64,000 nucleotides of DNA from Guillardia theta CCMP2712. Its lineage: Eukaryota > Protista > Cryptophyta. The position numbers were made by a program, and so were the translations under genes. A model generated the notes under the pieces. The model searched no databases and was not told where the DNA came from. It worked only from the letters and a program-made list of their open reading frames with translations. The stretch lies in assembly GCF_000315625.1 (NCBI RefSeq), contig NW_005434666.1:125750-189749 (forward strand), in the 5' to 3' direction. Of this stretch, positions 1 to 64,000 are shown in pieces (position 1 is the first letter of the stretch; every line of letters begins with the position of its first letter).

Positions 1-1882
1 CGCATGCAAGTCTCGAGCTTCTTGACAGCCTCAAGCGAGCATTGCCCACTCTTGGCCAGCGCAGAGAAGGTTGAACTTGTCTCTCGTCCTCTTGGCGGCT
101 TGTTGGTTGAGATGGCATCGTCGAGGTGACGGATGAAATCCTGTTCCATGTGCCTCCAGAGTTCTGTATCAAGAACTCCTGCTTGCAGGAAGGAAATAGC
201 TGAGAATACCCTTAGACACATGTGACGTGTTAGATGGATCATATACCGAATGAGGACAGCGAGTAAGGGTCCAAGCTTGAATTGACAACTGCTGCTTTCA
301 TTTTCTTGATTATTTTGTTCCCTCCCAGATGCTTGAGCTTCACCATGCTGCGGCACTTCAAAAAAAGTCATCTCGCAGTGAAAGGGGCACAACAACAGCA
401 GACATGGGTCGAGAGCGATCTAGCAGACATCTCGGACATCTCGTGGTTTTCGATCGCCAGGAGCAGATAGCGGAAGACAGCAGGCGCAAGCGACTCGCAA
501 CGGAGGAAGGACGAGGTGCACTCCATCAACTCCTGATAAAGAGGATGATTCGTAGAAGGCAGGATCGATAGCAAGCACCTTGAGGGAGAAGGAAGACGAG
601 GAAATCGACATTACACAGCTTGCAAGATGTTCAAAGTGACTTCGGTCAATCAGGCCAAGCTTTGCGTAAGAACTTGCAATAGTCGAGATGGACTGACTGG
701 TCATGTTTGTTGTTGGAAAGCTTATTGATACCTGTGTGCAGCGCTCAGATCTTCTGCAACAATGATGGAGATTGAATTCACGCACAGACCTCAATCAACA
801 AGGTGAGGAGCCTTTGATCTTTCAGGTTCAAATTGGCCAAAGAGTTAACAATATTTGAAACTGCCTGAGCGTCGAATGATTCTGCAAGAAGAACCATCAC
901 AAGGATTCTGTCTTTCTCAAAAACACACTCATCACCTTTGTTGCAGGCCAAAAGTCGATCAATGAGATGATTGAACACGCTTGAAGACCGAATTTTGTTC
1001 CGACTGTTAGAATCCGCGTCATTTGTAGGGCAATTTACAGGGCAGGATCGTTTCCTGTAAACGTGGAGGATCAGACCAACTTGTATGGGGTTGTAATCCC
1101 TGATGTCCAGCAACACCTAGTTTGGAAAAAGATTCAAACAGGGACCATGGTCTAGCAGAACCCACAGGCTCCAACATCTTCGCAACGTTGCTGGTGAAAC
1201 CGTTGCATTTACTGAGGGTGTGGACCAACGTCGCTAAGCTACGAGCATCGAACATGCTGGACTTCTCCAACCTCTCATCGTCTCCGAGCTCAACATATCT
1301 CAGGCAGAGAGCTCGCAGACGATTGATGATCAATTGCCGCATGCCAGTACTCGACATGTCGTTCTCAAACAGTATCATGAAGAGCAGTGACAGGTCGGAG
1401 GCGTCGAAGCTTGTTATCTCTGACTTGATCACATCCAAGTAACCTTGCTTCAAAGACTCCAGAGACACTGGATCCCCTGACTTATCCCTTGACGGAACCT
1501 CTTCCTCTGACCGAATCTCACGGATGATCTTGATGAACTCCGTTCTGTTGGATCGTGCGTGAGCAAGCAGGGCTTGTTCGTCTTGCAAAGCTTTCATCAG
1601 CAATGCTGCATCTACTGGAGCAAGCTCCCTCCCTCCCTCCGACTCGCCCTCTTCCCCTGTCGCTGCTGCTGCTCGTAGCTGAAACCTTGCTAGCGCCGAC
1701 CTTGAGGTTTTCGAAAATCCCGAGAAATGGCTGATCTTGGGAGCCAGCAAAGCATATCTAGGTGTACGAGATGTATGGATGCTTGGCACCATTCTTAGCT
1801 GCAAACAAACTCTCCATGCGGATACACGCAGAGGGGCACAACATGACCCAATCAACCATAGAAGTAATGCTGGGAACTTCAT
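1..1882 (-). CDS. Spliced helical-repeat protein (OPR/FAST-RAP-like RNA-binding), probably plastid-targeted; runs off the left edge
   Basis: N-terminus MKFPALLLWLIGSCCAPLRVSA-W looks like a signal peptide followed by an S/R-rich transit-like segment. Repeating helical units (SFDASDLSLL, MFDARSLATLVHTLSK, SFDAQAVSNIVNSLANL, NMTSQSISTIASSYAKLG) occur across ORFs 1019-1882, 778-1116 and 420-794. Confidence 0.6.
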
Positions 1883-3621
1883 CGAAGAATATCAAAATGT
1901 CACGCTAAGTCTCTACATAACACTATCAGCTTCCTGAGATCAAGCGCCATCGAATATTTTTGCATCCTCTTGTCGCGGGTAATGGTCTGTGACATTAGAC
2001 TCTCTGTCGTTGTGAGACGAGAGAGAAGCGAGCGGAGGGACGTCCGCTCTCCCTTGTATCCCCCTACCTCCTTCTCGAGCTCATTTTCGTTCTTGCTCTC
2101 GGTTCTTCTACCCAAGAATCCTCCCTCCTCTCTCTCTCTCTCTCTCCCGCAAGCTATTTTTCTCCCTCCCGATGCGTCCAATCGAGTTCGGCAGCTGATC
2201 CTAATTTTACTCAACAACGGGCCTAGGGTCTCAAATTTTACTCATCAAAATGCCGGGACCCCGGCCGGGCCGGGTGGCCGGACAGGCGGCATCAGTGCAG
2301 TGCCGGGCCTGATGAACTTAGATGATACTGGCCCGGGCAAGTTCAAGTTTACCTCGCGCCCACCCGTTACTTGACACACAGAGAGGGGGGTAGGGGGTCA
2401 TGCTGAATCCCGCAACTTCTGGGAACGTTCGGCAAAAAGTTGACCTGATGTTGTAAAAATCAACGTTCATCGTTTATGGAGGGTACTAGGTGGGCAAAGC
2501 TCCTCTAGTACCCGGTTGTCAAAGCAGCCATCAATGGGTTGCCGTCCAAGAAGTGCTGTTGGTAAGGGGTAGGGGTAGAGCATCACCCCCGGATAATTTG
2601 CCAGAAGAGAAATCACTCCATGGGGGTGGTTTGGAGTCTTTCATAGGGTACAGTGGGCGTAGGGTCAGGTTGGGGTGGTTCCCGGTCCGTTACCCTATCT
2701 CCTTCACAAAACTCCTTTTATGATCTAAAATAGTTTAAACTGTACCATCCTTTCGATGTAAAATGTTGTAATTAAACTAATAAAGGACACGGTTAGGATA
2801 GGCACATCAGGCCCTAGGAAGGATAGCTAGTAATCAAAGGTTCCTAGGACCCGAAGGAGTCACTGGAACACTGAGGGGATGGGGTGTTGGACGGTGCTCT
2901 CCATTGTTGGAGGGGGTGGGGGTCGACGGGGATGACTCGATCGGAGGGGTAGGAGGTACGTGGTCAGACCACGGTCTTGTAAAAGGTAGGGTAGTTTGTG
3001 GTATCAAGACCGGTGTCTATGTCATCGTGAACTTTCGAGGAGTGAGGGTGATAAGCTCAGATAGTTTTGACAAAATCCAGGGGGTGGGGGTTCAACAAGC
3101 CGACTTCAATGCACTCGCTTGATGTTGGAGGTAGAGGGATGAAGTGCGAAGATAGAGAGACAGGCAAGGAGATAGAATCAGACTAGGACTTGAGATGTAA
3201 GGTTACTATGACTTAGGAAGGAAGAGGACGCGAATGCTTGAAGTTTCATGCGTTGGCGAAAGAAATAGTTGATCATGGAGCACAGCAGGGTCGATGAGCG
3301 ATTGAGCGCAGAATGAATCTTAGAATCAGAACAGGTTTACAACATGACGTGTCGATACATATCATTCTTATCTCTTGAAATTGCGACGCTTGATGCAGCT
3401 TGGACTCGATTACTGACGCAGAGACGCTTCCTTCAATTTGACTGATTTCGATATTCTTACGCAGGTCTCATCTTATCCAAAAGGCAACAAACTATCATTC
3501 GGATATTCAAAGCACGTTTTTGGACCTTTTATATCAAATTCATGCGCGTGCTGCAAAGCACGGAAATGGTCGTTCTTTTCTTGACATGAAAACATCCACC
3601 AATCACAGAAAGGTGTTACAC

Positions 3622-6600
3622 ATGACGCGGGTCTCCCTCCTCCTTCTGTTCATCTTCGAGCAGATTGTTCTCACCTCCTGCCAAACATGCTTGACTACGC
3701 AAATCAATACTTGCAACCAGACAGATGTCTCAACAGTTGCAGGGGATCCTTTCACAATGATACTAAGGCTTTCCGATGCTTTCACATCAAGTTGTGGTTC
3801 AACATGTGATCCGAACTTGGTGGACGCATACATTGGTGGGCAGCGGGCTGAAGTGAGTTACATCAAAAATGCGCCATCGTATTTTCAGTTGCTATGGGGA
3901 AACGGTCTGAATACAAAGGGATTTTTCAACATCACGTGCAAGTTGAATCAACAGGACGTCACCAACTCACCGTACCCTTTGACAGTCACAGCAGCGGCAG
4001 AGGATCTGACTCAAGCCATCCTGCAAGACTTGGTTTCTAGTGCAGTGGTCAACAGCACAGTGACCTTGTAAGCAATCTCAACCTCTCTGTGCTCCTGCGT
4101 TTCCTCACCTTTGCACGTTTTGCAGTTCCCTACAGAGTCGAGATCAGTTTGGGAATGATGTTTCTAGCTCTCAGTTGTCCGTTCTGTTCACCTCTGCGAC
4201 GCTTCAAGGGAACGCAGCTTACGTGGGCAATGGGAAGTATCAAATCTCGTTCAGAAGCACACTCTCCGGAAGTTACACCTTAAGCATTTCAGTATCTTCG
4301 GGAACTTCTACAAGAGTGATCTCGCCCAAGGTGCGGAAATAAAGCAAGGTGTGCTTGGGAGTCCCTGCCTTGACCTTATTTTCAGTTTGAATACCTGCCC
4401 GGCAATCCTGACATCAACAAATTTTCCATCTCCCCCGTGTCCCTTGCCACGGCTGGAATCAACATTGTGGTCCCTGTTTTTGCTCGGGACACCTTTGGAA
4501 ATCTCATCTCCTCTAGCGTGCATGCTGACTACTCGCTCTCTGTAGCGCGAGGTGGGGTCACGCAGGTAAGGAGAGAGTACGAGAGGAGGGAGAGGAATGA
4601 TACGGTGCGGGCAGGCCGTCATCTCCTCCGAGAGTACAGCAGGAGGGCAAATGGGCGTCTCGTTTCTGCTTACCCTTGCAGCACAGTACAGCGTGCTTAT
4701 CATGGGCAACGGGACGGAGCTGCAAGGAACTCCATTCAGCATCTCCGTCATCCCCGCGATAATCAGCGGGCAGCAATGCATCGTTACCGTAAGCCGAACT
4801 CCTTCTTCGATTCCTCCTCCTAAGCACGGCGATCAATGCAGGGGACTGCGCTGACCTCCACGATGGCGGGAAAGCAGGCAGGGATGGTGATTCAGGCTGT
4901 CGATCAGTATGGGAACCAGAGAACAGACGGAGGAGTCAACTTCTTCTTCGCAGCTGAGGGCCCGCTGGAGAGGGCAACGAGCAACCGAGCCCAATGCAGT
5001 GACAGGTGCTGGTAGACGAGGTTTGTGAGCAGCCGCCGTTGACACTTCCAGCAGTTCTGCCGGCTCCTGCGGCATCACCCGCCAGCAGACAGCAGGTTCG
5101 TGCTCTGTCACCTTTACGCTCACCATCGCTGGGACGTACTCTGTCTCCCTCAACCTTGTCGGCGATTACACCGGAGGGAGCACAATCGGCTCTAGCCCGT
5201 ACAACATCACCATCCAGCCCAACACAGACACGCTTCCAGGCTTCGTTGCCGTCGACCCCATCACGGCCTCGGTGAGCTTGCATCCTGCTGTCAAGGCCCA
5301 TGAACTGACAGCCTTGCCCAGTCTCTTGCTGGGGTTCCTTTGAACTTGAATCTGCACGAGTCAGATCAGTACGGCAACGAGAGGAACTGTACTTCGATCA
5401 GACTCAACGGATTCTCTTTCACTTCACCGACCTCAGGCTCGTCGTTCTCCGGTACCTTGTCGACTTGAGATTCTCCCTTTGCTCACACTCCCTCCCCTCC
5501 CTTAGCCTCCACCGCCTTCGTCGGCACCTCCGATCAAGTCTGTGTCGTCTCTCTGTCGATGACCAACGCTGGAAGCTACGCACCACTGCTGAGCATCCTC
5601 GGACAGTCGATCGCCTCAACCAAGATCAACATCTCCATCTTTGCTGGTCCCATCGGCAACGTCTACACCAGTGTGGTGAACAAGCTGAGCTCGGGCGAGA
5701 GTTTCGATGCCAGCCAAGGGTTCGTGGACGCCATGGTGAACGGAGACTTCGTTCCCCAGCAGTACACCAATCGGTTTCCCTTGCAGACGTTCGACAGGTG
5801 ATGGTCGCGCTGATCTGTGTCTTTGCGATCGAGCCTGCCTGTGTTGCTTGTTTGTGTATCATCGTACATGTGACATTTCATTCCATGTTGATATGGATTG
5901 TCCATATGAATTATGCTGGTATATTTTTGGGCTGACGGTCTTCCGTCAAGGTACGGTAACGTTCTCAAGAGAGGAGGGTTTGCCGCAAACATCTCCGTCA
6001 ACGTCAGCTCGCAGATGTTTCCGTACTCAATAAGGGGAAGCGTTGCTGATCTTGAAGATGGCTATTACATGGTGTCATATACAACAACTGTCTCTGGCGG
6101 GTGAGATGATATGTTGATGACTTATTCTTGCGATCTCTCTTCCTTTTCCCCTTTATCCTCCTCCTCCTCCTCCTCCTCCTCCTCCTCCTCCTCCTCCTCC
6201 TCTTGCCCTACATCATCAGTAAAAGATTGATGTTGTCTTCAGATACCAGATATTCATCGATGTGGACGGCAACAGCATCAAGAACACTCCTTTCCAGGCC
6301 CTCATCCTCAGTGGGGCGATAGAAAGCTCTCAGTGCTACGCCTGCTTGCTCGACTCCACTGGCTGCAGGCGAGGGCAGCGAGGGGACCGGGATGCGACCT
6401 GTACCAGAAGTCTGAAAGCTGTCGGAGAGGAGGTTCTGCTGTGTGCTGAAGCTTCGCAAGTCACTCCTGCTTCACTCTATGTGAGGTTGGCAGACAGGTA
6501 CTCAGCCCTTCACTACTCTCCTCCGTAGCTCTCCTTTATGCGCCTGCTGCTATCCTAATCACTTTCCATACCCTCTGTTCCTCTCCTCCCCTCCATCCTC

Positions 6601-9600
6601 CGAGTTTTCATTGCTCACTCTCATACTTGCCTCTATCAGGTTCGGAAACGACATCACAGACAAGAGGGAACTCAATCTGATCAGATACTCCGTCTCCTTT
6701 TCTTCCTCCTCTGTCCAACCCAAGGTCTTCAACAATATCCTCTGCTTCCTCGACGGAGCAGGCTGTTCCTCTGCCACCTTGCTGGACGCCACCAACATAG
6801 ACAGCCTGGGAGGATTCATCGGCCAGTCTGCGAACTGGCTGTACCCAGTCTCCTTCGTCGGCTCAGTGAGCGGCAGCTACTCCCTTGAAATCCTCCTCGG
6901 ATCCAAGAACGCGTCCGGTCAGGCTCACTTCAGCAGCATTTCTCAGTCCGTCGTCAGGGCGGAGGTCCTTCCGTCCTCCCCTTGCTCCTCCTACTCGGTT
7001 GCAGCTGGGAGCTCCCTCTCCCTCTCCACTGCTGGGCATCAGTCGACCTTCCTCATCCTGACAAGAGATGCATTCAACAATGATCGCGTGGTATATCATC
7101 TGTTGTTCTTGCATCCTGCCCTGCCCTGCCCTGCCCTGCCCTGCCCAGCTCTCCACTCCTGTCCCCTGCCTCGTTCCCCCTCTGCTTCTTCATCGTTCAC
7201 CTCTTCATCACCAACCTCATCATCATGACGCACTAACTGCTCTTCAGGGCATCGTGAAAGCTCTGGACGCTGAGATCAGCTTGTTCGACTTTTCTCTGCT
7301 CGGCCCTTCTCCGGATGCTCAGACTCTCATGACTCCTGGGCAATCTGCTCCCTTCATCATCGGACAGGTTAAGAACGAGTCAGGTACTTGCTCCTCTCAC
7401 TCTGCTCCACTCTCACTCTGCTCCTCTCACTCTGCTCCTGCCTCCTTGCTCCTCCCCCGCACTTGCTGCTAGTTGAGACTTCTTACCCTCGTGCTTCTCC
7501 CTTCTCGCACAAAATCTACTCCACTTCTTCATTCCTCCATCCCTCGCTCCCTCCATCCTCCATCCTCCTTCCTCGCTACTTGAGTCTAAATCTCTCCTCC
7601 CTCCTACCTCACACCTTCTGGTATCTAAGTCTGTGTACAGGGGGTCTTTTCTCCGCTTCGTTCTCCTCGACCATTGCAGGAACGTACTCTCTCCGCCTCA
7701 AGCTTGGCGGCCAACATCTGGTCAATAGTCCCTTCACCCTGCAAGTCAACCCAGCTCCCGCCAGCCCCAACTCCAGTAGAGTCGTGTCCTCCCTCCAGCT
7801 GACAGTCGTCAGCGGGAAGTTTGCGCCTTTCCTCGTGCAGGCTTACGACCCTTTCGGCAACCGTATCTTCACATCAGACGACCAGTTCACAGGGGCCATG
7901 CCAGACCAGCTCAACGCGCATGTGGAGGTTCAACCCCTGACGCAGGGGCAGCATAACGTCTCCTTCCTCATGGTACCAGCCGCCTGCTGTCTTGTTCCCT
8001 CTCCTCTCCCTCTCCCTCTCCCTCTCCCTCCCTCCCTCTCCTCTCCCTNNNNNNNNNNNNNNNNNNNNNNNNNNNNNNNNNNNNNNNNNNNNNNNNNNNN
8101 NNNNNNNNNNNNNNNNNNNNNNNNNNNNNNNNNNNNNNNNNNNNNNNNCCTCCCTCCTCCCTCCTCCCTCCCTCCCTCCTCCCTCCCTCCCTCCCTCCCC
8201 TCCCTCCTCCCTCCCTCCCTCCCTCCTCCCTCCTCCCTCCTCCCTCCTCCCCTCCCTCCCTCCTCCCTCCCTCCCTCCCTCCCTCCTCCCTCCTCCCTCC
8301 TCCCTCCTCCCTCCTCCCTCCCTCCTCCCTCTGAATCTTCTTCTCCATCTCCCTCTATCTCCTCTCCCCTCCCCCATCCTCTTCTTCTTCCCTACTCAAA
8401 TTGTCCATCCTCTCTCTTACTTGTGTCCAGACTCAAGCAGGGCAATACGTCGCGCACGTTCGTCTTCAGGGCCAGGACATTCTTGACAGCCCCGTCAGCT
8501 TCATCGTGGTGGCGGGCCCAGCAGCATCGCAGACAAGCATCGTCAACAGCACAGACATCCTTGCCCTTGGCACTGTAGGAGAACACTGGAGGTTTAAGAT
8601 CCACGGCTTTGATAAGGTAACTTCTCCTCCTCCTTCCCCTCCTCCTCCTCCTCATTCTCCTCTTCTCCCATCCTCCTCTCTTCCTCCTCGTTCTCTTCCG
8701 CTTCCTCTGAATACTGCCCTTCCTTCCCCCCACTCCTCCTCCCCTCCTCTCCTCCTCTCCCATCCTATCCTCATCCCTCTCTTACCTCCTTGCCTCCTTG
8801 TTTCGCGCTCAAGTTTCCCATGACCCACCATACAGTTCTCGAACCTGCGCACTACGGGTGACGACCCCTTCTCCGTCCTCGTCTACTCACCCATCTGGGC
8901 TGACTGCAGCAACTGCTCCAATTGCTCCCTCCCTGACGGGTCGACGATCAGCCGATCGGACTGCCTCTCTTCCCCTCCTCGCAACGGCGTCTGCTCGCCT
9001 TGCCCAAGTAGGCTTGCAGCTGTCGTCGACCTTTCCATCCCTTCCTCTTGCTCCCAGGTCCTCCCCCTCCTCGGAGACTTCGGCTGCAAGGGAGGAACGT
9101 ACCTCGCCGACTTCGTCCCTACCAAGTCAGGGACGTACGCCGTGACTGCGTTCCTCAGCGGAGCTTCGGTATCGCCTGTCATGTTCACCTTCACTGTCTT
9201 CCCCGGCGTTCCAGACCCTGCCTTCTCCAAGGTGGAGCCAGACGGGAAGTCGCTGACGCTGATCACGGCTGGAGTCCAGCACAGCTTCCTGATCAAAAGC
9301 TTCGACAGGTTCATGAACTCCGTCCAGTACTCCCTAAGCAGCTCCTTCCTCCTTAGTGTGACTCCTTTCCTGTCGTCTCAAGTGCTCCTCGCCTCGTCGA
9401 CATACGAAGACCTGGGCTCGGGGCTCTTCCGGCAGACCTTCCTCCTGTCGATCTCGGGGAGTTACAAAGTGAACGTCTTCCTTGACAGCAAGGCTGTCGT
9501 TGGCTCCCCCTTCAACGTCACCGTCATCTCAGCTGGAGTGAACGCCTCCAACAGCATCCCTAGGGGACTTGGCTTCACCCTGGCCACCGCAGGGATGGCA

Positions 9601-12600
9601 GGGAGCTTCTTCATTCAGACCAGAGACTCGTTTGGGAATTGGAAGACAGCAGCCTCGGCCGGCAACTGGCAGATCAGCGTCCTACGCTCGTGCGCGGGGC
9701 AAGAGGCGACCACGTTCGTCCCTGTTGTCAACGACCTGCAGGATGGAACGTACGCCGTAGTCTACACCATCACAGTCAGCGGGAGGTACTGCCTAGTTGG
9801 CTCCGACGGCAGCACTCAGCTTTCTGGAACTCCGTCGGAGCTGACGGTCCTCCCTGGTTCAGCTTCTCCGCACTATGCAGCGCCTTCCGGTTCCGCTCTG
9901 TCATCGACTACCGTCGGAGTAGTCTCGTCCTTCCTCATCCAGTCTGCTGACATGTTCGGGAACGTCAAGACGAGAGGAGGAGACGTCTACCAGGTCGAGC
10001 TCAAGGGAGGCTGGCGAGTAGCAGCCGACAGCTCTGTGGCGCAGGAAGTGACAGTGACGGGGGAGGTCGAGGATAAGGCGGACGGGAGTTACGTGGCCCG
10101 GTACCTGACCACCCGCTCGGGATCGTTCGCAGTACACATCTTCCTCCTCTCGGGCACCGCGGGAGCGAGAGAAGAGATCGACGGGAGCCCTAGAAACATC
10201 TCTGTGCTCCCTGGACAGCTCGATATCTCCCACACGGCTGTCTTCTCCTTCAACGTCGTCAACCCCGCGTTGGCAAGAACCTTATGCAGATCCTTGGTAA
10301 GGACAGCTTCGCCAACCCGCTCACCTCCTCCTCCTTCGCTGGCTCCCTCTCCCTCTCCCTCCAGCTCATCGGGGGAGGTCCTTGGATCCCAGGGAAAGTT
10401 TACAACTCCTCTTCAGTTGGGGTGATAACTGGCGAGCTGTTCGTGACGCAAGCAGGGCTGTACCGCGTCCTCCTCTCCTCCGCGAACGTCAGCGCAGCGG
10501 GCTTCCCGCTCAACATCTCTTTCCTCCCCGGCGATCCTACAGTGTCCAACTTCTTCCCGACCTTCCCGGAGCATGTCGTCTGCACACACCCACAGGGATG
10601 CAACAGGACGCGGCGGGTTGCGACAGCAGGAGAGAACAGCGCGTTCATGGTGACCTCGGTCGATGAGTTCGGCAACATGGGAGATATGCTAGCTCCTCCG
10701 CTCCTCCTCACGTACGCAGACAGTTACAGTCCCTCCATCCTCTACAGGAGCGACAAGTCGGTGGAAGGCGTGTCTACAATCTTAGTCAACATCACCAAGA
10801 AAGGGACGTACAACCTGACAGTCGTCGACCTGCAAGGCACCAGCATCCGCCTCTCTCCCTTCCTCTTCTCTGTCGTCCCCGCAGATCTCTTCCCTCCTCT
10901 CTGCACGGCCGTAGGGAACGGCATCACCGTCGGGAGGCTGGAGTTGACGCGACTTTCACGATCATAGCAAAAGACAAGTGGGGCAACCAGCGGGAGCATG
11001 GGACATGGGATGACATCCAGAAGGAGGTCTGACGAGTCCTTGTCTTGAGTCCTCCTACTCGACCTGTCAGCCTCCCTGCCATCTTGCTCTGCCCTCCTTC
11101 CCTCCCTCTCGCCTTCCGCCTTCGCTTCCCTCCTCCATATCCCTTCTCTTGCCTCTCTTCCCGCATCCTCTCCTCAGTTTCTTGGCGTACTTTTCTCACA
11201 TTCTCATATCTCTCTACCTCGCCTTTCACTTCTTGTTCTTGATCTTTCCGCACCATCCCACATCATGTCCTGACTCATTCCTCCAGTTTATCGCAGACTT
11301 CTTCAGCTCTAGCATGTCCGTCTACACAGCAGCAGGAACAGACGCCTCCCTCCTCCGCCGCTCCATCCGAGACCAGGAAACAGGAACCTACCTTGCAGCA
11401 TACCAGGTCACCGCAGCAGGAAGGTACACTGTGGCAGTCTACAGGATAGAACGAGGACTCACCAACGACTTCGTTCACATCCTCGGCTCTCCCTTCTCCG
11501 TCCTTATCAACCCTGGCCCGGCCTTTCCCGCTAGCATCCTCCTCTCGGGAGACAACCTCCTCACAGCCCGTGCAGGGCAGAACGCAAGCTTTTCCCTCCA
11601 GTCCTTCGATCGCTTCGGGAACCGCCGCACCCAGGGCAACGATCCTCTTATGGCCACCGTCACCCTGACGAGCGGAGGAGGAGCGGTCTTGGTGCAGCAG
11701 AACTGCAGCATCAGGAGCGCGGGCTTCGGCAACTACACTCTCTCTTACCGCCTCACAGTCAGCGGGCAGTATACCCTTCGGGTCACCTGCAACGGCGTGG
11801 ACGTGGGGGCGGCAAGGCCGATCCGCAGCCCCCTCAGCCTCTTCGTGTTTGCCAGCAGCGTGTGGGCCCCCCAGACTCTCATCTCCGGGGAGGGATCGAG
11901 GGTTTGCACTGTAAACAAGGAGAGTAGCATGACGCTGAATCTGCGCGACATGTACGGCAACGTCATCACCAACACCCTCACCTCCCTCGAGCTGTGCGCA
12001 GTTGACAGCTGCGACATCAGCCAGGGCGCTGCTTCCCTCCGTCTCGTCTTCTACAACCTGGGATCAGGTGCTCAGCTCGCTCCCGCGCTGTGCTCGCTGC
12101 GCCTTGTTTGCGAGTGTTTTCCGTCCTTTCTCCTCCTCCTCCTCCTCCTCCTCCTCCTCCTCCCCCATCTTTTCGTTTCCCTCTTCGCCCCCCCCCCTAC
12201 TTCCCTGCTTTGATACCTGCTCCCTTTGCCTTCTCTTCTGCTAGCCCGGAACAATCTCTTCTCACCCAATTCTTCTTATCGCGTGTTTCATCCCATCGTC
12301 CTTCCTCATAATCCGCACCCTTCCTGCCTCTCTGCTTCCTCCTACTGCTCCTTTCTGATCGCCTCCCCGCAGGAACCTCCTACGGAGTCCGTCAGAAGTT
12401 CTCACAGACTGTGATCAAGTTCGAGGCAGGGAGCACTCAGCCGATTCCTGTGGAGTTAAGGCTGAATGAAGACGCCTCTTACTCCATCCAATACACGTTG
12501 AGCGAGCAGGGGAACTTTTCAGTGAGCGCCTTGGTGAATGACCAGCATATCTATGGGTGAGAGTCTGTCAAGAAACTTCCTGTTGTTGACAACAATGATA

Positions 12601-15600
12601 TGCATGACAAGAGGAAGCTTGAGTTGTTTGTTGTCCTTGTTGGACTCTTTCCCTCTTTGATTGTTTCTCTTCTCTTGAGCTCGATCTCTCTTTTGTCTGA
12701 ATGCAACTGAATTCTGACATTTCTCTCCTCTCCTCTCCTCTCCTCTCCTCTCCTCTCCTCTCCTCTCCTCTCCTCTCCTCTCTCCAGGTCTCCCTTCCGC
12801 CTCTTTGCAAGCCCGGAGGACAAGCTTCCAGTAGCATCCAAGTGCACCATGGAAGTAGCCAACGTCATCGTTCCTACCTCCTTCTCCGTCACAGCAGGCG
12901 ATACCTTCCAGGCTCTTCTCGTCGTTCGCAACCGCTACGGAGTCACCCTCCCCTCAGTCTCCCCTGGCGTCGCTTCCGTTGCCCTCTCCACCGACAGCGT
13001 CAAGCCAACGCTGCAGGACAACCTTGACGGCACTTTTCTCGTCAGCTTCTCCATCACCTCCTCCAGCACCTACTCCCTGACCGTCAACATCGATGGAGGA
13101 GGCGGAGCTCTGCCCATTCTTAACGCTCCCTACCAGCTCACCATCGTCCCGGCTGATCCCTTTCCCCGCACCTCCACTGCCGTCCTGCCACCCTCCAACA
13201 TCTTCACTGCCGGATCTCGTGTCACCTTCAGTGTGCAGGTGAGACCTTGTTGGCTCCTTTGTTGGGTTGTCCTCTTCCTCCTCCCCATGATGATGATCAT
13301 CATCATCAACATCATCGTCATCATCAAACTTTGACTTTCACTTTCTCTGTGCCTTCTGACTCTGGCTGCAGATCAAAGATCGCTTCGGCAATGTTCAAGA
13401 CGCGCAAAAATATCCCACCAAGACGCTTGCATGTACGGTCTCTTACGGCACAGGAGTCGCCCTGTATCAGTTTGCTGCCGACGTCGTCGTTGACACAGAC
13501 GGTACTTTCAAAATTTCCTTCACAGTCAAGCAATCTTCCAGCCATGAAGTCACAGTCATGGACGGAGCAGTTCAGGTCATAAAGTCACCTTTCACTATCT
13601 CAGTGATTCCGGGCCCGGTCTCCCAGCTGACCAGCCTCATCAATACCGTCTATGAAGTTAAGAACATCACCGCTGGAACGCGTCAGTCCTTCCCGCTTGT
13701 CTTCAAGGACGCCTACTATAATGCGATCACCGATATCCAGAGCTCCTTGCTCACCGTTACCGTCGAGGGAGCCGTCGATGTGTCTGCACTCTCCTGTGAG
13801 ATTGTTCAGGCTGACTCAGGTGCCTTCAACGTTGTCTGCGGAGGAACAAAGACGACTGGTCCCTTGCAAGTCCATGTGAAGATCAACCAACTGGACATCA
13901 AGAACTCTCCTCTCGTCGTCTACATCGTTCCATCCTTCGCCGTGGGCAGCATCTCCTACGTCTCCTCCGCCATGTTCACCCAAGTCCGGGCGGGAGAGCT
14001 GAAGTCTTTCTCTGTGCAGCCGGTGGACAAGTTTGGAAACAAGCACGAGAAGGCCACAAACGAGACCCTCATCGCTAACATCAGGGGGCCAGTGTACATC
14101 GCAACCTGCTCCTCCTCCCCTTCCTCTGCCAACCAGCCCGACCTCTCTCAGTGCGTCTCGCTGATCAAGGGAGGAACGTCCCTGTACACCTTCAACTTCA
14201 TCCTCACTGTCTCTGGCGAGTACATCATCGAGACCTACCTCCTGAGCCAGATCACCAACCAGCTGGACAAGATCGGGGATGGGCAACCGTGGAAGGTCAG
14301 CGTCAAGTTTGACACCCTGCACAAGAACAACACTGAGCTGAGAGGAGTCGGGGCCTCCGCTTTTGTTGCCGGAATCTCCTCCGCCTTCGAGGTAGTCACC
14401 TACGACAAGTTCATGAACCGCTACAGAATGGGAAACGCCAGCGTCTCCGTAGCCTTTGACCTACTCCAGGAGAAATTCGTTCAACTTAATTGGAACGAGA
14501 GCTCCAGGAGTTTCCGACCGACGTCCATCACGGACAACGGCGACGGAAGTTACAATGTAAACTATTTCCTCACCATCTCTGCCGTCTATCAGATCTCCGT
14601 CCTGATCGACGGGGAGCGGGTGGGAGGAGCAGGAAGTCAGTTCCTCCTCCAAGGCCAGTCCTCCACGCTCTCCTCAGCCCAGACCTCAGGGCTCGTGCTC
14701 AAGGTTGGAGCAAGCGGCCTGGAGACTGTGGGAGGAGGGACAGTACAGGGGACGGCTGGACTGTGGGGGTCGTTCCAGCTAGTAGCCCGAGATGAGTTCG
14801 GAAACCAGAAGACAACAGGAGGAGATCGGTTCAGCGTTGACATGATGGGCCCTGTCCAAGCAGAAACTCAACTGGTGGACCTTGGAAACGGTTCCTACGT
14901 CGCCTCGTACCTGACCAAGATAGACGGTCTGTACGAGATCAACGCAAGGCTCAGAGGCCTGCAAGTCGGAGTCATGAGGCTGGTGAACGGGTCGCTGACC
15001 TCGAGCCCGCTGATAGACGTGCCTGTCGTCCGCGCTTCTCCTCTCTTCTCCGACATTACCCTCACCTCCTACTCCATCCTTACCGCTGGCCTTCAAGGCT
15101 CCTTCCAGCTCATTGCCAAGGACTCCTTTGCTACTAGCGACTGCTGCTGCGAGGCCTCCTCTTGCACTGGCTGGAACTTCGACCTCCTCCCCTCCTGGAG
15201 CTCGGATCTCTTGACAGGCAGCGTCATCCCCAAGAAGCCCACGGGCAAGGATGCGGCGCTCACGAGCACGTTGGAGGCAGCGGGAGCATGGCGAGCATCC
15301 GTCTACTCCATCGTCCAGGGCATCGCCGTCCACGTTCTTGGGAGCCCCTTCACTGTAGAGGTCCTGCCCGCCAACCTGCGAGCTGAGAACACGGAGGTAG
15401 GAGGCAGCGGCCTTGTTGGGGCTGTGCTGGGGTCCCAGGGAGTCATCACCGTCATCACCAAGGATCAGTTCTTCAACCCTCGAACGAGCGCCAGGCTGCA
15501 GGTGGACAGGGTGCTGGTCTACCGTGCCAAGACGGAGACGTCGGCCCTCCCCAGGCAGGAGGGCGGGAACTTTGCGGGCCGCTACGTCGGCTACTACTGC

Positions 15601-18600
15601 GGGCGGGGAGACTGCTCCTCCGATGATGCTGGACTGCTCTGCACGAAGCCTCCGAGCATCGGGGCATGCCAGGTCGACTGCTCGAGCTGCACCTGCTTCT
15701 CCTCGTCTTGCGCTGGTACCACGACTATCAACGTGGTCGTCAACGACGTCCACGTCCCCGGAAGCCCCTTCACCGTCCAGATCGTAACCGATGCGACGGC
15801 GGTGGCGGGCAAGTCCAGCGTCGTGACGGACTTGGCAACATCGTATTCAGCTGGGGTTCCGGTGTCAGTCCAGATCCAGCTGAGGAGCTCTCAAGGAATC
15901 GACGTCAGGAAAGGTGGATATCAGTCCCCCTCCTTGTTCCTTCCTCCTTATACTCCTTTCCTCCTCTCCTTCAGCGCCCTCTGCTGGACTTCCCTCTCAC
16001 CTCCTCTTCTGCCCTAGCTCTCCCTCCCTTCCTAAGGCAACTTGCTCTTTGCTCCTTGCTCCGATACTTCGCTACCTCCTTGTTCCCCATTTCCTTCCCT
16101 TCGGACGTTCTAGAACTGACCACAAGGCCGAACGCAGGAGGAAGGAAGGTCACCGCCCAGGTGGTCAGTGAGAGCTTTTTGTCGTCTCCCGGTCAAGACT
16201 CCATCATGGTCCAAGGCGTACAAGTTCAGGACACCAACACTGGGCTCTACTCCTTCCAATTCACTCCGCAAAGGGCTGTACCGCACGCCCTCCTCCTCTC
16301 CCTCGACGATACCATGATCTCCTCGTCCTGGAACGGGACGGGAATCAGCCAGGACACGATAGCGATCCAGCTGCAGGAGCAGGCGAGTGCCTCGGACGGT
16401 TTCTACAAGAGCTATGCTGTCATAGTCGACGGCGTCAGTTTGCCGCATCGCCTGTCAACCGTGAACGACTACATCGCAGCCAGCCAAACCCTCCGGCACA
16501 ACCTCAACTTTTTCCAGGCCTCTCCCTTCCGGCTGCTCCTGACGCCCTTTGTGGTCAAAGTCAGCCCAGGGGCTCTTTCTCTGCCCAACACTCTGATCTT
16601 CTGTGACAGCAAGTCAGTCGTCAAGGTCGGCCAAGACTACCTCCCGTCCTCCTCCATGCAAGTCGGCAACGCCATCTTCGATGAGGTTTCCTGCGGCATG
16701 GGCGCGGGACTGGCGAGCATGAACCACGTCATCAGCCTCCAGCTTCGAGATGCGTTCAACAACCAACTGACGCAAGGGATCGCGACAGAGAGGATGATGG
16801 TGAAGGTAAGGAGCGTCGACCAGGATGTTTCTACCACCATCCTTGGCCAGTTTTGCAGCGACTCACTTGTCAACTTCCCTGAGGACTGCAAGACCACCAT
16901 CGACATGTACAAGTGCGTCAACGCTTCTCTCAACTTCAGCTCTCCCACCTGCTCCTTCGCTTGCCCACCCTCCCTGTGCTACAAGACCTCCTCCTTCTCT
17001 CGATCCTGGCATGACAACGACGGAACATTCTCCATCACCTACCAGGCGACCCGGGCTGGCATGTACTCATTGCAGATTTCTATCGACGACTCGATCATCC
17101 TGCAGCAGCAGCGGGAGGTCTACGGTGCTCTCCTCCATCCCTCCTCCGCCCAGATCGTCGGGCTCGCCAACCGTTCAGCTGGAGACGTTGGGCTCTTCCG
17201 AGTCAGGACGACCGACCGCTTTGGCAACCCCCCATGCTCGCAGAAGCTCTGTCCTCCCATCCCCGAGCTCGACGTCGAGCTTGTACTCCTTGCTCAACCT
17301 GACACTGCTCCCCTGCATGCCTCCACGCAGTTCGTGGCTTCGGAGTCTATGTTCTACTGCTCGTACACGCTGACGCTGTCGGGAGTCTACCGCATGTTGG
17401 TGATGATGATGAACAAGACTATCGGGGTGTACTCCACCGAGATCCGAGCCAACAAGGCGGATGCCAGCAAGACGTGGGTCGAGCGGTATGACATCTTCAC
17501 AGCTGGCAAGCAGACAACTTTCAGGATCGAGGCTCTAGATAAGTACTCAAACCGCCTGACCAAGGGAGGAGACAACTTCCAGGTGAAGCTGCTGGGGAGC
17601 TACGGGAGGAACTACGACGGGTCAATCAGGGACCTTGGCAACGGCTCTTACTTCGCCTCCTTCAACGTGTCTGTGACCGGCAACTTCTCACTCTTCCTAA
17701 CGCTCGGGCTAGAAACGGTGGTGGACAGGGAGGTCATGATCATCCCGAACTTCGCGTACGGCCCTTCCTCCTCCCTCCTCACCTCCATCGTGGGAGAGAA
17801 CACTGCTCCATGGGTGGCTGATTTCAGAGTCCAGCTGAGGGATCAGTTCATGAACCAGCTGCTCTCCTGCAGCTCCAACTTCGTCATGTTCTACCTCTGG
17901 AAGCTGGTGGATGGAGCAAACAATCAGCTTATCGTCTCAAAGAACATGACTTGCACTGGAGGCATCGCAACTCTTGCTTCCTCGGTCGTCGCCGCTGGCT
18001 CTTACATCATCGAGTTCAAGATCAACGACGTTCATGTCCAAGGATCTCCCTTCTCCTCTACTGTCAAGCCAGCAGCCGCCGATCCCAACTCGTGCATAAT
18101 TACAACTCCGCTCATCACCGCCTCCTCCTCCTCCTCCTCCTCCTCGAACCAATCTAGAATCGTGGCAGGGACGAAGAGCTGGCTGCAGCTCCAAGTGCTC
18201 GATCGGTTTGGCAACGAGGTTCGCAACGATCCGTTCAGAGAAACTCAGCGAGTAGTTGTTTACCTTGCAAGTGAGTTGTTACAACCCCCCTACACCTCCT
18301 CTCCCACTCTCTCCCTCTCTTCTCCCCCCCCCCCCCCCTTCTCTCCCTTCTCCTTCTCATAATCCCGCTTCTTCGCTCCCTCCCTCCTCATCCTCCCTCT
18401 CCTAGCCTGACATGCCTCAGGTCTCGGTCAGCGATGCTTCCCCGTCTGTCCCTCCAGCTGCAATCTCCTCACAGGGCTCCCCAACACTCCTCAGGATCTC
18501 TGCATCGTCGCCAACGTGACTGACAACCAAGACTCCACCTTCCTCGCCGAGTGGACCCCGACTGTAGCCGACTCCTACCAGCTCAGGATCCTCCTTCAGG

Positions 18601-19991
18601 ACGCCTACGTGGCTGGTGGCTCCTTCCTCCTCCAAGTAGTAGCAGGGCCCATCTCTGCCCAGACCTCCAGGGTTTTCGGCCTCCCGCAGGTGAGCGGAGC
18701 TGGAGTGAGCGTCAACTTTGCCATGGAGACTCGAGACTCCTACGGCAACCTGGTGACTCAGGGTGGAGCCAGCTTCACTTCTCAGCTGGTCCGCCGCGCC
18801 CAGGACTTCTCGCAGGTGGTCACGAACCTCAGGGTAGATGACTGCTCGACCACCCCCTGCTCCAACTTGACGTGGGGGGCGGGAGTCTACGAGTCCTCGT
18901 ACTTCGCCACCCTCTCAGCTCTCTACACAGTCAGGGTCGAGCTGGAGTCGATGAACGTGCAGAACGGTCCCTTCCGCACGCTGGTGACGGCCGGATCCCT
19001 AGACCCCAAGTCCTGCATACTGTCCGGGCCCGGATCGATCGGAGGCTTCGTGAACAGCAAGACAAGCCTTCAGATCATCATGAGAGATCAGTTCGGCAAC
19101 ACCTTGCTGACGTGGGACGGGACTTTCTTCAACGCTGAGATCCAATGGGATACCTCCCTGCAGACGCTCCTCTTCTCCTCAGCTGGCAACGGGACACTGG
19201 TGACTGAGTACACCCCACAAGCAGCCGGCAGCTTTCAGCTCAAGGTTCTGACCGTCTTCGACAAGATCCAAGTCAGCGGGAGCCCGAGGCTGCTGTCCTT
19301 TGTAGCTTCAGATGACGGGTACTCCGACCCGAGCAAGAGTGTGGTGGTGGGAGACAGCCTGAAGGGGATGGTGGCAGGGGAAGGAGGACAGGCGACGCTG
19401 ATCGCACGGACGAGCGCTGGGCTTAACCGACAGACAGGAGGGGACACTGTGCTAGCACAGATGGTCTCTTCCTCCGATTCAGGCGGAGCCGTGGTGCAGA
19501 ACTTGTACACCAGGGACAACCAGGACGGCAGCTACAGCATCAGCTACGTGGAGACGAAGGCTGGAGTGTACCAGCTCAATGTCCTGCTCGGAACAAATCA
19601 TGTCCTTGGATCTCCCTTCTCCCTGAAGGTGATCCCCACCTCAGCCCTGGGCAGGAAGACTCTCTTCACCCCCTCAAAGTCCTCCGAGCTCTCCACCATC
19701 GCAGGATTATCCCAGGCCATCACGATCGTCTCCGTCGACGCCTACGGTGAGTTCTCTTTGACTCCCTCCTCTCTGCTGAAGCCTCTCCTCCTCTTCCTGC
19801 AGACAACTTCGTGGCATACGACGATTACACCCTCCCTGACAGGTACTATGTCACCATGCTCTCGACGTCGTCCGCCCCGAAAGCATTGGACGTAGTGGAC
19901 AACAAGGATGGAAGCTACCAGACGTCATGTGAGTCGTTGTGCGCTGACCCTTCACTGTCATACTTCCTCCTCCTCCTCATCATCATCATCG

Positions 19992-20022
<31 letters not shown>

Positions 20023-23000
20023 GATCACGTCCCTCGCAGACTATCTCACCCGGGCTGGCTCCTACAGCCTCAAGATCGAGCTGCGAGAAGTCTCGGGCTC
20101 GCTCTTCCAGGTCACGCAGATCGACAACATCATGGTTCAGGCAGGAAACGTCAACATTGAGAGCTGCCAGGTCGTCGGCAACGGGTTGAACAACGGCATT
20201 GCCGGCCTCGAGCCCACCTTCGGAGTCTTTGCTCGTGACGTGTTCGGCAACCAGCTTGACAGCGCCACCCTGAACCTCGTGGCAACTTTGACAGGCAACA
20301 CGACGACTAGGCTGGCATTCTCCTTCGTTTCCCAGCTCGGCCAATTCACCTCCAGCTACTCAGTGACGAGAGCGTCCGTGTACAAGCTCTCGATCAAACT
20401 TAACGACGTTGATCTCATCGGCAGCCCCTGGAGGGTCCAGGTGACTCCCTCCCTTGTCTCAACGCCGAGATGCCGCCTGCAGGGAAGCAGCAGCAAGGTG
20501 ATGACAGCTGGAGTCGATGGCGTGTTTCAGCTCAGCTCCTACGACGAGTACGACAACCCTGTCACCGAGGGGTTCAAGGCCTTCAAGTTTGCGCTCTACG
20601 GCCCTAGCAACTGCAAGGGCCTCGCACTTGATAACTTCGACGGCACTTACACGCTGACCGTCCCGGCTGTTCCGACAGTAGGGCAGCACTGGCTGGAAGT
20701 GACGCGAGGAGGGGCGCATATCCTTGGCAGCCCCTACGCTGTGATGATCTACCCCGGCAGCATCAACCTGTACACCAGCACCATCAACCTGGACTCGCTC
20801 AAGCAGCTCAACGTCGGTGACTCCGCCTCCTTCCTGATCAAGTCCAAGGACCAGTTCAACAACCTGCTCACCCTGGGAGGCGAGGTCTTCGCTGCCTCCA
20901 CCTCCTCCCCAGCTCAGAGAAGCTTCACGGTGGTGGATACGAACAACGGCGAATACATCGGGGCCTTCATGACTACCATCGCGGGATCCTACAGCCTGCG
21001 GGTGACTCTCAACGGTGAGCTGCTGCAAGGACAGGAGTTCTCGATCCTGGTCCTCTCCGGCGCGGTCTCTGTTAGAATGTCGAGAGTCTATGGGTCGGGC
21101 GTGAGCGACTCTGTAGCTGGGATAGAGCAGGATATTTTCCTCCTCCCCAGGGACGACTACGGCAACGTAGTCAGCTACACCCTCACACCCCAGCTGGTGA
21201 TCAGCAGTGCAAACTTTGCCACCAAGTCAGTGTCGATGACGCAGCAGAGTGACGGGTCGTACATGACAACCACCATGCTGACTCAGAGCAGCTCCTACCG
21301 CCTGCAGATCCTGCTGACAGGAGGGGTTAGCCTCAGCCTATTCGAGCAACAGGTCAAGATCCTCCCCTCCACCGCCAGCCCGCCGAACTCAGTGCTCTCG
21401 TCTGAGGTCGCTCCCTGCAATGTCGACCAGGCCTGCATGTTCCTCCTGCGCGTGAAGGACGCTTACGGCAACAACATGACGGAAGGGGGAACCATCTTCT
21501 CCTCCAGGCTCCTCGGATTAGATCGATCGATCATGGGAACTTCAATAGCAGGGAGCATCTCTTATCTACCAGGGTCGGGCATGTTCCAGGTCTCCTTCCA
21601 AGCGACAAAAAGCGGTAAGAGACAGAGGACGAGGGAGGGAGGGATCTGCGAGAGGAGAAGGGATGGGAGATAGTTCTGTTGGGGCAAGAGTTGTGTTGAG
21701 GGAGAGGGCGATGCTGCTGGTGACTGGGCTGTGTTAGGAACCTATTTGCTGGAAGTTACCAGGTTTGGACTTCCAACCGTCGGGAGCGGGAGGAGTGCGA
21801 CTATCCAGCCGGGCGACGTCGTTGTATCTTCTGTTAGAGGGTCAGGGTACGGGCTGAGCACTTTCCTCCTAATGGCCTCATCGAGATTCATCGTGACTTT
21901 AATGGACCAGTACGGCAACCCGACAAGCAGAAATAAGCCAGACCTTAAGGTGGAAGTCTCTCCAGCTCCACAGTCTGTGAGTGTACAGGACCTGAACAAC
22001 GGAGTGTATCAAATCGTGTGGGTTGCAAACTCCACGTCCCCCTACAAGATCTCCATCACTGCCTCTTCCCAGCACATCACCGACAGCCCCTTCACTGCCA
22101 CGTCACCAACCAGCGCCGACGTCAAGGCTGTGAGTCAAGACGACCCTTTCCTTGAATTCTGACTGACGTACCTGCCAGGTCGATGAATCCTTCACCTCCC
22201 TCTCAGGAGCCGCGTTGGATGGCGTTGTTGCTGGCACGTACTCCGCTGTCAACATCGTCCTCCGCAACTCGTACGGGCAAGACATTGGGGCGAGTGACTC
22301 GTATGTGTCGGAGTTTGAGGTGACGGCCAACGGGACGACCTGCCCGAGCAGCGCGGCATGCAACGACAACGTGGACTTGTCCTGCTGCTGGGACGGCTCA
22401 TCTATCGCCTCCTCCGGCATCGCTGTCATCCACTTCATCTCCAAGATCTCTGGCCCTCTTTCGCTGTCTGTCAAGCTGCAGAAGGTCGTGGGAGGAGTCT
22501 ACACCCCCGTCCTCATCGCTGGCAGCCCGACATCCATCCTCATCCTGCCAGAGATCGTCGATCCCTCTCGCTCCTCGGTGGACTCTCTGTCTGCCTCCGC
22601 CATGGCTGCCTGCCCGTCGTGCTCGACCTCCTCTGCTCTTGTCGGGCTGCGATATGACCTCGTCCTCACCATCCGTGACAAGTTTGACAACGTGATTCCC
22701 TTTAGCCTGCTACAGAACACTCTCGTGGAGGGGCTGGTGGTGCAGAACTCAACGCAGGCAACGTCAGCGTCTCTGGTCTTGTTCGATGACAGCGGGAAGT
22801 TTGTCTTGCGCTCGATCTTCACCAAGAGCGACACCTACGTCATGCACGTCAAGGTCAACGGGATGTATGTTTCCGCTTCTCCCTTCGTCGTCGTGTGCAG
22901 ACCCGGCAGCGTCACTGCCTCTACCTCAGCTCCGATCAACGACGTCTGGTACAAGAACTGGACTGTGGGCTACCCTCACAACATCTCCATCTATGCCAGG

Positions 23001-26000
23001 GATATGTTTGAGAACATCGTCGGGGACGCGCCGGACTCAATCTTTGACGGGTTTGTGTCGGGCAACCAGGACCTGTACTTCAGCTTCAAGAAGGACAGCA
23101 GCGTGTACTTCTCTCCCATCCTTCTAACGGTCTCTGGCAACTACAGGTTGGATGTGATGATGTTCACCAAGCCCATCTTCGGCAGCCCGTTCTCGGTCTA
23201 CGTCTCCTCTGCCGCCATGCAGCCCTCTGCTTGCTTCCTTAGCGGCCTTGGCGCGTACTACAGCGAGGCGGGCAAGGCAACCACGTTCTCGCTGTTCCTT
23301 CGTGATCAGTTCTTCAACGACGTCAAAGCTTCCTCCTCCTCCTCGCTCGACCTCTCGGTAACTCTGATCTCCTTCGCCCGTCAGGATCCGCTCATCCCGC
23401 ACCTCATGCGCTATTATGCTCCATGTGGCAAGCAGACGGTCTGCAAGGACGCAGCGAAGCTCAACGTCACCAACGTCACTGTCGCTGCCTCGTACGCGAT
23501 CTCAGCAGCAGGAGACATCAGCATCTCCTACTTGTCTGCCATGCCCGGCGAGTTTGTGATGCATGTCAAGCTGGGCTCGTCGGACATCGCCAGGCTGCCC
23601 GGCGACCCTTGCGGCGCTTCGTGTCCCTTCGGCAACTGCACGGGATGCCCGACGGTGTCGCTCAGTCAAGCTCCCGCCATCGTGTCCTCAGAGTTTGACG
23701 CGTCCGGAGGAAGAATTTCCATCCAGTTCAGCGACGAGAGTGACAGAGGCTTGCAGTACGACACGTTCAACTGCTCCCTCCTCTTCGACGCCTCCTCCTT
23801 GGCCAAGATGTCGGACGCCACGCACTCTCCCGCCTGCTTCTTTGCCTCGACCACCGTCCTGGTTGTCGAGCTCGCCTTCGGAGCGACGCTGCAGATGAAC
23901 GAGGAGCTGAACTTCCTCGATGAGGTCCGCGGGCTGTTCTCCGCCCCTGCTGCCGTCGACGTGGGCTACGGGGGGATTCACCGCAAAGAGGTTTGCAGCA
24001 ATGGGATGTGCTTCCAGACGTCGCTTGCTGTGAGCGGCAGGACGAGAATCATGCGGCCGCTCAACCCAGTCAAGCCCTCTGCCATCCTCAAGGGCCCAGC
24101 CATCATCGGGCCCTGCGACTCGCTCGTGCTCGACGCTTCCTCCTCCTACGGCTCCGGAGGGAGGAAGTTCCAGTTCGTGTACGGAGCTCTGCCGGGAGTG
24201 AGCAACGACGTGACGCTGCGGACTTACATCCTGAACCAGAACCTTCCTCCTTACGACAGGGAGAAGCTGACGATACCGACAGACCTGTTGGAACTGGGAG
24301 TCAACTACACCTTCATGGTCAGAGTCACCAACTTCCTGGACGAGTCGAGCACGGCTGAGATCACCATCACGAAAGTCTCCTCCTCCTCCCCCATCGTCAT
24401 CATCGAGGGACCCCCCGAGAAGAGCGTCTTCAGCGCCGACGAGGTCAGGCTAAGGGGGTACGCCCTCCTCTCTAACTGCTCGTCGAGCAGCGACCCGACC
24501 ATGGACTACGAATGGACCCTAGTCGACGTCTCTCCCTCCCTCCCTCCCTTCCCCCTGAACGACAAGACCAAGAACACCCGCAGCCTCTTCATCGCATCGC
24601 AAACTCTGCAGGCTGGGTACAACTACACCTTCCAGCTGAAGGGCAGTATGCGGAGCAACCCCTCCAGCTACGGCATGCAGACGGTGAAGCTTGTTTGTGC
24701 CTTCTCTCCTATGAAGGCGAGCATCGACGGCAGCGACAGGAGCATCAGCTGGGGAGACTTGATCGTCCTCAACGCCAGCACCTCCCTGGACTTTGACGGG
24801 CAGGCCATCACCTCCTCCAACACAGAGTTCTCCTGGTCGTGCAAGGGGGAGACGGGGCAGGACTGCCTCGGCCCCCAGAGCTCAGCGTTCATCGTCAACT
24901 CTCCTCTCTTCTCCCTCGACTCCTCCCTCCTCTCCCCCGGCCTCTACACCTTCTCCGTCACTCTCATGAAGGAGCCCGGCCCCAGGATAGCGTCCGCCTC
25001 TGCCCGCCTGTGGCTCATCCCCGCCGCCTCCGCCAGCGCCGGCATCGCCCCCATCATGAAGCGCAAGGTGAACCCAGGAGAGAGGCTGGTCCTGTCCAGC
25101 TCGATTCTCAGCTCCCCAGCAGCTGGGTACCAGCTCCAGTGGTCGCAGACGCAAGGAGACTTCCTACTGGACTACCCCAGTAAGGTGTCCACCCCCCTCT
25201 CCCTCAGCAACCTGGTGATCAAGGAGGGGTTCCTTGCCCGCGGTCAGCTCTACACCTTCCGCCTGTCCGTCCTCTCCACCACGGGAGGCAACTCGCTGGC
25301 CTTCGCAGAGATCACCTTCCAAGTCAACACGCCCCCCAGCAGCGGCAACTTTGCGGTCTCTCCGAGCGAGGGGCGAGGCATCCTGGATGTCTTCCGCCTC
25401 GAGTGCAAGTACTGGGTTGACGACGAGGAGGACCTCCCCCTCATCTATGAGTTTCGGTTTGCGCTGCCTCAGTCCAGCACCCCGACCGACGAGATCCCCC
25501 TGGGGACTCTTGACAAGAACTACCTTGACACCGCCCTCCCAAGCCCCCCAGCTGGGCTCTCAGCTCACATGGTCAACCTCATCGTATACGTGACCGACCA
25601 GGCCGGAGGAAGGGAGCGAGCAGCCGCGCAGGCGAAGGTGAAGACGGACCTGTCAACCTCTTCCAGCCGCCGCCTGCTGGCGCTGGACGCGCTGGCAAAG
25701 CTGCTGGAGTGTGTGGGGCTGGGGGATACGGAGTGTATCATCCTCATGACTTACTCGGTCGCGAGGATGGGGGGGAACATTCCCTGCTCGGAGAAGGACA
25801 CGCTCCTCAACACACTGCAGACGGCAGCCAACAAGCTGCAGATGAACAAGGTAGAGGTGGCAGCGTTTGCAACGGCCGTGCAGGAGGCGTCAGCGATGAG
25901 CTGCGTGAGCATGCTGCGGTCGAGGAGGCAGATGAACACGCAGCAGCTCGACGGATCCCTCGGCCTCCTCGGCAACCTCGTCTCTACCTCCATGTCCGTT

Positions 26001-28921
26001 GGCCTCGATCAGATGGCCACCAAGGGGATCGGCAGCAGTTTGTCCACAGCCCTCACGAGCATCGCGGCCAAGAACACAGTGAGGAGGACTATCAGGTCCT
26101 TGTTCCGAGCCCGAGCACAGGACGAGCTGAGGAGCGGGTCTCTCCACCACCAGGAAGGCAGCAGCTTGCGCTACAGCCTACTTGCTACAGCTGACCCGCA
26201 GTCTTCCTCCTTCCTCCAGACGCTGACGAATCTCAGCAAGTCTCAGACTCAAGCTTCTGTCCCTGACGAGGACGGGGCTCGCATCGCAACCGACATGATC
26301 GACATGGTGAGCTCAGACACTCTCATGTGAGCCTATTGCTGACCTTCCTTTCCTCCTCCTCCTCCTCCTCCTCCTCCTCCTCCTCCTCCTCCTCCTCCTC
26401 CTCCTCCTCCTCCTCCTCCTCCTCCTCCTCCTCCTCCTCCCCCTCTCCTCTTTCATCTCTCGCCCCGTCCTCTTTCTCCCTTTTCAAATCCCCTTTCCCC
26501 TGCAGGTATCCTCCAAGCTCAAACCTGACAGCGTCGGCGGTGCTGAACTTCGACCTGGCGGGGCGTCGGGCCCAGCCTTCAGCTTGCCCTCCAACGTGCT
26601 GGACGGGCAGCAGGGAGGAGGTAGTGTGAGCATGCAAGTGACGGGGCTGGGAGCGAGTCCCTTCGACTCGGACGCGAACTTGACGTCGGGCAGTGTGGCG
26701 AGCCTGACGCTGGGTGTAGAGGTGACAAACGCTGTAAGCCCGATCGAGCTGAAGATGCCACTGGGAGGACGCAACCTGTCTCTCTTCAACGGAACTCTTG
26801 ACACCTGCCAGTTCTGGAACTACGTGACCTCCACCTGGGACGGGACTGGCTGCATTGCCAACGGGACGGATGGGGAGGGGAACCTGGTCTGCCATTGCTT
26901 CCACTTGACCGACTTCAGCGGCGTCGCCAGCTCCGTCCTGCCTGCCATGAACATGCCGGACCCCACGAACCCGGCAGCAGCCTTTGCCAGCTTGTCCCCT
27001 GACAACATCGTTGTGTTCGTCGTGCTGGGAGTCCTGCTCCTCCTCTACTGGGCCCTGTGCTACTGGGGATGGAACAAGGACAAGGAGGACGCGAAGAGGC
27101 TGAAGGAGTACTCTCAGACTGTGAGCAAGAAGAAGGCTGCCGATCAAGTCGACAACGCCATCGCATCTAACAATGTATTCCTCGTCAAGAAGATGCTGGA
27201 GGGCAGCATGTGGAAGAAGTTCTCTATGATGCGCAAGAAGTTCGTGAGCTCTGTGATGGAGCAGCACAAGCTGCTTGGAGGCTTCTTCGCTCGCAAGTCC
27301 AACTACACGCGCCCCCGGAGGTTCACCGTCCTGTTCTGCATGCTCGTCGGCAACATGTTCATCTCGGCTCTCTTCATGAGCTCGGGCGGGCAGCAGACGA
27401 TCGTGCAGAAGATCGTGGGAGGTTTCATCTCCGCCATCATCATGTTCCCCGCCAGCTTCTTCTTCGCCTGGATCTTCAAGAATCTCGACATCAACGAGGC
27501 TGAGAGGAAGGAGATGCAGGAGGACGAGCTCAGCAAGAAGAAGATCCTCGTCAAGCAGACGGTTGCCGACATCGAGGCCCGAGGTCGATCGATAGGCAAG
27601 GACGGCAAGGTCGTGGCGGCCCCTCCCGCCGAGGACAACAACCTCAAACGAGGAAAACGCCACCATGTCCCCCACCCTGACGACGTGAGGTTTAGCGGGC
27701 CAGTGCTGGAGGGGACGCAGGCAGTCTTCAAGAGGAAGGTAAACTTCCGCGCTCGCATCGAGGAGGGGACAGGCGCCCTGGAGACCCCGGTGTCGGCGGG
27801 ATGGCTGGCTGAAGAGGAGGATGAAGAAGACTCTTCACAGGGAGAGGCTCAGATCCCTAGGAGGTGAGGGAGGGAGTGGAGGCCTGCTGATGCGCCTGAC
27901 CGTTTCCACAGAGCTCTTCCTATCCACATCACTCCTCCTCCTCCTGCCCCCCTCGTCGTCGGACGGTCCAGACCTTCGGTAAGGAGGAGGAGTCGACTGC
28001 TGCTGCTGCTGCTGCTGCTGACGGGTCACACAGTCCTCCCGCTCTCAGGGTACAAGGATCTCAACCCCGTCCACCGAAGTTTCCCAGAGGTGACCCGCAC
28101 CCCATCGTCTTTCTACCTCCTCTCCCCTTCTCTCCTCCCCTGTTCCCCTTCTCTCCTCCCCTCTTCTCCTTCTCTCCTCCCCTTTTCTCCTTCTCTCCTT
28201 CTCTGGTTTCATCCCCTCTTTCTCTCCTTTTCTTCCTCTTTGCTGTTCAGCTCCTCGTCTTTTTCTCTTGCATGCTCCACTTCCCTTCCCCTTCTCTGCC
28301 CTCTTTCTCCTTCACTCCCATTACCTCCCTCCTCTACTTCTGTTCCTTTCGTCTTCTATCCATTGGTTCTGTCGACCTGACTGGTTACGGACTTGAGCAG
28401 GAGCACGTCGTTCCGTGACCTGCAGCATGAAAAGTGAGATCTCCGATCATCCTCCCTTTCTTTCGCTACTGTCCTCCTCCTCCTTTTCGCCCTTCCTCCC
28501 TTTCCTTCCTCCCTTTCCTTTCCCTCCTTTCCTCCCTCCCTCCTTTCCTCCCTCCCTCCTTTCCTCCCTCGCTCTCTTTTTCCCTTCCTCCCCTTCTCTT
28601 CCTCTGCCCCGCTTCTCGAAGTCACTCCATCCTCCGCAGCGATCCCTCGAAGAAGGAACGGAGCGCAGCTCAGGATCACCTGCCCAAGAAGGGAGTGGAA
28701 GGAAGGAAAGGCTCCTCCATCGCAGACAAGGTAGAGGAGGAGATGATGCAGGAGCTGCGAAGGAGGAGGAGGCGCTCACGATGCTTGCAGTTGCTGGCTA
28801 AAGTTGTGAAGAACGTGACAACAACCAAGAAAGGGATCCCGAAGAAGAAGATCCTGATCAGCCACAGGTGACTACAGACCTACCTCATCTTCCTTCGATG
28901 CCCCGCCTCTCCTGCAACCCT

Positions 28922-28964
<43 letters not shown>

Positions 28965-29898
28965 CCATCATCATCCTTCCTCCACTCTGTCTGCTCATCC
29001 TGCTGCTGCTGCCGCCGCCGCCGCCGCCGCCGCTGCTAGTCTTGCTTCTGCCCTCATCATCTTCGCCCTCCCCTCGCCATCAGTTTCTTCCTTCCCTCGC
29101 ATCCTCATGCTGCTGCTCCCTCAGGTTTCAGTACCTGGCGTACGCTCTAGCGTTCGTGTGGTACATGCTCTGTATCTACTTCTCCCTCCTCCTCGGCGTC
29201 ACCTTCACCAAGAGCATTGCCGAGGCTTGGCTGCTCGGCTTCGCCATCAGCATCTTCCAGGTTCACCTCCTGTGCTTCTTCCCTACAGCCCTTATTTCAC
29301 TCTCCTCGTTCCCTCTCCCCCCGCCTCTCCCTCTGCCTTCAGCTCTCTGCTCCTACCCCTGCCTCTCAACCCTTTTTCTCCTTCCCTGCCCTGTTCCTCC
29401 CCATCACTTTTCTTCCTCCCCCTCCTTCTCTCTCTCTCCCCTCCCTCCCTTCCATTCCCTCTCCCTCCCTCTCTGCTCATCTTATCAGCCTCACTCTGCT
29501 CGCAGGATCTCGTCGTCATGGAGACGATGAAGCTTGGAGGACAGACGGGAATGAAACTCTTCGTGAAGCCTCAGGTGAAACCTCGTCCTCCCTCCTCCCT
29601 CCTCCCTCCTCCCTCCTCCTCGCCTCCCTCCTCCCTCCTCCCTCCTCCCTCCTCCCTCCTCCTTCCTCCCTCCTCCCTCCTCCTTGCTCTCCTCCTTCTT
29701 GCTCTCCTCCTTCTTTTCTCCTCCCTCTCTCCTCCTTCTTGCTCTCCTCCTTCTTTTCTCCTCCCTCTTCACCCATGACTTCCCATCCTCTGATCCCCTC
29801 CTCTCCTCTACCTCACATCTGACATGTTCTTCTCTTCTCAGATCGCAGTCTTCTTGGCCTCCCAGGTGGCCAACAAGTATCAGCCCGAGACGCAGTGA
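3622..29898 (+). CDS. Giant multi-exon polycystin-1-like protein: signal peptide, ~45 filamin/Ig-like repeats, REJ, GAIN/GPS, 5 TM
   Basis: Starts with signal peptide MTRVSLLLLFIFEQIVLTSC. Chained + strand ORFs carry repeated filamin motifs (RDxFGN, DxxDGTYxVxY, GSPF) to ~23600. REJ-like region at ~24050-25650 (LVLDASSSYG, LNASTSLDFDG, VNTPPSSGNFAVSPSEG, WVDDEEDLPLIYEF). GPS CQFWN...WDGTGC...CHCFHLTDFS at ~26805-26920. PKD1-type TM segments follow. Last exon IAVFLASQVANKYQPETQ* ends at 29898. Confidence 0.85.
26352..26440 (+). repeat. (CCT)n microsatellite inside an intron of the giant gene
   Basis: Uninterrupted trinucleotide run between a GT donor near 26310 and the AG acceptor near 26505. 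Confidence 0.9.
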
Positions 29899-31281
29899 TA
29901 AGTGTGAATGTAAATAACAGTTCTCTGTAAGTAGAATTCAACTCAATTAAACGTCTTCAATAATTAATCTTGGTTGCCTCCTGTGGGCAGCCGTCATAAC
30001 TGAAATTGCCGGGGAGATTCTGAACACGACATGGGAGCGCTGTTACAGAAAGAGTGAGATCCAAGAGAAACTGATAGGAGAGGAGAGGAGAGGGAATGAG
30101 CAGTAGAAAAACACATCTCGACGGTCTCAAACATGCGATGATAGCCAATCTTATTGGGATTCACAGCATGGATGTCGTTGAAGGTATCACGCGCTGGATG
30201 TTTTGCAATGCAGTCAAGTCCAAATCAGTCTTCCCCTCTGATATCCTGTCATCTCTCCTTCTCTCATCTCTCTCCTTTCCTCTCCTCTCCTGTCATGTCA
30301 TGTCATGTCCTCTCCTGCTCCTCTCCTCCCCTCCCCTCCCCTCCCCTCCCCTCCCCTCCCCTCCCCTCCCCTCTCCTCTCCTCTCCTCTCTCATCGCTCA
30401 CCTCTCCTCTCTCATCTCTCATCTTCCTTCGTTCATCTTCTCTGCCATCTTCTTTCGCTCTCTCATTGGACGCTATGCCATGTTGCGGGTCCGACCGATT
30501 TTGATGATTCTGTCAAGTGATGAGTAAAAAGGTGAATTAGAGGGGGTAGGGGTACTCAGATATTTGAAGGGGGTAGGGGGTATGAATTTTTGAGGAAAGG
30601 TCATGATACCTATCAGGCCATGGGGTACTTGAATAATATATCGGGGGTCAATATAGTGTGAATTTGGGGGTAGGGGTCTGGCAGTACCGTGGTGACTATT
30701 TGATAACGACCCATGGGTGGTTGCTGGGAAGCTAGAGGTAGGGGTAGTCAGAAGAGAGTTGGGGGGGTAGGGTGGCTGAAATGGCGGCTGTGTAGTCCGG
30801 GAGGGGCTACGATAAAAAATGCGAGAAGAGAGAAAAGCGGGAGGAGGGGGGAGGGAGAAAGGGGCATGGGGGAGATGAAGAGTGGGGGCGGGAACAGTGG
30901 GAACAGGTAGGGAAGGTTAGGAAGATTTTTATGAGGATAAAGCTACACCAAGAGGCAGGTTGAGGAGGAGGAGCCGAAGGGAGGGAATACGAATAGTAGA
31001 GCACGTGTCATGCTTGATTCCCTGCATGCTTTTCATCTCCTGGTAGTTCCCTGAGCTACCGATCAAGTGGGACTCGAGCAGCAAGGATCTCGTAGACTAT
31101 GAACGAGGGTCAGAGTTGTGTATCTCCGCTATCTTTATCAACTTGATCTGACTGGTCGTGATTGTAATCTTGTACGTAGGACATGTGTAACTGAAAGCAG
31201 CTCGAGATGAGGAGGGGAGGTCATCTCGGTTACCCCGAGCGGGGCGGTGCCGGTCCGAGAAGAGGAAGGACACGTCAACGA

Positions 31282-34200
31282 ATGCCTGTAACTTGCCGCT
31301 TCTATCTATTGTTTCTGCACCTTGATCCCGCTATGGCAGAACCAAGAATATATCGCCGACCATGCTGGCGCGCCGCCGGCCACCAACGTGAACTTCACCG
31401 TTCAAGTCCCGTTCGACATAGCAGAGGGCATGGGATGTAGAGCGATGGTGACGCCGATGATCTGAAGCAAGTGACTGTACCTGACGTTGCTGGGCAGTAC
31501 TACGAGGATGAGCAGTTCTATGACGCCACTGTCGTCAGGAAGTCCCGGACGGGCTGGCTCGTCTCTTTCGCTGGGTTCCCAGGAGAGCCTCTTCAGGATA
31601 CAGAAGTTGCGGACATCCTCTCCCTCCCTGCAGCCACAGGACAACCGGCCGTCGCCATGCCCCAAGTCCACCAGCATCCTTCGGCCATGCACGGGCCGAG
31701 AGGTCCTCTTGCGCTGGACCCCAACGCCGCTCCCTTCTTGTCTCCGAGCTCGATTCATGCCTCGAAGGAGGGGATGGAATCTCCGATGGCTCTGCATGAG
31801 ATGCCGCAGGGGCGAGGCCAGCACGGCAAGAACGTCCAGTCGCTGCACGAGAGGAAGGGGCCGTTGAGGAGCAACGCGAACCGGAGGAGAGGGAAGCGCG
31901 AAGGTTCGAAAGAGCAGGCGATGGCGTGTGAGAGTGATTTTTGGACTCAGAAACGTCCATCCCGCACAATCATATGGATTCCTACTGGGTGGAAGCCGGG
32001 GCCCTTGCGGAGGGAATGATCTGCAAAGGCCTGGTAACTTCAAGTAACCGTAGCTGGGTTGACCGTCTGACTGCTGGCAGTACTATGGAGACGGCCTCGG
32101 GATGTACTATGATGCTGTCCTGGTGAGACAATCCAGGAGCGGATGGTTCCTATCCTTCGTCGGGTTCGAGCACGAAGAACCCCAGGACACCGTTGAGTCG
32201 GACATCGTGTTTGCGAACTGGGCTGAGTGCAAGGCGATGTTCTACGATGAGAAGGTTGGAATGACTTCGGGTCGGAAAATTTGCGAGGAGAGCTTGTGAC
32301 ATGGTGAGCAGAAAGTGTATGTTGGCTATCGGGGCCCTCGAACTGCCCAGGGATACCTTGTTGGCTTCCAGGGGTTCGAGCTGGATCCGTGAGTGCTGAT
32401 GAGATGACCTCGTTTCCTGCTCACTCGCTCCCTTGGCAGATGTCAGGACACGAGGGAGGAAGACATCGTCATGCTGGACGGCTCGTCGAAGCAGAAAGGG
32501 AAGCAGGACCGGCAGCAGTGAGTCGGACGCTCGGGGTTGAAACTTGTTGACTTGCGATGGCGCACAGGAAGCCAAAGAAACATCAAGAAAACGAGGACGG
32601 CAAGGGGGAGAAGAAGCAAGGGGCTAACCCCCAGACTCCTTCCAGGCAGAACGAAAGACGAGCGGACAAGGCAAAAGCACCTGAGTCTCCCGCCCATCCT
32701 CCCAGCGGGGAATCAGCAGCCGAGGAGGCTGGTAACAGCACTCCGAGTGCTCGTGGGGGGAAGCAAACAACCAAAGTGACCAAGCCCAAGGACTGCGTCG
32801 TGCACGCGAAGAACCTCGACCCGGCCGTCACACGTCAGCAGCTCTTCACCTTCTGCACCAAGACCGTCGGGTTGATGCCTCTGTCAGTTCACATCCTCTC
32901 AGTGCGGAACTCTAAGGACACGGAGGGAGCAGGCTCGTCGAGGGGAGTGATCGTCTTCGATACGGCACAGGACGCGCAGAACTTCTTGTCGAAGGCTCAC
33001 GGTCATCGTTTCAAGGGGAGAAAGCCCTTCTTCCTGGTGAAGCGCGAGGCCTCTGGGGCCAAACCTGAGGCAGCCCAGCACAAGACCGACGAAGGAGGAT
33101 GGTGGGAAGAGGAGGAGGGTGTTGAACACGCGGATGCTGAGCAGGAAGGGGAGACGGGGGATGGGGGAGACGAGGCCAAGGTCCAGCTAGGGTCGCTCTA
33201 CGAGGCCATGATCGGCGCAGGTGCGGGTTTCTTGTCGGAGGAAGGAAGTAAGAAGGAGGTGGAGGAGACAGGCATCGTCTTCGGGATGTCCCTCACGTCT
33301 TGCAGCGACTCTTCTCAACGGATCGCACTTCACGTGCTCAGGGAGGATGGAGGGAGTACGAAGACGTCTGAGCTTCAGGGCCGGCGGCTGCTGATCAAGT
33401 CCATGGAGGTGGCCATCGCTGTCCCCACCCACTTCACCTTCCTGGAGAGGATGCACGTCAGACAATCTCTGCTCCTCAAGGTCCCCGGCCTATCATCCTG
33501 CAAGCTCCACATGGTCGACTCCATGACAGCAGCAGCTGTTGAGTTCGTGGACGGCTGGTACAGCAACGTGTACGACGTGGCAGGCATGGAGGTCCTCCTG
33601 CTAGAGTCCAGCTCCGAGGTCACCGCGATCGGACTGGCACGAGTTGGGCCGAAGAAGGCGGATGTGCTGCACACGGAGGAAGCGATGGAGCTGGGCGAGG
33701 ATCGTGTGCTGGAGGAAGTGTCGAGATGCCTGGCGGAGGAGGTGGAGGGGGAGGTGGACAGGCTGTACAACTTCAAGTGTGAGACGTGGACTGAGGAGGA
33801 CATGGAGGACCTGAGGCAGCTGGCGCAGGAAGTGATCCGAGTCCTGAGCCAGAGGGAGGAGGCGCACGTCACTCTGTCCTTCAGCCCTTCAGCTCGCGAC
33901 ACCTCCATGCAGGTCGATTTGCGCGTGAGCCGCGCGCAGCTGGTGGAGATGCTGGGGAAGAGAGGAACCGTCCTGGCGTCCCTGGAGAGGCTGGCGAGCA
34001 GATTGATCAGCCAGGCAGGCGAGCAGGGGGAGGTGAAGCTACTGAGGGGCGTCGCGCCTGTCGGGGCGTCTCACTGCGGAGCCCTGCTGGGCCGTCTGCT
34101 AGCAAAGCAGCTGGGCATATCACCGGACAACATCCACATGTTCCTGCAAGACTCGCGGAACGTGGCGGCCGGGGCTGCTCGAACGGTCCTGTGGGAAGCG

Positions 34201-35447
34201 CCGGCAGGAGGGAAGGAAGAGAGTCAGGAGGAGGGGGAGCGGGTGGCTCGGAGGTGTCGGGTGCCGTACTCATGTGCTGTCCTCCACACGGCAGAGGAGC
34301 CGAGCAAGTCGGAGGCCATCATCATTCCCTGGACGGCGATGGACCGCGAGCTCCCGCTGACCTGCACTGTCAATGTATGGGGGAGGAGAGTGGGAAGACG
34401 AGGGAAGAGCGAGGAGGGAGGGAGGGAGGGAGGGAGGGAGAAGGATGATGGAGGGAAAGGGTTGACACAGGAGGGGAGAGGGGAGAGAGCGGGAGGGGAA
34501 GACAGAAGAGGGGAAGGAGGAGGGAGAGAGGAGGAGTGGGAGAGAGTGGAAAGATGAGGAAAGGGAAACTGGAAGGAGGCAGCAAGGACGATGGGAATGG
34601 GAAGGTATCGTCACTGACAACGTGCGAACTTCAGGACCTCGACAATGTGGCGAATCAAGATTTCATCATTTCATACCGAGAAGGAGGAAGAGTGTTGGCT
34701 TGTTTGCCGCTGTAAGTTGTTGGAGGATGCAGGATGATGATGATGCAGAACGATGATGATGATGATGATGTTGACGATGGTGATCATGATAATGTTGGTG
34801 ATGATGATCATGTTGATGATTATGTTGAGGAGGAGCTGCTGGTCTCTTTACTCTCTTTGGCTCTAGGGCTGGAAGCGATGAAGTCACCATCACCATTGAC
34901 AGGGATGGATGCTTGAGTAAGTGATCCTTCCTCCTCTCTCCCTGTCCTCCTCCTTCTCGTGTACCTCCCCGCCCCTGTTCCATCGTCTCCTCCTCTTCTC
35001 ATTCTCCTGCAGGTCATCAGACGCGCGTCGGCGGCGATGCCGTCGAGTCTCCCATCAAGCTTGAGGCTCCCAACTTAGTTTATCACACCAACCTTGAAGG
35101 TAGACACTATCACCACCACAACCTCCTCCTCCTCCTCCAACTCCCACCACCCTCTTGCTCCTCCGCTCGTCGTGTTCGGTTGAGCTTTGCCTCTGCTTTC
35201 GCTATCCAAGCACCCAATACTTGCTGTGTTTGTTTATTGTTCGCTCCTCAACCGACCTCCCTCTCGTCTCTTCCTTTCAAGCTAGTTTCTCTCCTCGCAT
35301 CCTCCTCTAGCGGGTTACACGTGCTGACTCCCTTGTGTCCTCCATGCCCTCCATCCCTCTTGTTCTCACTCCCGCGCAGCAGGAAGCATCGTCGACATGG
35401 AGGTTGAGGCTGTGGCTTCGTCCTTATCTCCCATCCTCCAGCGATGA
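31282..35447 (+). CDS. Multi-exon fusion protein: 3x Tudor (SMN-like) + PAM2-like motif + RRM + degenerate Hsp70 domain
   Basis: Spliced Tudor repeats: EGMGCRAM/YYEDEQFYDATVV..WLVSFAGF, EGMICKGL/YYGDGLGMYYDAVLV..WFLSFVGF and AECKAMFYDEK..YLVGFQGF. PAM2-like LDPNAAPFLSP. RRM VHAKNLDPAVTRQQL..RGVIVFDTAQDAQNF. Hsp70-like motifs VAIAVPTHF, MVDSMTAAAVEF, VSRAQLVEM, NVAAGAA, EVTITIDRDGCL. GT-AG junctions keep the frame. Confidence 0.75.
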
Positions 35448-35648
35448 AAACAGGAGGAGGAACGAGGAGCAGGAGAGCAGGAGCAGCGCTTTCCCCATGC
35501 ACCCTTCATTGAACCTTTCTGACCCTCCTCACGCGCGTTCCTGCAAGTAACAAAGGCTGCACATTTGATCCCTCCTCCCCCTGCCTCCCCTGCCTCCTCC
35601 TTGTGCTCCTTCTTGCCACCCTCCTGCTGCATCCTTCCTATCGCCATG

Positions 35649-36240
35649 TCACAGCTCAGGGCTGGCAGGATGGAAGGTGAGGGTCCGGGAGACGTTTGTT
35701 ACGCTCCTGTGCCTGCTCGTCTGGTCAAGGACCCCCCCCTCCTCCTCCTCCTCCCTTACTTCCTGTCGATGATCTCAAGGAGGAAGAGGCGTCGACCAGC
35801 CCTTACCCCGTACATGACGAGCGGAAACTCGCGGTAACACCTGGGCTAACATGGAGATGAGGGACGCGAGTGGAGGAGGAGGACGAAGACGAGGAGGACG
35901 AGGACGAGGACGAGGAGGACGAGGACGAGGACGAGGAGGACGAGGAGCGGAGGAGAGATGTGACGATGAAGGATGAGCAGAGGAAGGGGTCAAACAAGCT
36001 AAGAGGAGGAGAGGGATGGGGAAAGTTTGGAGGGAAAGGGACAAGAAATCCTGTGATGTTCCTACTTGAATCTTCTGACGGTCCTCAGGGTTTCCTCCCT
36101 CCTCGCATGACCTGCGACCATGTCAGTGGGAGGAGGGGGAGGAAGGGGGAGAGGGTGTGCAAGAAGAGGAGAACGAAGAGAAGCCCGAGGAGCAGGGGCA
36201 GGGACAGGGAGGAGCAGGAGCAGGAGGGGCAGGGACAGGG

Positions 36241-36297
<57 letters not shown>

Positions 36298-37270
36298 GAG
36301 GAGCAGGAGAAGGAGAAGGAGAAGCAGAAGCAGGAGCAGCAGGAGCAGCAGGAGCAGGAGCAGGAGTACAGCTGCATGTCCTCCCAGTGATTCACTCTCA
36401 TCCTCTCCACCATCTCGTCGTAGAAGACGAGCGAGTGCTCTCCTGCCCTCACCCCCGACAATCTCACGTCCATGGTCAACACCTGCGTTCCTGTGAGCAG
36501 ACCCAATCTGTTCTCCTATTCCTCCTCTTGCTCCTCCTCCTCCTCCTCCTCTGCATCCCCCTCCTGCCCTCTTCGTGCCCTCGTCCTCCTCCTTCATGGC
36601 CATCACTTACGTCGCCATGAATCAAACTGCCCTCTTCTGGTCGAACGACTTGTAGATCGATAGACCCATCCAAGCCCTCCTCCTCATCATCATCATCATC
36701 CTCCTCACGGTGTTCTGACCCTGCCCCAAGTGCATTCAGCTCTCTGTCACTTGTCTCCTGGTCTCTTCTTCCTACCCCGTGGCCTCTCCTCCTCCGCAAG
36801 TCTGCGCACAAGCACATAGCCAAGGTAGCTCAGCTCGTTCGGAGCGCTCTGCTGGATAATCTCGAAGCCGTGGCTGAGGAGGAAGCTAAGGGCTCGACCT
36901 ACAGCAAACTCTGATGAGCTGAAGGGACGAGAGGAGGAGCAAGGAGCAAGGAGCAAGGAGCAAGGAGCAAGGAGCAAGGAGCAAGGAGGGGAGAGTGGTG
37001 AACCTCCTTTGCCGCTATGATGCTTGAGCGATGCTGACGGCCAAGTGTCGTCAAAGAGGATGAAGCATCTGCATCCTCGTCTCTTCCTTGCACACATAAG
37101 TGGTCGAGTCACCTTTCCGAGCAGAGTCGCTCCACGAGGATGGCCTGAGCAGGAGGGAGAAAACAAAGTCAGCGAGGAGGAGGAGGGGACAAGGGAGAAG
37201 GAGGAGGGAGAGAGGGAAGGTGGTGCATGTCTATCACACCTGCTGGAGATGGATCTCCTGCGACTGCGAA
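35649..37270 (-). CDS. Hypothetical multi-exon protein; 5' end uncertain
   Basis: Coding-like exons between microsatellite introns (KVTRPLMCARKRRGCRCFILFDDTWPS, EFAVGRALSFLLSHGFEII, VLTMDVRLSGVRAGEHSLVFYDEM, ..TLTFHPASPEL*). No family recognised. Confidence 0.4.
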
Positions 37271-37463
37271 GAAAGATTAATCATAAACGAGAGAGCGGAA
37301 GAAGAGACAAGAGGGTGTGAGAGGGAAGGACGGAGGGAGGGAGGGGGGAGGAGTGGAAGGGAAACGGGGGAAGACAGGGGGGACTGGAACTCCATTCAGA
37401 TGCATGCATCAAATCTATTTTCCTTGAAGAAAAACTTTCCAATAATGCAAATTACATCAATAA

Positions 37464-38654
37464 TTACTCGTCAAACTCGAAACCACTGCCCCCCTCTCCT
37501 TTCCCCCCTCTCGCCCACTTCCTCACGTTCTCCGGCTTCAGCGCCTTCGAGATCGCTGACAGGCTCTTCCCAAACATCGCCGCAAGCTCCGCCTTGCTCT
37601 TGTGTACCTGCGGGTCCTTGGAGTATATGCAGCCTCACGATCTCCTGCCTCTCCCTCGCCGACAGNNNNNNNNNNNNNNNNNNNNNNNNNNNNNNNNNNN
37701 NNNNNNNNNNNNNNNNNNNNNNNNNNNNNNNNNNNNNNNNNNNNNNNNNNNNNNNNNNNNNNNNNCTCCCTCCCTCCCTCCCTCCCTCCACACGATCAAT
37801 GTCTCCCACCTCGGTAGTCCACGGGTAAGTCCAGTCATAGTTGTCCTTGCACAGAGTCAGTCACGCCAACACCGCAGGAGCTGCGTCACAAGATACGCCA
37901 GAGCGATCCGAGAGTACTGTTGCGATCACGACATGTCAGGTGTCAAACTCAAACGCGTCCGCCGCATCTCACGTTGGAAACCGCCTCGAAGCTCATCCCC
38001 AGCCATCGTTCGCCCATGTCCTGTAGTTCAGCTTCAACGGGAGGAACATCGAAGAGAGAAGAGGGTCACAGTGCAACCTGATACGCACAAGAGCCGCACG
38101 TTGCTAACGCATTCTCGTAGCCTTCGACAGAGAAGTCGACAGAGTAAAAGCATCGGTTTGTCCGCTGGACGAGAATGGTCAATGTCATTTCTTTCTGGGA
38201 TCGCACCCTTCACGTTGGCAAGATCGGACAGGAACTTGGTGCTTCCTTCACCTGTACGACATCTCAGACTTTCTCCATACAGGCTTTCGCGCTGACCTCT
38301 GTCGCTCCCTATCTCTATGAAACACCCATCATCGAGCTCTGTTATAATGTCAATTCTTACGTGCTGGCCGCGTTCAAGAATGGCAGCCTTCCACCTCCTG
38401 CTAGTTCCTCGAGCATGACGTAAGCTGATGCTCCTGCTTCGCTCGGCTGAGGGATCCCGCAGCACGACAGCCAAAGAATCAAGCATGCGGCACGGAAGGG
38501 CTGGAGTCTACATGCCATGACGTTACGATGATTCCTGGGCATAAAACGTGGAGAAGGAACATCTAACAGTTGTCTTGTCTCACCTTGTGACTGTCAGAGC
38601 TGGATGAGGCCAACATCTGCCATCTTCTTCGCTCATCGGTCTTCGTTCAGCCAT
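37464..38654 (-). CDS. Protein with C-terminal helix-turn-helix (CENP-B N-terminal/Psq-like); 1-nt frameshift next to an assembly gap
   Basis: ATG at 38654 and coding ORF 38034-38486. After the gap, LSARERQEIVRLH continues, with one extra base, as YSKDPQVHKSKAELAAMFGKSLSAISKALKPENVRKW..FDE*, an HTH pattern. Confidence 0.55.
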
Positions 38655-39368
38655 GGGACTATCCTAAGCCGGTTCCCCGACAATGGTTTCAATGTTACAG
38701 ATCTGTTACGACGCACCGTGACCAGTGATCGGCGACCGTATCAGTGAAGTATCGGACCGTGACGGCGGCAGTCGCCCGGCCAGTACGGTCCGTGACGGTA
38801 CCCGGGCCGCGGCCCGTCCCGGGCAGCGGCAGGCCTCAGTGCCAGTTGTTGCAGGCTGCCCGGCGGTGACTCGCCGGCGCCTCGTTGGGCCGCCCGTGAC
38901 GGCGGCCCAGTGGTCCCGGCGGCCCGGCCCTCGGCCCTCACTGTGCCAGGCCCGCGGGGCCCGGCCGGGGGCACACTGGCAGGCCAGCGGATCAGTCACG
39001 GCGGACCGTCAGGATTCGAGTCGCAAGGATCACGGTCCGATCACGGTCCGAGTCACACCCCGGGGACCGTATCATGCCTCAGTGCGACAGTGGCTTGAGT
39101 AGTAAACTCAGGTCCAAGTTCCTACTTAACTTTCCGGAGTCCCCGGCAATTGAGCCCGCCGGCATGTTCGGCCAGGCCCGGCACTGCCGCGGCAACTTCA
39201 CTGACCCGGGTCTGAACTTCCGAAGTGACAGGCTGGTGAGTGCAGCGGCTTGTTCTAAATCGGGAAGAGAAGGATTGGGGGCAGCAGGTTGACAGTCAGA
39301 GACAATTAGAGAGACTCTTCTGCCCTAGTAGGTCCGCCACCCCTCACGGAGACCCAGACCAGTCGAAC

Positions 39369-40165
39369 ATGGTGAGCATGCCGCGCCTGAGACGAGAGAG
39401 GAGGGGCGGGAAGAGGAGGAGGAGGGGAAGGAGGGAGTCAGCCTGACTCTGATCGCTAGAGGGATCTAGAGTTATATTTGAATGGGGAGGTCGGCAGTGG
39501 CGGCATCTGAACGAAAGGAGGGCAACATGCAGTGCGGGGAGTAAGGAAAGGCACTGCGTTGCGGATGCGGGGGAGTAGGTTCTAGTGACTGAGGGTGAGG
39601 TGAAGAGGGGGAGTAGCCTTGAGAGGGGGATAGAATACACAGATTCTTCATACAACAACTGAACCATTTCACTGTTGAACCTTTTTTTTCATTCGCCCTG
39701 ACATTTGCTGCAGTTTGCTTTGGTGAGTTGCGTGTATTTCAACAAGGGTCTTCTTTGCTGCTTTCGGCTTTCCACTGTTTCAAGATGATGATAGATCATC
39801 CAAAGATCATCAAGGATTTATTTAAACGTTTTCTTGTCTGACAATCATGTTTCCTCGCAGCTGAAACAGTATCACGGCGATGGAACTTGCAATGCCCTGC
39901 CCAAGTATAGCAATGTGAACCCCTTACCAAATACAAGATTGTAACAAGACATATTTGTTTGCAGGTGGGAGCCGTCGTTCAATGCCGTAGATGGAAGTAC
40001 TTCAGATGACTGCACCACCTTCCCTGATTACGGTGAACCAGGTAGGTTCACTCTACAGACTTGAAAGTTGTCATTCATGCTTGTTTGCTTTCAGGACTGG
40101 GTTACGGCGCTAAGTTTGGAAGTGGCGAGCACGGCAGCCCTCTTCCTCCCTACGCAACCTCATAA
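39369..40165 (+). CDS. 67-aa small protein encoded by 5 exons, including a first coding exon of ATG alone and a 9-nt microexon
   Basis: Coding exons 39369-39371, 39714-39722, 39861-39904, 39965-40041 and 40095-40165 are all GT-AG and in frame: MFALLKQYHGDGTCNALPKWEPSFNAVDGSTSDDCTTFPDYGEPGLGYGAKFGSGEHGSPLPPYATS. Confidence 0.65.
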
Positions 40166-40407
40166 GCAAGAATGGTGGTTGAAGTTGTGAATTTAGATGA
40201 AAATCGATTTCAAGTAATGAAGAAATTGGACCACATTGGATCAGGAATAGTCCAGCGTTTTGTTGAGAGATCAAGTGTGCTGGGAGAAGTAACTATCACT
40301 GTGTGAGATCATACACATCAGCACACATCGAAGATCGATAATTCTCAAGAGAAAAATTCAAATTTCATTTACAAAACAAAATCAATTCATCAGAAGAACA
40401 ACTATTA

Positions 40408-41056
40408 TTAACTTGCAGCAAGGGCATCCACGACGCTGCTGAATCCAGCCCCAGTTGTCCCCCAAACGATCGAGAAAGGTAAGCCAACAAGGAAGCACGA
40501 CCAGAAGTACGCGCCAACTGGATATTTGTCCCCTGGGAAGCGGACGAGGCTCAAACCGTAGTTCTTCACACCCAGAGGAATGGGTGCGACTCGAATCGCA
40601 CACATGGTCTGATGGGGTTTGACATGTGAGAAACTACTACAACATTCATGCAGTCTCATATACCTGGAAGGGTTTCTTCTTCAGCACGCCCAGATATTGC
40701 TCCAAAACCGACGGCATGCTCCAATTCTTGCCGAAGATTCTTCCAATCGAAAGCGCACAAATGCATCCTGCTGTCTTTCCAACAAGGCTTCCGAGTGTAC
40801 CCCAAATCGGACCGAACACACATCCTCCGCAAACTTCCAACGGCGTGACGGGAAACGCTAAAGTGGTCCAGCACGTTAAGAAGACTATAAAACCTACGTA
40901 ACCTAGAGGGTGCGATTCGAAATAGTTGAAGATCGCAACTAACAATTGTGTCTTACTGAACTGTGACCAATCTGCGCCATCTGCAGTTGTGTTGCTTGGA
41001 CTGAGAGTGGGTATGTGGTTGATGGGAGCTGAATGCTCGACCGACATGGCTTTCAT
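40408..41056 (-). CDS. TVP38/TMEM64 (SNARE-associated, VTT/DedA family) membrane protein
   Basis: FPVTPLEVCGGCVFGPIWGTLGSLVGKTAGCICALSIGR and, after one intron (~40607-40662), AIRVAPIPLGVKNYGLS match the VTT domain pattern. Confidence 0.85.
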
Positions 41057-42090
41057 TGGTAAATCTGCAAGAGATAATCAGCATATTCAAGGTCATGGAT
41101 CAGTTTCTTTTGGCCACTACTTCAAACCAGATACATGTGCACATTTGACAGAATATTCTCGATAAAAACTCTGCATCGCATCAAGGGTGAATAAAACGGA
41201 TGTGAAGGCTTTTCTCAGTTGATAATTGGATGACGTTCTACTGACGAAACATGGGCTACAATTAGAAAAATCTTGCTTGATGATCAAACCCCAACCTTTT
41301 TACATGCCTACTTGCAATGGCTATGCTGGGATCATTCCATATCCTAAAATCGGGAGGAAACCATACTTACAGATTCGACCTCTACATTTTAGCCTCTGTA
41401 GAAAACCAATGAGCAAATGCTAGCATAGTACATAACCTTCCTCATTCTGAATTTCATGTTTCATAGCGTTTGCCTCTTACTATTCCACGATCACTTATTC
41501 AGGTTCTCCTATCTTGCAGCCTTATGCCAAAACATGCCATTGCATGCTCCGCAATTCCTTCTATCTCTAACCATGTATGTCCCTTACCGTGGTGTATCGG
41601 TGGGTGGGTGGTTCGGAACGGGGGTTATAGAAGCTTTGATTTTAAAGGGTAGGGTCATCACCTCCACCCCAGTAATCTCACGGTTCTAAAGGCAAAGGGA
41701 CCCTACTACAGCATTGCGTTTTCTGCATGGCGAGGAATGAGGGGTAGGTGAAAGAGGAAGGGGTGACATTCCTACCCCCACCCATTAGTTTTGCCCCCTT
41801 TTTTTCTTATTAGGGTACGGGTAGGGAGCACCCCCAGTCAAATAGACCCCGCTATATTACCTAAAAACCACCCCTCCTTCAATATCATCTAGCAGACTGC
41901 TAGCAGTCAGGAATCGGTTTAGCAATTTTAGCCTGCCTGGTACCCCACCCCTTCATAAGTGGTCGAAAGTACCGGACATGACTCAACATGAACTGCAGTT
42001 TATTTTAAGATTAGCTCAATCAATTGAAACCAAGAAAAAAAGGATTCAGCTCGTAGAATTGTCAACAGGGTCCCCGATGGTTGACGAGCG

Positions 42091-43162
42091 ATGAAGTACG
42101 AGGAGTTCCAGTCGGCGGCCATGGCTTTCATGGCAGAGGCGAACGATCACGGTCAGGTGAGGATAATCTATACATTCGACTCAATCACGGGATATGGAGG
42201 GAGAAAAGGTAGAAGAAAGTGCTAGGCAGCACGTGGTGAACAATCATGAATGGTTTTTGTGTTCATGCTACTGGGGATTGAGAGAGCATCGGGATATTTT
42301 GCCTTACTTAAGCATGAGATCATGATAAAATCATGTTTGTGCTGTTTTTTTAATTTTTTTTTTTTGGTGTAGGAGTGGAAGTGGGTCCCAAACCACCCCA
42401 GACCGCTTCAAAATGTTGGAGCAGACGATAGAGGATATCTTGCCCTAGAAGAAGTTTATAGAGAGCCTCTGGAAATTGACAGCACAGAGAACAGAAATGA
42501 ATTGGACGACGAAGATTCTTGCACTTTTATTGACCCGTCTGTCATCAAATCGGAAACAGCGCAGCCGAATATGTACAGGTACCATGTGGTAAATTTCCTT
42601 GCTGTGTATCAAAACGAGTCCAAATGGTTTCCTACAGGTATATGTGGAAGCATATCAGTGTCCTGTTCTCTTTCTGCAGGGAAAGAGCATCGACGGACGA
42701 TTATTGGACACTGAGTACATCTGGCGGGACTGCTGTGGATCAATGTGAGTGGACCACTTTGTACTTCCAAGTGAGGTTGGACACACCAGGAACCACGAAC
42801 AAAGCTGGCTTACTGACTCGGTGAAGCCTGACTCACTCTGTGTATTTAATTGCCTTTTCATGATTTCTTTTCATACAGTGCTTACCGACACCCGAAGAGC
42901 ATCCCGTTACGGGCGAGCCGTTCCATTTTGTTCATCCGTAAGCGAAATCTATTGCATGATCCACCATGGTGATGGAGAAAAACCCAGCTGCAGAAGCAAA
43001 GATTTCATGGACGCGATCATGCAAGCTTTCCTCCCATCCGTGCAAGAGCCTTGCACGCAATCCAACCTCAGATACTTCAAGCTCTGGCTGAGCGTCTACG
43101 GGCAAGCAGTTGGGTTGAGGCTCCCGCTCGCATTACACAGCTCCAACCCACATCCAACCTAG
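42091..43162 (+). CDS. ATG10: Autophagy E2-like conjugating enzyme ATG10
   Basis: Spliced motifs YRYHV/VYVEAYQCPVLF, EEHPVTGEPFHFVHP/C (catalytic HPC, split by an intron) and C-terminal YFKLWLSVYGQAVGL. Confidence 0.88.
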
Positions 43163-43303
43163 AATGTTTGCTGATTGATTGATTCATTGATTAAAGATTC
43201 CCTCAATGTCTTATGCGACATGACAAAACTGAGACTGCAATCGACATAACCGCACAGTCTAGACGGTAGATTTGAAGTTGGTTGGCCTTCCTAAGCAAGG
43301 GTA

Positions 43304-44391
43304 TTACAAGTCATCAGGGGTACCCTCTAGCGGCAGCATCGCACCTGTTCGGATAATGCAGGCAAACACGATGGCAGCAATCTCCAGCACAATGGGCAAG
43401 AAGCAGACAACAGCAACCCTATCATGACTGGTCATGAAAGTTGCCTTGGCTCACATCAGAAAGCTTACGGTGCACCGGCCTTGTTGAGGAAGTTCATCAC
43501 ACATTCCTTTCCTGTGATACCTGAACGAGCATGATCGTCACGAATCAAGGAAATAGATTGTGATTTCTCACAAGTGGACTTGGACGTGTCACAAGCGTAG
43601 TCGCCCGTACAACAGCTCGTCTGTGCAGCAGTGGCTGTCGATGTGCGAACGCACCCAGTATCAAAGCTGCAAAGTGGAATGTTGTAGGTGATGTTTGAGT
43701 TCTGTTGAAATGTAAGATTATCTCTTCTCTTGTTCGAGAGCAAATCATTACGTCTGTCGTTTGGCCTTCATAGCAAGCAGGTGGAATTAATACATCCAAA
43801 GCCTTCCAGTCGAATTCAGTGTAATGATCTCTCAAGACGCCCAGCACAGGTCCCTGGATCTGGGCAGAATTGCCGCTGGAAATCGCAGCTGCAGCTGCAC
43901 CTGTTGTGGCAAAGATTAGTCATACAGAAGGTTTGTAGCAATCGGTATCGTCTCACCGAATCCAATCTGAAGGATGATCATAAGAAGCACGAGGCAAATA
44001 TACAAGTAGAGAATCATCGGTCGCTCTCTGATCGCTCCCACACAGCCAAGGATCGAAATGAAGAATGTGAAAACCCCGACGACCACCAATCCGATCGCAG
44101 GTGAGGCGAAGACAACTGTTGGGATGGAAGCACGGCCTGGAGAAGTCGTGCAGGTACAACCTGCAGTCTCAGGATCTTTCACACACTGACTCTTGCAGTA
44201 ATCATTCACGGAAGTTCCAAAACTGTTGGCTGAGCAAACATCAGCACAAATCAAGATGAATGAACGCTCTCACCGTAGGTCAAGGAAACCGCACCAACAC
44301 CAATGAAGATGAAAGAGAACAAGAGTATCAACATGTTGAGAACGAGAAGTCCTCGACGAGACGTCTTGTACTCACAGCAGAGGTTCGCCAT
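43304..44391 (-). CDS. Tetraspanin-family protein
   Basis: TM1 in RRGLLVLNMLILLFSFIFIGVG; TM2-3 AIGLVVVGVFTFFISILGCVGAIRERPMILYLYICLVLLMIILQ; Cys-rich large loop; TM4, ending ..GAMLPLEGTPDDL*. Confidence 0.82.
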
Positions 44392-44644
44392 GTTATCTAG
44401 CGGGATCTAACGAACCGAAACTACTTGTTTGGAGGTCTTAAGACAAACTGTTCAGGCGGTGAGGTCGTGAGCAGACAACAGACACGAGTATCTGAGAAGG
44501 ATGGTAGGGTGGAGGAAGCGAAGGGGGAGGAGCAATGAGAGACGGAGACAAAGGAGAAGCGGACGGAGGGAAGGGGAGGGAGAGCGAGAGTGGGGGAAGA
44601 AGGAGAGGTGTGCCCTCTAGGCGATCTGGAAGAAAATTTGGTCA

Positions 44645-45240
44645 TTGGGGGGTAGGGGTACCCCTTAACACCTCCACCGTACTAGGGTATGTGTGGGGTA
44701 GGGATAATACACATTGCGGTTCATGTGGTGGGGGTAGTGTGTTTTCAGTAAAAAATACCGGTGTTTACTATTCCAATTGACAATTTCAGGGGGTAGGGTA
44801 TAAAGTATCCAAGGTAGGGGTGATGAACTATGGGTACGGTAGTGGCCAATGTAGAGGTAGGGGTACTGGAACTGGGCAGGACGGGGTGGTAGCGATGGGT
44901 GTAGCGAAATTCATTAATTGAATTTTATCCAATTCGACAAATACTCTTAAAGACATTCGCGAAATATTGCAGTAAACTATATAATTTTCATTATGAAAGT
45001 GACAATAGAATATAAATATTCTCATAGATTCGCTCCCCAAGTTAAGGCTGCCTGACGGTTTCGTCATCCCAATCCGCCTGTACCCTCTACCCCTACCCCG
45101 AAAATAAGAAGTACCCATCCTTTCTTATAACCCCATTGTTTCCTAAGAATCCCCTCTTAGAGAACCGGGTCCTTTTACTTATTCTCTTACGACCGGCCAA
45201 ACTACCCCTTAGTCCGAAGAGTAGTACCCACCCCGGTGAA
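44645..45240. repeat. GGGGTA/TACCCC-rich intergenic block (similar blocks at ~2385-3095, 30540-30920, 41600-41955, 49170-49695, 59240-59420)
   Basis: Dense recurrence of GGGGTAGGGG(T) and its complement in non-coding DNA; the motif is visibly rare in exons. Confidence 0.55.
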
Positions 45241-45775
45241 GCGCTACACTACCAGAAGAAATTCTACATATATATATATCGACACAAATACATTCACATC
45301 TTGGGAAAATATTGTACCAAAAGCCACCTATTAGTCCTAAAATAATTTTTTGACGTCATATACAGTACGATTTAATATTATTTATAACTTGTGGTACAGA
45401 TACCAAAAACTATATTTTATACACACCGCAGGGTGTGGTGGTCCGTACTGAACGATCATAGGAGAGTCTGGAGGTAAATTGAAATATTTACATGTATATT
45501 TGAAATTTTGATGACAAGATATTATTTGTAGAAGCAAGACATGCCTTTACTTCACAAAAAGAAAACCCTAGACTTGAGCAAAATTGTCGATAACTTGAGG
45601 GGTGGGGTAGTAAAAAACAATCTCCGTTCCACCCTCAGGGCAGAGGAGCATTGCCGCCGCCGCGTCCCGCTCGTGACGTTCTTGACGGTGTGACCTCCCC
45701 CTCCCTCTCCTCCTCCTCCTCCTCCTCCGACTTTCCTTTCATCCGTCATTCTTTCTCCACCCTCCTCGCCCAACA

Positions 45776-47906
45776 TGGTCATATCCTGCTTTCTGAGTCT
45801 GTCTGATCCCACACTTCCAATGCCATCAATGCACGCACTGTCGCCCTTCCACACGCGGTTTCCCTCATTTTCCTCTCCTCCTCTTTCCACCTTCCTCGGC
45901 CCCGTCAGAGCATGAGCATCTCTGCAAATTCAATCCACTTTTCGTTGGATTTCCTGTTCGCTGTGAATTGCCCTTCCGTGCATTCATCGAATGTTTTTAA
46001 GCCCCTTGGCCCTTCCCGCCTGCTACATGACCACCTCCGCACTGTTTATGTTCTTGCTCTGCCGTTTTTTTTGTGGACGTGATAGCAACACTGTTGCAAT
46101 TTTTTTATTGCATATGTGGGTTGACTACCTTTCTATGCTGTGTGTTATCACAAAGGTGATTCGTGGGAAATTAGTGGCCCGTACGGCAGAGTCGTGCCCT
46201 CAGTCCATGCTCGCAATCCTGATTTGTATTTTTCTGTACAGGGTCAAATCGTTGAAATCTAAACCAGTCAATTCATCAAGGGAAGCCTCCAGCGTTCCCT
46301 GGGACTCTCGGCCTCCCTCTTTCTAGACCAAGCTCCTTCTCACCAACTTAGCCTCAACTTTTCCTAATCCTCGACTCTCCTCCACGTCCGCCTTGATCCC
46401 CGTCCACGAACCATAATGAGTGCGCTCCCTCCCCCCTCCGCCCCGTTCCCCTTCCTTCAACTATCAATTCTCCCCTCCTTACTTCCCTCAAAACCTTCTC
46501 TCCTTCCTCCCCTAACCTTTCCCCAAATCTTGCACCTGCAGGTGCAGGAGTTAAGAGGTCTCATGACGAGGCAGAAGAACAGGTTGATTACACAGATACT
46601 TGATTTGCTCCAAGTGACTGGATGTGTCGCAGGATGTCCTGGCCAAGAGACAGGTCACTGGCGATGGGATCTCGAGCGGAGATGAGACGCAAATGGCGCT
46701 CAAGATTCTGATTGGGAACAAATCTGCTGGCAGCGTGATTGGCAAAGCTGGAGCAACCATCAACAGCATCAAGGATACCTCAGGCGCTAAAGTCAAAGTC
46801 TCTAGCAACTCAGAAACATTCCCTGGAACGGCTGACCGCATCGTCTTAATTTCTGGAAAAGTTGAAACTGTGCTCTCCGCCGCCAAAATGGTCATCTCAG
46901 AGATGTACAGAGATCCCAATTCGGGTCGGGTTCCCGACGACGTCAACGTAATGCATGTTTCATTTGTCCTGGCTTGCATGTAATTCCTGTTCGGCAGGCG
47001 GTGATGACAGTCTCGATAGTGATCCCTGCTGCGGCATGCGGACTTGTGATTGGCAAGGGCGGCGAGAAGATCAATTCTTTGAGAGAAGAAACTCAAGCAA
47101 AGATTCAATTGCAAGCCAAGGACAAGGTTGCCATTCCAGGACTGAATGAGAGGATCGTCACGATCCAAGGAACGCTCCCACAGGCTCAGACGGTTTGTGC
47201 ATGCAGTGTGCGGTGATAAATCTGATCTGGATTCGCAGGCAGTCGAAAAGATAGTTCATCTGATACATGAGGATGGGAACATTCGTTACGAGAACCTTGG
47301 AACAAATTACGGAATGTCGGGGATGATGGGGAAAGGGCTTGGACAGGGCTACGGGATGGGAATGATGCCCATGCAAGGTGCTGCGGCAATGTACGGTGGA
47401 ATGCAAATGCCGATGGGCATGGACATGGCTTCGCAAGGCATGGGAATGGCTCCTGGAATGCCTGGGGTTTGTTTTTTGATATTTTGCAGCCTTGGTGTCT
47501 GAAACAGTTGTCAGGTTGTGCCAGGACAGGAATACTGGGGAATGAGTCAGCATGGTCTTGGAACTGACATGCACACCGTCCTCAAGCTTTCGATCACCGA
47601 TGATGCCGTTGGGCCTCTTCTTGGAAAGGGAGGCTGCAACCTCAAGGAATACATCAGCGTCTCAGGAGCCAACATCAAGGTTTCTCAAAGGGTCAGTCCT
47701 TGGAATCGTGTGCATTGAGTGTCCTCATTCTACGTGCAGGGCGACACCATTCCGGGCACCAACAACAGGTACATCACTATCCAAGGTACTGCAGCTGCGG
47801 TACAGTATGCTCAACTGGTGAGTCATCCCTTCGACCTGGATGATTTGGTGCTAACCTGAAAGACAAGCTTGTTCTGCAGAAAGCTCCTAACGCAACGCCT
47901 GTTTAA
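45776..47906 (+). CDS. NOVA/BTR1-like RNA-binding protein with three KH domains (secure from 46542; start tentative)
   Basis: Three KH GxxG loops: AGSVIGKAGATI, CGLVIGKGGEKI and VGPLLGKGGCNL. NOVA-like FPGTADRIV and IPGLNERIV. Gly/Met-rich linker. Stop at 47904-47906. Confidence 0.88.
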
Positions 47907-48104
47907 TTTTTCAACGTTTTTGCTTTGAGGTCAGGCTCTGCAAGATACCGATGAACTACGAGAGTGGGCCATGATGGTCCTGAACATTTGGATTTCAGCG
48001 TTTCAATAAATTACACGAAAATGTTTTTTCTTCTATCCTACACAGGCAAGGCTGGAGCGCACCATGATCAACGATCAGTTCTGCACTTTTGGCCCGATCG
48101 CCTG

Positions 48105-48770
48105 TCAGTTGATTGCTGCATTGCTGGTTCCATCGAGGATTTTGCTCCGGCGAAAAATATTGGCGGTTGCGAACGGCCGACGCTCATCCCAATGCACCGA
48201 CTTGCATCCACGCAGCGACTCCATAGGCTTGGCCTTGCTCATGTAGGAAGGCTTGTGGCAATGGCGGTACGCCTCCACCGTGGAGTATGGATGGCGATCA
48301 TCCCACGACACGTAGTAGGAGTCCTTTGAGTGAGTTCCACTGCGTGAGTCGTTGGAAATGAATCTTGCCCAAGCTCTGAGGTGTGCAGTGCGGCTGCAGT
48401 TGATTTGGAAAACCTGGTAGAGAGCAATCAATATTTGCAACAGACTAAGATTGCTCATAGTCATGGTCATAGACCTGATACGATACTATTATTTCCCTTG
48501 CGCTTCTGACTTGCTCTCAGGCCCTATGCCAACATCCGGCTAGATCCCATCGCGGATCTTCATACTTCTTCCTTTTCTCCCCTCACACTCCATCGGTTCA
48601 CTTTATCTTTTGCATCTTCTCAGTGTAATGAGCTCAACTATCTGATCCACTACAGTACTACACACAAACAGCCGTGGCAAGATCCTCATTGTTGCTGCGT
48701 TAACTACAGATATCAAAATTCGTCCCACTCTGAGTTCGTCTGAATCCTGATGCAGTATTCAAACCCTCCC
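48105..48770 (-). CDS. Small hypothetical multi-exon protein
   Basis: Terminal exon ..SKDSYYVSWDDRHPYSTVEAY..WDERRPFATANIFRRSKILDGTSNAAIN* and upstream exon KRKKYEDPRWDLAGCWHR. The start was not resolved. Confidence 0.35.
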
Positions 48771-49755
48771 TCACATCCATGTCTTATTCTCTATGAAATT
48801 ATCTCAAATTCTGCTAGCTATCTTGCTCTCGTCATTTGCTTCCTTTTGATCTTTTTGCATTTTCCTTGCGTTCTGCTCGACTCGACACCCTCCCTCCTCC
48901 CACTCCTCATCAGCCTTTCTTTACACGTCCAATTTGAACAGCTTGCACTTCCCTTCGGTCCTGTACTCAGATCCTGTCTTGTCTTGTCTCCGTCTCGCTC
49001 CTCTCTCTCTCTCTTCAGTCCTCTCCTCCTTACCTTGAGATTCATTCCAGCAACAGCTACTCCCGCCATTCGTACAGAGGCCGCGATTGATTGTGGGAGA
49101 GTTGTTCGGCAGGCAGGGGTGGATACTTTGCAGGGTCCTGCAGGACCGGTGTAATTTACTGAAAAAAATAGGGTAATAATAGGAATATGAGTCAGTTGGG
49201 GGGTACTACACAAGTGCGAGGGGTCCAGGTGCTCCAACAGAATCGATCCCCACCCATGCTCTCCTTCGATCTCATTACCCCCATCGTTCCCTGTAAATGT
49301 ACCGGTACTATTGAGACAAATGAAGGCCCCACCCCCCAATCTCGAGGAATTTTTTTTTTCAAAACGTCCTGGTTGCGACTCCCCGTTTCCCTAACCCCTA
49401 CCCCCCTCTTTTACCATTTATGACCCCACATTCCCCACCCAGAGAATCGAACACACCCACTACCCCTGTTTCTTGTACATCCTTTGCCCCCTACGCTGCA
49501 ACAAGAGTTTTTTGGTCCTAGGAACTTGTCATAGTTTCATATGACTACCTATGACACAGATGTTGTACACGAGCTTGCACGACAGGGTGGGTGGTAGTAT
49601 CTGAGGAATCCATTCTTTCTATTGAAAGGTCACACGATGGACCCAGTCCTAGAACATCAATTCTTGGTGAAAGGGTGGGGTAGACTACCCCAGGCATCCA
49701 TCCGACCTGTGTACTATATATACCGGAGGTTTCCTTGTGGAGCCATGGGGTCCTT

Positions 49756-49828
49756 GGGTTTGTGGCGCAGTTGGGAGCGCGTTAGACTGAAGATCTAAAG
49801 GTCCTGTGTTCGATCCACGGCGAGCCCA
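49756..49828 (+). tRNA. tRNA-Phe (GAA), intronless
   Basis: Acceptor stem GGGTTTG/CGAGCCC-A, D arm GCGCAGTTGGGAGCGC, anticodon arm TTAGA-CTGAAGA-TCTAA, T loop GTTCGATC. A T run near 49870 could act as the Pol III terminator. Confidence 0.96.
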
Positions 49829-50099
49829 GAAGCTGAATATGGCTTCTGCAACCAAAGTGGGACCCCTTGCTTTTTAACCGGACGGGCTCAGCTGCCTCAG
49901 ATCTGCTCTGCCTCCTGTTACCTTTTTGATTGGTGGTTGGATCTACTCTGCCTCCTGTTTTCCGTTAGTAGCCTGTACAACGAAAAGGTTCTTGTAAGTG
50001 ATGGAAGAGGACAAGACAAAAGACAGGAAGTTTATCTTTTGTCAGCACAAGTACCTAGAACCAGATACATCTTGTAGGATTCAGGCCCACTCAGAAAAC

Positions 50100-50425
50100 T
50101 TGTGACCGTGCCGCCCCGGTAGCCGCCCGGAGTCTGCGCGGCCGGGCTCGCGGGGCCCCGGCGTCAGACCAGGCCGGGCTTGAAGACCGACAGTGACTGG
50201 CCGCACTGCGGCAGTGTTGGCTGTGGTATGCCGGGTACTGAGCGGGCTCAGTACCACGCCGTGACGGCCCCAGCCCGCGGCCGCGTGGAGCCTGATCTTG
50301 AGCCGCGCCGGGCCCGCCGGCCCGGCGGGCCGGCGGGCCGGATCATGATCGGATCATGATCGGACGGACGGAGGCTGCCAGCCGGGCCTGACGGTCACTG
50401 AGTCAGTGAGTCACGGTGGCACCGT
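50100..50425. other. Palindrome-dense GC/CpG island (similar at ~2250-2370, 38705-39225, 58830-59220)
   Basis: Perfect hairpins at 50234-50255 and 50311-50339, tandem GGATCATGATC, and many CCGG/GGCC sites. Confidence 0.6.
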
Positions 50426-50937
50426 AAGTTTGACTAGGCCAATCAAACGGCAGGTCGTGGTGGCTGCGGCATGCCGCAGCAGCAGTAGAAGGCAGGCTGA
50501 AGGGAAACACGCGGCGGCGATGACGCTCAGCGGTAGGCTGACGTGCTCGCATAAGTAAATCAGCTAGTGGAGAAGATGAGCCTAGATGTGAAGATGAACT
50601 TGAAGAGGAAGCTGAAGGCATGAAGTGGTAGGGAAGAATGATGATTTTCGACTCGATTTGTAGTTTGTCATCTGTACATGTTCATGTGTCTGAGATGGTG
50701 AAGCATCACGATGTAACATGGACTTGGATGCATGTTGTTCATGTCTGATTGTCTTGGTTCAACAATACCTTTTGTAGATGTTCCTCCAGTTGCACTGTTC
50801 AGTCTAAAGAAATGCTCGTGTTTCAGGAGAACGTTTCGTTTCAACTTCCATCTCCGAACGAGGTCGGATGAGCTTACCAAGTGAAAACAACCCCTCGTAG
50901 CACACCCAGCAGCAGACGAGTTCAACGCTGACCAGCT

Positions 50938-53945
<3,008 letters not shown>

Positions 53946-54074
53946 AATCATGGTGAGAAAGGAAGAGGAGGAAGAGGACGAGAATGAGGAGGAAGAGGAG
54001 GACGAGGAAGAGGAGGACGAGGAAGAGGGCGAAGACGAGGACGTCCAAATTTTGTCTGCTTTAGTATTTACATC

Positions 54075-55673
54075 AACATCGCAATACACCAGCGTGCTTT
54101 TCATCCCCGACCAGCTGCTCCTTCTCTCCTGCTCCTGCTCCCGCTCCTGCTCCTCCCCCTCCCCCGTCCTCCTCTCCCTCCTCCTCCTCCGCTGTTTCCA
54201 CGCGCTCACGCTGNNNNNNNNNNNNNNNNNNNNNNNNNNNNNNNNNNNNNNNNNNNNNNNNNNNNNNNNNNNNNNNNNNNNNNNNNNNNNNNNNNNNNNN
54301 NNNNNNNNNNNNNTAAATTGAAGGGAGAGGGGAGAGAGGGGAGAGGAGAGGAGGGGAGAGGAGAGGAGAGGAGAGCAGAGGAGAGGAGAGCAGAGCAGAG
54401 TAGAGTAGAGCAGAGTAGAGTAGAGTAGAGTAGAGTAGAGCAGAGCAGAGCAGAGCAGAGGAGAGCAGAGGAGAGGAGAGGAGAGGTGAGGAGAGGAGAG
54501 GAGAGGTGAGGTGAGGTGAGCAGAGGAGAGGAGAGGAGAGGAGAGGAGAGGAGAGGAGAGCAGAGCAGAGCAGAGGCTGATTGAGGAGGGCAGGGGAGTT
54601 ACCGTTGGCTTGCGGGGGTTCGAGTTCCTGTTCTTGCCCGCCTTACCCGCGCCCTCCTCCTCCTCCCTCACCCTCCCATCTCTGTCAACGTGCCCGCGGT
54701 CGACAACCCAGCGAACGATGTCGACGAAGTTCATGCTGGAAGCTCTTCGGAGGATTTTGAGCCAAACAGAGTCCCCTTCCTCCTCCTCCTCCTCCCTGCC
54801 TCTCTCCTCTGTCTCCTCGTCCTCCTCTTCCTCCTTCTTGCCCTTGTCTCGAGGTCCCTCCTCCTTCTGCTCCTCCTCCTCCATCGGCCATGGCCCAACA
54901 CTGTTCCGCAGGTAGTCGACGTAGGTGGCAAGCTGTGGCCGGGCAAGGAGCTCGGCAGGAGCAAAGACCCCGAGCAGCTCCCCAAACTCCCCCTGCTCCT
55001 TCCCCACCTCTCTCGCGTCCTCCGCCTCCTCGCACGCCTGCACAAACTTCTGATGCAGCTTCCTGCATGCTCGCAGGGCCGCGAGAGAGTCTCCCCCCAG
55101 CTCCTGGAAGTGCCACCAGCTGCAGGTCCTCGTGAGAAGGAGAAGGGGCAGAGCAGGCGAAAAGAGGAGAGGGAGAGAGGAGGAGAGGGAGAGAGGAGGA
55201 GAGACAGAGAGGAGGAGAGACAGAGAGGAGAGGAGGAGAGAAGGAAAGCAGAGACGGAAAGGAGGAGAGGAGGAGAGCAGAGGAGAGGGGGAGAGACAAG
55301 GGGGGAAGGGAGGGAAGTTGAGGGAAAGAGGAGGCGAGCCAAGAGGACTGGAGACAGCAAGGAGCCTTTCTCACCTACGACATCGCGCATCGATTCTCCC
55401 CGCCGTCAGCTCCTCTGCCCAGCACACAGCAACGCTCTTCGTCCATCCTTCCTCCTCGTCAGTCCCTCAATCGCTTCACGCATGCCTTACCATCCAACTT
55501 GGTCTGCTTGCCGACAGTCTCCTCCTCCTCCTCCTCTCTTCATGTCAGCCCGGGCACTCCCTTCCTCTGCTCCTTACCGTGAACATGGTGAACCTTCTTT
55601 GCAGCTCTTCCTCCACCGTCTCCTTCAAGGATGCTCTGACAGACTCTCTCACTCTCCTCCTCGTCCTTCTGCT

Positions 55674-55729
<56 letters not shown>

Positions 55730-55803
55730 CTCCTGCCTCCTGCCTCCTGCCTCCTGCCTCCTGCCTCCTGCCTCCTGCCTCCTGCCTCCTGCCTCCTGCC
55801 TCC

Positions 55804-55835
<32 letters not shown>

Positions 55836-58755
55836 CTCCTGCCTCCTGCCTCCTGCTCCTGCTCCTCCTGCCTCCCGCTCCTGCTCCTGCTCCTGCTCCT
55901 GCCTCCTGTTCCTCCACCTCCACCTCCAATGCATCTCTGCCTTTTCTGAAGGCGAACACAAGGAGAGGAGAGTGATAGGAATAGTGTCTTGACTTCTACT
56001 GTCTGCTACCCTCCCTTCCCCTCCTCTCCTCTCCTCTCCTCTCCTCTCCTCCTCTCCTCTCCTCCTCTCCTCTCCTCCTCTCCTCCTCTCCTTGTTTCCT
56101 CATCGCTATTTTGCCACAATTATATGTTAGATGTTGACGCACCACCAGATCTTTGAAGGTACTGGATTGCAACTTGACCCAATCAGCAAACATGTTCTCG
56201 TCGACTCCAAGTAAGCATTCAACATCAAAACCAAATTAACAGTTGTGGTCAAGATTTAGCTAATTGTTGTCATCTATTCATGATCACGATTATAATGATG
56301 ATGTTGAGATGATGATGAATTGAGGAATACAAAAATTGAGAGTTCATGGAGACAGCATGGACTGCGACGATAGAAATCTGACAACATTTTTCAGGTTGCA
56401 AACGAATATCGAGGTTTGTAACTGACAATGTCTGACGTTCTTTCATCTCACACACAAGCAAGAATGTGTTTGCTGTAGGAGACATTATCAAGTTTCCGCA
56501 GACCTTCGGGGAAGAACTCACAGTACAGGAGCATGTGACTCACGCGAGAGCGTCTGGCAAGGTGAGAGGGAGAGGGAGGGAGGGAGGGAGGGAGGGAGGG
56601 AGGGANNNNNNNNNNNNNNNNNNNNNNNNNNNNNNNNNNNNNNNNNNNNNNNNNNNNNNNNNNNNNNNNNNNNNNNNNNNNNNNNNNNNNNNNNNNNNNN
56701 NNNNNTTCACCTGATCAGCTCTTTCAGCAGCTGCTCCCTGCATGACTTCCTCTCCTGCACCGCATGCACAGCCCTCGAGTCGAGAATCTCCTCCTCCTGC
56801 TTCTCCTCCTGCTGCTCTCCCTCCGCAGCATCCTTGCAGACTGCAGCTAGGACTGCCCTCCCTCTTTGCTGGACGGAGACCACAACACAGGAGGAGAGCA
56901 GCGGCGACGAGAACGACGCAACCACGTCTTCCGTCTCCCCAACCTCGACTCTCTTCCCGTTGATCTTCACCTGGCAGTCCCTCCTGCCCCGAAGGCTCCA
57001 TCCTCCTGCCGTAGCGCAGGCGATGTCCCCCGTCCGGAAGCAAGGCCCCAACGTAGGATGCGGAACGAAGCGCTCCTGCGTCAGCTCCGGGAGGAGGAGG
57101 TACCCCAGCCCCACCTGCGGCCCAGCGATCCAGATCTCTCCCTCCTCCCCGCTCCCCTCCTCCACAAGATGCGACGGGTCCGATCCGTCCCCTGCCACCA
57201 GCAGCAGCATGTTGTCTCCTATTGCCCTCCCAATGCTCTTAGTGTCCCCTCCTCTCCTCATCCTGCTGCAGCTCTGGTACACCGCACACTCCGTCACCCC
57301 GTACACGTTCAGCAGCAGCACCTCCTCCCCCCACTCCTCCACAAGGCTCTGCCTCATGCTCTCTCCTCCTAGCGCCACCACCCTCAGGTCCTGGAGGTCC
57401 GCAGGGCCGAGACTCCCGTGGAGGGAGAGGAAGAGGGTGGGTGTTGTGAGCAAGTGGGAAGCTCGAAATTCCTGGAGGCACTTTCCCAACGAGGACAGGA
57501 TCGTTCTCTTGGACGCCACACACAGAACGCCTCCTGCCATCCACGTGGAGAAGATATCGCCCAGGCAAGGGTCGAAGGTGTGCGGTGAGGCGAGAAGGCA
57601 GGAGGAAGAGGAGGAGAACTCGAAGACCTCGTTCCTCGCCCTGCAGTAGCGCAGCAGCGCCGTCTCGCCGACGACGCATCCCTTAGGAAAGCCTGTCGAG
57701 CCGCTCGTGAAGTAGATGTGCGATATCCGCTCTCCCTCCTCCACCTCCTTCGACTTGACCTCCTCCCTCTGCACCTGATGTTGGCAGCGTTCAATGACAG
57801 TGAGCAGAAGGGAAGGAGGAGGAAAGAGAGGAGGGAGGAGTGGAGGAGAGAGGAGCGAAGATCGACAGGATAGGGAGAGAGGAAAGCAGGAGGAGGAGGG
57901 TGCAGGAGGAAGGGAGTCGATTGAGCTGAGATGAGAAGGTCACAACCGGTGACGGCTCGACATCGAGGGGAAGGAGCTGGGAAACTAGCAATACAGCTGG
58001 AGGGCGGATGCCAGCAGCTGCCGCTGCTTGCTGGACCCTCCTCGCCGTGCTCCCGTCCTTCAAGATCACCACCAGCGGCCTCGTGTGCTGGCCAGCCTTG
58101 GAGTGAGCAGGAGCAGCAGATACAGTTATCTTACTGCCAGCATCTTCGAAAGCCGGGACTCAGTCTCCAGGGGATCGAAGGGACAAATCGTGAAGCCCGC
58201 TATGAGAACTCCGAGAAAGCACTGGAGACGGACAGCAGAGTTAACGTCTCCTCCCTCCCCTCCCCTCCCTTACCTCCCCTCCCCTCCCTTTCCTCCCTTT
58301 CCTCCCTTTCCTCCCCTTCCTCCCCTCTCGCGCCTACCAGGGGGAGGTAGGGCCCTTCGTCGACGAAGACGCCTACAACTTTGGGACAAGTAGAATCGCA
58401 TGAAGAGCGCTTCTCCCTCCCCTGACTGACAAGCTCTGCGATCAAGCTTGCCCTGCGTCTTGTCAGGAGGAGCATGCAGCGGGTTACCATGGGCGCCTAC
58501 CTCTCCCAGATCTGGCTGTACGTCATGTGCTGCATCCTCCCGCGGCTCTCTGGCAGCCATGACATCCCAATGGCATTGGGGGATGCCCTCACCTTGCAGC
58601 CAGTCAGCCTCGCGACTCTCTGAGCCATCGCCTTCCTCCGCTCTTCTTCTTCCTCCCTGTCTCATCTACCTCCTCCCTCCTCCTTCCTCCTTCCTCCCTC
58701 CTCCCTCCCATGCGCATCGCCGCCTTACCGCCGCCTCCACCGCTGCCGTCACCAT
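54075..58755 (-). CDS. Stand-alone NRPS-like protein: adenylation domain + thiolation (PCP) domain + ankyrin-like repeat(s); interrupted by two gaps
   Basis: A1 MTYSQI, A2 LIAGFTICPFDP, A3 YFTSGSTGFPKG, A4 TFDP, A5 NVYGVTE, A6 GEIWIAGPQVGLGYL, A7 FRTGD, A8 GRRDCQVKINGKRVEVGETE. PCP motif HFQELGGDSLAALR (Ser codon 55088-55086). Ankyrin-like LRRASSMNFVDIVRWVVDRG and TPL. Confidence 0.85.
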
Positions 58756-59490
58756 AGTCCACGTGAAGTTACTGCCCCCGCCCCTCAAATCTCCACTCGA
58801 GAGAAATTTATAGCACGAAGTGCTGTCCCGCGGTAGTAGCCGCTGGACCGGGCCCGGCGGTGCCGTCAGCTGCCAGCGGGCCGGGGACCCGGGCCGCCAA
58901 GGCCCGCCGGACTAGTCACCGGCGAGCGGCCGCTTGCAACGTTCAACGGTTGGTTCACACACTGAATAGGTCGGAAGGGTCACCATGCCAGTGCCGAATT
59001 GAAACTAGGCTGGCACCGCTGAACGGCGGGGCCCCCAGGCGGGCTGCCCCCGCTTCCGAAGCGGCTGTACTCAGTGTACGATTGACACGGACGGTCCGAG
59101 GGCCCGGGCCGGACGCTATACCGTCCGATCGCCGGGTAACCCGGTTAGGGGCCCGGCCGGCCCGGGGGGACTCAACTTGCCGCACTGCCGTGAGGCTCCC
59201 GATGACGGTTACGCAGCGTTAAAAGGGATCCTTTCTACTGAAGGTGGTGGGGGTCAATTTGTTACGGGTGGTTTGAGAATTTGCTGTATAAATATAGGAT
59301 AAAGGGGGGTGATGACATGGTATTGTAGGGGTGAATATTCAATGAAGGGGGTGGGTATTTGAATCAGAGGGTAAGGGTAGCAGATGGTTATTGCCATGGC
59401 AGTGAGGGTGTAGGTCACAAGTCGCGAGTTCCTGCATGGCGAGGAGGAGGAGAAGGGAGAAGAGCGACGACTGCAGAAGAGGATCAGAGT

Positions 59491-59529
<39 letters not shown>

Positions 59530-59718
59530 ACAGGATCACCAGGATGCGATCAGAACGAGAGTAATGTCGGAGCCAGAAGCCGGGAATATGGCGGGAAGAA
59601 ACGGAGGGGTAGAGGTTGATAGGCGGGTGCCTGGTTGCCAGCGGCAGGAGTTGTGGGGCAGCAGGATAAGACGATACGTGTAGTGAGTTAGAGGGAGAAG
59701 GGGCAGAGATGCAAAGAT

Positions 59719-60961
59719 TCACACAAGCATTTTTTCAAGGAGATGCAGGATTACATTGCCAACTACCAAACAAGAACTCTCGCTGAAAGCCGACAAGAGG
59801 ATGCGAACTGATGTCTCTCTGTACTTGTGGTTACTGTCGAAACCATATGAGCAAGCTGTATTTTCTGTCTGCACATGTTTTTTCAATGTGATCGGAAGCT
59901 TTGTTGAGGATCTGACCGACCTTCTCCAGCAAGGGCAGAGAACAAATGTCGTCGAACTGCCGTAACTACCACCGTCTTGCATGAGGATGGTTTGTGTTGT
60001 GATCACATGATGTAGGTCGACAATGTTTCGTTGTCTTGCTCGCGTGCTTGACCTCGCAAGGATGGGCCTTCATGTGTGGAATGCACGGTGAGAACAGCTG
60101 TTTACTGTCTATCGGGAGCCTGAAGGTTTTCCTCTCACTTTCAGCATCAAGCAAACTGTGTGGAGGTCGACTGCTGTCAGACTGCTGCCAGCGACGTTCA
60201 GGCAGAGGTCACCTTGAGGTGCGGAGCAGCCTGACGGGAGGTAAGAGGTGACAGCAGTGCCGAGGGTTGTTCCTGACATGTTTTTCATAGAGTGTCGGAG
60301 GAACAACTTCCATCCTCCGCATCGAGCTCGATCGGCATCGTTGCTAGCGGTCTGTCGTCGACTGTTGAGTGTCCAAGGAGCGCTCATCATTCTGGGACAG
60401 CACGAAAGCCGGTCTGTCTCTCGATCGGCGGGGGCAGTGCTCAAAGAAACAGTTGTGCGATCGTGGGAATGGATGCGAACAGGTAAACTGTCACAGCGAT
60501 CGGGACAGATCCGCTTGTTGCCTATCGCAGCATCTCACTGGCGACACAGTTGTAGCAAGACTTCTTGTCCTCACCGTCTTGACCTTCTCGATGTTGAGCC
60601 CGAAGGACATGTCGTCTCCCGCCTTTCTCTTCTGGGTGATGAGAGGCTTGATGGTGATTGGAGCAAGGGGCTGAAACATGTGAAAGAAATCGCAACCTGC
60701 GAAGCAGGAGCTGGTGGTGGAGGCGAAAGCTCCTCCTGGGTCAGCCCTGCCCACCTCTACAGGACCAAACTCCCCGCTGATGTTGATAGCAGCGGAAGCC
60801 TGTTGCTGGAAAACATCGCCGTGCCTGAGATCAAATTAAGCAGGTGAGGTCTTTGCAGCTCGTGGAGGAGGGTTCATAGGGACTGAAGCTAGTTCAAGGG
60901 AAAACCAGCTGGTTACCTTCTGGAAGCAGCAGTCCCTGCTGAAGAAATCCCTTATTTCCAT
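59719..60961 (-). CDS. Hypothetical multi-exon protein
   Basis: MEIRDFFSRDCCFQK followed by a GT donor, then coding-like exons (..KRKAGDDMSFGLNIEKVK..; LRQFDDICSLPLLEKVGQILNKASDHIEK). No family recognised. Confidence 0.4.
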
Positions 60962-61125
60962 CTTCTCCTGTATCCTCTGTGATCCCCGACTTGTCAAACC
61001 GTCCTGTCGAGTTGACCCCCTCCCCCTGCAGTCTTGCCCGTCCTGTCCCGCGTTGCCCGCATGTTCTTCCTCATCTCAAAATCTCTGCAGAAGGCTCCGC
61101 TGTTTCAGGTCGTCCTCCCCTGCTC

Positions 61126-61241
61126 ATGCCTCCCCGTCCCCTGACGCGACACGTTCAGCGAGAGAGCGTCCGTGTCATGATGGTGCAGGTTGTGTTGGTC
61201 GGGGATGAGGCCGCTAGGGTGCAGAAGGTTCCTTCTCCTCC

Positions 61242-61288
<47 letters not shown>

Positions 61289-63872
61289 CTCGTCCTCGTC
61301 CTCCTCCCTCTTCCACCTCGTCCTTTCCCCCTTCCTCCCTCGTCCCCCCCCCTCCTCGTCGTGCTCTTCATGCCTCATCCTCCCTCCTCTCCCTCCTTGC
61401 CCTGTTCCTCGTCCTCCTTTCTCTCCTCGTCCTCCTCGTCGTTTTTTCCTCGCCTTCCTCCTTGTCCTCTTCGTCCTTCCTCTTGGGACAGAAAGGTGAC
61501 CAGGCTCCACAGCGCTTCAAGGAGCTTTCCTTCCGCCGCGACGAGCTCGCCGATCGTATGCGATGGGCTGTGCGCAATGACGTGACGCTCAAAGATGCCG
61601 AGAGGTCCTACAACTTTCTCCTCGCTCCCCTTCCCTTCCCTTTCCTTCCCTTCCCTTTCCTTCCCTTCCCTTCCCTTCCCTTCCCTTCCCTTCCCTTCCA
61701 GCCCTTCCCTTCCAGCCCTTCCCTTCCTGCCCTTTCGTCCCCTGATCTCTCGATGTCCTCCTCTTTCGTCTCCTCCTGTCCATCTTCTCCTGACCTGTCA
61801 TGCTCCCTGTACAGAGCCGTGGAGGAGCACGAGGGTGACGGGATGGTACGCGAGGTCTTCCGCTTGCTTGCTAGTCATGCAGCAGCAGGGAGAGGCTGCT
61901 GTCCTCCGGCAGGCAGCTCGGATGCTGCTGAGCTCGCGGCAGGGCGGGTGGGTTGCAGGGAAGGTGGAGGTGAACTCGTTCCGTCTGTCCGAGACTCTTG
62001 ATGCTCAGGAGGAGTTTTTTTCGCGCTGCTCCAAGGTGAAGCACTTGATGAGATGAAGGGAATGAGAGAGGACGAGATGTGGTCGGGGAGGGGGCAAAGA
62101 GTTGAGGGAGGAAGGGAAGGAGATGGGAAGAGAGAGAGAGAGGAGGAGGGACGGGACAAGGCGGGCACGGGGGACGAGACGGACGGCGAGGGGTACGGGG
62201 ACAAGGACGACNNNNNNNNNNNNNNNNNNNNNNNNNNNNNNNNNNNNNNNNNNNNNNNNNNNNNNNNNNNNNNNNNNNNNNNNNNNNNNNNNNNNNNNNN
62301 NNNNNNNNNNNGGAGGAGGGGAGCGAGAGGATTATTTCCTTGTTTTCATTGGACTGGTAGGTGCGGGATGATCTTGGGGCCTTTGAAGGAACTCGATACG
62401 GCAAGAGTCGACCGGAGGGCGTGGGAAGGGAGGACGCGGCTGTGAAGGAGGTGAGAGGGAGCGGACTGGTGAGGAGGACGAGAAAGTCCAGAGGATGAGG
62501 GCAAGCTGATGGGGACGAGTGATAGGCGAGAGGTGGGGGTCAGGTGGAGTAGGAGAGCAGAGAGAGGAGAGGAGGGGAGAGAAAAGAAGGAGATGAGAAG
62601 GGAAAGGATGGGGGAGAGGAGGGGAGAGGAGGGGAGGGGAGCGGAGGGGAGGGGAAACGGAGGCGGAGGGGGGGGGGTTGGTAGGCGTCCGTCGCAAAAT
62701 CATTTTGTGCAGTTGTGGAAGGAAAACAATGCCTTGAGAGAAACGATGCAGAAAGTGGAGAGTCAGCGAGCAAGCGGAGAGAATGCGGTTGAGGTATCCT
62801 GCTGCTGCTGCTGCTGCTCCTCCTCCTCCTCCTCCTCCTCCTCTTCCTCCTCTTCCTCCCCCCGGTTCCCCAACTCCCCCTTCCGTCCTCCTCTCCTCCC
62901 TGCTCGCCCTTTTCATGGTCTACTTCTCCCCTGTCTTTCTGTTCTTCGTTTCCTCGTGAGCGCTTCTATTCGCTTCAGTCATGCTGTCGCAGAGCTCCAG
63001 CGCTACAAAAGACGATCAGGACAAGTATCTCATCGCCACCATTGTGACTGCTTCAGTGAGTCAGCGGAAGAGAGGAAGGAAGATGGGGTCTTGTAGAGGA
63101 GGACGAGGAGGAGGACGAGGAGGAGGACGAGGAGGAGGACGAGGAGAACGAGGACAAGGACGGGGATGGGGACAAGGAGGAGGAGGAGCAGGAGGTGGCG
63201 GGGGACGGGGAACTGAATGAGCTTTACAGCTGGGGAGGGCCGAGAAGGATTTGTCAATCGCCAGGAGGATGGAAATGAGCAACTTGAGGACGCCGGAAGC
63301 GCTAGGTAGCGACTGCTCTCTTCCTTCCAGCTCTACTTGACCTCCCCTTGCAACAGGCGAGCTGGCAAGGACGACAGCAGATAGCTTGTGAGCATCTGAC
63401 TGCTCCTGCTCCTGCTTCTGCTTCTGCTTCTGCTCTTGCACCTGCTCCTGATCCTGCTGATCTCGTCACCTCTTCCCTCCTTCTTTCCCCCAGCACCTCT
63501 TCTTCGTCTCCTCCTCCTCGTTCGCTGCAGAGAGGGCTGATAGAGGAACAGGTTGTCGCTGGAGCTTCTGTGGGCACCTGAGAACGGGGAAAGATGGCTG
63601 ACCAAGGTAAGAGCAGTGGATTAGGCGCAAGCTTGACAAGCTGTCAGGATGAAGTCTTGAAGAGTATGAACATCCGACGATCGCGAGTACGAGGAGGAGG
63701 AGAGAGAAGAGGGGAGGAGAGAGAAGGGGAGGAAGAGAGGAGAGAGAAGGGGAGGGGAAGGGAGGAGGGAAGAGAAGAGGGAAGCAGGGATAGGATTTCG
63801 AGGAAGCTCACTATGCTGCAGGGATACGCGTCTATTCAAAGTCTGGACTTGTACGGGAAAGTTTTATGGTGA
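61126..63872 (+). CDS. Hypothetical multi-exon coiled-coil protein
   Basis: Short exons between microsatellite introns: KGDQAPQRFKELSFRRDELADRMRW, LWKENNALRETMQKVESQRASGENAVE and GYASIQSLDLYGKVLW*. Confidence 0.45.
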
Positions 63873-63948
63873 GAGAAACGGCAGAGGGAGAAAACCAAAT
63901 TAAATGATGTCATGAACCGATATAAGGGAGGGAGGGAGGGTGGGAGGG

Positions 63949-64000
63949 AGGGATGGATGGATGGATGGATGGATGGATGGATGGATGGATGGAGGGATGG
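63949..64000 (+). repeat. (GGAT)n microsatellite
   Basis: Tandem GGAT units, with one interruption, up to the window end. Confidence 0.9.

What the first reader, a model, noticed from the sequence alone, without database searches (positions are those of the whole stretch)
31282..35447. Tudor x3 - PAM2 - RRM - pseudo-Hsp70 fusion: a candidate RNP-granule chaperone/scaffold
Seen only after splicing: three SMN-like Tudor repeats, LDPNAAPFLSP, an RRM, then Hsp70 landmarks in the right order. VAIAVPTHF corresponds to AVITVPAYF, DSMTAAAVEF to NEPTAAAIAY, VSRAQLVEM to ITRARFEEL, VAPVGASHC to VLVGGSTR, NVAAGAA to AVAYGAA, VPYSCAV to TPLSLGI and EVTITIDRDGCL to EVTFDIDANGIL. Established: SMN-type Tudor domains read methyl-arginine, PAM2 binds the PABP MLLE domain, and RRMs bind RNA. 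I know no described protein that joins these to Hsp70. Inference: a lineage-specific mRNP or stress-granule factor.
Basis: partly seen in the sequence, partly recalled or inferred. Interest (0 to 1): 0.85.

Follow-up and report, generated by a model that had tools for sequence, protein, structure and literature searches.

The report
Tudor-RRM-dead Hsp70 fusion in cryptophytes
A cryptophyte alga makes one protein that joins three methyl-mark reader domains, a likely poly(A)-binding-protein hook and an RNA-binding-type domain to an Hsp70 chaperone that has lost its ATP-using residues; the combination recurs in related algae, I found no description of it, and it probably organises mRNA-protein particles.

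Summary
RNA-type contigs from three studies each span the locus as one spliced molecule with 11 introns, including both predicted junctions. Pfam and PDB sequence searches miss the Hsp70 part, but its predicted fold matches the Hsp70 family (Z 17-19; next actin-like fold 14.3). It lacks about 90 residues of lobe I, every ATP motif and the lid. The repeats fold as Tudor domains closest to TDRD3 and SMN, keeping the aromatic cage but not its asparagine. The order Tudor-RRM-pseudo-Hsp70 recurs in at least three other lineages, one tied to cryptophytes by its neighbouring genes, and the gene is under purifying selection. The PAM2-like motif misses Pfam but recurs at the same place in one distant relative. 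The RRM lacks RNA-stacking aromatics. Best reading: an ATP-independent mRNP scaffold, not an active chaperone; function is inferred. The scan noted this same stretch once before, never on other DNA.

The parts
31178..31206 (+). 5' UTR as far as the contigs reach (contigs cannot show the true start)
   Evidence: contigs begin at 31178/31179; in-frame stop upstream at 31192-31194
31207..31287 (+). Exon 1 coding part: start ATG and basic RG/RGG-containing tail (8 Arg in the first 45 aa)
   Evidence: the marine orthologue also opens with GRGRGRG, composition only, not alignable
31412..31623 (+). Tudor repeat 1 (exons 2-3, intron 31448-31497); cage positions Y, Y, F, F
31708..31746 (+). PAM2-like motif (L3, P5, A7, F10 met; D at 4, no E9, P shifted to 13)
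   Evidence: definition; same motif after Tudor 1 in L054/L056, shuffle P 5e-5 to 4e-4; no Pfam hit
32001..32215 (+). Tudor repeat 2 (intron 32034-32080 at the same place and phase as in repeat 1: internal duplication)
   Evidence: DNA score 83 vs shuffle max 39
32216..32476 (+). Tudor repeat 3 (exons 5-7); one cage aromatic replaced by Val in this genome
32568..32784 (+). Basic, low-complexity linker (K/Q/P/S rich)
32785..33048 (+). Atypical RRM: RNP aromatics replaced, conserved TFCTKTVG and KGRxP motifs
33049..33186 (+). Acidic linker (net charge -13)
33187..33234 (+). Family-specific helix plus GGGFL motif just before the Hsp70 fold, kept in all homologues that cover it
33271..34200 (+). 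Pseudo-Hsp70 nucleotide-binding fold; about 90 residues of lobe I missing; ATP motifs lost; invariant DGWYSNxYD insert at about 33550-33576
34255..35060 (+). Linker and SBD-beta-like region over exons 8-11 (34255-34374, 34635-34711, 34867-34916, 35013 on); fold not shown
   Evidence: position and spacing match Hsp70 SBD-beta
35380..35447 (+). Last coding exon: short terminal helix (SSLxP motif also ends two orthologues) and stop; no lid, no EEVD

Best explanation
A single-copy, cryptophyte-restricted cytoplasmic adaptor made by fusing RNP-binding modules to an Hsp70 that no longer uses ATP. Shown: one spliced transcript and frame; Tudor, RRM and Hsp70 folds; loss of the ATP motifs, most of subdomain IB and the lid; conservation of order and purifying selection. 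Inferred, in falling confidence: (1) the Tudor cages bind dimethyl-arginine in RG-rich RNA-binding proteins, as TDRD3 and SMN do, and the protein's own RG tail may compete for them; (2) where present, the PAM2-like motif ties it to PABP on poly(A) mRNA; (3) the atypical RRM binds RNA through basic residues, or a protein; (4) the Hsp70 part is a fixed docking platform, with the new DGWYSNxYD surface binding a specific partner and the lidless SBD-beta holding unfolded stretches weakly, as Ssz1 does. Net role: it links methylated RNA-binding proteins and polyadenylated mRNA to the proteostasis machinery on polysomes or in stress-granule-like mRNPs.
For: Single spliced contig in three studies; Hsp70 top in three structure searches; Tudor fold closest to TDRD3, Z 9.1, rmsd 1.4 A, and TDRD3 is the top sequence-profile hit, weakly, E 0.05; four cage aromatics in register with TDRD3 Y566/Y573/F591/Y594; same order in L022, L037, L054 and, over overlapping contigs, L034/L030; 37 synonymous vs 13 replacement changes against a close relative; PAM2-like motif kept in L054; the genome has MLLE domains; TDRD3 goes to polysomes and stress granules through its Tudor domain (PMC2536506); Ssz1 is a lidless, non-hydrolysing Hsp70 with low-affinity binding (PMC7083937).
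Against: No functional data. RNP aromatics missing. Cage asparagine missing, with a conserved acid one residue later, so methyl-lysine is possible; Foldseek's top Tudor hits are chromatin readers such as SGF29. PAM2 absent in L022, L034 and the covered part of L037 and below Pfam detection. SBD-beta fold not modelled (pLDDT <50 over residues 341-349, 359-369 and 374-396). Related Tudor modules also sit in ubiquitin-like proteins of this genome, so the module is not specific to RNA factors.
Confidence: 0.55

Rival explanations
1. A second, divergent Ssz1/HSPA14-like subunit of the ribosome-associated complex: it pairs with a zuotin paralogue and uses Tudor, RRM and PAM2 to pick mRNAs or ribosomes for co-translational folding.
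For: Lidless, ATPase-dead layout is that of Ssz1 (PMC7083937); Ssz1 is among the tied top folds (Z 17.9-18.4); the genome has two strong zuotin-homology hits; similar Tudors sit in HBS1-like and KRI1-like ribosome factors here.
Against: A separate, far less diverged lidless Hsp70 with lobe I intact lies at G000 C52:456k (L061; HSPA14-like by my reading, not by a tree); DnaK, Ssb, Sse1 and BiP score as well as Ssz1; Ssz1 still binds ATP.
Confidence: 0.15
2. A nuclear reader: the Tudors bind methyl-lysine or methyl-arginine on histones or Sm proteins, and the protein works in chromatin, splicing or snRNP assembly.
For: Foldseek top hits for the three-repeat model are SGF29, AGDP3, ZGPAT, UHRF1 (E about 1e-3); Atlas neighbours are Agenet/53BP1-type clusters, score <=0.86; conserved acid near the cage; basic stretches could be import signals; actin-fold pseudo-ATPases (Arps) serve in chromatin complexes (own knowledge).
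Against: Single-domain structural alignment favours TDRD3/SMN/extended Tudor; PAM2-like motif points to cytoplasmic PABP; the nearest RRM relatives carry an eIF4E-binding-like motif.
Confidence: 0.17
3. An Hsp110-like nucleotide-exchange or recruiting factor that brings a canonical Hsp70 to mRNP granules to dissolve them.
For: Sse1 and HSP110 are among the tied top folds; lobe II is well preserved (pLDDT about 85-95).
Against: Hsp110 exchange needs bound nucleotide and the helical lid bundle (own knowledge), both missing; the genome has ordinary Hsp110-like genes (L017, L018).
Confidence: 0.1
4. An accidental or decaying fusion with no joint function.
For: Hanusia phi and metagenome gene calls split the gene; Tudor number and PAM2 vary.
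Against: Spliced as one molecule in three studies; order kept at about 33% identity in several lineages; purifying selection; the Hanusia call begins inside what is intron 7 here.
Confidence: 0.03

Closest known systems
Ssz1 / HSPA14 (Hsp70L1), the RAC Hsp70
   Same: Hsp70 fold without ATP hydrolysis, SBD-beta without lid (PMC7083937); among tied top structural matches.
   Different: Ssz1 binds ATP and keeps lobe I whole; it has no Tudor, RRM or PAM2; a separate candidate for it exists in this genome (L061).
Canonical Hsp70 (DnaK/Hsc70/BiP) and Hsp110 (Sse1)
   Same: NBD topology, landmark order, linker and SBD-beta-like tail; best Z 19.3 to DnaK, 16-20% identity.
   Different: Phosphate-1 Asp, catalytic Lys and Glu, DLGGGT and GG motifs lost; about 90 residues of lobe I, the lid and EEVD absent; N-terminal RNP modules added.
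TDRD3 / SMN / SPF30 Tudor proteins
   Same: Tudor barrel with the four-aromatic cage; TDRD3 is a modular polysome and stress-granule factor (PMC2536506).
   Different: Two or three repeats, no cage Asn, invariant QDT..DI signature, fused to RRM and Hsp70 instead of OB/UBA.
PAM2 adaptor proteins with RRMs (Paip2, Ataxin-2, eRF3 motifs; plant CID proteins from own knowledge)
   Same: L3/P5/A7/F10 motif in a disordered linker (PMC2854688).
   Different: Non-canonical positions 4, 9, 12; motif lost in some orthologues; no Hsp70 or Tudor in those proteins as far as I know.
Bacterial Hsp70-fold fusion proteins (Hsp70-vWA clusters; DUF5716)
   Same: Divergent Hsp70 folds joined to other domains; nearest Atlas models (TM 0.60); DUF5716_C is the top feature hit for the tail (0.94).
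   Different: Different partner domains; no sequence link found; no evidence of transfer.

Membership tests
Hsp70 superfamily (homologue) | Actin-like ATPase fold with Hsp70-type lobe II, ranking above other actin folds | tested here: met
   VIA Z 17.1-18.4 for six Hsp70-family chains vs 14.3 next; Foldseek E 9e-15; model built without Hsp70 rows or templates
Hsp70 superfamily (homologue) | Sequence match to Pfam HSP70 PF00012 | tested here: not met
   no hit at E<=1, E<=5 for P0045 and P0001; locus absent from the genome-wide list
Canonical Hsp70 chaperone | ATP motifs GIDLG, Lys71 region, NEPTAAA, DLGGGT, GGEDFD, VGGSTR | tested here: not met
   read FGMSL, deleted, DSMTAAA, ESSSEV, LGEDRV, PVGASH; these positions also vary among orthologues
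Canonical Hsp70 chaperone | Subdomain IB | tested here: not met
   45 residues between the phosphate-1 position and the VP motif against 137 in the genome's Hsc70
Canonical Hsp70 chaperone | SBD-beta sandwich | tested here: inconclusive
   profile match P 7e-4 over 20 columns; Atlas feature hit 0.91 to a cluster with 11% HSP70; region split over exons and not folded whole
Canonical Hsp70 chaperone | SBD-alpha lid and EEVD end | tested here: not met
   only about 50 residues follow the TIDxDG motif; no EEVD
Canonical Hsp70 chaperone | ATP binding and J-protein-stimulated hydrolysis | not testable with these tools
   needs biochemistry
Ssz1/HSPA14 | Orthology by phylogeny | not tested
   at 14-17% identity no tree was attempted; profile of this family does not single out any Hsp70 paralogue (best E 0.39)
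Ssz1/HSPA14 | Stable heterodimer with zuotin | not testable with these tools
   zuotin present
SMN/TDRD3-type Tudor | Five-strand Tudor barrel | tested here: met
   model of homologue P0047, three barrels at pLDDT about 70-85; TDRD3 Z 9.1 rmsd 1.4, SMN Z 8.1; window repeats are 54-63% identical to its rows
SMN/TDRD3-type Tudor | Four-residue aromatic cage | tested here: met
   repeats 1 and 2 keep all four, repeat 3 keeps three; first two positions from the alignment, last two by spacing
SMN/TDRD3-type Tudor | Cage asparagine (SMN N132, TDRD3 N596) | tested here: not met
   variable residue there, invariant D/E one position later; SMN does not H-bond its ligand through it (PMC3281842), so not fatal
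SMN/TDRD3-type Tudor | Binds dimethyl-arginine | not testable with these tools
   needs peptide binding
PAM2 | Hydrophobic 3, P/V 5, Ala 7, Phe 10 (PMC2854688) | tested here: met
   window 31708-31746 and L054 near 8260
PAM2 | N/S 4, Glu 9, Pro 12; Pfam PF07145 score | tested here: not met
RRM | RRM profile match | tested here: met
   PF00076 22.8 bits, cut-off 20.7, E 8e-5
RRM | RNP1/RNP2 aromatic residues for base stacking | tested here: not met
   His/Asn at RNP2 position 2, Arg/Ser/His/Met and aliphatics at RNP1 positions 3 and 5 across the subfamily

The most novel reading that the evidence does not exclude
An Hsp70 that has left the chaperone cycle altogether and become the core of a self-contained mRNP organiser: arginine methylation, read by its own Tudor repeats and gated by its RG tail, replaces ATP as the switch that loads and releases clients, and the DGWYSNxYD insert is a new partner or RNA surface on the actin fold.
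Probability: 0.2. Interest if true: 0.85.

Novelty: new variant of a known kind. Interest (0 to 1): 0.62.

Why it matters
Eukaryotic Hsp70s are, to my knowledge, rarely fused to other domains, and Hsp70 normally reaches RNA granules through co-chaperones. Here evolution has joined a dead Hsp70 to modules typical of granule and polysome factors and kept the join across cryptophyte lineages. It suggests that an Hsp70 fold can serve mRNP handling without ATP, gives a natural lobe-I deletion for structure-function work, and shows that such pseudo-Hsp70s are invisible to Pfam and BLAST, so more may be hidden in other protist genomes. Limits: one algal group, few genetic tools, function entirely inferred.

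Tried and rejected
Sequence searches that found no Hsp70 link: Pfam, PDB phmmer and hmmsearch, BLAST to the genome's Hsc70; local hhalign without context gave E 0.26. Metagenome pattern scans gave nothing for the Tudor and one intron-rich locus for the Hsp70 motif. Raw reads X19 barely cover the gene (23 reads laid), so no start, end or expression level. Paper searches for the architecture returned nothing; the library is open-access only. Separate transcription of the two halves: rejected. Generic actin fold rather than Hsp70: rejected. PAM2 as chance: first suspected because L022 and P0047 lack it, then revised after L054. Which Hsp70 paralogue is the parent: unresolved. Non-cryptophyte homologues: none named among 18 hits in 1.84 billion representatives, but that was a single-protein search of the RRM-Hsp70 part, and most hits carry no taxon. 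The joined spliced protein was not sent to any database, fold or Atlas tool; see the disclosure in the full report about its use in local scripts.
Full report
Source. The window lies on contig C8 of an 87.1 Mb, 669-contig assembly. That size, the 47-57 nt introns and a 78% identical Hanusia phi protein point to the cryptophyte Guillardia theta; the name is my inference.

Gene structure. Runs X1, X4 and X6, from three studies, each hold one contig of 3.5-3.8 kb that lies on the window from 31178/31179 to past 35560 with no mismatches in the listed pieces, skipping GT..AG introns. Ten joints are listed; an eleventh (34712-34866) follows from the record coordinates. The exons give one 1031-aa frame from ATG 31207 to the stop at 35445-35447. 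A close relative (L051) differs by 37 synonymous and 13 replacement changes, with 2.7% difference in exons and 7% in introns, so the frame is under purifying selection. The Hsp70-like part and the RRM are single-copy in the genome at the sensitivity of these searches.

Disclosure. All database, fold and Atlas calls used single exons by reference or proteins that tools returned; the joined step was left out of them. I did, however, join the exons inside a script to check the frame and then used that translation as a local tblastn query on already fetched loci and for motif and composition counts; one search joined the exons again to assign codons. I deleted the file and repeated the comparison exon by exon, with the same result; claims about conserved order rest.

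Hsp70-like part. Sequence tools do not see it; profile comparison with the genome's own Hsp70s is weak but collinear (P 0.0065 over 156 columns; E 0.26). An AlphaFold model of 33187-34374, built only from family members, has mean pLDDT 74 and pTM 0.76. Foldseek's 50 listed hits are all Hsp70-family (best E 9e-15). An independent search of 48,161 chains ranks Sse1, Ssz1, HSP110, BiP and Ssb at Z 17.1-18.4, with the next actin-like fold at 14.3. DnaK reaches 19.3 in the second look; rmsd is 5-6 A and the subfamilies are tied, so the parent is not identified. Every nucleotide motif is changed, and those positions also vary among orthologues. The phosphate-1 position and the VP motif are 45 residues apart against 137 in Hsc70, so most of subdomain IB with its catalytic lysine is gone. 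What is invariant instead is a new motif, AVEFxDGWYSNxYD, where Hsp70 has AAIAYGL. The tail after the NBD has the spacing and the TIDxDG motif of SBD-beta, but the fold is not shown. There is no lid and no EEVD.

Tudor repeats. They are split by introns here, so I folded the continuous homologue P0047: three barrels at pLDDT about 70-85. Best matches are TDRD3 (Z 9.1, rmsd 1.4 A over 55 residues), TDRD1, Tudor-SN, Krimper and SMN (8.1), mostly tied; Foldseek on the whole model prefers tandem chromatin Tudors at E about 1e-3. The TDRD3 cage is Y566, Y573, F591, Y594 with N596 (PMC3281842). Repeats 1 and 2 keep four aromatics in register, repeat 3 three; Asn is absent and an acid one residue later is invariant. 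Repeats 1 and 2 share DNA similarity and an intron at the same place and phase, so they arose by internal duplication.

PAM2 and RRM. The motif meets the L3, P5, A7, F10 core of the refined definition (PMC2854688) but not positions 4, 9 and 12, and Pfam does not score it. It is missing in L022, L034 and the covered part of L037. In L054, about 33% identical in the Hsp70 part, ALALDPTAPSF follows the first Tudor exactly as here; shuffles of that interval give it with probability 5e-5 to 4e-4 (the pattern was taken from the window's motif). I read it as a real but dispensable PABP hook. The RRM passes Pfam when scanned alone but lacks the stacking aromatics. Its nearest relatives are short stand-alone proteins, one clustering with Rhodomonas salina, that all carry a YxxxxL-hydrophobic motif resembling an eIF4E-binding site, a hint that this RRM subfamily works in translation control.

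Distribution. Exon by exon, the order Tudor-RRM-Hsp70-like on one strand recurs in L022 (Tara Oceans), L037 and L054, and across L034 and L030, contigs from the same sample series whose ends overlap in a repetitive stretch. L002 and Hanusia show RRM plus Hsp70-like. In P0044 and P0047 the three Tudors and half the RRM lie in one open frame with no splicing needed. L054's neighbours cluster at 90% with Proteomonas sulcata and Baffinella frigidus proteins. All named relatives are cryptophytes; the hosts of L022, L034 and L037 are unnamed. L037 and L054 show two Tudors (L037 may be cut by the contig end).

Mechanism and comparison. It works most like a cross between Ssz1 (lidless, non-hydrolysing, low-affinity binder; PMC7083937) and TDRD3 (Tudor-dependent polysome and stress-granule factor; PMC2536506). 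It is an Hsp70 homologue by fold but not a canonical Hsp70, and it is probably not the RAC subunit, since a better candidate exists at C52:456k. I put an ATP-independent mRNP scaffold at 0.55, a nuclear reader at 0.17, a RAC-like paralogue at 0.15, an Hsp70 recruiter at 0.10 and a functionless fusion at 0.03.

Novelty. Four paper searches for the combination found nothing, within an open-access library. Each module is known; the combination, the lobe-I deletion and the new motif appear undescribed. Verdict: real, conserved, new variant of a known kind; interest 0.62.

Noticed in passing
L005/L045 (G000:C182:12271-12381, minus strand): A Tudor module of the same type (E 2e-7 to the repeat profile) lies just upstream of an HBS1/eEF1A-like GTPase coding region; possibly a Tudor-HBS1 fusion. 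Splicing not checked.
   Followed up: partly
L008/L047 (G000:C145:83724-83888): A Tudor-like module sits inside what reads as a KRI1-like 40S biogenesis gene (identity from my reading of the translation).
   Followed up: partly
L046 (G000:C188:36737-36877) and L048 (G000:C5:589909-590040): Two genes join this Tudor type to a ubiquitin-like domain (Pfam E 2e-9 and 1.5e-11) and a shared unnamed domain with DxISLxPL...YEPF and HPVSRR motifs, which looks like a degenerate U-box/RING (guess).
   Followed up: partly
P0012, P0013, P0016, P0018/P0051: Short stand-alone proteins, one from Rhodomonas salina, with the same atypical RRM and a YxxxxL-hydrophobic motif about 60 aa upstream: candidate eIF4E-binding RRM proteins. 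No copy found in this genome.
   Followed up: partly
L061 (G000:C52:456376-458700): A lidless atypical Hsp70 ending just after SBD-beta, likely the HSPA14/Ssz1 orthologue; two strong zuotin-homology hits at C48 and C80.
   Followed up: partly
G000 C240:33k, C187:43.6k, C78:200k, C175:39k, C28:412k: The genome holds several further divergent Hsp70-fold genes with altered ATP motifs; their domain partners were not examined.
   Followed up: no
window 35262-35560: Raw RNA reads of X19 map almost only at the 3' end, some on the opposite mate direction, with a loose end at 35477; may reflect a neighbouring transcript.
   Followed up: no
window 26801-29898: Earlier scan notes describe a truncated polycystin-1 membrane module on the upstream gene; not checked here.
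   Followed up: no
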